Origin: an uncultured Candidatus Saccharibacteria bacterium
GTDB taxonomy: Bacteria; Patescibacteriota; Minisyncoccia; Phycocordibacterales; UBA9973
Reading direction: 5' to 3'
Length of the DNA: 64,000 bases
Assembly: GCA_964596395.1 (NCBI GenBank)
Contig: CAZQSY010000004.1
Coordinates: 9,008-73,007 of the forward strand
The notes below the pieces were generated by a model, which saw only the letters and a list, made by a program, of their open reading frames with translations, had not been told where the DNA came from and ran no database searches. The translations under genes and the position numbers were made by a program. Positions 1 to 64,000 of the stretch are shown here, in pieces (positions within the stretch are counted from its first letter, which is position 1; every line of letters starts with the position of its first letter).

Positions 1-868
1 CGGGTACAGCCAAGGGCAGGGCGGATTCGGCGGCTTTGATTTTTCGGGTTTTCAAAACGGCGGAGTTGAGTTTGACTTTGGCAACCTAAACGATATTTTC
101 AGCGATTTCTTCGGCGGGGGAATGGCTAGAGGAGAAAGAGGCGCGAGACGTGGGCGGGATATATCTACTGAAATGCAGATTTCTTTTCAGGAATCGGTTT
201 TCGGCGTTACGCGGAAAATTTTAATTACTAAAATGTCGCAATGTTTTACCTGTGGCGGCTCTGGCGCGAAGGCCGGAACCAAGACGGAAAAATGCAAATA
301 TTGCAACGGGCAAGGCAAGATACGGGAGGCCAAGAGGACGATACTGGGCACTATTTCTAGCACGAAAATTTGCGAGGAATGTCTGGGGGCCGGCGAAGTG
401 CCGAAAGAAAAGTGCGATGCCTGTAAAGGCAGGGGCGTCCTGCGCCGGGAAGAAGAAATCACGGTAAATATACCGGCTGGCATTCGCGATGGAGAAATGA
501 TACGCATGGGAGGTATGGGCGAAGCGGTGCAGAAAGGCACCCCGGGAGACCTGTACATAAAAATCAACGTGGCTCCGCATTCTATTTTCAAGCGGGACGG
601 CAGCGATTTGATAATGAATCTTGAATTAAAGCTCTCCGACGCCCTCTTGGGGACTGAATACTCGATTCAAACGCTGGACGGGGAAATAAAAGTAAAAATC
701 CCGGAAGGTGTTTCGGTAAACGAAATCCTGCGCGTGAAAGGCAAAGGGGTGCCTGTATCAAAGAGCAGGCGCGGCGACCTTTTAATAAAACTAAAAATAA
801 AATTACCAAACAAACTTTCCCGCAAAGGAAAAGAGTTGATCGAAAAGCTCAAAGAAGAGGGAGTGTAG
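1..868 (+). CDS. dnaJ: Chaperone DnaJ, 5'-truncated at the window edge (G/F-rich region, 4x CxxCxGxG zinc finger, C-terminal domains)
   Basis: The frame is open from nt 2 and reads GYSQGQGGFGGFDFSGFQ... (G/F region). Four CxxCxG(x)G repeats and a DnaJ C-terminal domain follow. The ORF-track ATG at 122 is internal. Confidence 0.85.
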   Translation, partial: GYSQGQGGFGGFDFSGFQNGGVEFDFGNLNDIFSDFFGGGMARGERGARRGRDISTEMQISFQESVFGVTRKILITKMSQCFTCGGSGAKAGTKTEKCKYCNGQGKIREAKRTILGTISSTKICEECLGAGEVPKEKCDACKGRGVLRREEEITVNIPAGIRDGEMIRMGGMGEAVQKGTPGDLYIKINVAPHSIFKRDGSDLIMNLELKLSDALLGTEYSIQTLDGEIKVKIPEGVSVNEILRVKGKGVPVSKSRRGDLLIKLKIKLPNKLSRKGKELIEKLKEEGV

Positions 869-874
869 AGAGCC

Positions 875-1483
875 ATGCTTCCAGAAAAAATCATTTATAT
901 TTCTTTCTTGATAAGTTTTTTTGGGTATTTTTTCTATTTCAAGGATATATTTCGCGGCAATACTAGACCAAACATGGTTTCTTGGATTGTTTGGATGTCG
1001 GCTCCTTTCATTGGCGTGTATTTACAATTGAAAGCGGGCGCAGGACTTTCGGTGGTGCCGGTATTTTTAGCTGGATTTGGCCCGTTTCTGGTTGTTGCAA
1101 TTTCAGCCATAAGAAAAAACACTTTTTGGCATGTAACCAAGCTAGACATATGGTGCGGCATTTTTGCGCTTCTATCGCTTATATTTTACGTGCTTACCCG
1201 GAACCCGGGTCTTGCGATTATATTTGCAATAACAGGCGATGGTTTAGCGGCCGTACCCACCATAGTTAAATCTTGGAAATTCCCCGAGACAGAAAACTCA
1301 GGAGCTTATTTCCCGGGTGTAATAAACGGCATTCTAGGGTTACTAGTAATCAGAGAATGGAAGTTTGCCGTATATTCTTTCAATATATATTTGATAGTAA
1401 CTTGCTTGATTATTATCTTTTTTATTTACCGCAAGAAGATTTTTACATCACAATGTTTTACAATCTCTAATTCGCGCGAATAG
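875..1483 (+). CDS. Hypothetical polytopic membrane protein
   Basis: 202-aa ORF with multiple hydrophobic helices and no recognisable motif. Its 3' end contains the 28-mer repeat tctctaattcgcgcgaataggcgaata. Confidence 0.4.
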   Translation: MLPEKIIYISFLISFFGYFFYFKDIFRGNTRPNMVSWIVWMSAPFIGVYLQLKAGAGLSVVPVFLAGFGPFLVVAISAIRKNTFWHVTKLDIWCGIFALLSLIFYVLTRNPGLAIIFAITGDGLAAVPTIVKSWKFPETENSGAYFPGVINGILGLLVIREWKFAVYSFNIYLIVTCLIIIFFIYRKKIFTSQCFTISNSRE

Positions 1484-1538
1484 GCGAATAGTTTTTAAAC
1501 TTCGTTGAGATTTACTACAATATATCGTAGTAAATTTT

Positions 1539-2432
1539 CTAACCCAGTTTATTTTTAAACTTCCACGCCATTATTTTGTAGGCGATAAACGCCACGCCCC
1601 ATTCGGTGACAACCGAATCTTTTTGCGGAGAAACTTCCACGATGTCTGCCGCGATAACTTCTTTTTCTACCAGAAGACGCTCTATCAAGTTTAGGCCGTA
1701 ATGCCACCCGAGCCCGCCTTGTACCGGTGTTCCCGTACCCGGCATATGCGCCGGGTCAAAACCATCCACATCAATGGATAGGTAGACCTTCTTTGTGTTT
1801 ACGGCTTTTAATATTTCGCTTATCTTGTAAATTTGCGGCAATTTTTCATTCCACTCAAAAACCGTTATGGTATCTTTGTTTTTCTGCCAGTATTCATATT
1901 CGTATTTAGAGAAAGTTCTGATGCCAACCTGTACCAGATTAAAGCCGAGTTCGTGCGCCCGGCGCATGACGCAGGAATGCGCGTATTTGTTTTTGTTCTC
2001 GCTGTAATCGCTCGAGTCGTCGCGCAAGTCCTGGTGCGCGTCTATTTGTAGAATTGTCACATCTTTTGGATTTTCTTTTTTAGCTATGGCCTGAAAAGCG
2101 CCGAGCGAGATAGTATGTTCGCCGCCCAAAAGCATTACCAGCTCGTTTTTCCCAAAAACTTTCCCGTACTCAGCAGTTATTTTATCTACCGCTTTTTTTG
2201 ACGAGAGGTTGCCAAGCCCGGTGATTTCTTTATGTGCGGTTTTCAGTATTTTGGCCGGCTCGCACAAAAAGTCGCGATCGAATAGCTCTAGATTATGGTC
2301 TAGGCACTCAATAATCTTCCTTGGACCTTTGGAAGTGCCTCCCATGAAAGACACGCCGTGCTCATACGGCGCGGAAAGGATTATCGTGTCGGCCTCTTCT
2401 ATTTTTTTAGTGTTAATTATCCGGTCTATCAT
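1539..2432 (-). CDS. Arginase/agmatinase/formiminoglutamase-family ureohydrolase
   Basis: Mn-binding motifs of the ureohydrolase fold: DAHQDLRD and SIDVDGFDPAHMPGTGTPVQGGL. Confidence 0.75.
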   Translation of the reverse strand: MIDRIINTKKIEEADTIILSAPYEHGVSFMGGTSKGPRKIIECLDHNLELFDRDFLCEPAKILKTAHKEITGLGNLSSKKAVDKITAEYGKVFGKNELVMLLGGEHTISLGAFQAIAKKENPKDVTILQIDAHQDLRDDSSDYSENKNKYAHSCVMRRAHELGFNLVQVGIRTFSKYEYEYWQKNKDTITVFEWNEKLPQIYKISEILKAVNTKKVYLSIDVDGFDPAHMPGTGTPVQGGLGWHYGLNLIERLLVEKEVIAADIVEVSPQKDSVVTEWGVAFIAYKIMAWKFKNKLG

Positions 2433-2436
2433 GTTT

Positions 2437-3780
2437 TTATATTTTATTTATTCTTTGACCTTGAGAAGTATCCTTCACATCATACCCCAAAGAATTTATT
2501 TTTTTTCTAAGCTCATCTGATTTTTTAAAATCCTTGTTTCTGCGCGCTTCCTCCCGCTCTTCCGCGATTTTTTTCACCTCTTCCGGGATTTCTTCTTTTT
2601 TCAGGTTCTCGAAGCCCAAGCCGAAGACTTTGTCAAAATCAAGAATGGTTGCTTTCTTGTCCGAGTTTGAGAAACCATTGTCTTTAACCAGATCCCAGAG
2701 CAGGGCGAGGGCCCGTGGAGTGTCTAAATCATCTTCCAGTAACGTTTTAAATTTGAGTTGATAATCTGTATTTACTTGCCCAGTTTCATCGCCTAGGCCT
2801 AAAAATGCGCTTTGGAGCCGTCTTAGGGCAGAATCCGCTCCCCTCAGTGCTTCTTCGTTGAAATTCATAGGGGAGCGGTAGTGAGTCATTAACACCCATA
2901 GGCGAAAAGCCTTCGGTGATATTCCAGATTCTTGTATGTCCCGGATAGTTTTAAAATTTCCCAAGCTCTTGGACATTTTTTTTGAGTCAATATTGAGGAA
3001 TCCTGTATGTGTCCAATAGCGCACAAGGGGTTCCAGGCCGGAGGCCGACTCCATTTGCGCAATTTCACATTCATGGTGGGGAAAAATAAGGTCAATTGCT
3101 CCGCCGTGGATATCGTACTGCGGGCCGAATTTCGTTTCGGTGATTGCCGTATCTTCTATGTGCCAGCCCGGCCGGCCTTTACCAAATGGGGAATCCCACG
3201 ATGGTTCGCCGGGTTTTTCCGCCTTCCATAAGCAGAAATCATTCCATCCGCGTTTTTCCCTCGCCTCATCTACCCGCGAGATAGAATCATCTTCTTTTAG
3301 TTCTGTCCGTCCAGAAAGTTTGCCGTAATCTTTGAATTTCGCCGTTTCAAAATAAATACCGTCAGCGATTTTGTACGCGTAGCCTTTCCCCGAGAGAACC
3401 TCCACTTGTTTGATTATTTCCGTAATAAAATCAGTCGCCCGCGCATATTCGTTTACCGCGTCATTGCCGAGTGTCGTCATGTCTTCTTTGTATGCTTGCT
3501 CAAATTTCTCCGCGAGTTCTTTCCATGGCATCTCCCGTTCACGGGCGCGGTTGATTATTTTGTCGTCAATATCAGTAATATTTTGCAAGTAGAAAACATC
3601 GTAACCGAGATAACGCAAAACTTTTGCCAGCACGTCAAATTGCGTATAGGTTTTACCGTGCCCTAGGTGGGGAAAATCGTAAACAGTCGGGCCGCACACA
3701 AAAAAGTTCACCCTTTTTTCTTTTAACGGCACGAATTCCTCTTTTTTTCTCGTCAGGGTATTGTAAAGTTTTAAAGACAT
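2437..3780 (-). CDS. cysS: Cysteinyl-tRNA synthetase
   Basis: HIGH motif (PHLGHGKTY) and KMSKS motif present. Length 447 aa is typical. Confidence 0.9.
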   Translation of the reverse strand: MSLKLYNTLTRKKEEFVPLKEKRVNFFVCGPTVYDFPHLGHGKTYTQFDVLAKVLRYLGYDVFYLQNITDIDDKIINRAREREMPWKELAEKFEQAYKEDMTTLGNDAVNEYARATDFITEIIKQVEVLSGKGYAYKIADGIYFETAKFKDYGKLSGRTELKEDDSISRVDEAREKRGWNDFCLWKAEKPGEPSWDSPFGKGRPGWHIEDTAITETKFGPQYDIHGGAIDLIFPHHECEIAQMESASGLEPLVRYWTHTGFLNIDSKKMSKSLGNFKTIRDIQESGISPKAFRLWVLMTHYRSPMNFNEEALRGADSALRRLQSAFLGLGDETGQVNTDYQLKFKTLLEDDLDTPRALALLWDLVKDNGFSNSDKKATILDFDKVFGLGFENLKKEEIPEEVKKIAEEREEARRNKDFKKSDELRKKINSLGYDVKDTSQGQRINKI

Positions 3781-3790
3781 AAAAGATTCA

Positions 3791-3834
3791 AAACACAGGG
3801 TAGTCCTGTGTATACACAGGACTACCCTGTGTTT
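3791..3834. repeat. Family-E nested palindrome, intergenic copy between AI-2E transporter gene and cysS
   Basis: aaacacagggtagtcctgtgta|tacacaggactaccctgtgttt: perfect 22-bp inverted arms, each arm itself palindromic. Confidence 0.7.
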
Positions 3835-4844
3835 ACGGCTGTTTTAAATTCGTTCCGGTATATGGAAATAAGAGTATATAGAAGACTGATGGTAAGCGGC
3901 CCGACCAGGATTCCCACTGGGCCGAGCAGTGAAATACCTCCCAGAACGGAAAGCAATATGAGAAGCGGGGGAAGATTTATTTTATTTCCCACGATGTAAG
4001 GAGAAAGCAGATTGTCTACTGTTCCGACTATGATGATTGCCCAAAACATGAGTCCCACCGCCTCTGCGGTATTGCCCGAAAGAAACAGGAAGGCAATCGC
4101 CGGCACGGATATTAGGGATGTCCCTATCGTAGGAATCAGCGCGGCAATCACGGCTACCAGGCCCCACAGGGCGGGGTTTGGCACCCCGAATACGGCCAGT
4201 CCTGCGCCCATCAGAATTCCCTGAATCAGGGCAATCAAAAGGTATCCCTTGATGATTCCGTTTACCGCCAGAGAAAGTTTTTCCATGATTCTTTCGTCTT
4301 CGGTATCGGCAAGCGGGGATAGCAACACGAGCGCCCCCTTCCAGCGTGCTCCGTCTTTCAGGAAATAGAACATGGACAAAAGAATCAGGAGGAGGGAGAA
4401 AATCGCTTCCAGGGTGGAGGTGAAAATTTTAGCCAAACTACCCGAGACGACAGAAATGAAACCCGAAATTTTATCGTACAGATTGAAAGAAATATTTTCC
4501 GGCAAAATGTTGTTTACCCAAGTGTTCACCGAGTCAATGAAAGAAAGGGCGTGCACATTCTCTACGATCGAGCTGTAGGCGTTCTGGCTTTGGTTAAAGA
4601 CCATCGCGCCGATGCCGAAAAGCGGAATACCTATGATTAAAATGAAGAACAAGACAGTCAGCAGGGCGGCGAGCCAGCTGGGCAACTTTTTATTGAACCA
4701 CCGATAGATTGGATAAAGAACTATAGAGAAAGAAATGCCAAGCGTCAGCACTATCCAGAAAGGCCGGAAAATAAGAAAAGAAAACACAAACACCGCGGCC
4801 AGCAAAAAGAAGAAAAAATATCTTTCAATTATTTTCGTCTGCAT
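3822..4844 (-). CDS. AI-2E family transporter (PerM-like permease)
   Basis: 340 aa with ~8 TM segments and an AI-2E/UPF0118-like C-terminal region. Confidence 0.65.
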   Translation of the reverse strand: MQTKIIERYFFFFLLAAVFVFSFLIFRPFWIVLTLGISFSIVLYPIYRWFNKKLPSWLAALLTVLFFILIIGIPLFGIGAMVFNQSQNAYSSIVENVHALSFIDSVNTWVNNILPENISFNLYDKISGFISVVSGSLAKIFTSTLEAIFSLLLILLSMFYFLKDGARWKGALVLLSPLADTEDERIMEKLSLAVNGIIKGYLLIALIQGILMGAGLAVFGVPNPALWGLVAVIAALIPTIGTSLISVPAIAFLFLSGNTAEAVGLMFWAIIIVGTVDNLLSPYIVGNKINLPPLLILLSVLGGISLLGPVGILVGPLTISLLYTLISIYRNEFKTAVNTG

Positions 4845-4884
4845 GGGAATAGTATAACAGAAAAAGTTTGTCTCGTAAAACCGA

Positions 4885-6672
4885 TTAGTTCTTCTGATTC
4901 TGTGTTTTTAGGTACTTTTTCCAAAGCCGTTGGAATTCTTTTGAACGCTCTTTTAGCTCTTCCAGGTTTCCACGGGCGATGATCTTGCCTTCCTTGAAGA
5001 AAAAAATGTCGTCAAAAAGTGAAAGTAGATGCAGGCGGTGGATAGAAGAAATGATTGTTTTGTCGGGAAATTCAAAAAATATATTTTCGTAAATTTTTAA
5101 TTCGTTGTGAAAATCCACACTTGAAGTAGGTTCGTCAAGCAAGATTATATCTTTTTCCTTTGATGCCAAGAGCCCGCGCGCGAGCGCCAAGCGTTGTTTC
5201 TCGCCTCCACTTAAGTTCACCCCTTTTTCCACTATATTTGATTCAAGCCCGCGAGGGAGGCGGTCCACAACTTCGGTAAAAGAAGCCACATCAGTAAAAT
5301 GTTTTATTTCTTTCTCGGAGTACTCTATGCCCAACGTGATGTTTTCGCGGATGGTGGTCGAAAAAATTTCCGGGTCCTGGGGAATGAGAGAGATAGATTC
5401 GCTTATCCCGTGAAAGCTGTTTTCATAATTGCGGCTGTCTATCTCTAGAATCATATTTTTCGGCGCGTAGAGTCCGCGTAGAAGTTTTAGGAATGTTGTT
5501 TTACCGCCACCAGACTCGCCAATAACCGCGATTTTTGCCCCTTTCTCGAAACTTAAATTAATGCGATCAAGGGATAGTTCGGTGTCTTCGCCTTCTCCGT
5601 AAGAAAAAGACAGATCTTTGATAGATACCCGTTGCCAATCTTTCGGAAGGTATTTGCCTCCCGCGTCTTCAATTTTAGAGAAATCCTTGGCAATTTCTTC
5701 GGCATTAAGCACGCTAGACCTCCATCTGACGCTGTCGTTGTAAAGCGAGGCAAAACTGAAGAATGTTTCCCGCACCCTAGAAGTGTAATTCCAGAGGGCG
5801 TATATTGAGCCAATGAGGATTACTTCACCCGCATTAACGTTTGAAAAAAGATAAGCGGCCATTGCCAAGACCACGGAAGCTTGCCCTAAGATGCCCGCCC
5901 AGCCCCACTTCAGTTCGTTGTTGATGATGTTTTTCCTGAATTGAGAAAATGGCGCGTCGATTGCCTTGCTTATTGACTTGAGAACCAGTTTCTCAACCCG
6001 CAATATTATTACGGTTGTGATGTTGCTTATGGTGTCATATACCTTGGCGGAAGTTTTGTTTTCCAATTTGTTTACAATTCCGTATCCCGGCACTAATTTT
6101 TTGTCATACAGAAATATAATATAAAATATAAAGAAAGAAGTGATTATTACCACCGCGAAGGCCAGTAAGTTCATAAAGGCAAGGACGATAAAAGAGATTA
6201 CAATCCTGTTAAATGCATCAATAAATTGGAAACTATTTTCAGAAAAAGAGAACAATCCATTGCTTCCTTTTTCTATCTTATCTATTGTGTCCCCAGAGTG
6301 ATGATCAGCATGCCAAGACAATGGGAGCGCCATGACTCCCGACAAAAGACGTTCTTTGTAGTTTTTCTTTACCAAGAAAGCAGTCTTTTCCTCAATGATT
6401 CTCCCAGGCCCCCAAAACACCCAGTTTAATATCTCGGAAAATAAAAAGAGGAAAAGTATAAAAAACAAATGTGCAAGGTTTTCCCGATAAATACCGTTTT
6501 CTTGTATGTAATTTAAAAAATAAGCCAATATGAGCGGCTGGGTGGCAAAGATTCCCGCCGAGCAGAGAAACAAAAGAGTGGCGACTATGACCTCTTTCTT
6601 TCTTTTCCCGGCGTAGGCCCACATTTTGCGCCATAGAAATATCACCGGATTGTCTAACAAAGCTTTCATAAA
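4885..6672 (-). CDS. ABC transporter, fused permease/ATP-binding exporter
   Basis: N-terminal TM domain, then Walker A GESGGGKTT, signature LSGGEKQRLALAR and Walker B ILLDEPTS. Start placed at MKALLDNPVIF (ATG at 6672) to avoid overlap with rplU. Confidence 0.85.
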   Translation of the reverse strand, partial: FMKALLDNPVIFLWRKMWAYAGKRKKEVIVATLLFLCSAGIFATQPLILAYFLNYIQENGIYRENLAHLFFILFLFLFSEILNWVFWGPGRIIEEKTAFLVKKNYKERLLSGVMALPLSWHADHHSGDTIDKIEKGSNGLFSFSENSFQFIDAFNRIVISFIVLAFMNLLAFAVVIITSFFIFYIIFLYDKKLVPGYGIVNKLENKTSAKVYDTISNITTVIILRVEKLVLKSISKAIDAPFSQFRKNIINNELKWGWAGILGQASVVLAMAAYLFSNVNAGEVILIGSIYALWNYTSRVRETFFSFASLYNDSVRWRSSVLNAEEIAKDFSKIEDAGGKYLPKDWQRVSIKDLSFSYGEGEDTELSLDRINLSFEKGAKIAVIGESGGGKTTFLKLLRGLYAPKNMILEIDSRNYENSFHGISESISLIPQDPEIFSTTIRENITLGIEYSEKEIKHFTDVASFTEVVDRLPRGLESNIVEKGVNLSGGEKQRLALARGLLASKEKDIILLDEPTSSVDFHNELKIYENIFFEFPDKTIISSIHRLHLLSLFDDIFFFKEGKIIARGNLEELKERSKEFQRLWKKYLKTQNQKN

Positions 6673-6744
6673 TTGTTCCTGATTATAGCACGGACTATGT
6701 AGAATAATTTGCAATTTTTGGGAAAATTGTTTAGTATGATCCGT

Positions 6745-7062
6745 ATGGAATTCGCGGTAATACAAACAGGCGGGAAGCAATACAGGGTATCAAAAGGGGA
6801 TTCTGTCCTCATAGAGAAACTTGCCGGCAAGCACAAAATCGGGGATGAAATCACCTTCGACAAAGTTCTGCTTCGCGATGACGGCAAAAATACCGACATT
6901 GGTACTCCTTATATCAAGGATGCAAAAGTAGGTGCGGAAATTGTACAAATTGGCCGGGCTAGGAAAATTTTGGTTGTAAAATACAAGCAGAAATCCCGCT
7001 ACCTGCGCCGCAACGGCCACCGCCAGCCTTTCTTCAAAGTGAAAATTACTTCGATAAAATAA
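6745..7062 (+). CDS. rplU: 50S ribosomal protein L21
   Basis: MEFAVIQTGGKQYRVSKGDSV... matches the L21 N-terminus. Start moved to the internal ATG at 6745. Confidence 0.85.
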   Translation: MEFAVIQTGGKQYRVSKGDSVLIEKLAGKHKIGDEITFDKVLLRDDGKNTDIGTPYIKDAKVGAEIVQIGRARKILVVKYKQKSRYLRRNGHRQPFFKVKITSIK

Positions 7063-7095
7063 CCCTGTCGCTCGCGAGAGACGGGGTTTACTGCC
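7063..7095. terminator. Bidirectional hairpin terminator between convergent rplU and recR (family D hairpin ccctgtcgctcgcgagagacgggg followed by T-run)
   Basis: Perfect stem ccctgtcgctcg/cgagagacgggg followed by ttt, immediately after the rplU stop. The same hairpin recurs inside tRNA-like pseudogenes at 26213 and 26621. Confidence 0.6.
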
Positions 7096-7702
7096 GGTTT
7101 TTCAGCGCGTTTTTGAGAGTGTCATTGTCTGAATATTCTAGCTCGGTGCCGGTAGAAAGCCCGCGGCCGAGAGAGGAAATTTTTATACCCGCCGGCAGAA
7201 CTGCTGATTTCAGCTGGTTGCGGATGTAAAAATCGGTATGGTTGCCTTGCGGGCTCAGCGAGAAACCCAGGATTATTTCCTTGATATTTTTATCGTTTTC
7301 TACTCTCTTGATAAGTTCGCTTAGGCGGATTTTTTTGTGCGTGTCTTTTTCTACGATTGGCACGAGGCCGCCCAAGACAAAATATTTTCCGCCGTAAACA
7401 TGGCTTTTACTCACGCTTTCGAGGTCTGAATCCTTTTCGACGACCATTAAAGTAGAGGCATCCGTGTTTTTGCCCGAGCAAATCTCGCACGCGCTTTTAT
7501 CCAAGCTCTCTCGCAGATTAAAGAACCTGAAACATTCTTTACACTGTTTTGTTTCTTTTTTTAGTTTCAAAATCAGCCCGCTTAAATTTTCGGCATATGC
7601 CGGATTCTTAAACATCAAGAACCGCACAAAACGCCCGGCCTGCCTTTCGCCGATGCCGGGGAATTCTTTGAAGATTTCGGTTAATTTTTCGATAACATCC
7701 AT
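7088..7702 (-). CDS. recR: Recombination protein RecR
   Basis: HhH N-terminus, C4 zinc finger CKECFRF...CEIC, and a Toprim domain. Confidence 0.85.
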   Translation of the reverse strand: MDVIEKLTEIFKEFPGIGERQAGRFVRFLMFKNPAYAENLSGLILKLKKETKQCKECFRFFNLRESLDKSACEICSGKNTDASTLMVVEKDSDLESVSKSHVYGGKYFVLGGLVPIVEKDTHKKIRLSELIKRVENDKNIKEIILGFSLSPQGNHTDFYIRNQLKSAVLPAGIKISSLGRGLSTGTELEYSDNDTLKNALKNRQ

Positions 7703-7710
7703 TTTTTTCT

Positions 7711-9102
7711 TTAAAAATCATCCAACCCTTCACTTGTTTTCGGCTGGGTAAACTCGCTCAAACTGCTTTTTTCAAGATTGAGGAATGTGGTGGTTTTTTC
7801 GTCGAAGTACAAATCCACTTTGCCGGTCGGGCCGTTGCGGTGCTTTTCAATCAGGATTTCGGCGATATTTGTTTTTTCCGATTCTTCTTTGCCTTTATCT
7901 TCGCGGTGAATGAACATCACCACGTCGGCGTCTTGTTCTATCGAACCCGAATCACGCAGGTCCGAAAGCCGGGGCTTGCCACCGCGCGCTTCCACCGCGC
8001 GAGAGAGCTGAGACAGGGCGAGTACCGGCACGTTAAGCTCTTTGGCCAGCGCTTTGAGAGAGCGCGAAATTTCGGTGACTTGGTTTACCATAGAATCATA
8101 ATTCTTGGTTGTGGTCATGAGCTGTAAATAATCCACGACAACCAAGTCGAGACCCTTTTCGGCTTTCAGTCGGCGGGCCAGCGCTTTCATGCGGACGATT
8201 GTGTTACCCGGCTGGTCGTCGATGAAAATTTTCGCCTTAGCCAGCTTATCCAGCGAGTCCCGCAATTGCGAGAAGTCGCGGTCTGAAGTGAGATGCCCGG
8301 TGCGCAGGTTCCAAGCGTTTACCCGGGACTCGGCCGAGAGCATTCTGTCTACCAGCTGCTGGGAAGACATTTCCAAAGAAAAAATTAGAACCGATTTGTC
8401 GTGTACCGTAGCGGCCATGCGGGCGATATCGAGCGCGAGCGTGGTTTTGCCGATAGAAGGCCGCGCGGCCAATATGATGAGGTCTGATTTCTGCAGACCC
8501 GAGAGGGTATTATCCAGATCCTTAAAGCCGGTAGGCAGGCCCCTGAGCGCGCCTTTGTGTTCATGCAATTTTTCCAGACGTTCCCAGGCCTCGGGCAACG
8601 CCTCTTTCAAGCTGGTGTATTTTTGATTTTTTGGAGAAGACACGACGCCGAAAATTCTTTTTTCAGCCGCGTCTAGCACGTCTTCTATGTGGTCGTCGCT
8701 TTCTTCAAAACTGAGTTCCGAAATATAATCGGCCGCTTCGATTAAGCTACGCAGGATAAATTTCTTCTGCACGATGCCCGCGTAGTGTTTGATGTTTGTC
8801 GAGGAAGGGACAGAGTTTGCGATTTCGGCCAGATATTGGTTGCCGCCGATTCTTTCAAGAACTTTTTGTTCGGAAAGCTTGGTGGAAAGCGAAAGCATGT
8901 CGATTGGCTCGTTTTTGGCCGATAGGTCGAGCATCGCTTTGAAGATTATTTTATTTTTTTCGGCGTAAAAAGAATCCGGTATCAGTATGTCTTCGACTTC
9001 ATGCATCGCGTCTTTGCGGAGCATAATCGAACCCAGCACCGCCTGTTCTGATTCAATATTTTGTGGGGGTATTCTAAGGTCGGTTTTTTTCTGCTTGGCC
9101 AT
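7711..9102 (-). CDS. dnaB: Replicative DNA helicase DnaB
   Basis: DnaB N-terminal domain (ESEQAVLGSIM), Walker A GARPSIGKT and RecA-like C-terminus. No intein. Confidence 0.9.
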   Translation of the reverse strand: MAKQKKTDLRIPPQNIESEQAVLGSIMLRKDAMHEVEDILIPDSFYAEKNKIIFKAMLDLSAKNEPIDMLSLSTKLSEQKVLERIGGNQYLAEIANSVPSSTNIKHYAGIVQKKFILRSLIEAADYISELSFEESDDHIEDVLDAAEKRIFGVVSSPKNQKYTSLKEALPEAWERLEKLHEHKGALRGLPTGFKDLDNTLSGLQKSDLIILAARPSIGKTTLALDIARMAATVHDKSVLIFSLEMSSQQLVDRMLSAESRVNAWNLRTGHLTSDRDFSQLRDSLDKLAKAKIFIDDQPGNTIVRMKALARRLKAEKGLDLVVVDYLQLMTTTKNYDSMVNQVTEISRSLKALAKELNVPVLALSQLSRAVEARGGKPRLSDLRDSGSIEQDADVVMFIHREDKGKEESEKTNIAEILIEKHRNGPTGKVDLYFDEKTTTFLNLEKSSLSEFTQPKTSEGLDDF

Positions 9103-9187
9103 TGAGGAAATTCTAGCAATACCGCTAGGATAGTCAAAGCCCGAAAATGCGTAAGTGTGTTATTAAAATGTGGACAAGCAAAACGGA

Positions 9188-9286
9188 CGAAGCCCCTGCA
9201 AATTCTTCGCTTCCCGAGGGTCCCGCTTTGGGGACCTAAAGCGCACCAAAGAAGGGCGCAGGGACGAAAAATTTGCAGGGGCTTCG
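9188..9286 (+). repeat. Family-A palindromic element (conserved ~62-nt core in the loop of a 16-17 bp hairpin) in the trpS leader
   Basis: Core ttcccgagggtcccgctttggggacctaaagcgcaccaaagaagggcgcagggacg is flanked by gaagcccctgcaaatt / aatttgcaggggcttc. It is ~95% identical (reverse orientation) to 39128..39214 inside dus. Confidence 0.7.
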
Positions 9287-9307
9287 CCTAAAGTGTTAAA
9301 ATTACAC

Positions 9308-10258
9308 ATGCCTAAAAAAGTGCTTTTGTCGGGTGTTCAGCCTTCAGGTAAGCCCCACATTGGGAATTATTTTGGCGCGATGAAACAATTCGTGGATTTG
9401 CAGGACGAATACCAAAGCCATATTTTCATAGCCGATTATCACGCCTTGCATTCGCTTCGGAATCCGAAGGAGATGCACGACAACATTATCGGTGTTTTGC
9501 TTGATTATCTAGCCATCGGTCTTGACCCGGCAAAAGTGACGATTTACAAACAGTCCGATATTTCTGAACACACAGAACTCTGCTGGATTTTCGACACCGT
9601 GATTACCATGCCGTATCTCATGCGCGCGCATGCTTTCAAGGACGCAGAGGCAAAAAATAAAGAGATAGATGTCGGCACTTTTAATTATCCAGTTTTAATG
9701 GCGGCGGATATTTTGCTTTATGGGCCGGACGTGGTTCCCGTCGGTGCAGACCAGAAACAGCATGTTGAAATATGTCGGGATATAGCAGAAAAATTTAATA
9801 ATGTATATGGCGAGACCTTCAAACTGCCCGAGCCGATGATTTTGAAAGAAGTGGCCACGGTGCCGGGTACCGACGGACGCAAAATGTCCAAGAGTTATAA
9901 AAATACGATTCCGCTTTTTGCCGAGTACGAAGAAATCAAAAAATGCGTGATGAGCATTGTCACTGATTCTGAAGAAAGCGTGCCGAAAAATGTCTATGCT
10001 ATACACAAACTTCTTCGCCCCGAAAGTGAACTAAAAGAAATTTATAAAGAAAAGGCAGGGAAGTATAAAGAGCTCAAAGAAATGCTCGTAGAAGATTTAG
10101 AAAAATTCATTGCTCCGCTTCGGGAAAAACGAAAAGAATTTGAAAAAGATATCCCTCGTGCGCTCGCTATTCTAAAAGAGGGCGGTGAAAAGGCAAAAAA
10201 GGTCGCCTCGAAAAAAATGGAAGAAGTACGCGAGAAAGTCGGGGTTTTGGTGTATTGA
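9308..10258 (+). CDS. trpS: Tryptophanyl-tRNA synthetase
   Basis: Class-I motifs PSGKPHIGNY (HIGH-like) and KMSKS. Start set at MPKKVLL (ATG at 9308); the upstream part of the ORF-track ORF is the translated repeat element. Confidence 0.85.
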   Translation: MPKKVLLSGVQPSGKPHIGNYFGAMKQFVDLQDEYQSHIFIADYHALHSLRNPKEMHDNIIGVLLDYLAIGLDPAKVTIYKQSDISEHTELCWIFDTVITMPYLMRAHAFKDAEAKNKEIDVGTFNYPVLMAADILLYGPDVVPVGADQKQHVEICRDIAEKFNNVYGETFKLPEPMILKEVATVPGTDGRKMSKSYKNTIPLFAEYEEIKKCVMSIVTDSEESVPKNVYAIHKLLRPESELKEIYKEKAGKYKELKEMLVEDLEKFIAPLREKRKEFEKDIPRALAILKEGGEKAKKVASKKMEEVREKVGVLVY

Positions 10259-10269
10259 CTTGCCTGAAA

Positions 10270-10490
10270 ATATAGCTGTGTTATTATCAATTTGTAAGCC
10301 GTTGAGCCGGATGACACCGGGGAGGTAAAGAAAGAAAGCCGAAAGGCAAGGCCTTTCGGTAAGTAGAATCTTTCGGGTATGCCCGTTACAGCTGTAGAAA
10401 AGCAAAAAGTAGGGTGGCACCGCGACACAAAAATCGCCCCTGCAAATTTATCAATTTAATGGTAAGTTTGGAGAGGCGATTTTTGTTTTC
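10270..10490 (+). promoter_or_regulatory. T-box riboswitch leader controlling aspS (T-box motif, antiterminator/terminator)
   Basis: Near-consensus T-box sequence aagtAGGGTGGCACCGCGac at 10408-10426. Intrinsic terminator aatcgcc...ggcgatttttgtttt at 10432-10489. Long-range stem I agctgt...acagct. A GAC codon at 10313-10315 is a possible Asp specifier. Confidence 0.75.
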
Positions 10491-10504
10491 TCCAAGAAAA
10501 CACA

Positions 10505-11818
10505 ATGAACAGAATTTTATCTAGGGATGTAAAGAGCCACGCGGGTGAAGAAGTCATGATGCAGGGGTGGCTACACAAGAAGCGCGCCTTGGGCGGCATG
10601 ACTTTCATATTGCTTCGTGATCGAGGCGGCGTGATGCAAATTTTAATAGAAGACAAAGCCGAAGCAGCGAAACTTGATAACTTACAGATCGGCACAGTGC
10701 TCCAAATTACCGGCAAGGTTTTTGAAGAGCCGCGCGCGCCCGAGGGCGTAGAAATCCACGAGCCGAAAATTACCGTTATGCTGCCGGTTACCGACACGTC
10801 GCCGATAGAGCTCGACAAGCCGCTCGGGCATAAGTCGGAAAACCTGGATACGCTTTTTGATTACAGAGTTATCGGGCTCAGGAATTTACGCGAGCAAGCC
10901 GTTTTTAAAATCCAGGCGCAAGTAATGAATGAGGTGCGCGCGTATCTGAAAAGCGAGGATTTTGTTGAGTTTCGTTCTCCGAAACTTTTACCCGGCGCGA
11001 CAGAAGGCGGCGCAGAAGTTTTCAAGCTGGATTATTTCGGCAAAGAAGCGACTCTAGCGCAGAGCGCGCAATTTTACAAACAAATGCTGGTCGGGGTTTA
11101 CGAGAGAGCTTTTGAAATCGGTTCGACTTATCGCGCCGAGCCGTCGGCCACTCCGCGCCACATGACCGAGTTTCAGACCATTGACGTTGAAATGGGTTTT
11201 ATAGAACTGGAGGACCTGCTTCATATGATGAGCGGTTTTATGAATTCAGTAATTGACGGCGTTTGGAAGAATTGCGAAAAGGAACTCAAGATGTGGGAAG
11301 CGGCAAAACCTACTCTGACTAAAGAAATTCCTCAGCTCACTATGGAAGAAATTCACAAGAGGTATTCTGAAGCAAACAAAGAGCAAACAATCGGCGAGAA
11401 AGACCTGCGCCCCGACGAAGAACGATGGATTTGCGAGTATGCAAAGGAAAATTTGGGTAGCGAAGCCGTCTTTGTGGTTGATTGGCCGAGAGAGGGCGCG
11501 AAGTTTTATCATAAGTTCAAAGAAAGTGACCCGAATATCGCCGAACGAGCGGATTTACTTTTCCGCGGAGTAGAAATTGCCACGGGTAGCATGCGCGAGC
11601 ACCGCTATGATGTATTAGTAAAACAGCTTCGTGAAATGGCGGGAGGGAACCCTGATTCTGACGGCTTCAAGTATTTCTTTCAAGCGTTCAAGTACGGGAT
11701 GCCCAGCGAGGGAGGTTTTGGCATGGGTTTGGAGCGGCTTACGCAGAAAATTATCGGCCTGGCTAACGTCAAAGAAGCTGCGCTCTTTCCGCGTGACATG
11801 AATCGCCTTGCCCCGTAA
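10505..11818 (+). CDS. aspS: Aspartyl-tRNA synthetase, class II archaeal/eukaryal-type (likely non-discriminating)
   Basis: 437 aa. N-terminal OB fold, then class-II motifs FRSPKL and GGFGMGLERL. The short archaeal-type architecture is typical of CPR/archaea. Confidence 0.85.
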   Translation: MNRILSRDVKSHAGEEVMMQGWLHKKRALGGMTFILLRDRGGVMQILIEDKAEAAKLDNLQIGTVLQITGKVFEEPRAPEGVEIHEPKITVMLPVTDTSPIELDKPLGHKSENLDTLFDYRVIGLRNLREQAVFKIQAQVMNEVRAYLKSEDFVEFRSPKLLPGATEGGAEVFKLDYFGKEATLAQSAQFYKQMLVGVYERAFEIGSTYRAEPSATPRHMTEFQTIDVEMGFIELEDLLHMMSGFMNSVIDGVWKNCEKELKMWEAAKPTLTKEIPQLTMEEIHKRYSEANKEQTIGEKDLRPDEERWICEYAKENLGSEAVFVVDWPREGAKFYHKFKESDPNIAERADLLFRGVEIATGSMREHRYDVLVKQLREMAGGNPDSDGFKYFFQAFKYGMPSEGGFGMGLERLTQKIIGLANVKEAALFPRDMNRLAP

Positions 11819-12183
11819 TGAATTACATAATTAAAGGTAGGGTAATCAAGGGTGAAGGTTACGGCAAAAAGATCGGCTTTCCGACGGCCAACCTAAGCAG
11901 AAATGGAATACATACGGAGCATACGGAGGCGTTGCCTCCGTACGGAGTGTATGCGGGTTTTGTTTTCATTGGCACTAAAAATTACAGGGCGGGTATTGTG
12001 ATAGGTCCGCTGGACAGGAAGGGTTTGCCGAAAATTGAAGCGCATCTGGTTGGTTTCAAAGGAAATTTGTACGGCAAGAAAATTATTTTACATTTAAATA
12101 AATTTCTGCGAAAATTCAGGAAGTTCGAGACCGAGAGGGAACTCATTATTCAAATAAAGAAAGATTTAGAAAAATGCAAATAA
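11818..12183 (+). CDS. Riboflavin kinase (monofunctional RibF C-terminal-type domain)
   Basis: GFPTANL, GVY and EAHL..F...LYGK motifs of the flavokinase domain. Confidence 0.7.
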   Translation: MNYIIKGRVIKGEGYGKKIGFPTANLSRNGIHTEHTEALPPYGVYAGFVFIGTKNYRAGIVIGPLDRKGLPKIEAHLVGFKGNLYGKKIILHLNKFLRKFRKFETERELIIQIKKDLEKCK

Positions 12184-13088
12184 AAAATTACGCTGGCCCG
12201 ATATTTATAATTATCGCTGCACTTCTGTGGGCTTTTGATGGCGTAATCCGCCGCAACCTGTACTCACTTCCTCCGATAACCATAATTTTCTTTGAGCACT
12301 TAATTGGCCTGATTATTTTGACTCCGTTTGTTCTAAAATATGTATTCAAGACTCAATTCACCAAACGGGAATGGTTCTTGCTTGTTCTGGTTTCTGTGCT
12401 TTCCGGGCTTCTAGGAACGATGTGGTTTACCACTGCGCTCCTTAAAGTGCATTTCATTTCTTTCTCGGTAGTGTTTCTTTTGCAAAAACTTCAGCCGATA
12501 TTCGCTATCACCACCGCCAGGATTTTTCTGAAAGAAAAGATTGACCGCAGGTATGTAATTTGGGCGGTTCTGGCTCTCGTTTCTGCTTACTTTGTGACAT
12601 TCAAGAACGGCATAGTAAATCTTGAGACAGGTGAAGGGACTATCGTAGCCGCGCTCTACGCTCTTGGAGCGGCTTTCGCTTGGGGTTCTTCAACTACTTT
12701 TTCTAAGATGCTTTTGGGCAAAGTTCGCGCCGAGGTTAGTACTTTTTACCGATTTTTGGTTACCACTATTCTGACTTTACCTCTGATTTTTATATTTGGC
12801 CTTGGAAGCACCTTGGGTGCCCCTACGATGCCCCAGCTTGGCCTTTTTGCCCTGATCGCTATATCCACCGGCATGGTCGCCCTGCTTATTTACTACAAAG
12901 GTTTGGCAAAGACACCGGTGCATATATCCACAATTTTGGAGCTGACTTTTCCTTTTATTGCGATTTTGATAGACATGAAACTCTACGGCTCTTTCCTCTC
13001 GTGGTCGCAATTAATCGCGGCGCTCGTTTTGGTATTTAGTATTTACCAGGTTGCAAGATTAAGAGAAGAGAATAACGTCTCAGCATAA
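12174..13088 (+). CDS. EamA/DMT-family transporter (10 TM)
   Basis: Two EamA-like halves; hydrophobic, 304 aa. Confidence 0.65.
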   Translation: MQIKNYAGPIFIIIAALLWAFDGVIRRNLYSLPPITIIFFEHLIGLIILTPFVLKYVFKTQFTKREWFLLVLVSVLSGLLGTMWFTTALLKVHFISFSVVFLLQKLQPIFAITTARIFLKEKIDRRYVIWAVLALVSAYFVTFKNGIVNLETGEGTIVAALYALGAAFAWGSSTTFSKMLLGKVRAEVSTFYRFLVTTILTLPLIFIFGLGSTLGAPTMPQLGLFALIAISTGMVALLIYYKGLAKTPVHISTILELTFPFIAILIDMKLYGSFLSWSQLIAALVLVFSIYQVARLREENNVSA

Positions 13089-13092
13089 GAAC

Positions 13093-13428
13093 ATGACTGA
13101 TTTATTAAACAAAAAGTGCGTACCGTGCGAGGTCGGAGGAATACCGCTTACTAGGGAGGAAGCAGAAAAATATCTTCCACAGACTTCAGGTTGGGTGATT
13201 GATGAGGCGGGCAGGGAAATCTCAAAAGAATTCGAATTCAAAGATTTTGCCGAAGCGATGAAATTTGTGAACAAAGTTGCTGAAATTGCCGAATCCGAAG
13301 GCCACCACCCCGATATCCACGTTTTTTACAACAAAGTAAAATTAAATCTTTCCACCCACGCCATCGGTGGATTATCTGAGAACGATTTCATCCTGGCGGC
13401 GAAGATTAACGCTACCGCTTTAAATTAA
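13093..13428 (+). CDS. Pterin-4a-carbinolamine dehydratase (PCD/DCoH)
   Basis: EGHHPDIHVFYNKVKLNLSTH matches the PCD catalytic motif. Confidence 0.8.
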   Translation: MTDLLNKKCVPCEVGGIPLTREEAEKYLPQTSGWVIDEAGREISKEFEFKDFAEAMKFVNKVAEIAESEGHHPDIHVFYNKVKLNLSTHAIGGLSENDFILAAKINATALN

Positions 13429-13430
13429 AA

Positions 13431-13736
13431 TTAAAAACCAGCTCTCTTTTTTAGCCGGTTGAGTATCATTTTGAATCCACCGAAAGGTGATTTGTGAAGC
13501 CATTTTGAAACTCGGGCGATGGTGGTGGAAGAAAGGCCGGTGTCTTCTACAATGGTGTTGTATTGAACATCTTCGGAAAGAAGCTTGGCGGCTTCCAAGC
13601 GATTAGCGAATTCCTTGATTTCTTTTTCAGTCATCAAGTCGCGCAAAAAACGCTTGGCTTCATCTTTGTTTTTCAAGCATAAAAACGCCTCCAAGAGCTG
13701 ATTATTCTGCTTTGTTTTCCAATTAATCTTTGCCAT
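13431..13736 (-). CDS. YerC/YecD-type Trp-repressor-like DNA-binding protein
   Basis: 101 aa. TrpR-like HTH (TIVEDTGLSSTTIARVSKWL) and a YerC-family N-terminus. Confidence 0.7.
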   Translation of the reverse strand: MAKINWKTKQNNQLLEAFLCLKNKDEAKRFLRDLMTEKEIKEFANRLEAAKLLSEDVQYNTIVEDTGLSSTTIARVSKWLHKSPFGGFKMILNRLKKRAGF

Positions 13737-13763
13737 TTGCTTTTGTATTGACTTACACTATAT

Positions 13764-13800
13764 ATTATAGCAAAATACTTTACTTTAGTCAACTAAAGTA
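13764..13800 (-). promoter_or_regulatory. Consensus sigma70-type promoter (TTGACT-N17-TATAAT on minus strand) with overlapping palindrome, upstream of the yerC-like gene
   Basis: Minus-strand read gives TTGACT (13787-13792), a 17-nt spacer, then TATAAT (13764-13769). Palindrome actttagtTGACtaaagt overlaps the -35. Confidence 0.55.
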
Positions 13801-16379
13801 GATAGATAGGTGTGAATATCCCTTTTGTCTCTCTTCAGCCACAATATATTGCTTTCGAGTTTTTCTATGACTTGCTCTACGGCTCGCTCGGCGCCGGGGG
13901 CGGGATGGGTTCTGAAGAATTTCTTGAATTTGCGCAAGTGCCTTTCTTCGGCGCTTCCGGAAATCGCTTTCATAAATCTGGAGAGCGTGTGTCCGCCTTC
14001 GCCGTACCTCGTGACGAAAGTTTTCCAGTTCCGGGTGATGCATTTGAGCCATGCGTCTCGGCCGAGGGGATTCATTCCGACAGAGGATATTATTCCGGAA
14101 GTATCCTGCGGGCGCACGTGCGAAGACAGCGAAAATTGTGCGGCTTTTCTAAGGATTTCCGGGGAAGAGAAGTTGCCTAAAGCGGCGCCGATCCTGTTTC
14201 TTTCTTCATGCAGCGCTTCTTTTTTGTACATTTTTATAAGCTCTTCATATTCTTTGATTCCGCCGGATTTCGCTACGATGCCGTAAATTGGAGCGCGCAG
14301 GTCCGGGTCAACCCTTTTGCCTTTTTTAATTTTTGCAAAAAGATTTTTGGCTTTTAAAATTGTTTTTTCGTCGCCGGCTTGGCCTAATATTTCTATACAA
14401 AGGGGCCGAAGCATTGAATCAGAAGGGGGTTCGTTTTTTTTCTTACTCCACCCGAGGCGGCGAAAAACAGGGGAGAACAAGCTGATAATTAAACCATCGA
14501 GATTCGCTTCGCTTCCGGTTTTGCAAAAAATTTGCTTGATTCCCCTTATGCCCAGAGCTATCGCGTGCAGGACGGAATAATCACTCTCTCTTTTATACGC
14601 TTTTAAAAATTTCAGAGCTTCGCTCGTTCTTCCGTCGCCAGATTCGGCAAGCGCGAAGAGGTCCCTTATGATTCCCAGGCGGTCCCGCGCGGAGATTTTT
14701 TTATCCCGTACCGGCTTTGCTAATCTGTCGAGCATTTTTTTGGAATAGGCGACTCTGAAAAATCCGCTTTCGCCCGCGTTTATTTTTACAAACTCGGGCT
14801 TGGAGGCCTTGCCTCCAAGCGGAGGCAAGGCCTCCAAGCTCAACTTAGTACTCTGGCTACTAAGCAGTATTTTTGCAGTATTTTTGCCGTCTCCGAAAAC
14901 AATCGGCGTTTGCCAAATTATTTTGTCTTTGTTTTTTCTTTTGGAAATTGGGCTTGAGAAAAATCTGCCCTGCGAAAGATATAAACTTTCACCCTTTATT
15001 TCTGTCTTTATGACCGGGTACCCGGGTTTGGCAGTCCAGTTTTGCATTATTTTTTTTACCGGTTTTCCCGAGATTTTTTCAAATGCTTGCCAGAGGTGCG
15101 CGGTTTCGGTGTTTTTATAGCTATGTTTTTTCAAGTAATAGCGCAGACCGTCTCGAAAATCTTTTTCTCCCAGATATTCGGCCAGCATTCTGATAATACA
15201 GGCGCCTTTTGAATACGATACCTCGTCGAAGATTTCGCCGATTTCGTCGGGGTGATGCACTTTCACTTCTACCGGATGTGTGTTGGCCAATGAATCCAAA
15301 CGGAGTGCTACTCCTAAATCCTGCACCGAAAATTGTGTCCACATATTCCATTCAGGGAAGACCTTTTCCAGCGCCAAATATTCCATATATGAGGCGAATC
15401 CTTCGTTGAGCCACAGGTGTGTCCACCACTCCATAGTCACTAGGTTGCCGAACCACTGGTGGGCAATTTCATGTGCCACGACCAAAGCCACTCTCTGTTT
15501 GTTTGTGAGCGAGGAATTTTTTTCGTCAAAAAGCAGGGCGCTTTCGCGGTAGGTAATGGCGCCCCAGTTTTCCATGGCGCCGGCGGCAAAATCCGGGACA
15601 GCTATCATATCAAGCACGGGCAGGGGGTACTTGATATCAAAATATTTTTCGTAAAAATCCAGCATTTTGGCGGCGCAAGAAAGCGCGAACCCTGCCTGAT
15701 GCTTTTTCTCGGGATGCGTAAAGACGCGCACCGCGACCCCCCGTCTGGTTTTTGTCTGGAGCATATCAAAATCTCCCACAATGAAGGCCAGGAGGTAAGT
15801 GGACATTTTCGGCGTGGGAGAAAATCTTACAATGTCAAAGCCTGCCTCGTGCTCTTTTATTGAAACCGGCAAGGTATTAGAAATCGCCGTTTTGCCTTTT
15901 TCCACCACCAGTGATACCTTGAACACGGCTCTGTGTGCTGGTTCGTCGAAACAAGGGAAAGCCCGGCGCGCGTCGGTGGCTTCGAATTGGGTAGTGGCCA
16001 TGTGGCGTTCTTTGCCGTAAAGCATATACCGGCTGCGATAGAAGCCCCGCATTTTGTCGTTCAGTATGCCTTGAAATATCAACCGTAATTTGGCCGTGCC
16101 AGCTGGTATTTTTTTAGAAAATACAAAAGTCGCGGTTTCCCTTTTTTCGTCGTAAGAAATTTTTTCGGCGAAAAGTTTTTCTGCCAATACCGTGATGCTT
16201 GCCGTCTCAATGTCTATTTCTTTGCTGTGCAGGGTTATCTCCTTTGTCGGCTTCAAGATTTTTATTTTTATCTCCTCTTCGCCTTTGAAGGTGAAGTTCA
16301 GAAGGTCCGGATGCAATTTCAAATCGTACTCCGAGGGGATTATAGACGAGTCAAGTTTTGCGGATTTTTTTTTCTGCAT
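13785..16379 (-). CDS. pepN: Aminopeptidase N (M1 family metallopeptidase)
   Basis: HEIAHQWFGNLVT...WLNEGFA zinc-binding motif and GAMEN-like GAMENWG. Confidence 0.9.
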   Translation of the reverse strand: MQKKKSAKLDSSIIPSEYDLKLHPDLLNFTFKGEEEIKIKILKPTKEITLHSKEIDIETASITVLAEKLFAEKISYDEKRETATFVFSKKIPAGTAKLRLIFQGILNDKMRGFYRSRYMLYGKERHMATTQFEATDARRAFPCFDEPAHRAVFKVSLVVEKGKTAISNTLPVSIKEHEAGFDIVRFSPTPKMSTYLLAFIVGDFDMLQTKTRRGVAVRVFTHPEKKHQAGFALSCAAKMLDFYEKYFDIKYPLPVLDMIAVPDFAAGAMENWGAITYRESALLFDEKNSSLTNKQRVALVVAHEIAHQWFGNLVTMEWWTHLWLNEGFASYMEYLALEKVFPEWNMWTQFSVQDLGVALRLDSLANTHPVEVKVHHPDEIGEIFDEVSYSKGACIIRMLAEYLGEKDFRDGLRYYLKKHSYKNTETAHLWQAFEKISGKPVKKIMQNWTAKPGYPVIKTEIKGESLYLSQGRFFSSPISKRKNKDKIIWQTPIVFGDGKNTAKILLSSQSTKLSLEALPPLGGKASKPEFVKINAGESGFFRVAYSKKMLDRLAKPVRDKKISARDRLGIIRDLFALAESGDGRTSEALKFLKAYKRESDYSVLHAIALGIRGIKQIFCKTGSEANLDGLIISLFSPVFRRLGWSKKKNEPPSDSMLRPLCIEILGQAGDEKTILKAKNLFAKIKKGKRVDPDLRAPIYGIVAKSGGIKEYEELIKMYKKEALHEERNRIGAALGNFSSPEILRKAAQFSLSSHVRPQDTSGIISSVGMNPLGRDAWLKCITRNWKTFVTRYGEGGHTLSRFMKAISGSAEERHLRKFKKFFRTHPAPGAERAVEQVIEKLESNILWLKRDKRDIHTYLSTLVD

Positions 16380-16383
16380 ATTC

Positions 16384-17598
16384 TTATATTACTCCCTCCA
16401 ATTTTTTTATATTATCTTCTGGCATGGTGCGGTAAGTTCTAGAGACCATCACGAAAGCTACCAGAAGCATTGTACCGTTTAAAACGAAAGGCATCCATTC
16501 TTTTATTTCATAAGAGCTTCCGCCGAGCATCGGCCCTAATATCATCGCGAGCGATATGAGCGAAGTCATCACTCCCACCGTTTCTCCCTGTTCGTTTTTG
16601 TCGTAAAAGTTAACGATTTGGCTGTTTAATATAACCCTTAGCGTCGAATAGCAGATGGCGGTCAGTATTGCGCCGGCCACAAAAAGGAATTTATGAGGCA
16701 AAGACATTATGAAGTAACCGAGCGCGAAGGGCAGGAGAAGCCAGACCAAAAGAGAAGAGCTACTAAAGAAACGCAGCCAGAATTTGGTTATGAAAAATGC
16801 CTGATTCAGAGAAATTATTACACCAATAACGGCGAGCAGTGAGCCGGCGGTGATGACTGTCCATAAAAATTTTTGCCCTATGTACAGGGCGAAAACGGAT
16901 TGAGTTAGAGACAGGGAAGTGGCAAAAGCAAGCCAAGCAAAATACAGAGGAAACATCGTTTTATTGGCGCACGCTTTCCAAATCGGCGCGAACGGATTTA
17001 AGGGAATTGCTTTCTTATTTGCCTCGCGGTTGGTTTCGGGCAGGAAAAAGTATGCGAGCACAGTAGACAGAAGAGCCATTCCTCCGATTACGATAAAAGG
17101 CAATTTTAGACTGATGAGAGACAAAAGTCCGCCCAAGGCGGGGCCGATGACAAAGCCGATGCCGAAAATCGCCGCGGTCTGCCCGATGTTTTTCGTCTGT
17201 TCTTCTTTGTTTTTTGAAATGTCTATCAGATAATTCTGGGCGGTAGACATGTTGCCGGCAGCCAGGCCGTCTATGATTCTCCCCAAAAACAGGCCGAAAA
17301 TATTTCTGGAGAAAGCAAAGATAAACCAGCCGGCGGCGGTTGACACCAAGCTTACGAGGAGCACCGGCCTGCGCCCGTGACGGTCGGATATCATACCCAA
17401 AATCGGCGCGCTGAAGAAGGCGAAAAGTGAAAAAGCCATAAACAGGGAACTCACCACAATATCGGGCGCGTTAAACGTCTCGACATAGTAAGGAAGCACC
17501 GGAACAATTATCCCTATTCCCAGCACATCCAAGAAAACTATTGAGAGAATTATCGCTTTCGGCGGGAAGTTGAATTTCCTCCGTATTTTTTCTTGCAC
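16384..17598 (-). CDS. MFS transporter
   Basis: 12 TM segments. MFS motif GMISDRHGRRPVLL between TM2 and TM3. Confidence 0.75.
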   Translation of the reverse strand: MQEKIRRKFNFPPKAIILSIVFLDVLGIGIIVPVLPYYVETFNAPDIVVSSLFMAFSLFAFFSAPILGMISDRHGRRPVLLVSLVSTAAGWFIFAFSRNIFGLFLGRIIDGLAAGNMSTAQNYLIDISKNKEEQTKNIGQTAAIFGIGFVIGPALGGLLSLISLKLPFIVIGGMALLSTVLAYFFLPETNREANKKAIPLNPFAPIWKACANKTMFPLYFAWLAFATSLSLTQSVFALYIGQKFLWTVITAGSLLAVIGVIISLNQAFFITKFWLRFFSSSSLLVWLLLPFALGYFIMSLPHKFLFVAGAILTAICYSTLRVILNSQIVNFYDKNEQGETVGVMTSLISLAMILGPMLGGSSYEIKEWMPFVLNGTMLLVAFVMVSRTYRTMPEDNIKKLEGVI

Positions 17599-17666
17599 CC
17601 GTATAATCTAGCACAGTTTGTTTGATTTTTGAAACGAAAAAGACGATAATATGGGCACAAAAAAGC

Positions 17667-17924
17667 ATGAAAACTTTTGCGCAAAAGGTCCGCGATATTG
17701 TGAGGAAAATCCCGAGAGGGAAGGTTTTAACGTACAAAGAAGTCGCGAAAAGAGCCGGGAACGCAAAAGCGGCCAGGGCGGTGGGAAGCGTTTTGAACAA
17801 GAATTATGACCCGAAAGTACCGTGCCATCGGGTTATCTGCTCAGACGGCAGGGCGGGCGGGTACAACAGGGGAGCGAAAAGTAAGATAAAAAAACTCAAA
17901 GCGGAGGGCGTGAAATTATTCTGA
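17667..17924 (+). CDS. MGMT-family protein (methylated-DNA-protein-cysteine methyltransferase DNA-binding domain, active-site PCHR)
   Basis: IPRGKVLTYKEVA...PCHRVI motif. Start chosen at MKTFAQKV (17667); the ORF-track ORF starts at 17622. Confidence 0.65.
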   Translation: MKTFAQKVRDIVRKIPRGKVLTYKEVAKRAGNAKAARAVGSVLNKNYDPKVPCHRVICSDGRAGGYNRGAKSKIKKLKAEGVKLF

Positions 17925-17943
17925 CAAGTGCTATAATCAGGGG

Positions 17944-18351
17944 ATGGAAACCGGATTGAACGAAAAAATTATCGAGCCCGCATGGGCTTTGTCTTCATCC
18001 TTATCTGAATGGGTGTGGAGCGTTCTTTATTTTATCATCGCTTTTTCTTTCATCTCTGTTTTTCAGAAATTTTATAAAAAGGAGTTACCCGGCAAGGTCG
18101 CCTTGCCGTTTTTGCTGAACTTGATTTTTAATTTAATACTTGTGCCTCTGCAGGTGCTTTCGAATGGAAGCATATTCGCGTCTATCGATGCGGGGCTGGT
18201 CTTGATTACCTTAGTATGGGCGACAGCGGTCGTCGCCCGGCATCTGAAGTGGGTTGCCTTGGTAAATATTCCTTACCTTTTGTGGATATGTTACGTGCTG
18301 GCGGTTGAAATAATCAAATTCATTAATTATCGAGCCATCGTCATCCAGTAA
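17944..18351 (+). CDS. Hypothetical small membrane protein (Trp-rich, 4 TM)
   Basis: Hydrophobic 135-aa ORF, well packed between neighbours. Confidence 0.4.
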   Translation: METGLNEKIIEPAWALSSSLSEWVWSVLYFIIAFSFISVFQKFYKKELPGKVALPFLLNLIFNLILVPLQVLSNGSIFASIDAGLVLITLVWATAVVARHLKWVALVNIPYLLWICYVLAVEIIKFINYRAIVIQ

Positions 18352-19106
18352 TGGAAACCGAAACATATCAAATAAAAACCCGTGATTTTGAGGGGCCGTT
18401 TCATCTCTTACTCTCGCTTATTCAGGAGAAGAAATTTTTTATCAACGACCTTTCGCTTTCACAAATAACCGAGGATTATCTCAACTACATAAAGCAAATC
18501 GGCGAGATTGATACCCGGCAGGTTTCCGGCTTTGTCGCCGTGGCGGCTACGCTGATTCTGATAAAATCCAAATCGCTACTGCCTTCGCTTAATCTTTCGG
18601 CGGAAGAGGAAGGAGACATCAAAAATCTGGAAGACCGGCTGAAGCTGTATGAATTTTATACCGAGCTCTCGGCGGGCGTGAAAAAGATTTTCGGCAAAAG
18701 AATGATTTTCGCCCCGCTTCCGCGGAAAAACGCTTTCTCTATGTTCATGCCCGACCAGAAAATTACCAGGGAAAACATGGCGAGCATAATCTTGGAGGTT
18801 TTGGGCAGGGTTCCGAAAAAAGAATTTCTTCCCGAAGTGGAGGTGAAAAAAGTCATCAGTTTAGAGGAAATGATTTCGAAGCTTTCAGAAAGAATAGAAA
18901 AAAGTTTGGAATTTAATTTCAAAGATTTTGCCTGCCTGCCGGCAGGCAGGCCGGGTCAATCCATAACGAAAGAAGAAAAGGTGGTTGTAATTATCAGTTT
19001 TCTTGCTATGCTAGAACTCGTGAGACAAGGTTTGCTTCACGTTACCCAGAGTGAGAATTTCGAAGATATCATTATTCAAAAACAACAAAATGGAACTCCA
19101 GCATAA
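18351..19106 (+). CDS. scpA: Segregation and condensation protein A
   Basis: FEGPFHLLLSLIQ N-terminus typical of ScpA. Carries an in-frame copy of the 20-bp palindrome CCTGCCTGCCGGCAGGCAGG at 18931-18950. Confidence 0.8.
   Translation: METETYQIKTRDFEGPFHLLLSLIQEKKFFINDLSLSQITEDYLNYIKQIGEIDTRQVSGFVAVAATLILIKSKSLLPSLNLSAEEEGDIKNLEDRLKLYEFYTELSAGVKKIFGKRMIFAPLPRKNAFSMFMPDQKITRENMASIILEVLGRVPKKEFLPEVEVKKVISLEEMISKLSERIEKSLEFNFKDFACLPAGRPGQSITKEEKVVVIISFLAMLELVRQGLLHVTQSENFEDIIIQKQQNGTPA
18931..18950. repeat. Family-C 20-bp perfect palindrome CCTGCCTGCCGGCAGGCAGG (copy inside scpA, in frame)
   Basis: Identical 20-mer at 22291-22310. Close variants at 44726-44743 and 34514-34534. Confidence 0.7.
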
Positions 19107-19695
19107 ATTAGAGGCGATACTTTTTTGGAAGGGCGAGCCGGTACCCATAAAGAAGCTCTCTGAACTTTCGGGCTCCAGCATAGCAGAAACGCGCGACGCG
19201 CTTGCGAAGCTGAAAGAAAATTTGCGAGGAAGAGGCGTAGTGCTTTTGCATTTAGAAAAACCTGCCCACAATGCAACAGAGCGCGATGCAGGCGGGGAAG
19301 ACGAAGTGGCATTAGGCACTGCGCCGGAGCTTTCAGACCTAATACTTGACTTACAGAAAGAAGAATTCAATCGCGAGCTCTCCAGAGCGTCGCTTGAGAC
19401 GCTGTCCATAATTTTATACAAAGACGGGGCCAGCCGTTCGCTTATTGATTATATTCGGGGCGTCAATTCTAGTTTCACCCTGCGGGCCCTTTCTATCCGG
19501 GGGCTTATAGAAAAAACACCCGACCCGGAAGACGCCAGGCGCTTTATTTACAAACCGACTTTTGACCTGCTCTCTTATATGGGTATCAGGTCGAAAGAAG
19601 AACTGCCTGATTACGAAAAAGTCGGCGCGTCGGTGCGTTCTGTCGAAGAAAATTTGGCCGAAGAAACGAAAGATGGAGCCGAAACAGCGTCCTAA
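19090..19695 (+). CDS. scpB: Segregation and condensation protein B
   Basis: ScpB winged-helix N-terminus (LEAILFWKGEPVPIKKL). Start at MELQHKL (19090), overlapping the scpA end. Confidence 0.8.
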   Translation: MELQHKLEAILFWKGEPVPIKKLSELSGSSIAETRDALAKLKENLRGRGVVLLHLEKPAHNATERDAGGEDEVALGTAPELSDLILDLQKEEFNRELSRASLETLSIILYKDGASRSLIDYIRGVNSSFTLRALSIRGLIEKTPDPEDARRFIYKPTFDLLSYMGIRSKEELPDYEKVGASVRSVEENLAEETKDGAETAS

Positions 19696-20593
19696 CTACC
19701 TTCTGTTCTTTGTGTTCGCGGTGATTCTCTTTGAGAGCGTGTTTTTTTTGCACGGGAATCGCAAATGGGAAGCGGTATTTCTGGCCGAAGAAAAAAATAA
19801 GGAAGTCATACAAAGCGCCCTAGACGACGCGCGTTTGGAAGCGAAGGCGGTTTCGGTTTATGATTTTACTTCCAAAGAAAAAATTTATGGCAGAAACGAC
19901 GATGTAGCTATGCCCATAGCTTCACTCGTCAAGACGATGCTTGTCGCTGTGGCTGTAAACGCTATTGGTGGAGAAAGTTCGATCTCGATTTCCCAGGCCG
20001 CAATTTTAGAGCAGGGGGATTACGGTTTTTTCGTGGGCGAAAAGTTCGCGGTTCGAGACTTGGCTCGGCTGACTCTAGTAGGGTCATCTAACGACGGCTC
20101 TTACGCCTTGGCGGAAAACACTTCGGGTATTTTGGAAAAAATGAACAAAAAGGCGCAGAAAATCGGAATGACCCGCGCGATGTTTTCGAATTATACCGGC
20201 CTAGACGTATCGGATGGCCTAAGTTTTGCCCCGAGTTCGCTGGCTTCAGCCGAAGATGTGAACCAAATGTCTTATTACGCCTCGCGGGGAAATTCGGAAA
20301 TTTTTTCCGCTACTGTCTTGCCCGAAATTACCGTTGTTTCCGAATCCGGCTACGCGCATACCATTAAAAACACCAACATTATCCTTGGTAAAATCCCGGG
20401 AATTATTTTTTCTAAAACCGGCTACACCCCGCTGGCGGGCGGTAATCTTTCGATAATTTATAAGAATCAGTACGGGCGCGAAATTGCCGTTGCCGTCCTC
20501 GGCTCAACTTTTGACGGCAGATTTAAAGACGTAGAAAACATAGTCAATTTATTGTACAATTTGGACTATGGAAGCTCAAACCGGCGAAATTAG
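19673..20593 (+). CDS. D-alanyl-D-alanine carboxypeptidase (serine-type, PBP5-like)
   Basis: SxxK active site (ASLVKTM), SxN (SSND) and KTG (KTGYT) motifs. Signal/TM N-terminus. Start at MEPKQRP. Confidence 0.75.
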   Translation: MEPKQRPNYLLFFVFAVILFESVFFLHGNRKWEAVFLAEEKNKEVIQSALDDARLEAKAVSVYDFTSKEKIYGRNDDVAMPIASLVKTMLVAVAVNAIGGESSISISQAAILEQGDYGFFVGEKFAVRDLARLTLVGSSNDGSYALAENTSGILEKMNKKAQKIGMTRAMFSNYTGLDVSDGLSFAPSSLASAEDVNQMSYYASRGNSEIFSATVLPEITVVSESGYAHTIKNTNIILGKIPGIIFSKTGYTPLAGGNLSIIYKNQYGREIAVAVLGSTFDGRFKDVENIVNLLYNLDYGSSNRRN

Positions 20594-22280
20594 AACTTGT
20601 CAGAATTGCAGACATAACTTCGCAATTGAGCCGGAAGATTTTAATTTCTATGAAAAAATAAAAGTTCCTCCGCCGACGTTTTGCCCGGAGTGCCGACTTA
20701 TCCGGAGAATGATTTGGCGCAATGAACGCTCACTTTACAAACGTGCTTGCGATTTGTGCGGCAAAAAAATTATTTCTATGTATGAGGAAGGTGTGCCGTT
20801 TCCGGTATATTGCCCGGAGTGTTGGAAGGGTGACGCCCGGGACCCTTTTCAATACGGAACAGAGTATGATTTTAATAAACCGTTTTTCAAGCAATGGCAT
20901 GAGCTTTTTTTACGGGTGCCAAGGCAATCCACCTGGCAGACGAATGATTGTATTAACACCGAATACGCGAACTTCGTGCAGGAAGCAAAAAATATTTACC
21001 TGGCGTATTCGGTGATTTACGGTTCAGAGGACGTTTACTATTCAAATAATATAGACGGTTCCAAGAAAATAGTGGACGCCTTAAACGCCAAAGAAAGCGA
21101 GTTGGTTTACGAAGGAATTGGGAGCGTGAAAAATTACAACTGCCGGTATGCCTACTGGTCTTCTAATTGCCTGGATTGCGATTTTGTTTTTGATTGCGTG
21201 AATTGCAGTAATTGTTTTAGCTGTGTAAATTTGCGCAATAAGAAATACCACATCTGGAACCGGGAATACTCTAGAGAGGAATATTTTGAGAGATTGAAAG
21301 AATTAAACACGGGAAGTTATAAGTCGGTGCAGGAAAATCTGGAAAAATTCTGGAAATTTTATCTTCAATTTCCCAGAAAATACGCTAAATCAACAAATAG
21401 CGTAAACTCTACCGGGGACGAAATCCGCGAATGCAAGAACGCGCATTTCGTGTTTAGCTCTTACGAATCGGAAGATGTCAAGTTCATATATCGTTCCCTT
21501 AAAATCAAAGACGCAATGGATGCCTGCCATCTGGGCAAAAATTCTGAAATGGTTTACGAGCATGGTTTTGGAGGGTCAGACCATAGCACTAATGTAAAAT
21601 TTGTTCTAGCCGGAGCGCCGGCTGTATCAGACGTGGAGTATATAGATTATTGCCAATCTTCAAGTCACTTATTCGGCTGTATCGGCCTTCGCTCTAAAAA
21701 GTACTGCATATTAAACAAACAGTATAAAAAAGAAGAATATCTTTCATTGACGGAAAAAATAAAAGACCACATGATGAAGATGCCGTACATAGATACCAGC
21801 GGGATAACATACAGATACGGAGAACTTTTTCCTTACGAGTTTTCGCCGTTTGGCTACAACGAAACCATGGCTAGCGCCTTGGTTCCGCTTTCTAAAGAAG
21901 AGGTTCTAAAGAGGGGATATAGATGGAAAGAAAAGGCGGAAAATAAATATGAAATCACAAAAAAAGCGGATGATTTGCCGGACGATATAAAAGATGCGGA
22001 CGATACCATTCTAAATGAAGTGGTAGAATGTGCCGCGACTAAGAGACCTTTTCGAATAACCAAATTTGAGATTGATTTCTATCGGCGAATGAATATTCCT
22101 TTGCCAAGATTGCATCAAGACGAAAGGTATAGGCGTCGGATGGCATTATGTAACCCCCTCAAGCTATGGCATAGGAAATGCATGAAGGAAGGTTGTACCA
22201 ATGAATTCGAGACCTCTTACGCCCCTGAGAGGCCGGAGATTGTTTATTGTGAGAGGTGTTATCAGGGGGAGGTTTATTGA
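20568..22280 (+). CDS. Cys-rich hypothetical protein with multiple zinc-ribbon-like CxxC pairs and internal repeats
   Basis: 570 aa. N-terminal CQNC...CPEC...CDLC...CPEC, central CxxCxxC clusters, repeated KKY.I.N.EY..EEY blocks, and a C-terminal CERC. No family recognised. Confidence 0.5.
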   Translation: MEAQTGEIRTCQNCRHNFAIEPEDFNFYEKIKVPPPTFCPECRLIRRMIWRNERSLYKRACDLCGKKIISMYEEGVPFPVYCPECWKGDARDPFQYGTEYDFNKPFFKQWHELFLRVPRQSTWQTNDCINTEYANFVQEAKNIYLAYSVIYGSEDVYYSNNIDGSKKIVDALNAKESELVYEGIGSVKNYNCRYAYWSSNCLDCDFVFDCVNCSNCFSCVNLRNKKYHIWNREYSREEYFERLKELNTGSYKSVQENLEKFWKFYLQFPRKYAKSTNSVNSTGDEIRECKNAHFVFSSYESEDVKFIYRSLKIKDAMDACHLGKNSEMVYEHGFGGSDHSTNVKFVLAGAPAVSDVEYIDYCQSSSHLFGCIGLRSKKYCILNKQYKKEEYLSLTEKIKDHMMKMPYIDTSGITYRYGELFPYEFSPFGYNETMASALVPLSKEEVLKRGYRWKEKAENKYEITKKADDLPDDIKDADDTILNEVVECAATKRPFRITKFEIDFYRRMNIPLPRLHQDERYRRRMALCNPLKLWHRKCMKEGCTNEFETSYAPERPEIVYCERCYQGEVY

Positions 22281-22330
22281 TTCTCTAATTCCTGCCTGCC
22301 GGCAGGCAGGCGCGCGAATAGGCGAATAAG
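22281..22330. repeat. 28-mer repeat tctctaattc|gcgcgaataggcgaata interrupted by a family-C palindrome insertion
   Basis: The uninterrupted copy at 1463-1492 reads tctctaattcgcgcgaataggcgaata. Here the same sequence carries ctgcctgccggcaggcagg inserted after tctctaattc. Confidence 0.65.
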
Positions 22331-22371
22331 GAAATAAAATAAAAAATCTGTATAATGGTGTTTCTAATGTA

Positions 22372-23139
22372 ATGAAAATGATCGTTCAAAATTTGGCCAC
22401 GGAATACGAAGATGAGGGGGAGGGAAAAACCTTGCTTTTTTTGCACGGATGGCAAAGCAATCTGCACACTTTCGACCCCTTAGTGAATTCCTTGAGGGAT
22501 TCACTAGAGAAAACGCACAGGTTCGTGCGCCTTGATTTGCCGGGTTTTGGCGGGAGCGAAAGGCCGAGGGAGGATTGGGACTTGGACAAATATGTCTATT
22601 TCGTTTCTGATTTTGTAAAAAAAATGAATCTAGATGTATACGCGCTAGTCGGGCACTCGATGGGCGGACGGATAATTATAAAAGGCGTTTCGGAAAATAT
22701 TTTGAAAACCGAGAAAATAGTGCTAATTTCTTCAGCCGGCATCGCCAAGAGGAAAACTTTCCGCAACCGTTTATTAAAGTTTCTGGCGAAAACCGGCCGG
22801 ATGGTCACGTGCATTCCGCCGTTTTATTTCTGGCGGGAGGGATTGCGCCGAAAAATGTACCAAAAAATCGGAAGTCGAGATTACCTTTCTGCCGGCGCCA
22901 TGCGGGGGACTTTCGTTCGGGTAATAAACGAAGATCTTTCTATAAACGCCCAAAAAGTTAATTCTCCGGCGCTGCTTGTCTGGGGCGAGAATGACACAGA
23001 AACGCCCCTTTCTGATGGAATGCGGCTCTCAAAAATGATTGCCGGTTCGGAGCTTAATGTTTTAAAAGGTTGCGGACATTTCGTGCATGAAGAAAAAGCA
23101 CAAGAGGTGGGAGATATCGTGGAAAAATTCTTATGTTAA
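22372..23139 (+). CDS. Alpha/beta hydrolase fold protein
   Basis: LLFLHGWQSN and nucleophile elbow GHSMGG. -10 TATAAT upstream at ~22353. Confidence 0.75.
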   Translation: MKMIVQNLATEYEDEGEGKTLLFLHGWQSNLHTFDPLVNSLRDSLEKTHRFVRLDLPGFGGSERPREDWDLDKYVYFVSDFVKKMNLDVYALVGHSMGGRIIIKGVSENILKTEKIVLISSAGIAKRKTFRNRLLKFLAKTGRMVTCIPPFYFWREGLRRKMYQKIGSRDYLSAGAMRGTFVRVINEDLSINAQKVNSPALLVWGENDTETPLSDGMRLSKMIAGSELNVLKGCGHFVHEEKAQEVGDIVEKFLC

Positions 23140-24623
23140 AAAATATATTCAACAGATTTATTTCTAAATACAGCTTGCGTTATCCTAGGTCGATAGCGTA
23201 TATGCTGCAGGCGAGCGAATACAAACCGGTTCCGTATCTCAAATGGTGGTTGAGGGTAGAAGATTTTTGCCGGGTGGAAAAAAGAAAGAGTTTGGTAAAA
23301 ACCCAAAATGCGAAAATCTTCCTTTCGTTTTCCTGGCTGATTTACCTCGCTTCGTATGCCGCCATTCTGGGCGTTTTGGTTTTTGCAAATTTCGATTATA
23401 AATACGCCGCCGTGGCGGCCATGGCGCTTCTGGCTCCTTATATTCTAGCTTTCGGAGTTTTGCTTTTGGTTTTTGCCATGAAAATTTTTTATCTGCCCAA
23501 AATGCATTTTTTGATTAAAAAAAGAACTGCGGAGCTTGAAAAACACAAGGGCTTGAAAATCGGCATTGCCGGGAGCTTCGGCAAAACGACTATGCGCGAA
23601 ATATTGAAGACCGTGCTTTCCGCCGGTAAAAAAGTCGCTTCGCCGGAGAAAAATTATAATACGCTGACGGGTATCAGCAATTTCATTAAGACGTTAAAAG
23701 GAGACGAAGAAATTTTAATCTTTGAACTTGGCGAATATTACAAAGGGGACATAAGAGAGATGTGCGAATTTGTGCATCCGCAAATCGGGATAATCACCGG
23801 AGTAAATGAAGCGCACTTGGAGAAATTCAAGAATCTGGATACAACCGCGAGCACGATTTTTGAACTAGCTGATTGGCTTGAGGAAAATAAAAAAAACACA
23901 GGGGAACCCTGTGAAAATTTTACACAGGGTTCCCCTGTGTTGTACATAAACGGCGAAAACGAACCGGCAAAAAGTCGCGCCCAGTCGAAGGATTTTGTCT
24001 ATTCAAGGAGCGGCTTGGATGGTTTGCGGGTTTCGAGCGCACATGCTGGGCTCGAAGGCACCAGTTTTACTCTGGAGTATGAGGGTAAAAATTTTGAGTT
24101 TAATTCAGGACTCCTCGGCTTGCACCAAGTCGGCCCGCTTTGCGCGGCGGTGCATCTGGGTCTATGTCTAGGAATAAAGATAAGTGACCTGCAAAAAGGA
24201 GTGGCCGAAACGAAACCATTCGAGCATCGGTTAGAGCCAAAGACCCTCGCCGGCGGAGTAACGATGCTGGATGACAGCTATAACGGCAACCCTGACGGGG
24301 TTAAGGTGGTGATAGAATTTTTGGCTTCGCTTAAAAGCCGCCGCCGGTTTTACGTTACTCCCGGATTGGTAGAAATGGGACCGAGGACCGAAGAAGTGCA
24401 TAAAGAAATCGGCAGGGAACTCGCGCGAAGCGGAATAGAAAAAATTGTTTTGGTAAAAAACTCGGTTACGCCTTATATTGAAGCAGGTCTGAAAGAAGAG
24501 AATTTCGCGGGCGAAGTGATATGGTTTGAAGACAGCTTAAAAATGCTTTCGGCCTTGCCTCATTTGACCGTTTCGGGTGATATAGTATTATTGCAGAATG
24601 ACTGGCCCGACCAATACTACTAA
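23133..24623 (+). CDS. murF: Mur ligase family protein, likely UDP-MurNAc-tripeptide--D-Ala-D-Ala ligase, with unusual N-terminal TM extension
   Basis: Mur ligase P-loop GIAGSFGKTT, central and C-terminal domains, and the gene sits next to ddl. ~130-aa N-terminal segment with 2-3 TM helices. In-frame family-E palindrome at 23895-23941. Confidence 0.7.
   Translation: MLKNIFNRFISKYSLRYPRSIAYMLQASEYKPVPYLKWWLRVEDFCRVEKRKSLVKTQNAKIFLSFSWLIYLASYAAILGVLVFANFDYKYAAVAAMALLAPYILAFGVLLLVFAMKIFYLPKMHFLIKKRTAELEKHKGLKIGIAGSFGKTTMREILKTVLSAGKKVASPEKNYNTLTGISNFIKTLKGDEEILIFELGEYYKGDIREMCEFVHPQIGIITGVNEAHLEKFKNLDTTASTIFELADWLEENKKNTGEPCENFTQGSPVLYINGENEPAKSRAQSKDFVYSRSGLDGLRVSSAHAGLEGTSFTLEYEGKNFEFNSGLLGLHQVGPLCAAVHLGLCLGIKISDLQKGVAETKPFEHRLEPKTLAGGVTMLDDSYNGNPDGVKVVIEFLASLKSRRRFYVTPGLVEMGPRTEEVHKEIGRELARSGIEKIVLVKNSVTPYIEAGLKEENFAGEVIWFEDSLKMLSALPHLTVSGDIVLLQNDWPDQYY
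23895..23941. repeat. Family-E nested palindrome (aacacaggggaaccctgtg-aaaatttt-acacagggttcccctgtgtt) in frame inside murF
   Basis: Nearly perfect ~23-bp inverted arms. A sibling copy (arms acacagggtagtcctgtg) is intergenic at 3791-3834. Here it encodes NTGEPCENFTQGSPVL. Confidence 0.7.
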
Positions 24624-25800
24624 AAAAAACATTGCCGTATTTTTCGGAGGCAGGAGCGCCGAGCATGACGTGTCTATAATCACCGCGCATGTGCCGATAA
24701 TAGAATCGCTTTTGGCGATAGGGAATTTCGACGTTTATCCGGTTTATATAGCGAAAGACGGTTCTTGGTACTCTGACCAAAAAATGAACGACTTGGAATA
24801 TTTCAAGCAGGACAATATTGCCGAGGTTTTGAAAAAACAAAAAAAAGTTCAAATACTTTTTGACAATGGATTGAAAATAATTTGGCCCGGAATTTTCCCA
24901 AAAACCGTAAATATAGATGTTGCCTTTCCCGCCATGCACGGTACTTACGGCGAAGATGGGTCGCTCATGGGGCTCTTACGGATGGCAAATGTGCCTTTTG
25001 TGGGCTGTGATATTTTCGCTTCTGCTGTCGCTATGGACAAAGTTTTAACCAAACAGGTGCTCGCGGCCGAAGGTGTGCCTATAGTGCCGTACGTGTGGTT
25101 TACAAAGAATGATTGGGATAAGAACAAAGAAGAATATAAAAATAAAATTTCTAAATTGAAATGGCCGCTTTTCGTAAAACCGGTGCATTTGGGCTCGAGT
25201 ATTGGTATTACCAAAGTTAAAAAAACAGAAGAACTTGAGAATGCCGTCGAAGTAGCATTTCATTATGATGACAAAATCTTGGTGGAGGAAGGTGTAGACA
25301 ATCTTGTAGAAGTTACTTTACCCATAATTGGTAATGACGATTTGGTGAGGTTGGCCGGAGTAGAACGACCCCTCAATAAAACTGAATTTTTTGATTTCCA
25401 GGAGAAGTATATTTCTGGGGGCGGAAAAAAACAGAGCGGGGTAAACAATGCTTATAGTGAAATTCCGGCCAAGATAAGTGATGACTCTAAGGTTAATGAA
25501 AGTCTTTCCAAACAGGTTATGGATCTCGGTATAAAAACCTACAAAATGCTCGGCTGTGAGGGTGTTGCCAGAGTAGATTTCCTGATAGACGGGGTACAGA
25601 AAAAAGTTTACATAAACGAGGTAAATACGCTTCCTGGAAGCCTATATGTTCACAATTGGAAAAAAGTAGGGGTCTCTGGGGTTGAGCTTGTTACCAAGCT
25701 CGTGGCTCTGGCGGAAGAAAGATTCAACGCGCGGAAAGGCACGACTTATACATTTGATTCAAGTATTTTAAAGCAAATCGGCGGGCCAAAATTTCAATAG
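24598..25800 (+). CDS. ddl: D-alanine--D-alanine ligase (ATP-grasp), long form
   Basis: N-terminal IAVFFGGRSAEHDVS, ATP-grasp motifs, C-terminal EVNTLPG. 400 aa is longer than typical Ddl. Confidence 0.8.
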   Translation: MTGPTNTTKKNIAVFFGGRSAEHDVSIITAHVPIIESLLAIGNFDVYPVYIAKDGSWYSDQKMNDLEYFKQDNIAEVLKKQKKVQILFDNGLKIIWPGIFPKTVNIDVAFPAMHGTYGEDGSLMGLLRMANVPFVGCDIFASAVAMDKVLTKQVLAAEGVPIVPYVWFTKNDWDKNKEEYKNKISKLKWPLFVKPVHLGSSIGITKVKKTEELENAVEVAFHYDDKILVEEGVDNLVEVTLPIIGNDDLVRLAGVERPLNKTEFFDFQEKYISGGGKKQSGVNNAYSEIPAKISDDSKVNESLSKQVMDLGIKTYKMLGCEGVARVDFLIDGVQKKVYINEVNTLPGSLYVHNWKKVGVSGVELVTKLVALAEERFNARKGTTYTFDSSILKQIGGPKFQ

Positions 25801-25835
25801 TTGCTTTTAGGCCTTATTTATATTAAGATTATCCC

Positions 25836-25994
25836 ATGTCCCAAGAACGACTCATAAAACTTGCCTGCGGGCTCTGTAAGCGCATAAATTACTGGTCAAG
25901 CAAGAACAAAAAGACCGTTACCGCGAAAGTTGAGCTCAACAAGTACTGCAAATGGTGTAAGAAGAAGACCAAGCATAAAGAAATCAAGAAATAA
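25836..25994 (+). CDS. rpmG: 50S ribosomal protein L33
   Basis: 52-aa ORF MSQERLIKLACGLCKRINYW...CKWCKK with the two CxxC pairs of the L33 zinc ribbon. Absent from the ORF track because it is shorter than 60 aa. Confidence 0.8.
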   Translation: MSQERLIKLACGLCKRINYWSSKNKKTVTAKVELNKYCKWCKKKTKHKEIKK

Positions 25995-26177
25995 CCTGTT
26001 TCTTTTGCCTCTTTTTTGTGCTATATATAAAGCGCAGCCGAGACCGGTTGCGGGTTCTTTTAGTTCGGAATTTCTTTGCTTAAGTGGAAATTCCGTCAGG
26101 CGCGATTTCTTTTTCGTTTTTGCGCCTGTATGTTTCCGCCCGCGTTTTGATACCGGTTTAAAGTGTGGGCGGAGCAT

Positions 26178-26276
26178 GGGCCTATTGTTCTGTGGTAGAA
26201 TAGCGGTCTCCACCCCGTCGCTCGCGAGCGACAGGGTCCAAGACCGTTGCCGGAAGTTCGATTCCTCCACGGCCCA
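26178..26276 (+). pseudogene. Degenerate tRNA-Trp-like sequence with a 24-nt hairpin inserted in the anticodon loop, directly abutting the GIY-YIG ORF start
   Basis: D-arm gttc/tgtggta/gaat, anticodon stem gcggt + loop ctcca(hairpin ccccgtcgctcgcgagcgacaggg)..accgt, T-arm ggaag-TTCGATT-cctcc. Acceptor pairs only 5/7. Ends 2 nt before the ATG at 26279. Confidence 0.5.
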
Positions 26277-26278
26277 CA

Positions 26279-26538
26279 TGTTTTATGTTTACGTTTTGAA
26301 GAGTAAGAAAGACAATAAGCTGTATTTCGGGTATACTGCTGACCTGAAAAAACGTTTATCTGAACACAAGAGAGGGAACGTAGAAAATACTAGCCATAGA
26401 TTGCCCGTTGAGCTTGTTTATTACGAATCTTATAGAAATATAGATGATGCGAAGGAGCGGGAAAAGAGTTTCAAAAATAGCGGTTCTGTGTATAATGGAT
26501 TGGTAAAAAGAATTAAGAGAAGTATGATGGGAGCTTAG
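26279..26538 (+). CDS. Small GIY-YIG nuclease (COG2827/UPF0213-type URI-domain protein)
   Basis: MFYVYVLKS...KLYFGYTADLKKRLSEHKRG matches the GIY-YIG core. Paralogous to 44802..45059. The TAG stop lies inside the 5' end of tRNA-Trp. Confidence 0.75.
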
Positions 26539-26602
26539 TTAAGTGGTATAACTGCGGTCTCCAAAACCGCGGTCAAGGGTCCGATTCCCTTAGCTCCCGC
26601 CA
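26529..26602 (+). tRNA. tRNA-Trp (anticodon CCA), CCA encoded
   Basis: Acceptor gggagct/agctccc, D-arm gtta-agtggta-taac, anticodon stem gcggt/accgc with loop cTCCAaa, T-arm aaggg/ccctt, discriminator g then cca. Overlaps the last 10 nt of the GIY-YIG ORF. Confidence 0.8.
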
Positions 26603-26690
26603 GAGACATTTAGGTCTCCACCCCGTCGTTCGCGAACGACGGGGTCCAAAACCGCGGTCAAGGGTCCGATTCCCTCATCGCCCGCTAGAT
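26603..26690 (+). pseudogene. Partial duplicate of the tRNA-Trp 3' portion carrying the same anticodon-loop hairpin
   Basis: aggtctcca + hairpin ccccgtcgttcgcgaacgacgggg + tccaaaaccgcggtcaagggtccgattccct... matches the tRNA-Trp 3' half with altered acceptor. No 5' half present. Confidence 0.5.
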
Positions 26691-26710
26691 TAAGTTAAAA
26701 AATTATCATC

Positions 26711-27202
26711 ATGCATGACAGGGTTTTAAATTCAAGGGGGAATTCAGGTTTCTGGAATGTTAATTCCAATGAATTATACGACGCCGCAAAAATTCTTTGG
26801 AATTGTTGGACAATGAACAACCCAATGACAGCAAAAAATCCACTGAGAAAGAAAATAGGAGAAAAAATTCATCGATTTCATTGGATAACTATGATGCTAC
26901 TGAGCTTGAGTTTGGAAACTCTCTTAAAAGGAAAAATTATAAAAAATGAACCTCTTTTAATAACAGACAAAAAATTTCCTCTAGAAACCCATAATCTTGT
27001 TTTTTTATTTAAAAAGGCAGACATTATTTTTAATGATGATGAAGAATTATTTTTAAAACGACTCACGAATTCAGTAGAATGGATAGGAAAATATCCAATA
27101 CCAAATAAATCAGAAAGTTTTAATTCAAACAACACAACTAGGAGAGAGGAAGATTTCAATCTTTTTGAAGAGTTAAGACAAAGAATTCAAAAAAGCCACT
27201 GA
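26711..27202 (+). CDS. Hypothetical protein (AT-rich, possibly foreign)
   Basis: 163-aa ORF with much lower GC than its neighbours and no recognisable motif. Confidence 0.35.
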   Translation: MHDRVLNSRGNSGFWNVNSNELYDAAKILWNCWTMNNPMTAKNPLRKKIGEKIHRFHWITMMLLSLSLETLLKGKIIKNEPLLITDKKFPLETHNLVFLFKKADIIFNDDEELFLKRLTNSVEWIGKYPIPNKSESFNSNNTTRREEDFNLFEELRQRIQKSH

Positions 27203-28045
27203 TTTACTGGCATCCAGCCACCTTATTTCCTTGTCCCTTTTGAACCAGGTCATTTGGCGCTTGGCGTATTTAAGAGTTTCGGCGATTACTTTCTCAGGCG
27301 TGGGGAAGTAGTATTCAAAACCGAGTTCTTTCAATCTTTTGTCAGAAACGCCAAATTTTTTTAATTTTTGAATTTCTTTGATTAGTCCTTGCCGGAACAT
27401 TTTTGCTACTCTTTTTTCTACTCGTTTTTTCAAAATATCCTTCGGTAGAAAAAGACCTATTTTAACAAATGTTATTTTTTCTGCTATAGCAGAACTTATA
27501 ACATATCTTGTTTTCGGTACCTTACCTAACGTTTGAGCGATTTCTATGGCGCGGATAAGGCGAACCTTATTGTTTTGTTCGTTTTTATTTTTTATATCTT
27601 GTGCTCTTTTTGCATCTAGTTCCCGCAGTACGGCAAAAAGCACGTCTGCGGATTTCGCTAGTAGTTTTTTGCGCAAAGCCGGGTCTGGCTTTACTTCGGG
27701 GAAGACAGTTCCTTTGGTAATCGCGTCTATATAAAAACCCGTGCCTCCGCAGATTATCGGCGTTTTGCCTCTTTTTAAAATATCAGTCATAGCACCCATT
27801 GCAAGTTTTTGGTATTGGGCTGCCGTAAACCTCCTTTTCGGATTTGCCACGTCAATCAGGTGATGGGGGACATTCCGCATTTCTTTCTTAGTGATTTTCC
27901 CTGTGCCTATGTCTAACCCTCTGTACACCTGTCTTGAATCTGCAGAAACTATCTCGCCGTTTATTTTTTTAGCTAGCTTAACCGCCAGGTCGCTTTTACC
28001 CGTGACTGTTTGGCCTAAAATCACTATAACTTTCCGTTTTTTCAT
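27173..28045 (-). CDS. miaA: tRNA dimethylallyltransferase
   Basis: P-loop GQTVTGKS, ADSRQVYRGLDIGTGK motif. Confidence 0.85.
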   Translation of the reverse strand: MKKRKVIVILGQTVTGKSDLAVKLAKKINGEIVSADSRQVYRGLDIGTGKITKKEMRNVPHHLIDVANPKRRFTAAQYQKLAMGAMTDILKRGKTPIICGGTGFYIDAITKGTVFPEVKPDPALRKKLLAKSADVLFAVLRELDAKRAQDIKNKNEQNNKVRLIRAIEIAQTLGKVPKTRYVISSAIAEKITFVKIGLFLPKDILKKRVEKRVAKMFRQGLIKEIQKLKKFGVSDKRLKELGFEYYFPTPEKVIAETLKYAKRQMTWFKRDKEIRWLDASKSVAFLNSLS

Positions 28046-29556
28046 TTTAGCACTTTTATATCCGCCCCGATGGAATTCAGGCGTTCGGCGATTTCTTCGT
28101 ACCCGCGTTTGATCATATACACGTTGCGTAAGATGGAGGTGCCTTCAGCAGCAAGCATGGCAATAAGGATCGCCGCTGCCGGGCGCAGGGCGGGCGGGCA
28201 GACGACCTGCGCCGCTTTTAACTTTGTCCCTCCTTGGATATACAGCCGGTGTGGGTCTGCTAGTGTAACGTTTGCCCCTAGTCGATTCAGTTCAGCCATA
28301 TATATGGCCCGATTTTCGTACGTCCAGTCGTGAATCATCGTCTGGCCTTCAGCTTTAACCGCTATCGGTGTAAAGAAAGGCAAGTTGTCCATATTAATGC
28401 CCGGGTAGGGGTTGGGGTGAATTTTATCAGCCAAAGCTTTTAATTTGCTCGGCAATATTTCAATATCAACCAGTTTGGTTCGGCCGTTTTGCGAAAAATA
28501 TTTTTTAGAGACCTTATACTTCAAACCCATTCTTTTCATTTTTTCAAGTTCAAGTGAAAGAAAGTCAATCGGGCAGCGAGTGATATTCAGTTTTGATTCA
28601 GTGACAACCCCGGCGGTGATAAACATCATAGACTCTATTGGGTCTTCGCTGTTCCAGTATTCCACGTTTTTATTTATTTCTTTTATTCCGTGCACGACTA
28701 GTGTAGAAGTGCCGATGCCGTCTATTTTGACCCCCATGCTTTCAAGGAAAAAACACGTTTCTTGGACCATATAATTCGCGCTGGCGAAACTGATAGTCGT
28801 CTCACCGGGGACCAAAGCGGCGGCAATCAGGGTGTTTTCGGTGGCGGTGTCGCCCGATTCGTACATTACGATTTCCGCCGGTTTTAGTTTTTTAGCATCT
28901 ATTTCGTAAGTGGTAGGGGTGACTTTTATTTTTACCCCGAGGTCTTTCAAGGCGTATGTGTGGCCGGCCACGGTTCTTTTACCCAAAGTGCACCCTTGCG
29001 AATGAGGTATGCTGAAACGAGATACTCGATGTATGAGCGGGCCCATCAGCATCAAAATAGATCTAGTTCTCGAAGAAGAGCCGATGTTTATGTTTTTCAG
29101 GTTAAATTCTCTCGGGGTTTCCATCTTCAAGGAATTTTTTCCCACCCACTTTATAGATACGCCGATGCTCTCGAAGATCTCTATCATCCTGTCTACTTCT
29201 TCTATACGGGCGATGTTGTGAAGCACGGTGGTTCCCTTGTTCAGAAGGGAGGCGCAGAGTATGCCCATTGAGCCGTTTTTGGAAAAATTCGTTTTGATTG
29301 TGCCGTGAAGTTTCTTGCCGCCTTTGATTTCAAAGTCAATAGAGTCGTTGATGCAGACAACCTTATGGTCTAGCACTTCGCTTATTTTTGAAAGGATTTC
29401 GGTGCTGAAATTTTGTTCGCCGGCTTCCATGCGGGCCACGGCGCTCTGTGAAGTCGCGAGCGCTTTAGCGAACTCGGCTTGCGTAAGGTCGCGCTTTTCC
29501 CGTAAATTTTTGATAAAATCGCCAATCTGCTTTTGTTGTGTGTTATTTTTTTGCAT
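28042..29556 (-). CDS. murA: UDP-N-acetylglucosamine 1-carboxyvinyltransferase fused to an N-terminal XRE-family helix-turn-helix domain
   Basis: N-terminal ~65 aa IKNLREKRDLTQAEFAKALATSQSAVARME (XRE HTH). The remainder has the EPSP-synthase/MurA fold with a MurA-like C-terminus ...AAILIAMLAAEGTSILRNVYMIKRGYEEIAERLNSIGADI. Confidence 0.7.
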   Translation of the reverse strand: MQKNNTQQKQIGDFIKNLREKRDLTQAEFAKALATSQSAVARMEAGEQNFSTEILSKISEVLDHKVVCINDSIDFEIKGGKKLHGTIKTNFSKNGSMGILCASLLNKGTTVLHNIARIEEVDRMIEIFESIGVSIKWVGKNSLKMETPREFNLKNINIGSSSRTRSILMLMGPLIHRVSRFSIPHSQGCTLGKRTVAGHTYALKDLGVKIKVTPTTYEIDAKKLKPAEIVMYESGDTATENTLIAAALVPGETTISFASANYMVQETCFFLESMGVKIDGIGTSTLVVHGIKEINKNVEYWNSEDPIESMMFITAGVVTESKLNITRCPIDFLSLELEKMKRMGLKYKVSKKYFSQNGRTKLVDIEILPSKLKALADKIHPNPYPGINMDNLPFFTPIAVKAEGQTMIHDWTYENRAIYMAELNRLGANVTLADPHRLYIQGGTKLKAAQVVCPPALRPAAAILIAMLAAEGTSILRNVYMIKRGYEEIAERLNSIGADIKVLK

Positions 29557-29565
29557 TCAAAAATA

Positions 29566-29585
29566 ATATATCATATGTGATATAT
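29566..29585. promoter_or_regulatory. Palindromic operator-like site ATATATCA-N4-TGATATAT immediately upstream of the HTH-murA start
   Basis: Perfect 8-bp inverted arms located 10-30 nt upstream of the minus-strand ATG (29556). Confidence 0.35.
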
Positions 29586-29618
29586 CTGCAAGCAAAGGGT
29601 GTGGATAAAATTTTTGTG

Positions 29619-29690
29619 TGCGCCTGCGGGGAATCGAACCCTGATTACAAGTTCCGGAAACTTGCGTTCTATCCGTTGAACTACAGGCGC
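29619..29690 (-). tRNA. tRNA-Arg (anticodon CCG)
   Basis: Minus-strand cloverleaf: acceptor gcgcctg/caggcgc, D-arm gttc-aacggat-agaac, anticodon stem caagt/acttg with loop ttCCGga, T-loop TTCGATT. Confidence 0.8.
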
Positions 29691-29699
29691 GTTAAATTT

Positions 29700-29784
29700 T
29701 GGTGCCGGAGGAGAGAATCGAACTCTCATGAGTTGCCTCGCACGATTTTGAGTCGTGTGCGTCTACCAATTCCGCCACTCCGGC
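29700..29784 (-). tRNA. tRNA-Leu (anticodon CAA), long variable arm, CCA encoded
   Basis: Minus-strand: acceptor gccggag/ctccggc, D-loop with GG, anticodon loop ctCAAaa, ~15-nt variable arm, T-loop TTCGATT, terminal acca. Confidence 0.8.
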
Positions 29785-29871
29785 ATCTAAAATATACTTG
29801 CGGCGAATCAACAAGATATTAACTTAATTCTTAACTTTACGCAATTTCGGTTCTTGTGTTAAAATCAGCGC

Positions 29872-30906
29872 ATGTCTAACCTGTATTCCAACTCAATTTT
29901 TTGGATTGATACCGAGAAAATAAAGCCAAACCCGTACCAGCCCCGGCGGGATTTTGACGAGACACGCTTGCAAGATTTGGCCGACTCTATAAGGCAATAC
30001 GGCGTGCTGCAGCCGCTTACCGTATCCCGCACCGAGATAGTGAAAGAAGACGGCGGGCTTACCACCGAATACGAACTTATTGCCGGTGAACGCCGCCTGC
30101 GCGCGGCCAAGCTGGCCGGCGTGTCGCAGGTGCCGGTCATCATCCGCGAAGGTGACACTTCAATGATGAAGCTGGAGCTGGCGATTATCGAGAATTTGCA
30201 GCGCGAGGACCTGAACGTGGTTGACCGCGCGCGCGCTTTCTTTCAGCTGGTGAACGAATTCAGATTTACCCACGCCGAAGTTGCAAAAAAAATGGGCCGA
30301 AGCCGAGAATATGTCTCGAACACTTTGCGCATACTCTTCTTGCCCGACGAAATTCTGAAGGCCCTCTCGGAAGGAAAAATTTCGGAAGGCCACACTCGGC
30401 CGCTTCTCATGCTTGTCGACCATCCCGAAGAGCAGATGGTGCTTTTTAAAGAAATTATTTACAAGAAACTTACCGTGCGGGAAGCCGAAAGAAACGCGCG
30501 GCGAATTGCCTACGACCGCGTGCGCAAGAAAGAATTTATGCCCGACCCCGAAATAACCGAACTGGAAGAAGAATTTCAAGACAAGCTCGGCACGCGGGTG
30601 CATATAGACCGAAGCGAGACCGGCGGACAGATTAAAATTGATTTCTTTTCGACCGAAGACCTGCGGGCGATTCTAGAGCTTATGAATAAGCCCGATATCG
30701 AGAGAAACCCCAACAATTTGCTAGAAAAGCATATCGCGAAAATAGAAGGAGGGGAAGAGCCGGCTAATCTTTCCCAAAACATTAGCTCTGCCCCAAACCA
30801 AGAAGAAAAACCTGCCGGCAATGCTTCGCAAAGCGATGCGGGAGTGAAAGAGGAAACAGCCCCAGACGAAAGCAAACTTTACGATATTTCTAATTTTAGT
30901 ATTTAA
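29872..30906 (+). CDS. parB: Chromosome partitioning protein ParB/Spo0J
   Basis: ParB box LIAGERRLRAAKLAG and HTH; acidic, low-complexity C-terminal tail. Confidence 0.85.
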   Translation: MSNLYSNSIFWIDTEKIKPNPYQPRRDFDETRLQDLADSIRQYGVLQPLTVSRTEIVKEDGGLTTEYELIAGERRLRAAKLAGVSQVPVIIREGDTSMMKLELAIIENLQREDLNVVDRARAFFQLVNEFRFTHAEVAKKMGRSREYVSNTLRILFLPDEILKALSEGKISEGHTRPLLMLVDHPEEQMVLFKEIIYKKLTVREAERNARRIAYDRVRKKEFMPDPEITELEEEFQDKLGTRVHIDRSETGGQIKIDFFSTEDLRAILELMNKPDIERNPNNLLEKHIAKIEGGEEPANLSQNISSAPNQEEKPAGNASQSDAGVKEETAPDESKLYDISNFSI

Positions 30907-32381
30907 GACCTTCCAAAGGATTTCAGCCGGGCCAGTAAGCTATTTTTCTCTAGGTAGGATTTAATGTGCTTTTTGGCCATGCTGGTTTTCGCATAATCTA
31001 GCCACTTACTCGAAGGGCGTGCGTCTTTTTTGGTGATAATTTCTACAATGTCGCCGTTTTTGAGTTTGGTGTCTATCGAGGCAATCCGTCCGTTTATTTT
31101 TACTCCAGAAATATGTTCTCCGACGTCGGAATGTATGGCGTACGCGAAATCGACCGGACTTGAATCCTCGGGCAAGTCGATAATGTCGCTTTTTGGTGTG
31201 AAGATAAATATTCTGTCGCTGAAGAAATCCATTTTCAAATGCTCCAGATATTTTTGAGGGTCACTGAAATCATGTTCGTGGTGTAGATTTTTTAATTCCT
31301 CTAGCCACTTGAGCTGCGAGATATCATCAGTTTTTTTCTTGCGCGAAGCGGTTTCTTTGTAGGCGAAATGCGCAGCGAAACCGTATGCCGCTTCCAGATT
31401 CATTTCTCTGGTGCGGATTTGAATTTCGGCGATGCCTCGTTTGCCGGTGAAAATCGTGGTGTGAATAGAGCGGTAGCCGTTCGGCTTGGGCAGGGCGATA
31501 TAATCCTTGATTCTCCCCGGCAGCGGCTTCCAGAGCGAGTGGACTATCCCCAGAACCTGATAGCATTCTTCGATTGTTTCTACTACCACTCGCAGGGCTA
31601 CAATGTCATATACCTTAGAAAGGTCTTTGTCTTTACGCAAAAGCTTGCGCCACAAACTGTATTTATGCTTCACCCGGTAATCTATATCTACGATATTGAC
31701 TTTGTTTTTTACCAGCTCTTTTTCTAATTCGTTCTTGACTTCGGCCAGGTTTTTTTCAAAGGTCTTTTTTTCGTTCCGCAGAAGCTCCTCTGTCTCTTTG
31801 TATTCTTTGGGATAGGCGAAAGGGAAGGCCGCGTCTTCGAGCTCGCTCTTCAATCGTCCCATGCCCAGCCGGTCGGCCAGCGGCGCGTAGACCTCGATTG
31901 ATTCCATCGCGATTCTCTTCCTTTTATCTTCGCGCACGTGTTCTAAGGTGCGCAGGTTGTGCAGACGGTCGGCGAATTTTATAATCACGACGCGCAAATC
32001 GTCGGTCATGGCGATGAAAAATTTACGCAAACTTTCGACGTGCCTTTCGCTGCCCCGATATTTCAGGGTTCCTAGTTTCGTCACGCCGTTCACCAGAAAA
32101 ATTATCCTGTCGCCGAATTCTTTCTTCATTTCTTCTTCGGTTATTTTCGTGTCTTCCAACACATCGTGCAAAAGCCCGGCGGCCACTGTCTCGGCATCCA
32201 TGCCGATTTGGGCGAGTATCTTCGCCGTCTCGAATACGTGCGAAAAGTATGGACTGCCGTCCAATCTTTTTTGCCCGTCATGCGCTTTCTGGGCGAAAGT
32301 GTATGCTTTTTCAATCAGGCCTTCGCCTTCTTTCGTCGTCCCATCGCGCATGAAGCTGATGATTTCTTTCACGTTTGCCAT
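30903..32381 (-). CDS. rel: Bifunctional (p)ppGpp synthetase/hydrolase, short form (HD + synthetase + TGS, no ACT)
   Basis: HD motif HDVLEDT, RelA/SpoT synthetase domain and TGS-like C-terminus. 492 aa. Confidence 0.8.
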   Translation of the reverse strand: MANVKEIISFMRDGTTKEGEGLIEKAYTFAQKAHDGQKRLDGSPYFSHVFETAKILAQIGMDAETVAAGLLHDVLEDTKITEEEMKKEFGDRIIFLVNGVTKLGTLKYRGSERHVESLRKFFIAMTDDLRVVIIKFADRLHNLRTLEHVREDKRKRIAMESIEVYAPLADRLGMGRLKSELEDAAFPFAYPKEYKETEELLRNEKKTFEKNLAEVKNELEKELVKNKVNIVDIDYRVKHKYSLWRKLLRKDKDLSKVYDIVALRVVVETIEECYQVLGIVHSLWKPLPGRIKDYIALPKPNGYRSIHTTIFTGKRGIAEIQIRTREMNLEAAYGFAAHFAYKETASRKKKTDDISQLKWLEELKNLHHEHDFSDPQKYLEHLKMDFFSDRIFIFTPKSDIIDLPEDSSPVDFAYAIHSDVGEHISGVKINGRIASIDTKLKNGDIVEIITKKDARPSSKWLDYAKTSMAKKHIKSYLEKNSLLARLKSFGRS

Positions 32382-32411
32382 GGGGAAAGTATACCACAGA
32401 CCATAAAAGCT

Positions 32412-32451
32412 TTACAAATACTACAAAATGTGCTATAATTAGTAAAGGAGG
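32412..32451 (+). promoter_or_regulatory. Near-consensus promoter (TTACAA-N16-TGcTATAAT) and AGGAGG RBS for the downstream small secreted protein
   Basis: -35 ttacaa at 32412-17, extended -10 tgcTATAAT at 32431-39, aggagg at 32446-51, ATG at 32458. Confidence 0.5.
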
Positions 32452-32457
32452 TGTACC

Positions 32458-32832
32458 ATGAAAAAAACTTTTTTTTGGCTAGCCATCATGCTAGCCACTG
32501 GACCCGCCCTGGCCCAGACTGATGTCGAAACCTACGCCCGAACCCACGGGCTGCAGGTGGAGACATGGGGGTTTTTCGGCAAGTCCCTGCGATGGGATTT
32601 TGTCGACCACCAGGAACCCACCCTGGTGGAGGGCATTTTTTGGCAACCCAAAAAGGTTGCCATATGGGGTGCGGGGTTTGCAGTCGCCGAGCTCCCATCA
32701 TCGGCGACGCGGTATATTGTACCCGCAGTATACCGGGGAATTTTGGTGGGGGCCTCGTACGAAGATGTTTATTCTATTTCGTACGAGGTACTTGAAGCTA
32801 GGATATGGGTTGATGTCAACCTTGTATTCTAG
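32458..32832 (+). CDS. Small secreted hypothetical protein (signal peptide), GC-rich relative to surroundings
   Basis: MKKTFFWLAIMLATGPALAQ signal peptide. Codon usage is visibly GC-richer than the flanking genes. Strong promoter and RBS. Confidence 0.5.
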   Translation: MKKTFFWLAIMLATGPALAQTDVETYARTHGLQVETWGFFGKSLRWDFVDHQEPTLVEGIFWQPKKVAIWGAGFAVAELPSSATRYIVPAVYRGILVGASYEDVYSISYEVLEARIWVDVNLVF

Positions 32833-32913
32833 CTCGAGAAAAGAGTTTTGAGAGTTCTCTTTAAAAAACTCTCAGCCGGCGATACACAAGATGTCTGTCG
32901 GCTATTTTTATTT

Positions 32914-35205
32914 TTACTCAGTTTTTTTTAATTTATGCGGGTTATGGTTAGCGCACATTTTATTACTGCACCGCTCAGGTATGGTCTTTGTGCCGAGCAT
33001 CATTAAGCTTCCGCACATGTCGCAGATCCTGCCGGTGGGTTTGGCTTTTATCGCGAATTTGCAGTCGGGGTAATTTGAGCAGGAATAAAAAATCCCGAAA
33101 CGCCCACGGCGCTCGGTGAGTTCGCCTTTCTTACACTCTGGGCAAGCCACACCTGTTTTCTTTCTGGCCTCCTCGGCTTCATCTTTTTTAATAAACTTAC
33201 ATTTCGGATAGCGCGAGCAGGAGATAAAGGTGCCCGAGCCGTCGCGTCTTTCTTTGATTACCAGTTTGCCACCTCCATTTTTACCCTCCTTGTCTCCGCA
33301 TTCAGGGCATTTTTCGCCCGTTTCTTCCGGGCCCTTTAATTCTGTGCCGTCGAACTTCAGCGCTCCATCGCATTCGGGATATTTCGAGCAGGAATAAAAT
33401 TTCCCTCCGCGAGAGAGTTTGATTATCATCGAACTGCCGCATTTTGGGCATTTTATATTCTCCGGCGCGTCGCCCAAGTTGGTCGCTTTTTCGAGTTTTT
33501 CTTTCGATTTTATTTCTTTTAAGAACGGCCCGTAAAAATCTTTGAGCGTCTTTTCGTACTCGCGCTCGCCCCGCGAGATTTCGTCGAGTTCATCTTCCAT
33601 TTCGGCGGTGAAATTATCCGAGATGTACTTCATAAAATGTTTTTCCAAAAAGTCCGAGACAACTTCACCGGTGTCGGTGGGGAAGAGGGTGCGGTTTTCC
33701 TTGCGCACGTACTCGCGGTCTTCCAGGGTCTTCATGATTGAGGCGTAAGTAGAAGGCCGGCCGATGCCGCGCGCTTCAAGTTCTTTCACCAGGCCGGCTT
33801 CGCTGTATCTTCCCGGCGGTTCGGTGAATTTTTCTTCGCTAGATAACTCAAGCATTTTTAAATTTTCGTTTTCTTTTACTTCGGGCAGAACAACATCTTC
33901 GTTCCCGTTCGCGCTGTCAACCTTGAGCCAGCCGTCAAAAAGTATCCGCGAGCCGATAGCGGTGAAGTCGGGAAACTCAAACTTGGAAGTTGAATTTCCA
34001 CTTGGAAGTCCGACTTCCAAGTTGCTTACATTCGCGCTGATTTTTGTTTTCAGAACCTTGGCGTCGGCCATCTGCGAAGCTACCGCGCGCTCCCATATTA
34101 ACCTGTACAATCGTCTTTGCTCTTCGGTGCCCGCTTCCGCGTTTTCGACGTGGGTAGGGCGAATAGCCTCATGCGCTTCCTGCGCGTTTTTTGATTTAGT
34201 TTTGTACATACGCGGCTCGGCGTAATTTTTTCCGTATTTTTTTTCTACGAGCGCTAGAATTTGCGCTTGAGCCGCGGCGCCCAGGTTCGTGCTGTCGGTA
34301 CGCATATAAGTGATATGCCCGGCCTCGTAGAGTTTCTGCGCGAGTTGCATAGTGCGGGAAGGCGAGTATCCCAAGCGCGAGCTCGCGGTCTGCTGCAGGG
34401 TAGAGGTGGTAAAGGGCGCGCGCGGAGAGCGCTTTTGCTCGGATTCTTTGACTTCAACGATTTTCCAGTTCTCTTTTCTGCCCGTTTCCAGTATTTTTTC
34501 TACCAGTTTTTCGCCTGCCTGTCCGGTAGGCAGGTCACGCGGTTCGTCTTTGCAGGTCAGGGCCAGCTTGTCTCCCTTGCTTGTTTCAAAGACGCCGAAA
34601 ATTTTCCAGTATCTTTCGGGAACGAAAGCGCGGATTTCCCGCTCGCGTTCCATAATAATGCGAAGCGCCGGCGACTGCACTCTGCCAGCAGAGAGCCCAT
34701 AGCGCACTTTTTTCCAGATAAGGCCGGACAAATCATATCCCACCAGTCGGTCGAGCACCCTACGGGCTTCCTGGGCTCTGCGCAAGGCGGTATCTATCTC
34801 TCTCGGGTTTTTGAGGGCTTCTTCTACCGCCTCGGCGGTTATTTCGTGAAAAGTGGCGCGCTTTATCGGCGCTTTTATTTTTTTATCGCCATTTAAAATT
34901 TCTTTGATATGCCAGGCGATGGCCTCGCCCTCCCGGTCGGGGTCGGTAGCCAGAATTACCTCGTCTGCTTTTTCGGCCAAACCTTCGAGTTCGCGCACAA
35001 CTTTTTCTTTGCCTTTGGATATTTCGTAATGCGGAACAAAGCCCCCTTCGATGTCTATGGCTTTCTTGTTTGATTTTGGTAAATCGCGAATATGGCCGAT
35101 AGACGCGCGTACAACATAAGGATCCAGGTCCGCCCCTGAATTGGCGGACAGGTATTTTTCAATCGTCTTTGCTTTCGATGGTGATTCAACAATAAGTAAT
35201 CGCAT
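32914..35205 (-). CDS. topA: DNA topoisomerase I with C-terminal C4 zinc-ribbon repeats
   Basis: Toprim N-terminus, active-site Tyr region, topo IA core, and four C-terminal CxxC...CxxC zinc ribbons. Confidence 0.9.
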   Translation of the reverse strand: MRLLIVESPSKAKTIEKYLSANSGADLDPYVVRASIGHIRDLPKSNKKAIDIEGGFVPHYEISKGKEKVVRELEGLAEKADEVILATDPDREGEAIAWHIKEILNGDKKIKAPIKRATFHEITAEAVEEALKNPREIDTALRRAQEARRVLDRLVGYDLSGLIWKKVRYGLSAGRVQSPALRIIMEREREIRAFVPERYWKIFGVFETSKGDKLALTCKDEPRDLPTGQAGEKLVEKILETGRKENWKIVEVKESEQKRSPRAPFTTSTLQQTASSRLGYSPSRTMQLAQKLYEAGHITYMRTDSTNLGAAAQAQILALVEKKYGKNYAEPRMYKTKSKNAQEAHEAIRPTHVENAEAGTEEQRRLYRLIWERAVASQMADAKVLKTKISANVSNLEVGLPSGNSTSKFEFPDFTAIGSRILFDGWLKVDSANGNEDVVLPEVKENENLKMLELSSEEKFTEPPGRYSEAGLVKELEARGIGRPSTYASIMKTLEDREYVRKENRTLFPTDTGEVVSDFLEKHFMKYISDNFTAEMEDELDEISRGEREYEKTLKDFYGPFLKEIKSKEKLEKATNLGDAPENIKCPKCGSSMIIKLSRGGKFYSCSKYPECDGALKFDGTELKGPEETGEKCPECGDKEGKNGGGKLVIKERRDGSGTFISCSRYPKCKFIKKDEAEEARKKTGVACPECKKGELTERRGRFGIFYSCSNYPDCKFAIKAKPTGRICDMCGSLMMLGTKTIPERCSNKMCANHNPHKLKKTE

Positions 35206-35242
35206 ACGCGCTAAGTATTACACGAGTTTTATTTTTTTTGCA

Positions 35243-35360
35243 AACTAAACTAGAATTTTTGGAATATCACTTTTCTCCGGTACGGAATTTTTGAAGCTTA
35301 AAAATTCCTGAAATTGGCTCGCCGTCGCTCGCCAAACCCCTGCGAAAAGTGTACTCCAAA
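35243..35360. repeat. Intergenic nested inverted repeats (13-bp TIR tagaatttttgga/tccaaaaattcta enclosing palindrome ggaattttt..aaaaattcc) between topA and dprA
   Basis: Read directly: outer 13-bp inverted repeat ~85 nt apart, inner 9-bp-arm palindrome. Could be a MITE-like element or the topA promoter/operator region. Confidence 0.35.
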
Positions 35361-35364
35361 AATT

Positions 35365-36228
35365 CTAATTCAATCGTATTTCTCCAAACTCCTCTCTGAT
35401 TAGCTCCTTGATTTCCATTATCGAAAGAATTGCGTTCGCGTTCGGTACGGGCATTTGCATGGCGCGGATGAGTTCGTCACGCGGGAGAGGTTCGCGTAAT
35501 AGTTCCACTACTTTTTTCTCTTCCGGCGACAGGTCGGCGAAGAGCGAGGCCTGCTTTTCTTTATCGTTTTTTGGCAATTCAAATCCTAAAGCCTCTAGCA
35601 CGTCCTCGGGACAAGTTACCGGCGTAGCTCCCTGGCGGATCAATTTGTTCGTACCCTTAGATGTGGGCAGAAAAATAGAGCCCGGCACGGCCAACACGTC
35701 TCTGTTGTATTCGGTAGCCAGCCGGGCGGTAATCAAAGTGCCCGATTTTTCCTGCGCTTCTATCACCAGCGTCGCTTTTGATGTGCCGGCCATCAAGCGG
35801 TTCCGCATCGGGAAGCTCCAGTTTGTGGCTTTGAAGTCCGGCTCGAACTCGGAAATAAAACATCCGCCCGCGCGCGCCACTTCATCCATAAGCCGGATGT
35901 TTGTTTTCGGATAAATTGCCTCTTTGCCCAGGCCCGAGCCGGGAAAGACTATGGTGGGCAAACCGTTTTGCATCGCGGTTTTGTGGGCGATGGTGTCTAT
36001 ACCCATGGCGAAACCCGAGACCACGCAGACGGGGTAGCCCTTAAGCCCGCGGATTATTTTTTCGCACGCTTCCTTGCCGTACGATGTAAATTTGCGCGAG
36101 CCGACCACGCACAGGTGAATCAGGTTTTGCTTTGGTAGTTCGCCGATAATCCATAAATTCTCGGGCGGCTGGGGAATTTCTAGGAGAGCTTTCGGGAAAT
36201 CTTTCTTTAGGAGTTTTTTGATTTGCAC
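35365..36228 (-). CDS. dprA: DNA processing protein DprA (Smf)
   Basis: Rossmann-like DprA core GSRKFTSYG...VVSGFAMGIDTIAHKTAMQNGLPTIVF. The 5' end is uncertain; the ORF track extends to 36423 but that would overlap divergent serS. Confidence 0.7.
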   Translation of the reverse strand: MQIKKLLKKDFPKALLEIPQPPENLWIIGELPKQNLIHLCVVGSRKFTSYGKEACEKIIRGLKGYPVCVVSGFAMGIDTIAHKTAMQNGLPTIVFPGSGLGKEAIYPKTNIRLMDEVARAGGCFISEFEPDFKATNWSFPMRNRLMAGTSKATLVIEAQEKSGTLITARLATEYNRDVLAVPGSIFLPTSKGTNKLIRQGATPVTCPEDVLEALGFELPKNDKEKQASLFADLSPEEKKVVELLREPLPRDELIRAMQMPVPNANAILSIMEIKELIREEFGEIRLN

Positions 36229-36250
36229 GAAAATAGTATATAATGGCGGT

Positions 36251-37519
36251 ATGCTAGATATCAAATTCATACGCGAAAACAAAAGCATTGTACAGGCCGG
36301 CGCGAAGAAAAAACTTATCGAGATAGACATCGGGAAACTAATAGAACTTGACGATGAACGTTTGAAACAGCTCAAAGAAATAGAAGACCTGCGGAGCGAA
36401 GTAAATAGAGTTTCGAACGACATCGGGAGAAATCAAGATTCAGCGCTTAAAGTTCAGCTTATTGAAGAAATGCGCGCGGTGAAAGAAGACATAAAGGCAA
36501 AAGAAGACAAGCTCCGGGAGACAATGGAAGAATGGCAGAGAATGATGGTGCAGGTGCCGAACGTACCCGATATAACCGTGCCAGAGGGCAATTCGGACGA
36601 GCAGAATGTCGAGGTGCGCGTTTGGGGTGAAAAACCGGTTTTTGATTTCGCGCCCAAGAATCACATGGAGCTCATGCTTATGCATGATATGGCCGATTAC
36701 GAACGAGGGGCGAAAGTTGCCGGTTTTCGCGGATATTTTTTGAAAAATGACGGTGCCCGGCTAGAGTGGGCCTTGATGCGTTTTGTTGAAGAGCGTTTTA
36801 TGGACAGGCAAGGGTTTACGCCGATGATTGTGCCGTCGCTCTTGCGCAGGGAATCTTTCGTCGGCACCGGTTATCTTCCCCAGAGCGAGGAGGATTTGTA
36901 CAAGACACAAGACGGTGAATACCTTGCCGGAACAGCCGAAGTTGCTACCATGGGTTATTACGCCGGTGAAATTATAGACAAGAAAAAATTACCGCTCAAG
37001 TTTTTCTGCTTTTCCCCTTGTTTTCGCCGCGAGGCGGGGAGTCACGGCAAAGACACTAAAGGCATATTCAGAATTCATGAATTTGTAAAATACGAGCAGG
37101 TGGTTTTGTGTGAGGCCTCGCACGAAGAATCGGTGCGCATGCATGAAGAACTTACCGCTAACTCTGAAGCGCTCCTCAAGGAGCTTTCAATCCCATACCA
37201 TGTGGTGGTGAATTGCGGTGGAGATTTGGGTCTGGGGCAGGTGAAAAAGTACGACATAGAGGCCTGGATGCCCTCAGAGAATAAATACCGCGAAACGCAT
37301 TCCTCTTCATATTTCCACGATTTTCAAACCCGCCGGCTTGGTATTCGCTACAAAGATGAAAACGGGAAACTGCTTTTTGCGCATTCTTTGAACAATACGG
37401 CACTGGCCATGCCTCGCCTAATCTGTCAGATAGTCGAGAATTTTCAGCAGGCGGACGGCAGCGTGAAGATTCCGGAAGCGCTTCGAAAATACATGGGCGG
37501 CAGGGAATTCATAAAGTGA
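36251..37519 (+). CDS. serS: Seryl-tRNA synthetase
   Basis: N-terminal coiled coil and class-II motifs (FRREAGSHGKDTKG, GLGQ...). Start at MLDIKFIREN. Confidence 0.9.
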   Translation: MLDIKFIRENKSIVQAGAKKKLIEIDIGKLIELDDERLKQLKEIEDLRSEVNRVSNDIGRNQDSALKVQLIEEMRAVKEDIKAKEDKLRETMEEWQRMMVQVPNVPDITVPEGNSDEQNVEVRVWGEKPVFDFAPKNHMELMLMHDMADYERGAKVAGFRGYFLKNDGARLEWALMRFVEERFMDRQGFTPMIVPSLLRRESFVGTGYLPQSEEDLYKTQDGEYLAGTAEVATMGYYAGEIIDKKKLPLKFFCFSPCFRREAGSHGKDTKGIFRIHEFVKYEQVVLCEASHEESVRMHEELTANSEALLKELSIPYHVVVNCGGDLGLGQVKKYDIEAWMPSENKYRETHSSSYFHDFQTRRLGIRYKDENGKLLFAHSLNNTALAMPRLICQIVENFQQADGSVKIPEALRKYMGGREFIK

Positions 37520-38392
37520 ATGAAAAGCAAGACAGTATCGACATCGCCGCGTTTTCAAAAGTTTAAAAAACAGAAACACAAGACCTTGCGGCGCAAAATC
37601 TTTCTTTGGTTTTTTGCCGTTTCTTTGTTTTTTTTAGGGCTGACTTTTCTTTCAAGGATAGAGAAGATAAATATCGGGACGGTAGAAATCACCGGCAACA
37701 AGGTCTTAGAAAGCGGGGCCATTGAAGAAGTCGTCAGGGATAAGATCGCCGGCTATTATTTGTGGTTTTTCCCGAAGGCGAATTTTTTGCTTTATCCCGA
37801 CGAAAAAATAGCCGCAGAGCTGGCTGAAAGGTTTAAAAGATTAGAATCCATCAGTTTGAATTTGAAAGATTTCAAGACCCTCGAGGTTTACGTTACGGAA
37901 AGAATTCCGGTTTATATGTGGTGCGGCGAGTCGCTGGCTTCCGCAAAAGAAAAATGTTATTTCATGGATGAAATCGGATATATTTTTGACGAAGCGCCGT
38001 ATTTCTCGGGAGAAGTTTATTTCAAATTTTACGGCAAACTTTCAGCCGAAAGCGAAAGCCCGCTCGGCCTTTATTTCGCGCCGGAAAATTTTGCCCGGCT
38101 TGCGTCTTTCAAGAAACTGGTTGAGAAGATGGGACTGAAGCCCGCTGTTTTTTATCTCGACGAAAAAGGCGATGCGCGCATGTATCTTCCTTCGTTTGCC
38201 GGGCCGGTGCTTGAGAGGAAAACGGGGCCGGAAATAATTTTCAATATTGAAGACGATTTGAGCAAGGTGGCAGAAAACCTGCAGTCAATTCTCTCGACTG
38301 AACCCCTACAGACGGATTTCAAGAAAAAATATTCTTCGCTCTTATATATAGATTTGCGTTTTGGGAATAAAGTGTATTATAAATTCCGTTAA
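37520..38392 (+). CDS. Membrane-anchored protein, possibly FtsQ-like (POTRA-type) cell division protein
   Basis: Basic N-terminus and a single TM, then a beta-rich ~230-aa domain resembling FtsQ/DivIB. Weak assignment. Confidence 0.35.
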   Translation: MKSKTVSTSPRFQKFKKQKHKTLRRKIFLWFFAVSLFFLGLTFLSRIEKINIGTVEITGNKVLESGAIEEVVRDKIAGYYLWFFPKANFLLYPDEKIAAELAERFKRLESISLNLKDFKTLEVYVTERIPVYMWCGESLASAKEKCYFMDEIGYIFDEAPYFSGEVYFKFYGKLSAESESPLGLYFAPENFARLASFKKLVEKMGLKPAVFYLDEKGDARMYLPSFAGPVLERKTGPEIIFNIEDDLSKVAENLQSILSTEPLQTDFKKKYSSLLYIDLRFGNKVYYKFR

Positions 38393-39435
38393 TGCGGAAT
38401 TTCTGGATAAAATTAAATAGACCTTTTTTCTGCCTGGCGCCGATGGCCGATGTTACTGATTGCGCTTTCAGAAAGGTTATAGCCAATTATGGCAAACCGG
38501 ATGTGTTCTGGACGGAATTTGTTTCAGCTGATGGCTTGGCACACCCGAAGGCCAGAGGAAAGCTTTTGATTGACTTAAAATTTTCCAAAGACGAGCACCC
38601 GATAGTGGCGCAGATATTTGGTGCTAACCCTGAAAACATCAAGGAAGCTGCCGTCTTGTGCCGAGAGCTCGGCTTTGACGGGGTAGATATAAACATGGGT
38701 TGCCCCGACCGAACGATTGAAAAACAAGGCGCCGGAGCGGCCATGATTAAAAACCCAAAACTCGCGCGCGAAATTATACGAGCAGCCAAAGAAGGGGCAG
38801 AGGGTTTGCCCGTGTCGGTGAAGACGCGCATTGGCTACAGCAAGGTTGAGATTGAAACCTGGCTGCCGGAAATATTGAAAGGAAATTTGGCGGCGCTTAC
38901 GATTCACTTGAGGACCAGGAAAGAAATGTCTGATGTACCGGCGCATTGGGAACTTATGAAAAGAATCGTTGAGATTCGCGATGAAATTAGCCCGGAAACT
39001 TTACTTATTGGCAACGGCGATGTGGTGAGTTTAGAAGATGCAAGAGCAAAAACCAAAGAGTATGGCTGTGATGGAGTAATGCTAGGCAGAGCCATTTTCG
39101 GAAATCCGTGGCTGTTCAGAAACCTCACCAGTACTGTTTTTTCGTCCCTGCGCCCTCCTTCGGTGCGCTTCAGGTCCCCAAAGCGGGACCCTCGGGAACA
39201 AAAAAACAGCACTGGCGAGGTTTCTTTAAAGGAAAAGCTGAAGGTTTTGATAGAACACACGAAACTTTTTGAAAAAGAGTTCAAGGGTATAAAAAGTTTT
39301 GACGTTATGAAGAAGCATTACAAAGCATACGTGAACGGTTTCGATGGCGCGAAGGAGCTTCGCATAAAACTCATGGAAACCAAAAACGTCAGAGACGTTG
39401 AAAAAATAGTGAAGGATTTTCTGGAAAAGATGTGA
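38392..39435 (+). CDS. dus: tRNA-dihydrouridine synthase with an in-frame palindromic-element insertion
   Basis: CLAPMADVTD, FMN-binding TIM-barrel motifs, GNPWLF. Residues STVFSSLRPPSVRFRSPKRDPREQKNSTGEVS are encoded by the family-A element at 39128-39214. Confidence 0.85.
   Translation: MRNFWIKLNRPFFCLAPMADVTDCAFRKVIANYGKPDVFWTEFVSADGLAHPKARGKLLIDLKFSKDEHPIVAQIFGANPENIKEAAVLCRELGFDGVDINMGCPDRTIEKQGAGAAMIKNPKLAREIIRAAKEGAEGLPVSVKTRIGYSKVEIETWLPEILKGNLAALTIHLRTRKEMSDVPAHWELMKRIVEIRDEISPETLLIGNGDVVSLEDARAKTKEYGCDGVMLGRAIFGNPWLFRNLTSTVFSSLRPPSVRFRSPKRDPREQKNSTGEVSLKEKLKVLIEHTKLFEKEFKGIKSFDVMKKHYKAYVNGFDGAKELRIKLMETKNVRDVEKIVKDFLEKM
39128..39214 (-). repeat. Family-A palindromic element copy inside dus (reverse orientation, read through in frame)
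   Basis: The reverse complement matches the trpS-leader core at ~95%. It is flanked by its own inverted arms cagtactgttttttt / aaaaaacagcactg, which differ from the trpS-copy arms but stay complementary. Confidence 0.7.
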
Positions 39436-39447
39436 TATAGTTTTCTT

Positions 39448-40485
39448 ATGCATGAACTCGCGCTATACCGCAAATACCGCCCCAAAAAATGGGAACAGGT
39501 TTTCGGCCAAAACCACGTTACGGATGTTTTGGAAAGTTCGGTTAAGGAAGGCAAGGTATCGCATGCCTATCTTTTTGTGGGTTCGCGTGGCACGGGCAAA
39601 ACTTCGGTAGCCCGCATTTTCGCCAGGGAAATAGGCGTTTCCGAAAATGACTTGTATGAGATAGACGCCGCTTCAAACCGCGGGATAGAAGACATCCGCG
39701 CGCTCCGCGACGGGGCGCGGGTATTGCCGTTTGATTCAAAATACAAGGTCTATATCATAGACGAGGTGCATATGCTTTCTAAAGACGCGTGGGGTGCGCT
39801 TTTGAAGATTCTGGAAGAGCCGCCCAAGCACGTGATTTTTATTTTGGCTACCACTGAGGTTCACAAAGTGCCCGAGACGATTATTTCCCGCTGTCAGGTT
39901 TTCACTTTCAAGAAGGCCCCGGAGGCCATGCTTAGGAACATTGTCGCGGACGTTGCCAAGGAGGAAGGTTATGAATTGGAAAAAGGCGGAGCGGAACTCT
40001 TGGCAATTCTAGCCGAAGGGTCTTATCGCGATGGGCTCGGCGTACTGCAAAAAGTCCTCAATTTTTCGAAGACCAAAAAAATAAAAAGGGAGGATGTCGA
40101 GAAAATAACCGGCGCGCCACAGACGACGCTGGTGAATAATTTTATTCTGGCTATCGCTTCAAAGGATTTGGAAAAAGGAATCCTCTCGGTGCAGGAAGCC
40201 GCCGGGCTCAATTTAGACATGAAGCTTTATCTGCGCCTGATTGTCGAAAAATTCCGCGCGGCGGTGATGCTTAAATATGCGCCGAGGATGGAGAAAGAAA
40301 TTGCCGGCGATTTAGGGGAAGACGATTTGGTTTTTCTGAAAGAAATAATAAAAGAAGATAAAGAGGGCATGCTCCGCTCACCGGCTTTGGTAACGCTCCT
40401 TAAGGCCTACAGCGAAATAGACCGGGCGTTTCTTTCTGAACTTCCGCTTGAGATTGCGCTGGTGGAGATAATTGGAGAAAAATAA
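39448..40485 (+). CDS. dnaX: DNA polymerase III gamma/tau-family clamp-loader subunit (short form)
   Basis: KYRPKKWEQVFGQNHV, P-loop GSRGTGKTS, DEVHML, SRC-like TIISRCQ. At 345 aa it could alternatively be delta-prime. Confidence 0.7.
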   Translation: MHELALYRKYRPKKWEQVFGQNHVTDVLESSVKEGKVSHAYLFVGSRGTGKTSVARIFAREIGVSENDLYEIDAASNRGIEDIRALRDGARVLPFDSKYKVYIIDEVHMLSKDAWGALLKILEEPPKHVIFILATTEVHKVPETIISRCQVFTFKKAPEAMLRNIVADVAKEEGYELEKGGAELLAILAEGSYRDGLGVLQKVLNFSKTKKIKREDVEKITGAPQTTLVNNFILAIASKDLEKGILSVQEAAGLNLDMKLYLRLIVEKFRAAVMLKYAPRMEKEIAGDLGEDDLVFLKEIIKEDKEGMLRSPALVTLLKAYSEIDRAFLSELPLEIALVEIIGEK

Positions 40486-40487
40486 TC

Positions 40488-41018
40488 ATGAAAAAAGTCA
40501 TCGTCGCTTCGGAAAATCCGGTGAAAATAAAAGTGGCGGAGAAGGCTTTTGCTTCGATGTATCCCGGCGAGCAATTTGAATTCGTTGGGGTGAAAACTGA
40601 TTCGGTCGTGCCTGACCAGCCGATGGAAGACGAGGCAAGAATCGGCGCAAATAACCGCCTTAAGTTTATAAAAGAAAAATATCCTGATGCTGATTTTTGG
40701 ATAGCCCAAGAAGGAGGAATTTTCACCGATAAGAGCCAATTATCTGTTTGCGCATGGATAACTGTCTGCGACAAAAGCGGTTTTATTTCTGAAGCTTGTA
40801 CATCTAGTTTTTATTTGCCAAAAAAAGTAGCGGAATACGTGAAAAGCGGTCTTGAGTTAGGACACGCAACCGATAAATTTTTTAATACGGAAAATATGAA
40901 ACAAAAGGGCGGGATTGTAAGCATTTTGACTGATGGTGTCATAGACAGGGTGCACTATTACCTTCAGCCCGCGATTTTAGCTTTGTCTGAGATTAAACAT
41001 AAGGACTGGTTTGTGTAA
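40488..41018 (+). CDS. Inosine/xanthosine triphosphatase (YjjX-family non-canonical NTP phosphatase)
   Basis: VASENPVKIKVAEKAF...VPDQPMEDEARIGANNR...DFWIAQEGG matches the YjjX family. Confidence 0.65.
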   Translation: MKKVIVASENPVKIKVAEKAFASMYPGEQFEFVGVKTDSVVPDQPMEDEARIGANNRLKFIKEKYPDADFWIAQEGGIFTDKSQLSVCAWITVCDKSGFISEACTSSFYLPKKVAEYVKSGLELGHATDKFFNTENMKQKGGIVSILTDGVIDRVHYYLQPAILALSEIKHKDWFV

Positions 41019-41019
41019 T

Positions 41020-41610
41020 ATGAAAATACTTTTTATTCGTCACGCGGAGACAGAGACAAACGTGAAAGAGCTTACTCACAAGACAGGTGACCCCGTTGGA
41101 TTGACTGAACTCGGGAAAAAGCAGGCACAGGATTTGGGCAAAATATGCAAAAAGAACCAAGTTGAAATTATTTTTACTTCTCCTGAACAAAGAGCCGTTG
41201 AAACCGCGGATATAATAGCTAAAGAATTAAACCTAAGGCTGGAGGTTTTGAAAGGATTCGCGGAAAGAAATTGGGGAGAGTGGGAGGGCAGGTCTTGGCC
41301 AGAGATAGAGAAGGTTCTTGCGCCTATGAGCCTGGAGGAGCGTTATAATTTTGTTCCGCCAGAGGGCGAATCTTGGAGGGAGATGGAAGCAAGGCTGAAG
41401 GAAGGCTTGAGCGCCATAACTAATCAACAGTATTCTAGCGTAGCAGCAGTAACTCACGAGGGGGCCTTGCGAGGTTTGATGCCCCTGTTGCATAACTCCC
41501 CGAGAGATAGTAGTTTTAAATATCATTTTGATAACGCTTCGGTATCCGTTTTTGAATATCAAGATGGCATATTCACAGAGTTGATAAATGGAGTGGATAA
41601 AACTAACTGA
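41020..41610 (+). CDS. Histidine phosphatase family protein (phosphoglycerate mutase-like)
   Basis: RHAETE catalytic motif near the N-terminus. Start at MKILFIRHAE. Confidence 0.65.
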   Translation: MKILFIRHAETETNVKELTHKTGDPVGLTELGKKQAQDLGKICKKNQVEIIFTSPEQRAVETADIIAKELNLRLEVLKGFAERNWGEWEGRSWPEIEKVLAPMSLEERYNFVPPEGESWREMEARLKEGLSAITNQQYSSVAAVTHEGALRGLMPLLHNSPRDSSFKYHFDNASVSVFEYQDGIFTELINGVDKTN

Positions 41611-42667
41611 AAAAAATCACAAAGAGGCAATAAAAAAGGCCATCGCCGTTTTAAGGGACGGCGGTTTGGTTGTTTACCCGACCGAGACCTGCTACGGCAT
41701 AGGCGCGGATGCTACGAATCAAAAGGCGGTAAATAAACTTTTGGCGTACAAGACTATGCGCGGGGATAAGCCCATTTCGGTCGCGGTGACAGGCAAAATT
41801 ATGGCCGAGAAATACGTGCATATAAACAAAACCGCCGAAAATATTTACGACAACTTTCTGCCCGGGCCGATAACGGTCGTATCAAAAGGGAAAGGGAAAC
41901 TGGCCAAAGGCGTGGAAAGCCCGACCGGTACGCAGGGCATACGCGTACCCGATTACTCTTTTGTGTTTGAGCTTTTAAAAAAATACAAAAGGCCGATTAC
42001 CGCTACTTCGGCGAATGCTTCATACAAGAAAACACCGTACGCGATAGACGATATTTTGAAAAATATTTCTGAGCGCCAGAAAAAACTGATTGGCCTAATA
42101 ATTGACGCTGGCAAATTGCCTAAAAGAAAACCCAGCACGGTGATTGATACCACGCTCGAAGGAATACACATTGTACGCGAAGGAAGCATAAAAATTTCAA
42201 GCCCTGATATTTTTCAATCAAGTTCCTTGGAAGATACCGAGCGGTTTGTTCATGAAATTTACGGCAAACTGGGAAAAAATTTGGGAAAGAAAAACATTGT
42301 TTTTCTTTTACAGGGGGAGCTCGGGGCGGGCAAGACGCATTTCGCGAAATATTTGGCGAAAAAACTCGGCGTCAAGGAAGTGGTGACTTCGCCGACTTTT
42401 ACGTTGTGCAACGAGTACGCGGGAAAAGCGGGCGGGAAAAAAGTGAAATTCCATCATATAGACACGTACAGAATGTATAATCCCGAAGAAATTGATGCGT
42501 TGAAACCTGAAGAAATTTTCAGAACGCCGAATGTGGTGGCGATTGAATGGGCGAACAAGGTGTATGGGCACATAGGTAAACATTTGGGGAACGCGGTGGT
42601 AGTAGAAATTTTAATCAGCGCGCCGGGGGAGACGGAAAGGGTGTTTGAGTATAAAATAAAAAGATGA
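41588..42667 (+). CDS. Fused TsaC/Sua5/YrdC (threonylcarbamoyl-AMP synthase) - TsaE (YjeE P-loop ATPase) protein
   Basis: N-terminal YrdC domain (VVYPTETCYGIGADA, KxR). C-terminal TsaE domain (GELGAGKTHFAKYLAKKLGV...SPTFTL). Immediately upstream of tsaD. Confidence 0.8.
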   Translation: MEWIKLTEKNHKEAIKKAIAVLRDGGLVVYPTETCYGIGADATNQKAVNKLLAYKTMRGDKPISVAVTGKIMAEKYVHINKTAENIYDNFLPGPITVVSKGKGKLAKGVESPTGTQGIRVPDYSFVFELLKKYKRPITATSANASYKKTPYAIDDILKNISERQKKLIGLIIDAGKLPKRKPSTVIDTTLEGIHIVREGSIKISSPDIFQSSSLEDTERFVHEIYGKLGKNLGKKNIVFLLQGELGAGKTHFAKYLAKKLGVKEVVTSPTFTLCNEYAGKAGGKKVKFHHIDTYRMYNPEEIDALKPEEIFRTPNVVAIEWANKVYGHIGKHLGNAVVVEILISAPGETERVFEYKIKR

Positions 42668-42679
42668 AAAGCAACCTTC

Positions 42680-42758
42680 GCGGCAGCATGCTTTTGCTCG
42701 GGTCCTCGGGTCGCCCTGCTGGGCTCAACCAGACCAGCTCGCAAAAGTATGCTGCCGC
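42680..42758. repeat. Family-B palindromic element (18-bp terminal inverted repeats gcggcagcatgcttttgc / gcaaaagtatgctgccgc), intergenic copy
   Basis: Fills most of the tsaCE-tsaD spacer. A second copy at 42995-43091 shares both termini and inner blocks tcgggtcctcgggtcg and ctcaaccagaccagctcg. Confidence 0.75.
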
Positions 42759-42770
42759 TTCGGCTTAAAC

Positions 42771-43970
42771 ATGAAAAAGATTTACACGTTAGGCATAGAT
42801 ACTTCCTGCGACGACACTTCGGTGGCGGTTTTAGAGAACGACAAGGTACTCGCGAATGTGGTTTCTTCGCAAATTGACGTGCATAAAGAATGGGGCGGGG
42901 TGGTGCCGAACCTAGCGCGCCGGGAACACGAGAGATTAATTGGCGGGTGTATTGAGCTCGCTCTAAAGCGCGCGGGTTTTTTGCAATCGCCTCTGCGGCT
43001 GCATGCTTTTGCTCGGGTCCTCGGGTCGGCCGCACATGAAGTTTTGAATGGTGCGGCCTCAACCAGACCAGCTCGCAAAAGCATGCTGCCGTTTCGGCTA
43101 GGAAGTACGCCTGCGACGAGTTTCGGTGTGTTAGTTAAAAAATTAGACGCCATAGCAGTGACGCATGGCCCGGGGCTCGCACCTGCGCTTGAAGTGGGCG
43201 TGGCCTGGGCAAAAAGAATCGCCTTGGAAAATAATTTGCTTCTTATTGCCGTGAATCATATGGAAGGCCACACGCTTTCGGTATTTTTGAAAAATAAAAA
43301 CGGGAAAAATTATTCGGGGCTGAAGCAGGCAAAGTTTCCTTTTCTCGCGCTGAACGTTTCGGGTGGGCATACAGAACTCGCGTGGGTAGAGAGGTTGGGA
43401 GAATATAAAATTCTGGGGCAGACGCTGGATGACGCTGCCGGCGAATGCTTTGACAAGGTGGCGCGGATGCTTGATTTGGGATACCCGGGCGGGGAGCTGA
43501 TTTCTAAATTCGCTGAAGGCGCTAACCGGGATAAATATCCTCTGCCTCGGCCGATGCTCTGGAGCAAAGATTATAATTTTAGTTTTTCCGGCCTCAAGAC
43601 CGCTTGCCTGTATAATACGAACAAATTGAAAGAAAAACTCGGCAAAGATTTCGCCAAAATTATTCCCGATTACTGCGCTTCCGTGCAGGAAGCGATTGTT
43701 GACTGCCTAGTCATAAAAACCGCCAAAGCTGTAAAAGAATTCAAGCCGAAAATGCTCGTCTTGGGCGGGGGAGTCGCCGCGAACTCGCGCCTGCGCGCGA
43801 GAATCCGCAAAGAGGCGAAAAATTTGGGTGTACCGGTGTATTTTCCCGATAAGAAATTTACTTCCGACAACGCGGCCATGATAGCGCTCGCCGGCTATCA
43901 CAAATTTCTCCGTGGAGAATTCTCCGACCCGAAAAGATTAGAGCGCGTGCCGTCACTTAGATTGGGGTAG
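42771..43970 (+). CDS. tsaD: tRNA N6-adenosine threonylcarbamoyltransferase TsaD (Kae1/Gcp) with in-frame palindromic-element insertion
   Basis: GIDTSCDDTSVAV, HMEGH and GGVAAN motifs. There are ~45 extra residues (LQSPLRLHAFARVLGSAAHEVLNGAASTRPARKSMLPFRLGSTPATSF) between the first helix and GPGL, where homologs have about 8. Confidence 0.85.
   Translation: MKKIYTLGIDTSCDDTSVAVLENDKVLANVVSSQIDVHKEWGGVVPNLARREHERLIGGCIELALKRAGFLQSPLRLHAFARVLGSAAHEVLNGAASTRPARKSMLPFRLGSTPATSFGVLVKKLDAIAVTHGPGLAPALEVGVAWAKRIALENNLLLIAVNHMEGHTLSVFLKNKNGKNYSGLKQAKFPFLALNVSGGHTELAWVERLGEYKILGQTLDDAAGECFDKVARMLDLGYPGGELISKFAEGANRDKYPLPRPMLWSKDYNFSFSGLKTACLYNTNKLKEKLGKDFAKIIPDYCASVQEAIVDCLVIKTAKAVKEFKPKMLVLGGGVAANSRLRARIRKEAKNLGVPVYFPDKKFTSDNAAMIALAGYHKFLRGEFSDPKRLERVPSLRLG
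42995..43091 (+). repeat. Family-B palindromic element copy inserted in frame within tsaD
   Basis: Termini gcggctgcatgcttttgc ... gcaaaagcatgctgccg are retained. The interior differs from the intergenic copy by a ~14-nt indel. Confidence 0.75.
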
Positions 43971-44664
43971 TTTTTCTTTTACGCAAATCCGAAAATATTA
44001 AGATAAGGCACCAGAGCAAAACTATAGAAATTTGAATCAAGAGGTCTTGCATTCCGCCCGATGTCACGAGAACTAGCGCTTTACTGCCCATAGCGTACAC
44101 GACAATTCCGGTAATTAAATTCCAGAAGACCGATGCGCTTATCGAAGATAAAATAAATTTTTTGAAAGGTATTTTCAGTATTCCAGAAGCGGTGTCAACT
44201 ACAGTTGCCAAACTCGGCAGCCAGTAGCTTGCCCATATTGCCTTTGTGTCATTCTGTGAAAGTTTTTCTTGCGCTTCTTCGATTGATTTTTTTGTACCGA
44301 GCTTGGCTAAGAGTTTGTACCATCCGTACCTCCCGAGCACGTAATTAGTCGCGTGGGCCAATATCAATCCCAAAGTTCCCAGAAATACCCTAGTTGCGGC
44401 TTCTTCAACTGAACTTGAACTAACTATGCTCACAAAGATGACAAATAGGCCCGGAAAGTAAGCGCCGATTAAAAGAATTCCTTCCACGAAAGCGCCCGCG
44501 AAAATTACCAACAGGCCATATTTATCCATCCATGCGCTTATGCTTTTTATAAGCTCGTCAGCAGAAGGCAACCCCAAAATTTTCCAGAGGATAAATATGG
44601 AAACAAACAATGCAAGCAAGCTCAAGGGGATGGACAAAAGTTTTAGATAGTATCTGAATACCAC
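43957..44664 (-). CDS. DedA/VTT-domain family membrane protein
   Basis: DedA-like motif FAGAFVEGILLIGAYFPG and polytopic hydropathy. Confidence 0.6.
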   Translation of the reverse strand: MVFRYYLKLLSIPLSLLALFVSIFILWKILGLPSADELIKSISAWMDKYGLLVIFAGAFVEGILLIGAYFPGLFVIFVSIVSSSSVEEAATRVFLGTLGLILAHATNYVLGRYGWYKLLAKLGTKKSIEEAQEKLSQNDTKAIWASYWLPSLATVVDTASGILKIPFKKFILSSISASVFWNLITGIVVYAMGSKALVLVTSGGMQDLLIQISIVLLWCLILIFSDLRKRKTTPI

Positions 44665-44715
44665 GATTTTAATTGTATCAAATTTGTGCTATATTTTCTC
44701 TGTGTTTTGTGGTAT

Positions 44716-44790
44716 TGGGAGATCGCCTGCCTGCGCAGGCAGGTCTAACGGTAGTCACCTCATCGGCGACCCGCCGAAAAGGCGGGGACA
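44716..44790 (+). pseudogene. tRNA 5' fragment (acceptor 5' strand + D-arm) interrupted by a family-C palindrome and followed by a 36-nt double-hairpin element
   Basis: tgggagatcg[cctgcctgcgcaggcagg]tctaacggtag parallels the tRNA-Gln start tgggagatcgtctaatggtag. It is followed by tcacctcatcggcgacccgccgaaaaggcggggaca, which is repeated at 45178-45213. Confidence 0.5.
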
Positions 44791-44801
44791 AAGATTAATC
44801 C

Positions 44802-45059
44802 ATGTATTATACTTACATATTACAAAGTTTAAAAAACGAACGAATGTATGTTGGAAGTACAGATGATTTAAAAAGAAGAGTTTCTGAGCACAATTCAGGT
44901 ATAGGTGGCTTGTATACCAAAAACAATCGACCCTTTAAGTTAATATACTACGAAGCGTACATTGAGAAAAAAGACGCAAGTCGGGCAGAAAAGTTTTACA
45001 AAACAGGATACGGTAGAGAAGTTTTGAATGGTAAATTAGAGGATTATTTGAAAAAATGA
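44802..45059 (+). CDS. Small GIY-YIG nuclease (COG2827/UPF0213-type URI-domain protein)
   Basis: MYYTYILQSLKNERMYVGSTDDLKRRVSEHN matches the GIY-YIG core. Paralog of 26279..26538. Ends 17 nt before tRNA-Gln. Confidence 0.75.
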   Translation: MYYTYILQSLKNERMYVGSTDDLKRRVSEHNSGIGGLYTKNNRPFKLIYYEAYIEKKDASRAEKFYKTGYGREVLNGKLEDYLKK

Positions 45060-45075
45060 TGTTCGCGAGCAGTGC

Positions 45076-45146
45076 TGGGAGATCGTCTAATGGTAGGACT
45101 CCTCCCTTTGAAGGAGGCTATCTTGGTTCGAATCCAAGTCTCCCAG
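45076..45146 (+). tRNA. tRNA-Gln (anticodon TTG) embedded in a 14-bp perfect extension of the acceptor helix
   Basis: Acceptor tgggaga/tctccca, D-arm gtct-aatggta-ggac, anticodon stem cctcc/ggagg with loop cTTTGaa, T-arm cttgg-TTCGAAT-ccaag. Flanks ttcgcgagcagtgc (45062-75) and gcactgctcgcgaa (45146-59) are exact reverse complements. Confidence 0.8.
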
Positions 45147-45173
45147 CACTGCTCGCGAATTAAAAATTTTTAA

Positions 45174-45262
45174 GTGGTAGTCGCCTCATCGGCGACCCGC
45201 CGAAAAGGCGGGGACAGTGGCCTTTGAAGCCATTAATTTTGGTTCGAATCCAAATCTCCCAG
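45174..45262 (+). pseudogene. tRNA 3' fragment (D-loop remnant + 36-nt element + anticodon arm TTG + T-arm + acceptor 3' strand)
   Basis: gtggtag + tcgcctcatcggcgacccgccgaaaaggcggggaca + gtggc-cTTTGaa-gccat + tttgg-TTCGAAT-ccaaa + tctccca g. The 5' acceptor strand and D-stem are absent here but present in the 44716-44790 fragment. Confidence 0.5.
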
Positions 45263-45301
45263 CCCTGGGAGTAAGTCGCGGGAAAATGAAATATTTTTTA
45301 T

Positions 45302-45688
45302 ATGAGTGAAGAAAAAGACGAGAGTCAGTGGTATCAAGATTCAAAAGAGTTAGGAAAAACTTTTTTTGATCGTTGGTCTATCCTCTCAGGAGGAACTTTC
45401 ACCTTATTGATTCCATTTATTCAATCTCTAGATGGCAATATAAAATACCCAGTGTTGTTGGTAGTCATAGAGTCTATTTTGTTAGTAGCGTTACTTACCT
45501 CCTCTTTGCATTCATGGATTGCTAGTGAGATATCATACTATAATTCATTAACAGAAACAGACGAAAAAGATGAAAAGATGCAAAAATTTTATGTAGTAGC
45601 TCAAAGGATTAACCACCGTGTTGCAATTTTCTCTTACCCAATCGCCGTTGTTTTACTTTTGATTTTTATAAATTCTAACATTTTCTAA
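45302..45688 (+). CDS. Hypothetical small membrane protein (AT-rich island)
   Basis: 128 aa with 2-3 TM helices, low GC, no motif recognised. Confidence 0.4.
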   Translation: MSEEKDESQWYQDSKELGKTFFDRWSILSGGTFTLLIPFIQSLDGNIKYPVLLVVIESILLVALLTSSLHSWIASEISYYNSLTETDEKDEKMQKFYVVAQRINHRVAIFSYPIAVVLLLIFINSNIF

Positions 45689-45691
45689 AAC

Positions 45692-46426
45692 GTGGAAAAT
45701 TCACCCAAACCCTTTAGGCCATTAGAAGAGTTCCAAACAGATATTTCCCATGGATTTTCAAAAATTGAACAAGGAGTAGGGCACCCTGAAATTCTCGTTA
45801 AGGAAATAACGCATATTCTCACAAGCACATACACGTTCGATGATTTTAAAAGAGAAGTTGTAGAACCTATAGAGGCTGCCAATGACTATGGGTTGGGTAA
45901 ATTTATACCGTATATAAATTCAGTTTGGGGATTAAATGACGAAGGACAAGAGAGAGGGTTTTTGGTTACGAAAAGAGTGTTTGGTGAAAACATAGAAGAT
46001 GTAACCAACATAAGTTTAGAGATTGCCGAGGAATTAGACAAATTTCTGTCTTTGTCTCTTGTTGTTGCCTCAATAACATTGAGAAACACAGATATGGTCA
46101 TTCTGCCAGATATTTCTTTTGTTTCTTATTCTGATTCGTGTAAATCGGCGGGGTTAATAAATATAGTAATAGGGAAAACAGATTCTGATACAAGAGAACA
46201 CGTATATTTAGTTGACCTCTACCCATTAAAAGATGAGAAAGAGCGTTTTGACCACTGGGATGTAAATTCAGAGAAAATAAAATGGGAAAAAATTATCGAA
46301 AATTTATCTAAACTCTCGAAAGAATATAATTTTCCAGAAACCCGGCAAGCCTTGGGAAATTGGGTAGCTTCCATAAGAAGACATCAACGAACTGTCGTAT
46401 TGCATACTGAACAAGGGACAGATTAG
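45692..46426 (+). CDS. Hypothetical protein (AT-rich island)
   Basis: 244 aa, low GC, no motif recognised. Tightly coupled to the upstream ORF (4-nt gap). Confidence 0.4.
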   Translation: MENSPKPFRPLEEFQTDISHGFSKIEQGVGHPEILVKEITHILTSTYTFDDFKREVVEPIEAANDYGLGKFIPYINSVWGLNDEGQERGFLVTKRVFGENIEDVTNISLEIAEELDKFLSLSLVVASITLRNTDMVILPDISFVSYSDSCKSAGLINIVIGKTDSDTREHVYLVDLYPLKDEKERFDHWDVNSEKIKWEKIIENLSKLSKEYNFPETRQALGNWVASIRRHQRTVVLHTEQGTD

Positions 46427-46469
46427 GTGTTAAAATAATACGTATTATAATACGTATTAAAATACTTAC

Positions 46470-46649
46470 ATGAGCACGAGGAAATTTAGGGAAAGGAATA
46501 TAAGGAATTTAACAAGGGTGGGGAGAACGTCGCTCGCTGTAACTTTGCCGAAAGAGTTCGTGACTAAGCTCGGGTGGAAGGAAAGGCAGAAAATCGTGGT
46601 CAAAAAAGTCCGCGGAGGGCTGTTAATTACGGATTGGAAAAAGCGCTAG
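46470..46649 (+). CDS. AbrB/MazE/SpoVT-type (swapped-hairpin) small DNA-binding protein
   Basis: 59-aa ORF missing from the ORF track: MSTRKFRERNIRNLTRVGRTSLAVTLPKEFVTKLGWKERQKIVVKKVRGGLLITDWKKR, with the SpoVT/AbrB-like core SLAVTLPKEF..LGW. Confidence 0.5.
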   Translation: MSTRKFRERNIRNLTRVGRTSLAVTLPKEFVTKLGWKERQKIVVKKVRGGLLITDWKKR

Positions 46650-46673
46650 GCAAGGCCTGGAAAATTAAAAATC

Positions 46674-47069
46674 ATGACTAAAGAACAAACTGAATTTTTC
46701 TACAATCTGGAGACGAGTTTACACAAAAAAGAAAACAGAAACTCGCGCGAAAAAGTATCGGCTCTTATCGCTGATGATTTCACGGAGTTTGGAAAATCGG
46801 GAAATGTTTATGACAAACAAGACACGCTTGAGCATCTTGAAAAAGAGGAGTTTGATGTGCAGGTTGAAGTGTCAAATTTTTCCGCAAAAGAGCTGTTGCC
46901 GGGAGCGGTACTGGTCATGTACGTTGCTGTCATGCTTGATAAAGAAAACACAGGTGCAAAAGTCAAAACCAACAGGAGCTCTATCTGGGTTTCGCGCGAC
47001 GGAAGATGGCAAATGGTATTTCATCAAGGGACGAAAAAAGAAAATTTAGCCAGTAGGCAAGACATGTAA
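46674..47069 (+). CDS. SnoaL-like/NTF2-fold protein (DUF4440-like)
   Basis: 131 aa with the NTF2-like pattern ...IADDFTEFGKSG...VMYVAV...DGRWQMVFHQGT. Confidence 0.45.
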   Translation: MTKEQTEFFYNLETSLHKKENRNSREKVSALIADDFTEFGKSGNVYDKQDTLEHLEKEEFDVQVEVSNFSAKELLPGAVLVMYVAVMLDKENTGAKVKTNRSSIWVSRDGRWQMVFHQGTKKENLASRQDM

Positions 47070-47107
47070 AACACAGAAAACAAGACACACTCAAATATTA
47101 AAATCAA

Positions 47108-47665
47108 ATGAATATCAAAAAAGGTCCTTGGAGAATAGTAGGCACAAAAATTGTATATAGGAATCCGTGGATTAAAGTACGGGAAGATAAGGTTATTAGA
47201 CCTGACAGCAAGAACGGGATTTTTGGCGTTGTAGAACTAAGAGAAGGGGTATCGGTAATCCCTTTAGACACCCGCGGAAATGTATATCTAACCCAAGAAT
47301 ATCATTACGCGGTGGAAAGAATTACCATAGAAGCAATTAGCGGGGGAATTAATAAAGGGGAAAATAAATTAAAAGCAGCACAGCGAGAATTAAAAGAAGA
47401 AACTGGCTTTACCGCTAAAAAATGGACGTATCTTGGGGTGATTGATCCCTTCACAAGTATGTGTGTATCGCCTAATCACATATATCTTGCGGAACAATTA
47501 ATTGGAGGAAGGGCAAGACGAGAAGGGACAGAGACCATGAAAATAACCAAAATACCTTACCAAAAAGCATTGGAAATGGTAATGAAAAGTAAAATAACAC
47601 ACGGAGCAAGCTGCGTCGCTCTTTTAAAAATTTATCTAACGCTCAAGACACGGAAAATTATTTGA
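47108..47665 (+). CDS. NUDIX hydrolase (ADP-ribose pyrophosphatase-like)
   Basis: Nudix box GGINKGENKLKAAQRELKEETGF. Confidence 0.75.
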   Translation: MNIKKGPWRIVGTKIVYRNPWIKVREDKVIRPDSKNGIFGVVELREGVSVIPLDTRGNVYLTQEYHYAVERITIEAISGGINKGENKLKAAQRELKEETGFTAKKWTYLGVIDPFTSMCVSPNHIYLAEQLIGGRARREGTETMKITKIPYQKALEMVMKSKITHGASCVALLKIYLTLKTRKII

Positions 47666-47694
47666 ATAAGGTAAATGCAAATGCAAATTAAAAT

Positions 47695-48240
47695 ATGTCT
47701 GTAAAAATAACTTACTTTGTGCACGGGACGACGGTGGATAATGAAAACAGGATTTCTTCGGGGTGGAAGGATACGGAGCTTTCACAGGCCGGGATAGAAC
47801 AAGCAAAAACATTAAGGGAGCAAACCAAGGAAAAAACTTTTGATGCAGTATTTTGCTCGGATTTGAAACGGGCGCATGAATCAGCAAAACTTGCCTTTTC
47901 GGGCAAGGCGCCGATTACAGCCGATACGCGCCTGCGCGAATGCAATTACGGGAAACTAAACGGCGCGCCGTCGGCGCTCGTTGAGCCGATGACGGAAAAG
48001 ATGATTACCGATAGATTTCCCGGCGGGGAAGCGTATGAAGACGTGAAAGCGAGAGTGGCCGGCTTTTTAAAATTTTTGAAAGAAAATTATGATGGCAAGC
48101 ATATCGCTATCGTTGCCCACAAAGCCCCGCAGCTCGCGCTCGACGTGCTTCTGAAAGGTATGACATGGGAAGAAGCATTTGCCCGCGATTGGCGCAAGAC
48201 CAAGGCCTGGCAGCCGGGCTGGGAGTATAAGTTAAAATGA
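47695..48240 (+). CDS. Histidine phosphatase family protein (phosphoglycerate mutase-like)
   Basis: N-terminal VHGTT (RHG-like) motif and a typical ~180-aa branch-1 His-phosphatase fold. Confidence 0.6.
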   Translation: MSVKITYFVHGTTVDNENRISSGWKDTELSQAGIEQAKTLREQTKEKTFDAVFCSDLKRAHESAKLAFSGKAPITADTRLRECNYGKLNGAPSALVEPMTEKMITDRFPGGEAYEDVKARVAGFLKFLKENYDGKHIAIVAHKAPQLALDVLLKGMTWEEAFARDWRKTKAWQPGWEYKLK

Positions 48241-49142
48241 CGGCCGAAGAGAAAAAGTTAAAAATTGAATTAGTAAAAAGGTTTACCAACGAATTTCCTG
48301 AAGTAGGTTTTAGAAAAGCAACCTTGGCCAATAATGGCGATGACCATGCTGTACTTATTCTAGACAAACAGCGCATCGTCAGATTTCCAAGAACAGAAAA
48401 ATATAAAAGATCTTTTAAACAGGAATTGAGAATTTTAAAAACTCTTAGAGAAAGAAAAATACCTGTTCCCGTTTATGATTTAGTGTCCAGAAAGTTCGAT
48501 TTCGGTAGTTATAAGTTTATAGACGGAACGGAACTGAGAGAAATGCTATTTGCTAGTTTCAGTAGGGAAGTAAAAGAAAAGTTAGTTTCAGATATAGCCT
48601 CTTGTATTTCCGAGATCCATTCCTTACCTACGACACTTATTGATACTTCTATAGGAAATGGCCGTTGGGATTCCGATGAAATATGGAGATATTCTGAAAG
48701 ATATGAAAAAGAAAGACGCGCGGTTATTAAAAAACACGTAAATATTGAAATGCTGCATCAAATCGACCGGTTGTTTACGGGAATCAAAATAATGAAACCG
48801 CCTCAATTTTGTGTCGTACATGCCGACCTTACGGATGACCATATACTGGTTAGTCCTGATGGGGCCCTTATGGGAATCATTGATTTTGGCGATGTCACCA
48901 TTGGCGATCCGGCTTTTGACTTTTCTCATTTTTGGGATTACGACAAGTGGGTACCTGAAGCTTTGTACGCAAATTATCGTTTGGGAAAAGATGACAGACT
49001 TTTAGATCGTTCACGCTGGCACCGCGCCCGTTCTCTTGCCGACTGGCTTTTTCATTCTTGCGAGATAAATGATTTGAAACACACGAGAGAGTTAGCCAGA
49101 AAGCTGATTAGTATATTGTCGAAAATCCCTGAATTGGGTTAA
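48237..49142 (+). CDS. Aminoglycoside/choline-kinase-like phosphotransferase (APH family)
   Basis: Catalytic loop VHADLTDDHILV and DFGD motif (GIIDFGDVTIGDPAFDF). Confidence 0.7.
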   Translation: MTAEEKKLKIELVKRFTNEFPEVGFRKATLANNGDDHAVLILDKQRIVRFPRTEKYKRSFKQELRILKTLRERKIPVPVYDLVSRKFDFGSYKFIDGTELREMLFASFSREVKEKLVSDIASCISEIHSLPTTLIDTSIGNGRWDSDEIWRYSERYEKERRAVIKKHVNIEMLHQIDRLFTGIKIMKPPQFCVVHADLTDDHILVSPDGALMGIIDFGDVTIGDPAFDFSHFWDYDKWVPEALYANYRLGKDDRLLDRSRWHRARSLADWLFHSCEINDLKHTRELARKLISILSKIPELG

Positions 49143-49172
49143 GATATTGTAAATAAGGAAAATTTTTATCAA

Positions 49173-49877
49173 ATGACTAAATACCACTATTTTTTAATTA
49201 TTTGTTTTTTGGTTGTTTGGGTCTGGGCGGCCATTAACCCGGTGTACCCGCACGACTGGCTTTTAGAAAATTACTTGGTGTTCATTTTCGTGCCTATTAT
49301 TATTCTGCTCGGGCATTACTTTAAGTTTTCCAAAGTTTCGTATACCTTGATAACCATATTTATGATTCTGCACGTTATCGGTTCGCACTATACTTACGCA
49401 GAAGTTCCATTCGGTTATACGCTTCAGGATTGGTTTGGCGCAGACCGCAACATGTACGACCGGCTGGTACATTTTCTTTCGGGATTTTTGATGTTTTATC
49501 CGGCGCGTGAAATATTTATCCGTTTAGCGAAAGTGAAAGGATTTTGGTCGTATCTTCTGCCGATAGATTTATGGGGTTCTTTCTCGGCAATTTACGAAAT
49601 TATTGAGTGGCGAACAGCGGTAAAAGTAAGTCCAACTGCCGGGCTGGCTTTTCTTGGTACGCAAGGTGATATTTGGGATGCGTAGAAAGATATGCTACTG
49701 GCGATACTGGGTGCTTGTCTCGCATCTCTTGTTGTCGCCGGCATCAATTGGTATTTTAAAAAAGATTTTTGGAAGGAGATCAAAGAAAGTTTCAAGTTAA
49801 GCAAAAACGACCACGAGCTGGGGGAGGTGGAGCTGGGCAGAATGATTAAAGATTCTTTTAACCCGCACGGGAAATAA
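49173..49877 (+). pseudogene. DUF2238/YjdF-family inner-membrane protein interrupted by an in-frame TAG (two ORFs 49173-49685 and 49692-49877 in the same frame)
   Basis: ...GTQGDIWDA-TAG-KDMLLAILGACLASLVVAGINWYFK continues the same frame and the same membrane-protein character. Either an inactivating mutation, a sequencing error or stop-codon readthrough. Confidence 0.5.
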
Positions 49878-49948
49878 TTTAAAAGGGTTTTTTCTGGCGG
49901 GCTCTGGAGCGTTTATGGTTTTTCCCCTGCGTTTGCTATAATTTTCGC

Positions 49949-50383
49949 ATGTGGATTCTGCTTGCTTTAGGAGCTTCGCTCTTCTGGGGGCTTACTTATG
50001 TTTTCAACGAAGAGGTTTACAGGAAGATATCGGTCTTTACCCCTATCGCTTTTACATCGCTTGTTGTTTTTATAACTACTTTAGCGATATCTTTGCTTTC
50101 GGATAATCTGAAAACAGACGTGCAGGCACTCCTCGCTTCTAAAAAATTGCTTTGGTATTTTATCGGCGGAGCGATTGCTTTTTTGGTCGCCGAGTTCTTC
50201 ATAGCTTTTTCAATAACCGCCAAAAACGCGACACTGGCCGGATTAATCGAAATCTCGTATCCGATATTTATCGCGCTTTTCAGTTACATTATCTTTAGAC
50301 ACAATTATCTTAATCTACCGACGGTACTCGGGGGGATGCTCATTTTCATCGGGGTTTCTGTGATATATTACTTCAATCGCTGA
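49949..50383 (+). CDS. Small EamA-like (4-TM, half-size DMT) membrane protein
   Basis: 144 aa with 4 TM segments and EamA-like spacing. TATAAT -10 upstream at ~49934. Confidence 0.5.
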   Translation: MWILLALGASLFWGLTYVFNEEVYRKISVFTPIAFTSLVVFITTLAISLLSDNLKTDVQALLASKKLLWYFIGGAIAFLVAEFFIAFSITAKNATLAGLIEISYPIFIALFSYIIFRHNYLNLPTVLGGMLIFIGVSVIYYFNR

Positions 50384-50460
50384 TTTGGGCTGAAAATGAT
50401 ACACTTAAGCTGTGTGTTGCTTGTTGCTTATGTAAGTTTAAAATTTAACCTTTAAATTGT

Positions 50461-51201
50461 ATGGTTGGATTAGGATTAAAAATTGAACTAAATCAGGCGA
50501 TTACGCAAGCTCAAGAGCATAAAATCAAGCAACAGTTGAAACAACTAGAGAAGGTGAGTTTATCCCTACGGCATGAACCCTTTCCTGGGTCTGTTAAGGG
50601 TTTAGAAGGAATAGAGATAGCTGATAAAATTTTGAAAGAGAAGGGGGCAGTAGGGTTGTTAATTGGTGGTTTGTCGGAAGCTATCTGGAATCCTAGAAAC
50701 ACACGAAATGCATTGAATGCATTGTCAGAAAAACATAAAGATGTTGATGTTTTGATACCCTATATTTCCCCAGGGTTAGAAATAGATGATTTTGAGGGGG
50801 GGGTTGATTGGTGGCTTCCAAGAGAGTTAAAAATAAAAATAAAATATGAATCTGCTACTGTCGAAGAGAATGTCTTGTTTTGGGAAAATTGTTTAAAAGT
50901 GCGTTTGGCTTTTACAGTTTTGGTTCGTACAAAAGAACCTTTACTTTCTGGGCTTTATATACCAGAACCTGATTTTATTAGGTCAATGAGGGAGGCCGAG
51001 GTATTTGCTAGAGTTGACACGAAAAATGTAGAGGTGGAGGAAAGTACACGTGAACTTTTTGGAGAAAAATTGAGGAAAAGAATAAAAAATGCAAACATTA
51101 AAGCTATAGAAAAAAAGGGGTTGAGACACGATAGTGTTCCTAACTTTATAGTTCAAGAAATTGATCACGAAACCTTTTTGGCAATAAATTCAATAGAGTA
51201 A
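50461..51201 (+). CDS. Hypothetical protein with a putative Pol-beta-type nucleotidyltransferase core
   Basis: GLLIGGLSEA...KDVDVLI resembles the hG[GS]x9-13Dh[DE]h nucleotidyltransferase signature. Weak call. Confidence 0.35.
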   Translation: MVGLGLKIELNQAITQAQEHKIKQQLKQLEKVSLSLRHEPFPGSVKGLEGIEIADKILKEKGAVGLLIGGLSEAIWNPRNTRNALNALSEKHKDVDVLIPYISPGLEIDDFEGGVDWWLPRELKIKIKYESATVEENVLFWENCLKVRLAFTVLVRTKEPLLSGLYIPEPDFIRSMREAEVFARVDTKNVEVEESTRELFGEKLRKRIKNANIKAIEKKGLRHDSVPNFIVQEIDHETFLAINSIE

Positions 51202-51211
51202 CTGGTTAAAT

Positions 51212-52264
51212 TTATTCTTGATAATCGTTTTTCACCTTTTTGTTTTCATGGGCGTCTTCTTCCGCCTCGCGCTTAAAATCTTTTTCTGTTTCAATCAGGT
51301 AATTCAATTGACCGAGTTCTTGGTCTGCCTGGTTGTAGAGTTTGAACGCTTTCTTTTTCTTTCCGCGGGAACTTTCTTCTTTCGCGTCTTCCAGTATCTC
51401 AGATATTTTTGAAAGTTCTGTTTCTATTTCTTCTTCGCCGATTATTTCTTCTCTTTCTTTCTCTGACGGTTCGTCTAGAATCATCGTTTGTATTGTTTTC
51501 GTCTTTTGAGCCGACAGTTTCTTTAGCATTCTGGCAGTTTCTTTTTCCCGCTTTTCGAGTGATTTTTCAAATTCAGGCGTTTCAGGCGAGGATTCTACCA
51601 TTTCTTCAATGTCGTCTATGATTTTCTGCGTATTCGCAATCTCTGCGCCAATTTCGGCCGAAATTTCGGGGTTTTCAGAATTATCCGCAGAGATTTTTTC
51701 CAAAACGATGCTATGCGCCGACAGAATGGATTGCAATTCATTGGCGGCACCGGCGGCTTCGGAAGTATCGTTTTCTTCGGTTAATTTTTGTATCTCTTTT
51801 TTTGCTTCCTTGATTTGAGAAGAGAGTTCCGTCTGGATTTCTTTTTTCAATTCCGGGCTAGCTTCTTTTTTTACAGAGATTGTTCCGAATTCTTTAAGAC
51901 GCTTATTTACGAATTTGACGGCCAAATCAGCTTTTTGTTCGGAACCGACGGAAAGGATTTTTTGCATCGGCTCAGTAATTTTAGTTTTCACCGGGTATAG
52001 ATACTCGCCGGGCAATGACTTTTCGGCTGCCGACGCGACAGATACTGAAAACACCAAAATTCCCGCCAGCGCCGTGAATGCCGTATGCGCGCGCAAAAAA
52101 CCAAAAAACGGAGAAAAATAACGGCCGCCGTTTTCTGTCTGAACTCGAATATTTTCCCGGGTTATAAATTTCTCTATTTCGGAGCGGTAAAAAAGTTTTT
52201 CATCTCCGGTGAGTTTTATGCCCTCCCTGATGCTTTTTAGTTTGAATTTAATTTCGTTTTCCAT
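51212..52264 (-). CDS. Putative anti-sigma factor (single TM, coiled-coil/acidic extracytoplasmic domain), translationally coupled to ECF sigma
   Basis: Its start overlaps the upstream ECF sigma stop by 17 nt. One TM (~res 60-80) and a Glu/Lys-rich coiled-coil C-terminal region. Confidence 0.5.
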   Translation of the reverse strand: MENEIKFKLKSIREGIKLTGDEKLFYRSEIEKFITRENIRVQTENGGRYFSPFFGFLRAHTAFTALAGILVFSVSVASAAEKSLPGEYLYPVKTKITEPMQKILSVGSEQKADLAVKFVNKRLKEFGTISVKKEASPELKKEIQTELSSQIKEAKKEIQKLTEENDTSEAAGAANELQSILSAHSIVLEKISADNSENPEISAEIGAEIANTQKIIDDIEEMVESSPETPEFEKSLEKREKETARMLKKLSAQKTKTIQTMILDEPSEKEREEIIGEEEIETELSKISEILEDAKEESSRGKKKKAFKLYNQADQELGQLNYLIETEKDFKREAEEDAHENKKVKNDYQE

Positions 52265-52766
52265 CTTGGTATAACTTTTTCAATTTCTCTTCCGCTCTTT
52301 GGATTTTAACCGTAACGGTGTTGGGAAGCATGTCTAGGATTTTTGCGATTTCTTTTACCTCCATATCGTCTGTGTACCGCATAGAAAGGAGTTCTGCTTC
52401 CTCTGAAGAAAGTTCGCGGATTTTTCTTAACAACAACGCTGTCTCAGACGCTGTTTCTGGGGAGGGGAGGTAAGGGTCTATTACGTCAAAGCCAGATTTT
52501 TCCACCATTTCGTCAAGGGAAAATGTTCTACGGCTTGCGATTTCATTTATGCACAAATTGCGCGCAGATTTGTATAGGAAGGCGCGCATATTTTCTATCC
52601 CGCCTTTTATATTCGCGTATTGCCAAACATTGGTGAAAGTTTCCTGCATGATTTCTTTTGCGCGTTCCCGGTCGGATATCCTGAGCGCGCAATACCTGAA
52701 AATGGCGTCGGCGTACTCATCGTATACCCGGATGAAAGTTTTTTTGTTTTTGTAATTTTCTCCCAT
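52248..52766 (-). CDS. ECF-type RNA polymerase sigma-70 factor
   Basis: Region 2 (FRYCALRISDRERAKEIMQETF) and region 4 HTH (EVKEIAKILDMLPNTVTVKIQRAEEKLKKL). Confidence 0.8.
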   Translation of the reverse strand: MGENYKNKKTFIRVYDEYADAIFRYCALRISDRERAKEIMQETFTNVWQYANIKGGIENMRAFLYKSARNLCINEIASRRTFSLDEMVEKSGFDVIDPYLPSPETASETALLLRKIRELSSEEAELLSMRYTDDMEVKEIAKILDMLPNTVTVKIQRAEEKLKKLYQDGKRN

Positions 52767-52918
52767 AAATAAGACAAATCAGGAGGGTAAAATGTGACGA
52801 AAAATCACGCTTGTCACATTTTCTCTGTTTATCTGTCATAATATATGCCACGCTTCCCTGAGTCGAAAAGAGGCGGGTATGAATTATAAACAAATTAACT
52901 TATAAATTATATAAAAGG

Positions 52919-54556
52919 ATGAAAAAATTAACTAGTTACAGAAATCTTCTACTTGGAGTTGCCGTGTTTGCGGTGCTTTTTGCGGGCAGTTTCACTCCGT
53001 CAAAAGCTGAAGCGGATTCGGATAATGATGGTGAGAAGAATTGCGCGGTTTCGCTGACTTTAAGGATGGGCGATGAAGGCAAAGATGTAGTGTGCCTGCA
53101 GAAAAAAATTGGAACAAAGGCGGACGGAAAATTCGGCAAGAAAACCTGGGCTGCGCTGAGGTCATGGCAGGTAATGAACGGTCTTTTGGCTGACGGTGTT
53201 GCCGGCCCACTCACTCTTTCTAATCTGGGAGCGTGGGGTTCGAAGTCGGGCAATTTTCCGCTCGGATGCCGTTCGGCTTCGGGATACAGCGAAGTGACTG
53301 GCCTTCCATGCTACGCGGTTCCCTCGGCTCGTACTTCGGGACTTGCGGCGGGATGCACTTCAACTTCCGGCTACTCTCCCGTTACCGGACTTAAGTGCGA
53401 CAAATATATTTCAGAAGACCTTCCGGCGGGATGCCTGCCCGGGTTTCCTTACAGCACTACCACTGGCAAGCGCTGTTTCTCTTCTGGCACGAATAACGAT
53501 GACCTCTCGGGGGGCTCTGGTTCTATAGAAATATCTCCTCTGTCAACCTATGAAGACGAGACGGTCGGCGAAGGGGATAACGACGCGAAGGTTCTCGCTT
53601 TTGAAGTAGAAGCCGACGATGAATCGGATGTAAGAATAATCTCGATGAAGGTTGAATTAAACCAGCAAGACGGTTCTGCCTCGGAGGAAATAGACGATTA
53701 TATGGATTCGGTCTCTGTGTGGATGGGTTCAAAGAGGGTGGCCGAAGTTGATGCTGAAGATTTTTCTGAAAGCTCCGGTAACATCTGGACCAAGACGATT
53801 TCATTAAACAACGCGATAATCGACGCCGGTGATACTGAGAAATTCTACCTGGCGGTCACAGCCGCGTCTAATATCGATTCTAACGACATGGATTCGGATG
53901 ATTGGCAGATAGGAGTATCGAGCGTGCGTTTTATTGACGGAGACGGTGAAACCACGACCGAGAGTTTAGACCTTGAGGTTGACGACGGAGATGTGGATGA
54001 TGACGTTGAAGAGAGCTTTGACTTCGACGAAAACGGCGGTAGTTCTTCTGGAGACCTGGAGCTTCGCGTGGCTCTAAATAGTGATGATGATGAAATAAAT
54101 GAATCACACGATATAGACGTAGAGTCGGGTTCTCTTGAAACCGAAGATGTGGAAATTCTTTCTTTCACCCTGAAGGCCATCGGCTCGGATATCACGGTGA
54201 ACGAAATTCCGGTAACCTTTACCACCACCGGTGATTCTAATGAATCAAATCTGATTTTGGCCGCGCATTTGATTTGGAACGGCGATGAGATAGACACAGT
54301 AGATGTGCCGAACGGAGGTGAAGTGGTCTTCAATAATCTTGATATAGATATCAATGAAGGTGACACCGAAGAACTTCTGGTAACAATAGACCTAGCTTCT
54401 TTGAATGGCGCGCTGGATGAAGGAGATACGGTGAAAGCCGGAATCACTTCGGCCTTAGTGGATGATATAGAAGCCGAAGACAGTGACGGAGATACCCTGG
54501 ATTCTAGCGAACTTACCGGTTCAGCCGTGGGTGAGGCCTCTACGGTACAGGATTAA
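52919..54556 (+). CDS. Secreted peptidoglycan-binding-domain protein with 3 Cys-containing ~25-aa repeats and a long acidic C-terminal region
   Basis: Signal peptide, PG_binding_1-like motif (GDEGKDVVCLQKKIGTKADGKFGKKTWAALRSWQ). Three repeats GCxSxSGYSxVTGLxC. Then ~350 aa rich in D/E/S/T. Confidence 0.6.
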   Translation: MKKLTSYRNLLLGVAVFAVLFAGSFTPSKAEADSDNDGEKNCAVSLTLRMGDEGKDVVCLQKKIGTKADGKFGKKTWAALRSWQVMNGLLADGVAGPLTLSNLGAWGSKSGNFPLGCRSASGYSEVTGLPCYAVPSARTSGLAAGCTSTSGYSPVTGLKCDKYISEDLPAGCLPGFPYSTTTGKRCFSSGTNNDDLSGGSGSIEISPLSTYEDETVGEGDNDAKVLAFEVEADDESDVRIISMKVELNQQDGSASEEIDDYMDSVSVWMGSKRVAEVDAEDFSESSGNIWTKTISLNNAIIDAGDTEKFYLAVTAASNIDSNDMDSDDWQIGVSSVRFIDGDGETTTESLDLEVDDGDVDDDVEESFDFDENGGSSSGDLELRVALNSDDDEINESHDIDVESGSLETEDVEILSFTLKAIGSDITVNEIPVTFTTTGDSNESNLILAAHLIWNGDEIDTVDVPNGGEVVFNNLDIDINEGDTEELLVTIDLASLNGALDEGDTVKAGITSALVDDIEAEDSDGDTLDSSELTGSAVGEASTVQD

Positions 54557-54604
54557 AAGCCCGTTTTTTACGACAGCTTATTTAATTCTAATAAAAAGTA
54601 CTCA

Positions 54605-54630
54605 CAAAACTGCCCCATTGGGCAGTTTTG
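54605..54630. terminator. Hairpin terminator caaaactgcccaattgggcagttttg after the PG-binding protein gene
   Basis: Perfect 11-bp stem with a 4-nt loop, followed by tgctatt... and a TAcAAT-like -10 for the next gene. Confidence 0.55.
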
Positions 54631-54647
54631 TGCTATTATCTACAATT

Positions 54648-55193
54648 ATGTCAAAGATTTTAATTTGGGTTTTAGCGGGGGCAATCATTTTAACAGGAGG
54701 GTATTTTACACTTAAACAGCGAGGGAGCGATACAGATGCGCCGGAAGAAACGGCTTTAGAGCCCGGAAACGGCGGCGCAGACAATCAGCCGGAACCGAAA
54801 AAAATGGCTTTTAGTGAATTCGTGAAGCAGGGTGGTTCATACAAGTGCTCTGTAAAACAATATCTTTCGGATATGGATAATCAGGGAACAGTATATGTCA
54901 GCGGAGAAAAAATGAGGGGCGACTTTAACACCGTGGCGGAGGGCAGGCCGATGGAGACCTCTTTTATTTTCAAAGACGGCTATGCTTACAATTGGTCTTC
55001 AGTTCTGCCCAACATGGGTTTTAAAATCAAGGTTGAGAAAAACGTCGAGGGTAATTCGACCGCGGATGAAAGCGGCACTTATAGTTTCGACACGACACAA
55101 ATAGGGGATTATTCTTGCGAGAGCTGGACGGTGGATGAATCAAAATTCGTTCCCCCGCAGAATGTGACATTCAACGAAGTGGGCGGGAAGTAA
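54648..55193 (+). CDS. Hypothetical membrane-anchored/secreted protein
   Basis: Start reassigned to MSKILIWVLAGAIILTGG (N-terminal TM). The upstream part of the ORF-track ORF covers the terminator hairpin. Confidence 0.45.
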   Translation: MSKILIWVLAGAIILTGGYFTLKQRGSDTDAPEETALEPGNGGADNQPEPKKMAFSEFVKQGGSYKCSVKQYLSDMDNQGTVYVSGEKMRGDFNTVAEGRPMETSFIFKDGYAYNWSSVLPNMGFKIKVEKNVEGNSTADESGTYSFDTTQIGDYSCESWTVDESKFVPPQNVTFNEVGGK

Positions 55194-55219
55194 AATTTAT
55201 ATTTCCTGTAAGACAAGAA

Positions 55220-55615
55220 ATGAAAAATACTACCGACAAATTTTCTTTTATTTTGAAACCTTCGACAATAAAAGATGCAGGGGTGGGTGTTTTCGCTTTA
55301 CACGATGTTGCCGAAAGTACACACATGGAATTGTTTTTAAAAGATTTCGAGGAGGAACTTTTAGAAAAGAACGATATACCGAAAGAATTAAGGGGTTACT
55401 GTATATATCAAGGAGGAGGAAAAGCCCTATGCCCTAAGTTTTTTAATAGAATGGATATAGGAAACTACCTGAATCATTCAGAAAATGCTAACTTAAAATG
55501 GGAAAGAGGAAAAGGATATTTCGCCAAACGGAATATAAAAGCGGGTGAAGAACTTTTTGGGAATTACCGAGAACTGGGCGAGCCCGAGGATGGAAGAAAA
55601 GATTTTTATAAATAA
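55220..55615 (+). CDS. SET-domain protein (putative lysine methyltransferase)
   Basis: GVGVFA, NHSENAN (NHSCxPN-like), KAGEELFGNY (ELxxxY) SET motifs. 131 aa. Confidence 0.6.
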   Translation: MKNTTDKFSFILKPSTIKDAGVGVFALHDVAESTHMELFLKDFEEELLEKNDIPKELRGYCIYQGGGKALCPKFFNRMDIGNYLNHSENANLKWERGKGYFAKRNIKAGEELFGNYRELGEPEDGRKDFYK

Positions 55616-55619
55616 AAAT

Positions 55620-56150
55620 ATGGGTTCAAACATTCCTGAATTTGGAATCAAAAGAAAAAACGAGGAAAGGCGCGACGGTGGATGCGCGGTGATTTTTGAC
55701 CCAAAGAGCCAGAAATACGCAGTGGGGAGGAATGAGAGAAATGGAATTCTGATACTCTTTGGTGGAGGGGTTGATGATAGAGAAAATATCAAAGAAGGAG
55801 TATTAAGGGAAGTTAGGGAAGAAAGCGGTCTTTGTGATTTTTCTTATTTTGAAAAAATATCTGAGGCTTTGTGTCATTTTTACAACACAAACAAGAAGAT
55901 AAACAGAATCGCCCATGCGACATGTTTCCTGGGAATTCTTAATAGTTTAAACTTGATGCAGACAAAATTTGAAGCACACGAAAATTTTACTTTGCATTTT
56001 TTAACGCCTGTTGAAATTTTAAAAAATTGGGATTCAAATAACCAAAATAAAGACCGTGACCACTGGATTTACTTTCTGAAAAAATCAGTTGTCAGGGCGC
56101 GGGAGCTGGGTTATGATAAGGCCCAAGGCGAACTTCGCGCTGATTTATAA
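55620..56150 (+). CDS. NUDIX hydrolase
   Basis: Nudix box GGGVDDRENIKEGVLREVREESGL. Start at MGSNIPEF (55620). Confidence 0.7.
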   Translation: MGSNIPEFGIKRKNEERRDGGCAVIFDPKSQKYAVGRNERNGILILFGGGVDDRENIKEGVLREVREESGLCDFSYFEKISEALCHFYNTNKKINRIAHATCFLGILNSLNLMQTKFEAHENFTLHFLTPVEILKNWDSNNQNKDRDHWIYFLKKSVVRARELGYDKAQGELRADL

Positions 56151-56169
56151 TTTATTTACTTAAAGGCAT

Positions 56170-56982
56170 ATGTCTAAATTCTCAAAGAAAGATTATTTGG
56201 TGGTGGGCTCGGTAGTTCTGGTAATAGTGCTCGCGCTTGCGCTTTCAGGCGTTTTCGGGAAAGGTTCTTTTTCCGAAAAGAAGAACGTCGAGGTGTTGAG
56301 CGGCGGAAAGAATTTGCAAATTACAGGCGAAGAAGTGGCTTATTTCGGCAAAAACGTGAAGGGGTATTTTGTACGACCTCATGACGACAACCCGTATCCG
56401 GGAGTTGTCTTGATACATGAAAACAGAGGCCTGCGGCCCGAAATCAAAACGGCTGCCGAACAGCTGGCGAAAGACGGGTACATGGTGCTGGCGGTTGACT
56501 TGCTCGGGAAGGTTGTAGAAACCCAAGACGAAGCGAAAGAACTCACGGCGGAATTTTCGGAGCCGATGGGCGTGGCCAATATGCGCATGGCGGTTGATTT
56601 CTTGAAAAGCCAAGGCGCGCAAAAAATAGCTTCGCTCGGATGGTGTTTCGGGGGAGCGCAATCGCTAAACTTGGCTCTCTCGGGCGAGAAACTGGATGCC
56701 ACGGTAATATATTACGGCCGCCTGAAAACATCTGAAGAAGAATTGAAGCCCATTAAATCGCCGGTGCTCGGAATTTTCGGTTCAGAAGACACGGTGGTTT
56801 CAGTAGAAAGCGTTAAGGGTTTTGAAGAAACACTCGAAAAGCTCGGTGTAGAAAATGAGATACATGTTTACGACGGGGTAGGCCACGCTTTCGCTAACCC
56901 GTCGGGCATGAATTACGCTCCGAAAGAAACAAAGGACGCTTGGGAGAAGACGCTGGCTTTTTTGGAAGCGAACCTTAAATAA
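56170..56982 (+). CDS. Dienelactone hydrolase family protein (signal-anchored)
   Basis: VLIHENRGL, nucleophile region GWCFGG, and C-terminal His (GVGHAF). Confidence 0.7.
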   Translation: MSKFSKKDYLVVGSVVLVIVLALALSGVFGKGSFSEKKNVEVLSGGKNLQITGEEVAYFGKNVKGYFVRPHDDNPYPGVVLIHENRGLRPEIKTAAEQLAKDGYMVLAVDLLGKVVETQDEAKELTAEFSEPMGVANMRMAVDFLKSQGAQKIASLGWCFGGAQSLNLALSGEKLDATVIYYGRLKTSEEELKPIKSPVLGIFGSEDTVVSVESVKGFEETLEKLGVENEIHVYDGVGHAFANPSGMNYAPKETKDAWEKTLAFLEANLK

Positions 56983-57012
56983 AATTTAAAAACTCAAGCC
57001 CCATGAAATAAA

Positions 57013-57918
57013 ATGCCCGAGAACAAGCGAGACAGATGGTATATTTTTTTGCTTGTTGTCACGGCTGCTATTTTAGGCGGAGGGGCCGGGGTTTTTGGTA
57101 AAATAGCGTTAACAGAAATCCCTCCCTTCTCTTTTACCTTTTTGAGATTCACAGCAGCTTCTCTTTTTTTGATTCCTTTCTCTAAGGGCTCCTTTCCTGT
57201 TTTCAGCAAAGAACATTCAAAGATAATTTTGTTTTCTTTACTTGCTTCGCTGAACGTTATTTTATTTGCTTTCGGCATAAAACATACAACCGCGAACACA
57301 GGACAAGTCATCTATACCGCGGTGCCGATAATCTCAGCAATTCTGTCTTTTTGGTTTCTGAAAGAAAAGTTCGGAGCAAGAAAGGTCGCGGGCGTGGCAC
57401 TTGGTTTCCTCGGAGCAATGTTTGTGGTTCTTTTGCCGTTTGTAACAAAGGGTTCCGAAGCAGGGACACTTTATGGTAATTCCATAATTTTCTTGGCTAT
57501 GCTCTCTATCTCTTTTTATTTTGTTTGGTCAAAAAAATTTCAGTCAGCATATTCCCCAATGCAAATCAATAATTATTTCATTTTTACCACGGCATTCTTA
57601 GCTCTTTTTTTATCTTTACCTGATTTTCTCAAAGAACCTTACTGGTGGCAGAATGTTTCGTTAAAATCTCTCCTGGCTCTTTTGTTTGTAGCATTTTTTA
57701 GTACGGCTTTATACTATCTCTTACATCAAATTATAGTTAAAAAATCTACTCCTGTTATGGCTTCTATGATTCTGTACATACAGCCCTTCAAGGCCTTCGT
57801 ACTCTCTTACATCTTTCTTGCTGAAAAATTAACTCCCTTGTTCTTAATTGGAGTTCTGTTGTCCTTACTAGGCGTTGGAATTTATAATTTTTCAGAAAGA
57901 GATGGCAGAGCGTTATAA
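57013..57918 (+). CDS. EamA/DMT-family transporter (10 TM)
   Basis: Two EamA repeats; 301 aa. Confidence 0.65.
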   Translation: MPENKRDRWYIFLLVVTAAILGGGAGVFGKIALTEIPPFSFTFLRFTAASLFLIPFSKGSFPVFSKEHSKIILFSLLASLNVILFAFGIKHTTANTGQVIYTAVPIISAILSFWFLKEKFGARKVAGVALGFLGAMFVVLLPFVTKGSEAGTLYGNSIIFLAMLSISFYFVWSKKFQSAYSPMQINNYFIFTTAFLALFLSLPDFLKEPYWWQNVSLKSLLALLFVAFFSTALYYLLHQIIVKKSTPVMASMILYIQPFKAFVLSYIFLAEKLTPLFLIGVLLSLLGVGIYNFSERDGRAL

Positions 57919-58351
57919 AAAGAGCAAAACCGGAGCTGACTTCTTCTCTTTCGTAGAAGAACAAAGAATGGGAAAAGAAAAACCCCGCTGGCTTTTCGGC
58001 GACCTTGATATTTTCGGGGAAAAAGATTTAGAAAAAAATAAAAATTTCTATCTTAAGTATTGGGTTTACGCCCGAGGCGACAACCCAGACCACAAGACCA
58101 AAACGCACCGAATTTCTACCGAATATACGTTTGTAATAAAGGGAAAAATAGAAGGAATGGTAGACGGAGAAGAAATAACGCTAGAGACGGGCGACTATGT
58201 GGTGATTCCTCCCGGCATTCCAAACAATTTGATGCAAAAAATACACGAAAATACGGTGGGAATTACCATAAAATCGCCGAGCGTAAAATTCGATACCGAC
58301 AATTATCATGAGGACTTTGTGTTGAAAAACAACTTGGAAAATGTGTTATAA
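57902..58351 (+). CDS. Cupin-domain protein
   Basis: Cupin_2-like core GEEITLETGDYVVIPPGIPNNL. The start (57875 vs 57902) is ambiguous. Confidence 0.5.
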   Translation: MAERYKKSKTGADFFSFVEEQRMGKEKPRWLFGDLDIFGEKDLEKNKNFYLKYWVYARGDNPDHKTKTHRISTEYTFVIKGKIEGMVDGEEITLETGDYVVIPPGIPNNLMQKIHENTVGITIKSPSVKFDTDNYHEDFVLKNNLENVL

Positions 58352-58360
58352 TAAAAACCT

Positions 58361-58819
58361 ATGCAAAAAATCAGAATAATAATCGGGCTTACGGCTATTG
58401 CCGCTTTTCTTGTTTTAAGTACCTATTTTTTAACTAAGGAGGAAAATTCAGAAAAGAGCGCCGCGCCGGAAGCAAATGTCAGCTTAAACACTGATTCGCA
58501 GAAAACGGCAACTTCGGAAACAAAAAACACAACCGGCGCGAATAAACCCGCTCCTTCTGCCACCACGAAACCTTCTACGGGACCTGCTACGTACACCAGA
58601 GCCCAAGTAGCGTCGCATGATTCAAAAGCGAGCTGCTGGTCTATTGTAAACGGAAGCGTGTATGACCTTACATCTTGGATAAGCCGGCACCCGGGCGGGG
58701 AAGAAGCGATAAGAGAAATGTGCGGCAAGGATGCTTCTGAGGACTTCAACGAACAGCATAGAGGCCAAGACGGGCCCGAGAAAGTGCTGGCTGCTTATAA
58801 AATCGGAATTCTGAAATAA
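58361..58819 (+). CDS. Membrane-anchored cytochrome b5-like heme-binding domain protein
   Basis: N-terminal TM, a Thr/Pro/Ala-rich linker, then the cyt-b5 core (CWSIVNGSVYDLTSWISRHPGGEEAIREMCGKDASEDFNEQH) with HPGG. Confidence 0.7.
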   Translation: MQKIRIIIGLTAIAAFLVLSTYFLTKEENSEKSAAPEANVSLNTDSQKTATSETKNTTGANKPAPSATTKPSTGPATYTRAQVASHDSKASCWSIVNGSVYDLTSWISRHPGGEEAIREMCGKDASEDFNEQHRGQDGPEKVLAAYKIGILK

Positions 58820-58824
58820 AAACC

Positions 58825-59250
58825 ATGAATTATTTTGAACGCATGAAGAATTTCGCCCCGTCGGTTCTACGTTTCGGGCTGGCGTTTGTTTTTCTTTGGT
58901 TCGGTTTCAGCCAGATTCAAAACCCGGGACCCTGGACCGCCTTCTTGCCCGATTTTCTTTCTGGCTTGCCGGTCAGAGAAACGCAAATTGTGCTGTTAAA
59001 CGGGGTCTTTGAAATCGTGGCTTCTGTTTTGCTGATACTTGGGGCTTACACGAATATTGTCGCGCTGTTACTTTCTCTGCACCTCTTCGGTATAGCTTTT
59101 TCAATCGGGCTGACAGCCACCGGCGTGCGCGATTTAGGACTCGCGATTTCAACACTCGCTCTTTCCATGCTGGGCGCCGGAGATTTTTCGATTGATTCAC
59201 TACTCAAGAGAGAAGCAAGCCAAAAGATGCAAGGCGTCGTAACAGAATAA
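58825..59250 (+). CDS. DoxX family membrane protein
   Basis: DoxX-like N-terminus (VLRFGLAFVFLWFGFSQIQNP), 4 TM. Confidence 0.65.
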   Translation: MNYFERMKNFAPSVLRFGLAFVFLWFGFSQIQNPGPWTAFLPDFLSGLPVRETQIVLLNGVFEIVASVLLILGAYTNIVALLLSLHLFGIAFSIGLTATGVRDLGLAISTLALSMLGAGDFSIDSLLKREASQKMQGVVTE

Positions 59251-59272
59251 GGTTTTGGCGTGCTCTGAAAAT

Positions 59273-61033
59273 TTATTTTATAAATCCGCCTGTTTGGCTG
59301 TGCCACAGACCAGCATAGACGCCTTTTTTTTCCAGAAGTTCTTCGTGCGTGCCTTGCTCTGCGATTCTTCCATTTTCAAGCACTACTATCCTGTCCATTT
59401 TTCTGATAGTAGAAAGGCGATGGGCAATTACGATAGTGGTTCTACCCTTCATTAATTCTCCGAAAGCATCTTGGATATAGTGTTCACTTACACTGTCGAG
59501 CGAACTTGTAGCTTCATCTAGAATCAAAATTGGTGAATCTTTCAACATCGCCCGCGCTATGGCTACGCGCTGACGTTCACCACCCGAAAGTTTAACGCCG
59601 CGCTCGCCGACCAATGTTTCGTAGCCGTTCGGCAGCTTGGAAATAAATTCATGGGCGTGCGCTTTTTTGGCTGCTTCCTCTACTTTTTCTTTTGTTACTT
59701 CCGGCTTACTGTAAGCTATGTTTTCTCTGATAGTTCTATGAAAAAGAATTGATTCCTGAGGGACGTAAGAAATGGCGGAACGCAAATCGTTCTGAGTCAG
59801 AGAATTTATTTTTTGCCCGTCAATCAAAATCGAGCCCTTGGTAACATCTGCGAAACGAAGCAGGAGTTTGGTAATAGTGGATTTACCCGCGCCGGAATGG
59901 CCGACCAAACCTACCCGTTCGCCCGGCTTAATAGAGAGGGAAAAATTTTCAAAAACTGCGACACCTCCCTGATAAGTGAAAGAAACATTATCAAATAAAA
60001 TTGCCCCCTCTTTTATTTTTGATTTTTCGGGTTTTGCCGGGTTAGAGATGTCTATCTCGGTGTCGAAAATATCAACGACTTCTTTCATGTCGGTCAGAGC
60101 TTTTACCGCTTTAGTTATAGACCTTCCTAGGCTCCACAAAATACTAAAGAGGGTGAAAATATATGATTGAATTAAAACAATTGTTCCGACTGATAATTTA
60201 TCCGCATACCACAGGCGAATACTTAAAAACAAAATCAAGATTTGCAAAACCCCCATTAAAAGTGCTTGTACAGTATTTTGAAAGTTTGCGAAATTCCAGG
60301 CCTTCAACCTTTTTCTTTCTTCTTCTATCGTTACCAATTCAAACTTTTCTCCTTCTCTTTTTTCAGAGGAAAATATTTTTATATTGACTATGTTTTGTAT
60401 GGTATCGGCTAAACTTGCGGTAACCGCCGAGTCAGCTTCTGCCTCGGGCAAGTCGTATTGAATTTTCTTTTTTACAAAAAAGAAAGTGATTAAAATGTAA
60501 AAAATCGACCATACGAGAAATAGAAGAGCGATTATGGGGGTCTGTGTAAAAAGCACCGCGACTATGCCGATTGTCGTGAGGAGAGAAAACCATATCTGGA
60601 AACTTAATATATCGGTAAAGGATTCGAACGATTTGACCAATCTTTTTGTTTTTGCCACTAAACTTCCGGAAAAGTTGTTCGTAAAAAAATGATAGGAGTG
60701 CTTGAGTAATCTACCCAAGGTTACATCATACAACTCTTGCATTATCTTGCTTTCAAAGTAAGTGACTGCGTAATCACCGGTTCGGTATCCTATGTTCCAA
60801 ACAACAATGCTAGAGGCGATAATTAAGGCGAGGAATAAGACACGCTCAAGTATTTCTTCTTTTAAGCCCCCGGAAACCAGCGCGTCAACAATTTCCTTGT
60901 ATAAGAAAGGTTTTAAAATATCATCCAAGAGTATTCCTACTCCGTACCCTAGGAATATCAGTGAAAAAGATAGCCAGTGTTTTTTCACATGCGGCCACAA
61001 ATAAAAAAAGATACGGGAAAAATTTGTTTCCAT
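59273..61033 (-). CDS. ABC transporter, fused permease/ATP-binding exporter (MsbA-like)
   Basis: 6-TM domain, Walker A GHSGAGKST, LSGGERQRVAIARA, ILILDEATS. Confidence 0.85.
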   Translation of the reverse strand: METNFSRIFFYLWPHVKKHWLSFSLIFLGYGVGILLDDILKPFLYKEIVDALVSGGLKEEILERVLFLALIIASSIVVWNIGYRTGDYAVTYFESKIMQELYDVTLGRLLKHSYHFFTNNFSGSLVAKTKRLVKSFESFTDILSFQIWFSLLTTIGIVAVLFTQTPIIALLFLVWSIFYILITFFFVKKKIQYDLPEAEADSAVTASLADTIQNIVNIKIFSSEKREGEKFELVTIEEERKRLKAWNFANFQNTVQALLMGVLQILILFLSIRLWYADKLSVGTIVLIQSYIFTLFSILWSLGRSITKAVKALTDMKEVVDIFDTEIDISNPAKPEKSKIKEGAILFDNVSFTYQGGVAVFENFSLSIKPGERVGLVGHSGAGKSTITKLLLRFADVTKGSILIDGQKINSLTQNDLRSAISYVPQESILFHRTIRENIAYSKPEVTKEKVEEAAKKAHAHEFISKLPNGYETLVGERGVKLSGGERQRVAIARAMLKDSPILILDEATSSLDSVSEHYIQDAFGELMKGRTTIVIAHRLSTIRKMDRIVVLENGRIAEQGTHEELLEKKGVYAGLWHSQTGGFIK

Positions 61034-61101
61034 TGAATTTCATATTACTCCACAATAAGGTTTTGGCAAATGTCTATTAGTGTGATAAAATACGTTTTCG
61101 T

Positions 61102-62517
61102 ATGCAAAAAATAAAGGATTTCGTTAAAAGAAGGAAGTACCTTCTGATAATTCTGTGTGTTACAGCAGTAATAGCTTTGCTTATATTCAAGAAAAATAAC
61201 GGAGTAGTCGAAAGCTATACGGTAACCAGGGGAGACGTGAAAGAGCAAGTCGCGCTTTCGGGGAAGGTAGAGACAAGCGCCCAAGCCGACCTTGGTTTCG
61301 CCAATTCCGGCAGAATTTCAAGAATTTACGTAAAAAACAGCCAAAATGTCTATGAAGGCCAAATTCTAGCTCAGCTTGAAATCGGCGATATTCTAGCCGA
61401 CTTGGCGATAAAAGAAGCCGGCCTGCGTACGACCAATGTTGACTTGGAAGCGGCTAGGGAAAATCTAGAAACGGTCACCGCGCAGGAAAACGCCAAAGTC
61501 GAGAACGCCTACCGAAAACTTCTGACCGAAGACCTGGCGCTTACTCCATGGTCGGGTAATTATACAGTCACGACACCTGTCGTTTCGGGCGTTTACGACG
61601 GACCGGAAGGAAGTTACAAAATAATAGTAAGAAGAAAAAGCATAACCAGCAGCGATTTTGAAGTTCGCACTTTCGGTTTGGAAGAGACCCTAGAAGACAT
61701 AGACGAGGAGAAACCGACGCCCTTGGGCGGGAGAGGTTTGTATATATCTTTTTCGGACGATTTGGACGACTACAACGACACAATTTGGGAACTTTCAATT
61801 CCTAATAAATCCGGCGCGGCTTATCTCGACAATTACAACGCGTATATTGAAGCAAAGAAAGACAGCAACCTGGCAATAAATAACGCAAAAGCCGAATACG
61901 ACAAATTACTTTCTAAAGAACAAGATAAGGGATTATCAGTAGCGCAGGCGGAAATACAAAAAATCAAAGCGGAAATAAGAAAAAGCACCATTTATGCGCC
62001 ATTTTCCGGAAAGGTGACTAATATTGAAAAAGAAATCGGGGAAAACGCCGGAGTCGGAGAAAGAATAGCGTCGGTCCTAGGAGACGGAAAGCTTGAGGCG
62101 GTATTTCAGGTATCCGAGCTCGATGTCGCTAGGATAAATCCCGGTAGCGCCGTTTCGGTAACGCTCGACGCTTTTAAAGAAGAGAAATTTGAAGGAATAC
62201 TGAAAACAATCAATTCACGAGAAACCTCGATAGACGGCGTGCCTGTGTACGAGGCCTTTGTGGAACTCTCAGCAAACGAAAAAATAAAGAGCGGCATGAA
62301 TGCAGAAGGAATCATCGTGCTTGACGAGAGGAAAGACGTGCTGACTCTACCCGCGCGCCTGATTAAAACTTCGGAAGACGGCACCGTGGTTAAAATACTT
62401 CTAGAAAACGGAGAAACGGAGGAAAGGAAAATAATCACCGGCCTCAAAGGAACGGACGGAACAATCGAGGTCGTCTCGGGTGTTTCGGTGGGCGAAAAAA
62501 TCGTGTCTCCGGAATAA
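61102..62517 (+). CDS. HlyD-family periplasmic adaptor / membrane fusion protein
   Basis: N-terminal TM, long coiled-coil, biotin-lipoyl-like and beta-barrel segments. Precedes the FtsX-type permease and ABC ATPase. Confidence 0.7.
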   Translation: MQKIKDFVKRRKYLLIILCVTAVIALLIFKKNNGVVESYTVTRGDVKEQVALSGKVETSAQADLGFANSGRISRIYVKNSQNVYEGQILAQLEIGDILADLAIKEAGLRTTNVDLEAARENLETVTAQENAKVENAYRKLLTEDLALTPWSGNYTVTTPVVSGVYDGPEGSYKIIVRRKSITSSDFEVRTFGLEETLEDIDEEKPTPLGGRGLYISFSDDLDDYNDTIWELSIPNKSGAAYLDNYNAYIEAKKDSNLAINNAKAEYDKLLSKEQDKGLSVAQAEIQKIKAEIRKSTIYAPFSGKVTNIEKEIGENAGVGERIASVLGDGKLEAVFQVSELDVARINPGSAVSVTLDAFKEEKFEGILKTINSRETSIDGVPVYEAFVELSANEKIKSGMNAEGIIVLDERKDVLTLPARLIKTSEDGTVVKILLENGETEERKIITGLKGTDGTIEVVSGVSVGEKIVSPE

Positions 62518-62519
62518 AA

Positions 62520-63770
62520 ATGATTAATTCTCTGCGAGTCGGCTGGTTTTTGGCTAAAAAACAAATCAAAGGGGGGAGCAAGGCAACCACGCTTCTCATT
62601 GTTTTTATCATGATGCTCACATTCCTAAATCTGGTGGTGGTTTCCGGAATTTTAGTGGGGACAATTCAAGGAGTAGTTAATTCGATTCAAGAAAGATATT
62701 TGGGGCAAGTATTCATCTCGACTCTCAAGAATCACAGGTATATAGAAAGAACCCGGGAACTAGCCACATTCATAAAAACCTTACCCGAAGTCGAGAATTT
62801 GTCGGTGCGATATACGACAGGAGGGGAGATTGACGCCAAATATAAAGAAATACGCAAGAATAAAGAACTGCGCGAGACGGTATCAACCTCGGTGGCGGGC
62901 ATCGTGCCGACCGAAGAAGATAAAACATCTGGACTTTCGGAAAAACTGGTGGAAGGGGAATACCTGTCGGATAATGATTACGACAAGGTGATGATGGGCG
63001 CCACTTTATTCCGCAAATACCTGGATATTGATTCTGATATTTTTGCGGTGCTGGACGAGAATGTGACAATCGGCAGCAAGGTGAAAATAAACGTGGGCGA
63101 CGTATCGAGAGAAGTAACCATTAAGGGCATATTGAGGACGAAGGTCGACGAAATAGACCGCAGAGTGTTTTTCACCGCCGGACAATTTCGGGACCTTCTC
63201 GGCAGATACGACTACAGCGCGAATGAAATTATGGTTACCGTCAAACCCGGCAAAAGCCCGGGCGTGGTAAAAAACGCCATACTGTCGGCTGGTTTTGGGG
63301 ATTACGCCAAGGTGCAAACGGCGCTCGATGCCGAACCGCAGTTCGTGAAAGACATGCGCAACACCTTCGGCATGCTGGGTAATATGATAAGTTCCATCGG
63401 CTTGGTCGTAGCGGCCATCACTGTCTTCATAGTGATTTTCATCAATGCCATAACCCGGCGCAAATTCATAGGCATAATGAAAGGCATCGGAATTTCAAAT
63501 TTTTCAATCGAGGTATCGTATATTATTCAGTCAGTTTTCTACGCGCTGTGCGGCATAATCATCGGCACCTTGCTGGTTTTTTTCCTCTTGAAGCCGTTCT
63601 TTGCCGAACACCCGATTGATTATCCTTTCGGCGACGGAATTCTGGTAGCCGAGTATTTTGGCACGTTCATTCGCGCCATAATCCTTATCGTCGCCACAAT
63701 CGTGGCTGGCTACATTCCGGCGCGAATCGTCGTGAAGCAAAACACACTAGACAGCATTTTGGGAAGATAA
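62520..63770 (+). CDS. ABC transporter permease, FtsX/MacB-type (large periplasmic domain + 4 TM)
   Basis: N-terminal TM, ~230-aa periplasmic domain, and a C-terminal FtsX-like 3-TM bundle. Confidence 0.75.
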   Translation: MINSLRVGWFLAKKQIKGGSKATTLLIVFIMMLTFLNLVVVSGILVGTIQGVVNSIQERYLGQVFISTLKNHRYIERTRELATFIKTLPEVENLSVRYTTGGEIDAKYKEIRKNKELRETVSTSVAGIVPTEEDKTSGLSEKLVEGEYLSDNDYDKVMMGATLFRKYLDIDSDIFAVLDENVTIGSKVKINVGDVSREVTIKGILRTKVDEIDRRVFFTAGQFRDLLGRYDYSANEIMVTVKPGKSPGVVKNAILSAGFGDYAKVQTALDAEPQFVKDMRNTFGMLGNMISSIGLVVAAITVFIVIFINAITRRKFIGIMKGIGISNFSIEVSYIIQSVFYALCGIIIGTLLVFFLLKPFFAEHPIDYPFGDGILVAEYFGTFIRAIILIVATIVAGYIPARIVVKQNTLDSILGR

Positions 63771-63799
63771 AATGAAAAAAATTTTCATAATACAACCTT

Positions 63800-64000
63800 A
63801 TGATTAAAATAAAAAATCTTTACAAAACATATAGAACCAAGGACATAGAAACCCGCGTATTGCGCGGTATAGACCTTGAAATAAAAGAGGGGGAATTCCT
63901 CGGAATCATGGGAAAATCCGGCGCCGGCAAATCAACGCTCATGTACCAAATGGGATTGCTCGACCATCCGACTGAAGGGGAAATAATTTTAAACGGCGTG
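63800..64000 (+). CDS. ABC transporter ATP-binding protein (MacB-type ATPase), 3'-truncated by window end
   Basis: MIKIKNLYKTYRT...GIMGKSGAGKSTLM Walker A. Continues past 64000. Confidence 0.8.
   Translation, partial: MIKIKNLYKTYRTKDIETRVLRGIDLEIKEGEFLGIMGKSGAGKSTLMYQMGLLDHPTEGEIILNGV

Follow-up and report, generated by a model that had tools for sequence, protein, structure and literature searches.

A GIY-YIG nuclease gene set between an intact tRNA-Trp and hairpin-bearing tRNA remnants: a probable selfish module of Patescibacteria

Why a gene for an 86-residue nuclease should lie wedged between a degenerate and an intact copy of one tRNA gene, with a palindrome in the loop of the dead copy, is the question raised by positions 26178-26690 of the 64-kb window considered here (the whole stretch of DNA that was analyzed, 64,000 nucleotides from an uncultured Candidatus Saccharibacteria bacterium). 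In order, this “Trp module” comprises a degenerate tRNA-Trp bearing the palindrome, designated H, then a single nucleotide, a GIY-YIG open reading frame (ORF), a tRNA-Trp, and a 3' remnant that again bears H. Every part that the original prediction had placed in the interval is present where it was placed. The answer favored here, judged probable from comparison with related loci, is that the segment represents one copy of a selfish GIY-YIG nuclease/tRNA module that is widespread in the Patescibacteria (CPR) and persists through break-induced recombination, as with phage SegB.

The upstream element, a dead full-length tRNA-Trp-like copy at 26178-26276 (forward strand, as for all genes and tRNA-like elements of the two modules described here), is recognized by Rfam, by ARAGORN, and from its fold. 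It joins the 5' half of a tRNA-Trp of acceptor type GGGCCTA to a degenerate 3' half, with H in the anticodon loop. Aligned end to end with the Rfam tRNA model (RF00005, model positions 1-71) with an anticodon-loop insert of 32 nt, it scores 27.6 bits in a local search (E 0.0015), short of the 29-bit gathering score. When introns are permitted, ARAGORN identifies it as tRNA-Trp(CCA) carrying a 28-nt insert. Its minimum free energy structure (-44.4 kcal/mol, z -4.1) resembles a cloverleaf, with five of seven acceptor pairs and four of five T-stem pairs formed. In the anticodon loop of this copy, H (ACCCCGTCGCTCGCGAGCGACAGGGT, 26212-26237) is flanked by CTCC(A) on one side and (T)CCAAGACC on the other; a hairpin had been predicted at this position, but as a perfect one, which is true of the downstream copy and not of this one, with its single C.A mismatch. 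The ATG follows after a gap of 1 nt rather than the 2 nt originally given, and opens a stand-alone GIY-YIG nuclease ORF of 86 residues (26278-26538; Pfam PF01541). Its stop codon, TAG at 26536-26538, coincides with nucleotides U8-A9-G10 of a functional-looking tRNA-Trp(CCA) at 26529-26602 (acceptor type GGGAGCT, CCA encoded; ARAGORN, and 63 bits in Rfam), so that ORF and tRNA overlap by 10 nt and the ORF is, as had been anticipated, bounded on both sides with essentially no leader.

Downstream lies a 5'-truncated dead tRNA-Trp remnant (26613-26686, detected by BLAST against the tRNA) that consists of GGTCTCCA, a perfect H (26620-26645), and a 3' half whose stretch 26645-26675 is 100% identical to tRNA-Trp positions 32-62 before a different strand, CATCGCCCGC, takes over. 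The expected 3'-half copy with the same hairpin and an altered acceptor is thereby confirmed; the acceptor strand, ATCGCCC at the end of CATCGCCCGC, is assigned to a third tRNA-Trp type, GGGCGAT. Of the expectation that both flanking copies would look tRNA-like to a covariance model, the upstream one falls just short with its score below the gathering threshold, and a search of 26603-26690 with the Rfam tRNA model gave no match. A point against the favored answer is that, at this locus, the upstream remnant fails to pair with the downstream one; a series of events in succession has to be supposed. The insert holds the 86-residue ORF and the tRNA alone, and no integrase gene is found within it. 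A group I or archaeal-type tRNA intron was also considered and rejected: Rfam scans returned no ribozyme or intron match, the anticodon-loop insert measures 28-32 nt, and its host is degenerate with an intact tRNA adjoining.

A second ORF stands at tRNA-Gln, in a module at 44716-45262 that follows the same logic. To that extent the original claim of one architecture at both tRNAs holds, but it fails for the full-length upstream pseudo-tRNA: the Gln upstream remnant (44716-44801) is only a 5' fragment (acceptor and D arm) with three hairpins, in which tRNA-Gln nucleotides 1-10 are followed by a D-loop palindrome (CCTGCCTGCGCAGGCAGG), the remaining D arm, a hairpin pair (TCACCTCATCGGCGA / CCCGCCGAAAAGGCGGGG), and 14 nt before the ATG. 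The ORF itself (44802-45059, 85 residues) is 42% identical to that of the Trp module, in agreement with the paralogy proposed. Next come tRNA-Gln(TTG) at 45076-45147 and a downstream remnant (45176-45262) composed of GGTAG, the same hairpin pair, an anticodon arm (TTG), a T arm, and acceptor strand TCTCCCA, which pairs with TGGGAGA of the upstream remnant. This downstream remnant matches the Rfam tRNA model in part (23.7 bits, model positions 10-63) and is 96% identical to tRNA-Gln over positions 48-72. The hairpin pair is found 5' of the ORF in two relatives as well (loci L114 and L124), and the Gln architecture recurs in relatives at 86% and 80% protein identity.

Both window ORFs belong to the GIY-YIG family, with 57.3 and 66.2 bits against Pfam PF01541 (cut-off 22.6; E 1.9e-15 for the Trp-locus ORF). 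The domain spans residues 1-72 of 85-86, without a separate DNA-binding domain, and Y3, Y5, Y16, G18, R26, H30, E50, and E62 are invariant among 20 homologues; Y16 and G18, in the second GIY-YIG motif, correspond to Y17 and G19 of phage SegB. Homologues of the Trp-locus ORF number 522, at up to 91% identity, and those of the Gln-locus ORF 182. The homing-endonuclease model TIGR01453 gives 20.7 and 28.4 bits, under its cut-off of 56, and weak homing-endonuclease matches were obtained to phrog_5123 (E 8e-4) and PADLOC HEase (E 0.004). Among the curated families of PADLOC, PHROGs, and NCBIfam, no defense-system or functional family membership was found, and look-up of P0124, a 100%-identical fragment, returned no record. 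Profile comparison with the PDB points to the UPF0213 proteins BH0048 (1zg2, 2e-11) and EF2693 (1ywl, 6.7e-09), which likewise consist of a single GIY-YIG domain in about 85-107 residues and are without assigned function; to our knowledge, a tRNA-linked or repeat-linked context has never been described for them. A dN/dS of about 0.12 (median 0.115) at a dS of about 1.8 indicates strong purifying selection, and synonymous sites are saturated between the ORF copies.

That the layout reflects a propagating unit rather than a coincidence, as originally argued, is supported by its recurrence. A same-strand tRNA lies directly 3' of the ORF in 30 of 80 related loci, against an expectation of 0.15-0.73 (P <= 3e-40; tRNA start counted from -22 to +60 nt relative to the ORF stop). 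The adjoining tRNAs of these 30 loci have ten identities: Trp (12), Ala (9), Cys (2), Leu, Val, Glu, Lys, Phe, Pro, and Arg. In L087, the ORF adjoins tRNA-Asn and three ORFs fall within 3.4 kb. When independent metagenomic loci were retrieved via the pattern of H in an anticodon loop alone, the ORF was present, within about 120 nt, in 27 of 32. In Trp, Cys, and Glu loci, a copied tRNA 5' half with hairpin precedes the ORF, and downstream remnants like that of the Trp module occur also in L001, L003, L093, L099, L104, and L109. The ORF stop falls at tRNA nucleotides 8-10 in 16 of 52 junctions, with ORF and tRNA overlapping in 21 of the 52. For this survey of loci, each tRNA was compared by BLAST with its own flanks and the sequences were read directly; ARAGORN with relaxed thresholds and introns made too many spurious calls for the purpose. 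An assembly artefact or chance is ruled out by the presence of the architecture in more than 60 independent contigs. Dozens of Patescibacteria (CPR) bear the layout.

The tRNA alleles themselves turn over. Six tRNA-Trp acceptor types were seen, every one of which is functional at certain loci and dead elsewhere, as exemplified by a cyclic exchange of dead and live roles among L087, L084, and L095, and identical tRNA-Trp 5' halves appear in nine loci. Dead and functional types are intermixed and not reciprocally monophyletic, for which reason a single ancestral tandem duplication with vertical decay alone was rejected. Split resident tRNAs are seen in L093, L104, L109, and the Gln locus of the window, where the 5' acceptor strand left upstream is able to pair with the 3' strand left downstream. 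Other insertion sites include the LSU (23S) rRNA, inside which the ORF lies in L008, L050, and L055, and the 5' end of RNase P RNA, which it overlaps in L047. Inverted repeats of 13-24 nt bracket about 40 of 82 ORFs; the best one around either ORF of the window measures 8 nt, no more than in shuffled controls. Loci without the ORF exist (L091 and L099), and both still bear remnants. Exact-protein look-up of the neighboring ddl, intended to uncover strain variants or sites free of the ORF, yielded one contig and no clean empty allele from any close relative. That contig, the only other one to bear ddl, ends about 400 nt past the gene, inside the pseudo-tRNA/hairpin region.

Comparison thus establishes, at the level of sequence, that ORF and tRNA are linked far above chance across many tRNA identities, that Trp alleles alternate, and that protein and palindrome are conserved. 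In the selfish module proposed, the nuclease would break tRNA-gene DNA, and recombinational repair between tRNA repeats would duplicate or replace tRNA segments, as demonstrated for the phage SegB system. A functional tRNA would then be passed on as a unit with the nuclease gene, while displaced tRNA alleles would persist as hairpin-marked remnants. SegB is a free-standing GIY-YIG homing endonuclease of the T-even phage tRNA cluster (Brok-Volchanskaya 2008, as cited in PMC13096335). It cleaves inside tRNA genes, and nuclease-dependent homologous recombination, relying on homology that the start of the tRNA (5') shares with the 3' end of the nuclease gene, yields tandem [tRNA + segB] units with co-inheritance of neighboring tRNA genes; the enzyme tolerates a 28-residue C-terminal truncation (PMC13096335, 2026). 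No hairpin-marked dead tRNA copies or stop codons within tRNAs are described for SegB loci. Both systems place a GIY-YIG nuclease gene beside tRNA genes, although in the module described here we infer the target itself. SegB is a protein of about 220 residues with a DNA-binding region, encoded by a phage, whereas the proteins here have about 85 residues, are encoded in cellular (CPR) chromosomes, are of UPF0213 type, and match homing endonucleases below threshold.

Counted in favor of the selfish module are the linkage, the shared signature, the allele turnover, the split tRNAs, the ORF-less states, the other insertion sites, the selection on the protein, the palindrome, and the precedent of SegB. 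Several features count against it. Target specificity is not accounted for by an 85-residue protein without a DNA-binding domain, nor is self-immunity, as the functional tRNA keeps intact the same stretch of anticodon loop that the dead copies have interrupted. Every Trp module occupies an apparent native tRNA-Trp locus, with no clean empty site recovered. Finally, old and strongly conserved ORFs with saturated dS fit a long-resident or domesticated gene as well. The ORF would then be a host-beneficial neighbor of tRNAs, such as a repair or maintenance nuclease, and the remnants ordinary by-products of recombination between tRNA repeats. Besides the strong purifying selection, such a role accords with more than 40 loci at which the ORF stably precedes tRNA-Trp, with likely co-transcription with an essential tRNA, and with the chromosomal UPF0213 proteins being the nearest solved relatives. 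It is nevertheless unlikely in view of the several paralogues per genome at different tRNAs (two in the window, three in L087), the copies that lie in rRNA or at RNase P RNA and the intergenic ones enclosed by inverted repeats, the existence of ORF-less loci, the swapping of roles by tRNA alleles, and the absence of a match to any defense or other functional family.

A separate issue is whether the palindrome belongs to the module or leads a life of its own. H motif matches number three in the window, one of them outside tRNA, against none in 100 shuffles. The solo copy (CCCTGTCGCTCGCGAGAGACGGGG, 7063-7086, two mismatches) comes immediately after the stop codon with which an L21-like ORF ends; at this putative terminator, TTT follows and not a long T run. 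Its assignment to the same hairpin family, made in the original prediction, is borne out by the sequence itself. H is found at the equivalent anticodon-loop position in the window-unbiased loci L001, L002, L005, L006, and L012, only downstream in L003, and in the D loop in L004, and is conserved across genomes, including the 32 metagenomic loci. Of 34 copies of H, 30-31 retain complementarity at the unconstrained pairs, for which five complementary variants are seen, indicating compensatory changes. The sole protein consistently near H is the GIY-YIG protein. The palindrome is most likely the cognate cis element of the nuclease or a collapsed pair of the inverted repeats of the family.

A different and decidedly tentative view is that the palindromes constitute an independent REP- or MITE-like family residing in redundant tRNA loops, with the GIY-YIG protein mobilizing or recognizing them, much as RAYT does REPs, and dead tRNAs acting as tolerant sinks. 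Like REP/RAYT and MITE-like elements, H is short, conserved, and GC-rich, occurs in several copies per genome, and matches in type the clade of the nearby nuclease; unlike REP/RAYT, it accompanies a GIY-YIG protein and not a Y1 transposase, its copy number is low, and its position in tRNA loops is highly specific. Independence of the palindromes is suggested by H-family copies outside tRNAs (at 7063, in L004 at +1393, and in L112, in frame within a riboflavin-kinase-like ORF), by two additional copies of the Gln D-loop palindrome at 18929 and 22291, and by dead copies whose D, anticodon, and T loops have gathered further hairpins (L001, L012, L093, L095, L100, L104, and L114). It would fit, too, that hairpin/repeat type follows protein clade, with the sequence conserved despite saturated dS, and that H shares its ACCCC...GGGGT termini with the inverted repeats bracketing ORFs elsewhere. 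However, the L112 copy suggests copying from a tRNA remnant, not free transposition, because its flanks are tRNA-derived (GGTCTCCA/TCCAA). Moreover, three H copies in 64 kb are few, GIY-YIG enzymes are without known strand-transfer chemistry, and a family of free palindromes alone would leave unaccounted for both the attachment of the ORF to functional tRNA 5' ends and the turnover of alleles.

Direct repeats offer another perspective on the same loci. Copies of GGTCTCCA-H-TCCAAAACC (Trp) or of the GGTAG-hairpin pair (Gln) lie on both sides, and inserts of about 350-450 bp between 41-45-nt direct repeats that include the hairpin are seen at the two loci of the window and in L001, L093, L104, L109, and L114. 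Together with the pairing of split resident tRNA halves in several loci, these could be read as traces of a mini integrative element in which a circle of ORF, tRNA, and one hairpin recombines into the hairpin-bearing anticodon region. This is quite improbable: the insert is without a recombinase gene, GIY-YIG enzymes are hydrolytic nucleases, the hairpin-bearing target tRNA would already be nonfunctional, and the downstream repeat is absent in most loci. In tRNA-targeting islands and prophages, partial-tRNA direct repeats likewise flank the insert and an intact tRNA is regenerated, but the present inserts are without integrase, measure about 350-450 bp, and usually duplicate the 5' rather than the 3' part of the tRNA. 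Because the 5' part is duplicated, the tRNA promoter would be left driving the insert.

In relatives, the module is apparently transcribed from the promoter of the displaced tRNA as a remnant-ORF-tRNA unit, as judged from -10-like boxes read by eye; a promoter scan upstream of the pseudo-tRNA of the window gave no convincing promoter. An RNase P cut at the tRNA 5' end would take the stop codon off an overlapping mRNA, and in the subclade of the window an RNase Z cut after the tRNA-like copy could yield a leaderless AUG. The original prediction had gone further and likened the locus to mitochondrial tRNA punctuation, with the tRNA-like copy and the tRNA as processing signals from which RNase Z and RNase P release a leaderless GIY-YIG mRNA. 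The arrangement this calls for, a full-length H-bearing copy with its discriminator 1-2 nt before the ATG, is found in a subclade of seven loci (the window, L084, L098, L106, L109, L092, and L105), but not in at least 17 relatives or in the Gln module.

Within the subclade, T stems covary across the seven loci (cggag/ctccg, tggag/ctcca, tgggg/cccca), all seven acceptor pairs are formed in four of them, and the 3' halves of the copies are more alike mutually than to the local tRNA. Shine-Dalgarno motifs precede only 6 of 41 window genes and neither the Trp nor the Gln ORF, and -10-like hexamers peak 7-9 nt before ATGs, ending there in 16 of 55 window genes, for which reasons leaderless-type starts look common in the window. 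Conversely, the other Trp-clade loci, at least 17, keep the ORF without a T arm or 3' acceptor strand before it, having upstream a 5' half, the hairpin, TCCAAAACC, 2-25 nt, and the ATG, and Gln, Ala, Val, Cys, and Glu loci are also without these parts. The window copy, with its incomplete acceptor and T stems, falls under the Rfam threshold, RNase P cleavage would remove the stop codon at the 21 overlapping junctions, and constant spacing could be mere inheritance within one subclade. Release of a leaderless mRNA is thus somewhat doubtful, and it is compatible with the selfish module as its mode of expression. The likeness to mitochondria lies in an ORF that has a tRNA or tRNA-like structure at each end and 0-1 nt left untranslated, where RNase P and RNase Z would set the mRNA ends; the differences are a bacterial chromosome, a dead upstream “tRNA”, restriction to one subclade, and a stop codon inside the downstream tRNA. 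Given the stop borrowed from U8-A9-G10 and a possible leaderless start made by RNase Z, maturation of mRNA and tRNA would compete for one transcript.

GIY-YIG ORFs have been reported in CPR rRNA genes, within insertions that belong to neither of the intron groups I and II, by authors who view GIY-YIG as sparse and outside homing and leave tRNA genes unmentioned (Tsurumaki et al. 2024, PMC11270868). As in these insertions and in ORF-bearing 23S intervening sequences, the protein family described here occurs in LSU rRNA, with many copies inside a long inverted-repeat stem; in contrast to them, when a tRNA gene receives the insertion, it is also duplicated in part or in full, whereby an intact tRNA is restored, and the window ORFs have no enclosing inverted repeat. 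A literature search on GIY-YIG with tRNA in CPR found no description of the module, the rRNA-insertion and SegB papers alone being relevant. If the selfish reading is correct, the module would represent in cells what SegB-tRNA modules are in phages, and selfish nucleases would shape the content and sequence of tRNA genes in CPR. Streamlined CPR genomes have few redundant tRNA genes. The module would also account for the pseudo-tRNAs and partial tRNAs by which the annotation of CPR genomes is confused, along with assembly breaks such as the one past ddl, and would tie the unexplained GIY-YIG insertions of CPR rRNA genes to a wider family with a recognizable cis element.

A broader proposal, offered speculatively, is a hitherto unrecognized class of minimal mobile element in which an 85-residue nuclease, consisting of the catalytic domain alone, together with its cognate palindrome or inverted repeat attacks loops of hairpin-forming DNA in structured-RNA genes, persists in essential tRNA genes because it forces their duplication or replacement, and drives serial allele turnover in Patescibacteria, the dead tRNA of one subclade having become an RNase Z signal. 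The loops concerned would be the D, anticodon, and T loops of tRNAs, rRNA helices, and RNase P RNA. The compact nuclease and the conserved 26-nt palindrome form a pair open to easy biochemical testing. A structural feature of the Gln module may be added: a 14-bp helix (TTCGCGAGCAGTGC / GCACTGCTCGCGAA, 45062-45159) encloses tRNA-Gln and lengthens its acceptor stem (fold -60.2 kcal/mol, z -9.0), and this extension is kept with other sequences in L114 (CACAGC/GCTGTG) and L124 (GCGACGAGC/GCTCGTCGC).

A reading of window positions 25900-27000, together with ARAGORN, the ORF list and Rfam, confirms all parts of the Trp module (26178-26690) named in the original prediction. On the plus strand, the end of an L33-like ORF and a terminator-like hairpin (26033-26052) are followed by a full-length tRNA-Trp-like sequence, the pseudo-tRNA (26178-26276), an 86-aa ORF (26278-26538), a canonical tRNA-Trp(CCA) (26529-26602; 63 bits) and, after a 10-nt linker, a 5'-truncated tRNA-Trp copy (26613-26686). 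The pseudo-tRNA directly precedes the ATG as proposed, although the gap is 1 nt rather than 2. The ORF encodes a GIY-YIG domain protein (Pfam 1.9e-15), and its TAG stop is nucleotides 8-10 of the tRNA-Trp. The expected tRNA-like character of the pseudo-tRNA is supported by an alignment spanning the whole Rfam tRNA model and by the minimum-energy fold (z -4.1), a cloverleaf whose anticodon arm is lengthened, but its score of 27.6 bits (E 0.0015 locally) is slightly below the gathering score of 29; the alignment shows two acceptor mismatches, one T-stem mismatch and a 32-nt insert in the anticodon loop. This insert is a palindrome, CCCCGTCGCTCGCGAGCGACAGGG, flanked by ...GGTCTCCA and TCCAAGACC.... 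The downstream copy consists of GGTCTCCA, a variant of the palindrome, a stretch (26645-26675) identical to tRNA-Trp positions 32-62, and a differing acceptor strand. The hairpin is thus present in both copies, but only the downstream one is perfect, the upstream one having one C.A mismatch.

The 125 nt separating the rpmG-like terminator from the pseudo-tRNA (26053-26177) contain three further inverted repeats (GGAATTTC.../...GAAATTCC, CAGGCGC.../...GCGCCTG and TCCGCCC.../...GGGCGGA), and a small GC hairpin lies 4-5 nt 5' of the pseudo-tRNA, as it also does in the related loci L084, L098, L106 and L109. Immediately 3' of the module is a 163-aa ORF without assigned function (26711-27202, plus strand). 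The sole other contig with the window's exact ddl protein (L113; Logan contig SRR15237813_64128) stops about 400 nt past ddl, within the pseudo-tRNA/hairpin region; short-read assemblies are probably broken by the repeated tRNA and hairpin sequences.

The Gln module (44716-45262) contains the only other GIY-YIG copy in the window, an 85-aa ORF before tRNA-Gln(TTG); the remaining two tRNA genes (Arg and Leu) lack one. Alignment of the two proteins, which had been proposed as paralogues, gives 42% identity. Upstream of this ORF are the first 10 nt of tRNA-Gln, a D-loop palindrome, the remaining D arm, two more hairpins and 14 nt leading to the ATG. The downstream piece comprises GGTAG and the same two hairpins, followed by the anticodon and T arms and by an acceptor strand complementary to that of the upstream tRNA-Gln fragment. 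A 41-nt direct repeat occurs at both junctions. The order of the pieces and their acceptor pairing indicate that one resident tRNA-Gln was split by a unit made of the ORF and a new tRNA-Gln. The functional tRNA-Gln lies inside a 14-bp helix prolonging its acceptor stem (45062-45159; fold -60.2 kcal/mol, z -9), which may serve as a processing stem of the RNase III type or represent the element's inverted repeat. This architecture was found again at 86% and 80% protein identity, with the same hairpin pair and a covarying tRNA-enclosing helix. The length of the helix varies (window 14 bp, L114 6 bp, L124 9 bp), and each of the three has its own sequence. Two copies of a palindrome, CCTGCCTGCCGGCAGGCAGG, from the family of the D-loop hairpin in the tRNA-Gln remnant (44726-44743), occur elsewhere in the window (18929-18951 and 22291-22310), one intergenic and the other possibly within a coding region.

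Association with tRNA genes recurs within the family. In a scan of one genome per species, which yielded 80 loci, 30 have a tRNA on the ORF's strand whose start falls -22 to +60 nt from the ORF stop, compared with 0.15-0.73 expected (P <= 3e-40). Ten tRNA identities are represented (Trp 12, Ala 9, Cys 2, and Leu, Val, Glu, Lys, Phe, Pro and Arg one each), and the suggestion that the module is a propagating unit is thereby supported. ORF and tRNA overlap in 21 of 52 ORF-to-tRNA junctions, and at 16 of the 52 (Trp, Cys and Lys tRNAs) the TAG stop derives from the near-universal U8-A9-G10 of the tRNA. One locus, L087, has three GIY-YIG ORFs within 3.4 kb (524-709, minus strand; 2794-3045 and 3167-3367, plus strand), of which one is upstream of tRNA-Trp, another 42 nt downstream of this tRNA, and another 18 nt upstream of an other-strand tRNA-Asn. 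Literature searches found no published description of the ORF-tRNA association; a 2024 survey of CPR rRNA insertions reports GIY-YIG ORFs in non-intron insertions and leaves tRNAs unmentioned (PMC11270868).

Another insertion context accounts for most of the loci outside these 30. In about 40 of 82 related loci (L007, L014, L016, L017, L028, L029, L044, L048, L049, L051, L054, L062, L063, L069, L079, L080 and others, with the ORF at about 3001 in most loci), the 85-aa ORF lies between the arms of a GC-rich inverted repeat of 13-24 nt (8 nt in shuffled controls) with the consensus (TT)ACCCC[CT]CAC... / ...GTG[AG]GGGGT(AA), so that it is either looped out by a long stem or equipped with transposon-like ends. 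The left arm stops 1-20 nt 5' of the ATG, and the right arm begins at or near the stop. Further family members lie inside LSU rRNA genes, where the Rfam LSU match spans the ORF (L008 3001-3297, L050 1358-1612 and L055 3001-3297), and the L047 member (1518-1745) extends over the 5' end of a bacterial RNase P RNA gene.

Dead tRNA copies were surveyed by inspection and by using each adjacent tRNA as a BLAST query against the sequence flanking it. Upstream of the ORF, Trp, Cys and Glu loci carry a duplicate of the 5' half of the tRNA, often 100% identical to functional tRNA positions 1-35/36, with a GC-rich hairpin immediately after it, and at Ala, Val and Phe loci only nucleotides 1-11/14, matching the local tRNA, are repeated before the left inverted repeat. 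The hairpin of the Trp clade, H, is ACCCCGTCGYTCGCGARCGACGGGGT, immediately 3' of the anticodon, and a mixed Trp/Cys sister clade has CCCCGCC...TCGCGA...GGCGGGG in place of tRNA positions 38-55, so that hairpin or repeat type follows protein clade. Searching metagenome contigs for H in its anticodon-loop context, with eight stem positions unconstrained, gave 32 loci. A same-strand GIY-YIG ORF lies no more than about 120 nt away in 27, and of the remaining five, two run into a contig edge. Of 34 copies, 30-31 keep complementarity at the unconstrained positions, and five distinct complementary variants occur; the palindrome is therefore maintained. It may serve a dimeric nuclease as recognition site, represent a pair of the family's inverted repeats that has collapsed, or be an independent REP-like passenger of redundant tRNA copies. 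Additional palindromes are frequent in the D, anticodon or T loops of dead copies. As originally predicted, the hairpin at 7063, immediately 3' of the stop of an L21-like ORF, is a third member of the H family (motif search; no matches in shuffled sequence). In L112 (4070-4115), H with tRNA-Trp-derived flanks (GGTCTCCA-H-TCCAA) is in frame in a minus-strand riboflavin-kinase-like ORF with no tRNA or GIY-YIG gene nearby. Two long perfect hairpins with 8-nt loops in the window (3791-3834, 18-bp stem; 14798-14839, 17-bp stem) are unrelated to H in sequence.

Comparison of dead and functional tRNA-Trp 5' halves at 26 loci reveals that all six acceptor types seen (GGGAGCT, GGGTCCA, GGGCGAT, GGGTGGT, GGGCCTA and GGGTCTG/GGGCCTG) are dead in some loci and functional in others, GGGCCTA being functional solely in L002, a locus outside the 26. 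The exchange can be cyclic, with dead/live pairs AGCT/TCCA in L087, TCCA/CGAT in L084 and CGAT/AGCT in L095; in nine loci the two halves are identical. In L093, L104, L109 and the window Gln locus, the upstream 5' and downstream 3' fragments are halves of one split tRNA. The window Trp locus holds three types (GGGCCTA dead, GGGAGCT live and ATCGCCC as a remnant), hence more than one event. On these sequence comparisons, the exchange of dead and live types speaks for turnover and against one ancient duplication. ORF-less derivatives also occur, still with remnants: L091 has a remnant and hairpin followed by a promoter and tRNA, and L099 a tRNA and a remnant bearing the hairpin.

The Trp-locus protein has 522 homologues, nearly all from Patescibacteria/CPR metagenome bins and at most 91% identical. 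A profile built from 20 of these has invariant catalytic-type residues and hits two UPF0213 proteins of solved structure, BH0048 and EF2693. Synonymous sites in the Trp clade are saturated (median dS ~1.8) with a dN/dS of 0.115 (dN 0.089 and dS 1.81 between the window protein and L095), so that nuclease function has been retained over long times and neutral evolution cannot explain how little H and the junctions vary. The pattern is compatible with a selfish element that is active and has a cognate cis site; the ORF may instead be a resident, useful gene, with which the same dN/dS and dS values also agree.

The closest experimentally characterized system is phage SegB, a GIY-YIG enzyme encoded among tRNA genes that cleaves inside them; homologous recombination then yields tandem [tRNA + segB] repeats joined through homology of the tRNA 5' end with the segB 3' end, and SegB homologues are often tRNA-associated (PMC13096335). 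By analogy, the CPR nuclease would break the DNA of tRNA genes, repair templated by a sister copy or by an allele that carries the module would transfer the ORF with a tRNA 5' part or a whole tRNA, and the recipient's own tRNA parts would stay behind as flanking remnants. Such a scheme would account for the clade-specific duplication lengths (11-14 nt, or 36-43 nt), the match of the upstream fragment to the local tRNA, the unlike dead and functional 5' halves where donor and recipient differ, and the tight ORF-tRNA fusion. Neither its sequence nor its domain architecture places the CPR module in the SegB family; it is best filed as a cellular, minimal-size, tRNA-nested kind of free-standing GIY-YIG selfish element, distinguished by conserved palindromes and serial tRNA-allele replacement.

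Expression bears on the proposal that tRNA punctuation releases a leaderless GIY-YIG mRNA, a mechanism that gains partial support. A promoter consensus scan of the window Trp module gave nothing convincing; in relatives, a -10-like box read by eye just 5' of the upstream fragment makes a remnant-ORF-tRNA transcript likely. Seven loci, including the window, have a full-length tRNA-like copy whose discriminator precedes the ATG by 1-2 nt; the T stems of these copies covary, and their 3' halves resemble one another more than the local tRNA. Across the window, TAnnnT hexamers (last base) peak 7-9 nt (16/55) and 17-19 nt (13/55) before the ATG of the 55 ORFs of at least 150 aa, and only 6 of 41 long ORFs follow a Shine-Dalgarno-like motif, which suggests that leaderless or very-short-leader mRNAs are widespread in this organism and that an AUG placed at the 5' terminus by RNase Z would suit it. 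Yet the upstream T arm and acceptor strand are absent from most relatives and from the Gln, Ala, Cys and Glu modules, so that punctuation is not the reason for the architecture and would at best be one subclade's mode of ORF expression. At overlapping ORF-tRNA junctions, cleavage by RNase P would yield a stop-less mRNA, which may limit nuclease expression. A T-box-leader-like match at 10293-10444 (plus strand) scores 47.6 bits (E 2.4e-07), far below the gathering score of 93.

What the first reader, a model, noticed from the sequence alone, without database searches (positions are those of the whole stretch)
28042..29585. MurA is fused to an N-terminal XRE-type HTH, with a perfect palindrome at its own start
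A complete MurA (enolpyruvyl transferase) carries a ~65-aa XRE-family helix-turn-helix domain at its N-terminus. The palindrome ATATATCA-N4-TGATATAT sits directly upstream of its start codon.

This suggests an enzyme that also binds DNA and autoregulates the first committed step of peptidoglycan synthesis. I am not aware of a characterised HTH-MurA fusion.
Basis: partly seen in the sequence, partly recalled or inferred. Interest (0 to 1): 0.6.

Follow-up and report, generated by a model that had tools for sequence, protein, structure and literature searches.

The report
Self-regulating MurA enzyme with DNA-binding head
The cell-wall enzyme MurA is here genuinely fused to a DNA-binding domain, and a near-invariant 16-base palindrome in its own promoter follows that domain across two phyla, so the enzyme very probably switches off its own gene (and often murB); nobody has studied this.

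Summary
Both observations hold. Window 28042-29556 (minus strand) is one 504-aa ORF with Pfam HTH_3 (aa 15-63) and a complete MurA domain (aa 72-504). The palindrome ATATATCA-N4-TGATATAT lies at 29566-29585, 9 nt before the ATG.

It is not a gene-calling artefact. More than 120 protein clusters and 20 reference-genome loci carry the same single ORF.

In all 27 fused loci checked across CPR bacteria, and in 3 cultured Nonomuraea (70% GC), the core ATATCA-N4-TGATAT occurs upstream of the fused gene or its operon. In the 20 reference loci and the window it occurs exactly once. It usually fills the 17-bp spacer between a -35 and a -10 box. All 15 close relatives that lack the HTH (62-78% identical MurA, same tRNA-murA-miaA synteny) lack it.

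In 10 loci murB starts on the other side of the palindrome. In distant members the fused copy has lost the MurA catalytic residues and sits beside a canonical murA-murB and Mur-ligase genes.

Best reading: an operator-binding autorepressor that is also the enzyme, a trigger-enzyme-like family controlling early peptidoglycan genes. DNA binding, enzyme activity and ligand control are inferred, not shown. The architecture is in databases but I found no paper on it.

The parts
28042..29556 (-). HTH-MurA ORF, 504 aa plus stop codon
   Evidence: ORF list. Pfam and NCBIfam domains. An identical protein, P0001, is in public data, and about 500-aa homologues all have both domains.
29368..29514 (-). XRE-type helix-turn-helix domain (aa 15-63). 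The recognition helix is about aa 37-44, TSQSAVARME.
   Evidence: Pfam HTH_3. The AF2 model has helices at 7-21, 26-32, 37-44 and 52-62. Q37, S38, R42, E44, Q48 and N49 are invariant in nearly all fused representatives. The closest solved HTHs are PezA 2p5t and ClgR 5woq.
29344..29367 (-). Short flexible linker (aa 64-71) between the HTH and MurA
   Evidence: In the AF2 model, aa 63-71 are coil. pLDDT is below 50 at aa 67-70, and the first MurA strand starts at aa 72.
28045..29343 (-). MurA (enolpyruvyl transferase) domain, aa 72-504, with catalytic residues retained
   Evidence: It aligns with PDB MurA structures over aa 75-502. Foldseek against 5u4h, 1naw and 1uae gives TM-scores normalised to the target length of 0.90-0.91. 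The E. coli residues map as K22=K93, N23=N94, R91=R165, C115=C189, R120=R194, D305=D390, R371=R458 and R397=R484. All are invariant in 48 homologues. D369 is Ala456.
29568..29583 (.). Conserved 16-bp operator core ATATCA-N4-TGATAT.
   Evidence: It is unique in the window. It is conserved in 26 aligned loci, with C5, A6, A8, T9 and G12 invariant. There are 19 hits at up to 1 mismatch in 348 kb, against 1.65 expected from Markov shuffles, and all lie upstream of fused genes.
29586..29591 (-). -35-like hexamer TTGCAG (TTGCAA or TTGACA in other loci), 17 bp upstream of the -10 box
   Evidence: Position-matched alignment of 26 operator regions. The window copy is weak (3 of 6), and the promoter scan tool did not call it.
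29563..29570 (-). -10 region (TATATT/TATTAT, preceded by TG) overlapping the right operator half-site. It ends 6-8 nt before the ATG, which predicts a leaderless mRNA.
   Evidence: Sequence. The consensus TATAAT sits at operator positions 16-21. Only 5 of 41 long ORFs in the window have a Shine-Dalgarno-like motif, and many have TGnTATAAT 6-10 nt before the ATG.
29618..29784 (-). tRNA-Arg(CCG) and tRNA-Leu(CAA) directly upstream on the same strand. They form the conserved synteny anchor.
   Evidence: ARAGORN. In unfused orthologues the tRNA-Leu abuts the murA start codon.
27173..28045 (-). Downstream miaA-like gene. Its start overlaps the murA stop by 4 nt, so it is probably co-transcribed.
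   Evidence: ORF list. The murA-miaA adjacency is conserved in fused and unfused loci. The miaA assignment rests on reading the sequence and on tblastn conservation, not on a family search.

Best explanation
The gene encodes a bifunctional protein: a catalytically competent MurA whose N-terminal XRE-type HTH binds, presumably as a dimer, the 16-bp palindrome ATATCA-N4-TGATAT.

That palindrome occupies the spacer of the gene's own promoter and overlaps the -10 box. The half-site centres are 10 bp apart. A bound protein would exclude RNA polymerase, so the cellular amount of MurA would set transcription of murA directly. In this window that covers the leaderless murA-miaA unit. In many relatives it also covers the divergent murB, or an adjacent canonical murA-murB and Mur-ligase operon.

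What is shown here:
- the fusion;
- the intact catalytic residues;
- the operator's conservation, position and strict co-occurrence with the HTH.

What is inferred:
- DNA binding;
- repression rather than activation;
- dimerisation;
- enzyme activity.

A further, less certain step is that the substrate- or product-induced closure of the two-lobed MurA clamp (UDP-GlcNAc with PEP, or UDP-MurNAc) modulates operator binding. That would make it a true trigger enzyme or metabolite sensor.
For: Fusion:
- It is a single ORF here and in 20 species-representative loci.
- All top 120 homologues carry PF01381 plus PF00275.
- About 100 of the best 150 representatives at 50% identity span the HTH-MurA junction.

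Link between operator and HTH:
- The core motif occurs exactly once, upstream, in 20 of 20 fused loci plus the window. It occurs in 0 of 15 unfused loci.
- There are 19 hits at up to 1 mismatch, against 1.65 expected by chance.
- The same palindrome lies upstream of 7 distant fused genes at 29-48% identity. These include 3 Nonomuraea genomes of 70% GC.
- L004 and Nonomuraea carry the symmetric double change ATCTCA..TGAGAT.
- In a metagenome scan for the 19-mer, 26 of 120 hits abut an HTH-MurA gene. Nine more lie 100-520 nt from stand-alone XRE genes with a similar recognition helix.

Loss pattern:
- Unfused MurAs nest inside the fused family (100% bootstrap).
- Fused L001 groups with unfused L025 and L028 (100% bootstrap).
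- The HTH and the operator therefore disappeared together more than once.

Geometry:
- The layout is -35 TTGCAA, a 17-bp spacer containing the operator, then -10 TATAAT.
- The ATG follows the operator by 10-14 nt in 13 of 26 loci.

Regulon hints:
- murB starts 9-13 nt from the other edge of the palindrome in 6 loci and is divergent in 10. murG is divergent in L038.
- Dead fused paralogues sit between a canonical murA-murB and Mur-ligase or Ddl genes.

Enzyme:
- K22, N23, R91, C115, R120, D305, R371 and R397 equivalents are invariant.
- HTH-less orthologues at the same syntenic site are 76-78% identical and can only be enzymes.
Against: - There is no experimental evidence of binding, repression or catalysis.
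- The window's -35 is weak, and the promoter scanner did not call the site.
- The right half-site TGATAT coincides with an extended -10 element (TGnTAT), so part of the conservation is due to the promoter.
- The palindrome is not exclusive to this family. About 85 of 120 metagenome hits have no HTH-MurA nearby.
- MurA enzymes are generally described as monomers (my own knowledge), so how the dimer forms is unknown.
- The score is below the strict TIGR01072 equivalog cutoff (319 against 392.7), and D369 is Ala.
- Only 64 kb of the genome was seen, so a second, canonical murA cannot be excluded.
Confidence: 0.75

Rival explanations
1. In this genome the fused protein is only a regulator: a MurA-derived sensor domain on an XRE HTH. 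The housekeeping MurA would be a canonical, unfused gene elsewhere in the genome.
For: This arrangement exists in distant members. L041, L043 and L044 have a canonical murA (27-28% identical to the window protein) next to the fused gene. About 7 of 20 classifiable fused representatives are catalytically degenerate. Only 64 kb of this genome is visible.
Against: - All eight catalytic and binding residues checked are invariant in this clade, whereas they decay where a canonical copy is present.
- HTH-less orthologues at 76-78% identity sit in the same tRNA-murA-miaA position and can only be enzymes.
- In the loci where murB is divergent, the canonical murA that sits between murB and the operator in L041 and L044 is absent.
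- No canonical murA is found in the window or in any of 38 flanks.
Confidence: 0.13
2. The palindrome is only a promoter feature: two back-to-back extended -10 boxes (TGATATAAT) of a bidirectional promoter. The HTH would do something else, or bind elsewhere.
For: - TGATAT plus AT matches the extended -10 element used by many genes in this window.
- In 10 loci a divergent murB could use the left half as its own -10.
- Unfused loci lack any promoter at this position, so the absence of the palindrome there could simply follow from that.
Against: - The left half ATATCA is invariant where no divergent gene exists. This applies to the window, L003-L005 and L010. It also applies to Nonomuraea and L042, where the palindrome lies at the end of a co-oriented upstream gene.
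- An AT-rich palindrome persists in 70% GC genomes.
- The central bases A8 and T9 are invariant, and a spacer sequence is not normally conserved.
- The same palindrome recurs next to unrelated XRE genes with similar recognition helices.
Confidence: 0.08
3. The fusion is an artefact: a frameshift, a misassembly, or a wrong start codon that joins a small XRE gene to murA.
For: None found. Small XRE genes with the same operator do exist on their own elsewhere.
Against: - The single ORF is found in independent assemblies from many studies. These include complete genomes of cultured Nonomuraea (CP045572.1) and RefSeq WP_ entries.
- No internal Met is available to start MurA separately.
- The linker is conserved.
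Confidence: 0.01

Closest known systems
Trigger enzymes, meaning bifunctional enzyme-repressors: E. coli BirA (biotin ligase and bio repressor), PutA (proline dehydrogenase with an N-terminal ribbon-helix-helix domain) and NadR. This comparison rests on my own knowledge.
   Same: One polypeptide carries a metabolic enzyme and an N-terminal DNA-binding domain. The operator overlaps the promoter of the pathway's own genes.
   Different: The enzyme (MurA, EPSP-synthase fold), the DNA-binding domain (XRE HTH_3) and the pathway (peptidoglycan) all differ. Ligand-dependent binding is demonstrated for BirA and PutA but is untested here.
BzdR of Azoarcus: an XRE HTH fused to a shikimate-kinase-like sensor domain. 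This rests on my own knowledge. NCBIfam PRK08154 gave a weak hit through the HTH only.
   Same: It has an N-terminal XRE HTH joined by a linker to an enzyme-derived domain that serves as the ligand sensor. This is the best analogue for the catalytically degenerate family members (P0144, P0172, P0173).
   Different: The sensor fold is different. The window protein keeps its catalytic residues, so it is probably still an enzyme. There is no sequence relationship outside the HTH.
Canonical MurA (E. coli 1uae, E. cloacae 1naw, and others) and its known controls. Those controls are UDP-MurNAc feedback, and ReoM/ReoY-ClpCP proteolysis in Firmicutes (my own knowledge).
   Same: It has the same fold (TM-score normalised to target length 0.90-0.91). 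It has the same Cys115 loop and the same PEP and UDP-GlcNAc binding residues.
   Different: - It is only 25-30% identical.
- It forms a separate clade with 100% bootstrap.
- It carries the family signature C-PPALRP, with D369 replaced by Ala.
- It has an N-terminal HTH, and no solved MurA has one.
- Its control would be transcriptional.
XRE-type antitoxins and repressors: PezA (2p5t), HigA-like antitoxins and ClgR (5woq).
   Same: These are the closest solved HTHs. HigB/HigA-like pairs in metagenomes carry the identical palindrome between their -35 and -10 boxes. Autorepression through a palindrome in the promoter is the norm for this class.
   Different: There is no toxin partner here, because the neighbours are tRNAs and miaA. 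The C-terminal partner is a 430-aa enzyme instead of a small dimerisation or toxin-binding domain.

Membership tests
MurA (UDP-N-acetylglucosamine 1-carboxyvinyltransferase) | Two-lobed EPSP-synthase/MurA fold covering the whole domain | tested here: met
   Pfam PF00275 covers aa 78-493 and profile positions 2-417 of 417. The AF2 model (pLDDT 85) matches MurA structures with TM-scores normalised to target length of 0.85-0.91.
MurA (UDP-N-acetylglucosamine 1-carboxyvinyltransferase) | Curated family score thresholds | tested here: inconclusive
   The subfamily model NF006873 scores 328 bits against a cutoff of 297, so it passes. The equivalog models fail: TIGR01072 scores 319 against 392.7, and NF009470 scores 221 against 552.
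MurA (UDP-N-acetylglucosamine 1-carboxyvinyltransferase) | Catalytic and binding residues K22, N23, R91, C115 (or Asp), R120, D305, R371 and R397 (E. coli numbering) | tested here: met
   The equivalents K93, N94, R165, C189, R194, D390, R458 and R484 are all present and invariant in 48 homologues. D369 is Ala456 throughout the family. I do not know what that implies.
MurA (UDP-N-acetylglucosamine 1-carboxyvinyltransferase) | Enolpyruvyl transfer from PEP to UDP-GlcNAc; sole or essential MurA of the cell | not testable with these tools
   This needs an enzyme assay or complementation, and the complete genome. No other murA is present in the 64-kb window.
XRE / Cro-C1 HTH_3 DNA-binding domain | Sequence match above the Pfam gathering score, and a helical bundle with a recognition helix | tested here: met
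   PF01381 scores 51.6 bits against a cutoff of 23. The model has four helices, at 7-21, 26-32, 37-44 and 52-62.
XRE / Cro-C1 HTH_3 DNA-binding domain | Sequence-specific binding to a palindromic operator | not testable with these tools
   Only comparative support is available. The palindrome and the HTH co-occur in 27 of 27 fused loci and in 0 of 15 unfused loci.
Trigger enzyme (bifunctional enzyme and transcription factor) | Catalytic domain and DNA-binding domain in one polypeptide, with an operator at the promoter of its own pathway genes | tested here: met
   Domains. The operator lies in the promoter spacer of murA, and is shared with murB, murG or Mur-ligase operons in relatives.
Trigger enzyme (bifunctional enzyme and transcription factor) | DNA binding switched by the enzyme's substrate or product state | not testable with these tools
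   This requires EMSA with and without UDP-GlcNAc, PEP, UDP-MurNAc and fosfomycin.
Type II toxin-antitoxin XRE antitoxin (HigA / PezA-like) | Adjacent cognate toxin gene in the same operon | tested here: not met
   The neighbours are tRNA-Arg and tRNA-Leu upstream and miaA downstream. Similarity to PezA and Y4mF is limited to the HTH.

The most novel reading that the evidence does not exclude
HTH-MurA proteins would be a previously unrecognised one-component feedback system for cell-wall precursor synthesis.

- The substrate- or product-induced closure of the MurA clamp (UDP-GlcNAc with PEP, or the UDP-MurNAc 'dormant' complex) would gate binding of the fused HTH to a universal 16-bp operator.
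- Precursor status would thereby be coupled directly to transcription of murA, murB and the Mur-ligase operons.
- The family would show the whole path from bifunctional enzyme-repressor (Nomurabacteria, Nonomuraea), to pseudoenzyme sensor (where a canonical murA is present), to plain enzyme (where the HTH and operator are lost).
- It would have moved between Patescibacteria and Actinomycetota.
Probability: 0.35. Interest if true: 0.82.

Novelty: new variant of a known kind. Interest (0 to 1): 0.68.

Why it matters
- MurA catalyses the first committed step of peptidoglycan synthesis and is the target of fosfomycin. Its known controls are feedback inhibition and regulated proteolysis. I know of no dedicated transcription factor for murA, and of no MurA that is itself one, and I found none in the literature searched.
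- A protein that measures its own abundance, and perhaps its ligand state, at its own promoter would be a minimal homeostat. That fits the tiny, regulator-poor genomes of CPR bacteria.
- The same protein-operator pair exists in cultured Nonomuraea, so the idea can be tested directly. Possible tests are EMSA, reporter fusions, and the effect of fosfomycin or UDP-sugars.
- The family also offers a natural series for studying how enzymes turn into ligand-sensing regulators: active enzyme-repressor, dead sensor paralogue, and HTH-less enzyme.

Tried and rejected
- **Frameshift or gene-calling artefact.** Rejected. The single ORF is found in all fused loci and in complete genomes.
- **Internal start for a separate MurA.** Rejected. 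There is no Met between residues 43 and 97.
- **Promoter scanner on 29450-29900.** It did not call a promoter at the palindrome, because the window's -35 matches only 3 of 6. The promoter assignment rests instead on the 26-locus alignment.
- **Second murA, murB or murG in the window.** tblastn found none. This cannot settle the matter for the whole genome.
- **The look-up of encoding contigs for the window protein itself.** It is not on record.
- **Biopython bootstrap.** It timed out (one search was a script error). I replaced it with a numpy Kimura-distance NJ bootstrap. This is NJ only, and several inner nodes are weak (33-50%).
- **Literature.** Six full-text searches found no paper on an HTH-MurA protein. 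The only mention is HTH_3 listed as an EPSPS-associated Pfam domain in PMC9394408.
- **Covariation between recognition-helix variants (SAVARME or SSIPRME) and operator variants (TGATAT or TGAGAT).** No clean correlation was seen by eye. I did not pursue it.
- **Exclusivity of the operator.** Rejected. Most metagenome hits of the 19-mer are not next to HTH-MurA.
- **Homodimer modelling.** Not possible, because the structure tool predicts monomers only.
Full report
**1. Observation**

The minus-strand ORF at 28042-29556 encodes 504 aa. A TGA lies in frame directly before its ATG.

Domain searches give the following.
- Pfam finds HTH_3 at aa 15-63 (E 1e-13) and EPSP_synthase at aa 78-493, covering the whole 417-position profile (E 1e-44).
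- NCBIfam places it in the MurA subfamily model NF006873 at 328 bits, above the cutoff of 297.
- It scores below the strict equivalog TIGR01072, at 319 against 392.7.

The palindrome ATATATCA-TATG-TGATATAT is at 29566-29585, 9 nt from the start codon. It is unique in the window at up to 2 mismatches, with 0.02 expected by chance. tRNA-Arg and tRNA-Leu lie immediately upstream on the same strand. A miaA-like gene overlaps the murA stop codon by 4 nt.

**2. Not an artefact, and not rare**

- All 120 best homologues in the 5.8-billion-protein collection are about 500-510 aa with both Pfam domains. They are 74-84% identical and come mostly from Paceibacteria and Nomurabacteria (CPR) MAGs. Their annotations are 'UDP-N-acetylglucosamine 1-carboxyvinyltransferase' or 'Transcriptional regulator, XRE family'.
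- Of 38 loci from species-representative genomes, 20 show the fusion as one uninterrupted ORF.
- I searched the 50%-identity representative library with aa 1-150. About 100 of the best 150 hits span the HTH-MurA junction, at identities down to 34-40%.
- One such cluster has 246 members and belongs to cultured Nonomuraea (Actinomycetota). It includes RefSeq entries such as WP_214634277.1 and a copy in the complete genome CP045572.1.
- No solved structure has this architecture. All PDB matches start at query residue 74-80.
- Six literature searches found no study of such a protein. One paper only lists HTH_3 among the Pfam domains that co-occur with the EPSP-synthase domain.

**3. The enzyme part**

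I aligned the protein to E. coli MurA (1uae). The equivalents of K22, N23, R91, C115, R120, D305, R371 and R397 are K93, N94, R165, C189, R194, D390, R458 and R484. All are invariant in 48 homologues. D369 is replaced by Ala within a family-specific C-PPALRP motif.

The AF2 model has a mean pLDDT of 85. It shows a four-helix HTH (helices at 7-21, 26-32, 37-44 and 52-62). An unstructured linker spans aa 63-71, with pLDDT below 50 at 67-70. A MurA fold starts at aa 72. That fold superposes on MurA crystal structures with TM-scores, normalised to the target length, of up to 0.91.

**4. The palindrome is a conserved operator tied to the HTH**

Occurrence:
- I scanned 348 kb (36 loci plus the window) for ATATCA-N4-TGATAT at up to 1 mismatch.
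- Each fused locus has exactly one hit, always upstream of the fused gene or its operon, at -27 to -606.
- L004 carries the symmetric two-change variant ATCTCA..TGAGAT.
- The 15 unfused loci have none.
- First-order Markov shuffles give 1.65 hits on average, against 19 observed.

Conservation and geometry, from an alignment of 26 operator regions:
- Positions 1, 2, 5, 6, 8, 9, 12, 15 and 16 are invariant.
- A -35 box (TTGCAA, TTGACA or TTGATA) sits at -7 to -2.
- The operator fills the 17-bp spacer.
- A -10 box (TATAAT) sits at positions 16-21.
- The ATG follows the operator by 10-14 nt in 13 of 26 loci. That is the geometry of a leaderless mRNA.

This fits the genome. Only 5 of 41 long ORFs in the window have a Shine-Dalgarno-like motif, and many have TGnTATAAT 6-10 nt before the ATG. 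A protein bound at this site would occlude RNA polymerase, which argues for repression.

Distant members. The same palindrome precedes fused genes whose proteins are only 29-48% identical.
- L043: abuts the ATG.
- L044: TTGACA-aat-ATATCATATATGATAT-taaat.
- L045, L041 and L042: present directly upstream.
- L040: lies ahead of a NUDIX / NTP-transferase / HTH-murA operon.
- Three Nonomuraea genomes of 70% GC: ATCTCATATGTGAGAT survives about 13 nt before the start codon, at the end of a co-oriented upstream gene.

The HTH residues Q37, S38, R42, E44, Q48 and N49 are likewise invariant across the family.

Metagenome scan. I ran an independent scan for the 19-mer TTATATCATATATGATATA.
- 26 hits abut an HTH-MurA gene.
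- 9 lie near stand-alone XRE genes. Several of these are gp49/HigB-like plus HigA-like pairs with a related recognition helix and the same -35/operator/-10 layout.
- About 30 belong to a longer unrelated repeat.
- The rest are miscellaneous AT-rich sites.

The palindrome is therefore strongly enriched at HTH-MurA genes but is not exclusive to them.

**5. Loss of the HTH goes with loss of the operator**

Fifteen close relatives encode a MurA of about 440 aa without the HTH. Their MurA parts are 62-78% identical to the window protein. They lie in the same tRNA-Leu-murA-miaA synteny as the window gene. The tRNA abuts the start codon, leaving no room for a promoter.

A bootstrapped NJ tree of the MurA domains gives these supports.

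| Grouping | Bootstrap |
|---|---|
| All unfused proteins inside the HTH-MurA family, separate from canonical MurA | 100% |
| Fused L001 with unfused L025 and L028 | 100% |
| Mixed inner clade of fused and unfused members | 92% |

The simplest reading is one old gain followed by repeated joint losses of the HTH and the operator. The tree is NJ only, and some inner nodes are weak (33-50%).

**6. Regulon hints and dead paralogues**

- In 10 Nomurabacteria-type loci murB is transcribed divergently (Pfam MurB_C plus FAD_binding_4).
- In 6 of these the murB start codon lies 9-13 nt from the left edge of the palindrome. This mirrors the murA geometry.
- In L038 the divergent gene is murG.
- In L001 and L002 an extra gene has been inserted between the operator and HTH-murA. 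The operator stays with the promoter.
- In L041, L043 and L044 the fused gene faces a canonical, unfused murA, which is only 27-28% identical. In L041 and L044 that murA is followed by murB. In L043 it lies beyond a Mur-ligase gene and a small unknown gene, and no murB is seen in the part held.
- In all three loci the fused gene is followed by overlapping Mur-ligase or Ddl genes.
- In those three loci the fused paralogue has lost the Cys115 loop, R120 and R397, and in two of them K22 as well (alignment A2).
- Among the representatives that could be classified, 13 are active-like and about 7 are degenerate.

The part conserved across the whole family is therefore the HTH-operator pair. The MurA domain is either a working enzyme or a derived, presumably ligand-binding, module.

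**7. Is the window protein an enzyme?**

Arguments for:
- Its catalytic residues are intact, whereas they decay in lineages that hold a canonical copy.
- HTH-less orthologues at the same locus can only be enzymes.
- No canonical murA lies in the window or in any flank.

Argument against certainty: only 64 kb of the genome is visible.

**8. Mechanism**

Most likely (about 0.75): the protein binds the palindrome as a dimer through its HTH domains and represses its own leaderless promoter. The cell thereby holds MurA, and in relatives MurB and other Mur enzymes, at a set level.

Possible but untested (about 0.35-0.4): MurA's ligand-driven clamp closure modulates DNA binding, which would make it a true trigger enzyme.

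Rivals:
- A regulator-only role, with a canonical MurA elsewhere in the genome (0.13).
- A palindrome that is merely a bidirectional extended -10 promoter (0.08). This is contradicted by the invariant left half where no divergent gene exists, and by its persistence in GC-rich Nonomuraea.
- An artefact (0.01).

**9. Comparison with known systems and novelty**

The protein works like the trigger enzymes BirA, PutA and NadR. Its degenerate relatives resemble BzdR, an XRE HTH joined to an enzyme-derived sensor. These comparisons rest on my own knowledge. The enzyme, the HTH type and the pathway all differ from those cases. I know of no transcription factor dedicated to murA, and of no DNA-binding MurA.

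I rate it a new variant of a known kind. The sequences are in databases under automatic names, but the function, the operator and the family structure appear undescribed. Interest is 0.68.

Noticed in passing
window, whole 64 kb (e.g. upstream of ORF starts at 22372, 24598, 29872, 39448, 61102, 6669, 32381, 4844): Only 5 of 41 ORFs of at least 200 aa have a Shine-Dalgarno-like motif. Many have an extended -10 (TGnTATAAT-like) ending 6-10 nt before the ATG. Leaderless mRNAs therefore seem to be the rule in this organism.
   Followed up: partly
L050 923, L110 966, L118 1812, L127 3828, L089 288, L066 3573, L128 4068: The identical palindrome ATATCATATATGATAT sits between consensus -35 and -10 boxes upstream of gp49/HigB-like plus XRE (HigA-like) gene pairs, or of stand-alone XRE genes. 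Their recognition helices are related (QSNISRxESG). The HTH of HTH-MurA may therefore derive from such an autoregulated module.
   Followed up: partly
L049, L051, L061, L068, L071, L076, L078-L080, L086, L104-L107, L112, L115, L120, L129, L131, L134, L145, L148, L151, L154, L157: A longer perfect palindrome, TTCCCATT-ATATCATATATGATAT-AATGGGAA, recurs in contigs of GC 0.42-0.51. It occurs more than once in the same large contigs (BNJS01003752.1, BNJV01000335.1). In L049, L105 and L121 it precedes a small gene followed by an XRE gene. I could not explain it; it may be a repeated extragenic palindrome or an operator family.
   Followed up: no
L039 4595-5605, L166 5632-6657, L167 5700-6713: In three Nonomuraea genomes the HTH-MurA gene lies between a formyltransferase/enoyl-CoA-hydratase fusion gene and a phage-type integrase gene. 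Its protein is 48% identical to the CPR protein. This hints at horizontal transfer between Patescibacteria and Actinomycetota.
   Followed up: no
L167 4001-4070: The called start of the N. rubra protein (532 aa) lies upstream of the operator. The conserved start (VADDYLV) and the palindrome both fall inside the annotated ORF, so this start is probably mis-annotated.
   Followed up: partly
L015 about 3806-3834 and L017 about 227-320: The operator is flanked by a larger inverted repeat (ctaacgggacaagta ... tacttgtcccgtag). In these loci, and in L013, the HTH-murA start lies 110-150 nt downstream of the operator instead of about 12 nt. This suggests an insertion or a structured leader.
   Followed up: no
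L001 3406-3984 and L002 2292-2867: An unrelated gene is inserted between the operator and promoter and HTH-murA. It is a histidine phosphatase in L001 and an AAA_33 kinase-like gene in L002. Each has thus been recruited under the same operator.
   Followed up: partly
window protein aa 453-459 (CPPALRP); alignments A1 and A2: The whole HTH-MurA family, including its HTH-less descendants, replaces E. coli MurA D369 with Ala. It also has an insertion around aa 355-372 relative to canonical MurA. The functional meaning is unknown.
   Followed up: no
P0127 (1002 aa), P0167 (703 aa), P0189 (1923 aa), P0216, P0235: The representative search returned long proteins with 7-11 tandem copies of a similar XRE HTH. 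This is an unusual multi-HTH repeat architecture, unrelated to MurA.
   Followed up: no
window 25930-26538 (+), next to tRNA-Trp at 26529-26602: The C-terminal part of this ORF (MFYVYVLKSKKDNKLYFGYTADLKKRLSEHK...) reads like a GIY-YIG nuclease-type domain, and it abuts a tRNA gene. I judged this by eye only and ran no family search.
   Followed up: no
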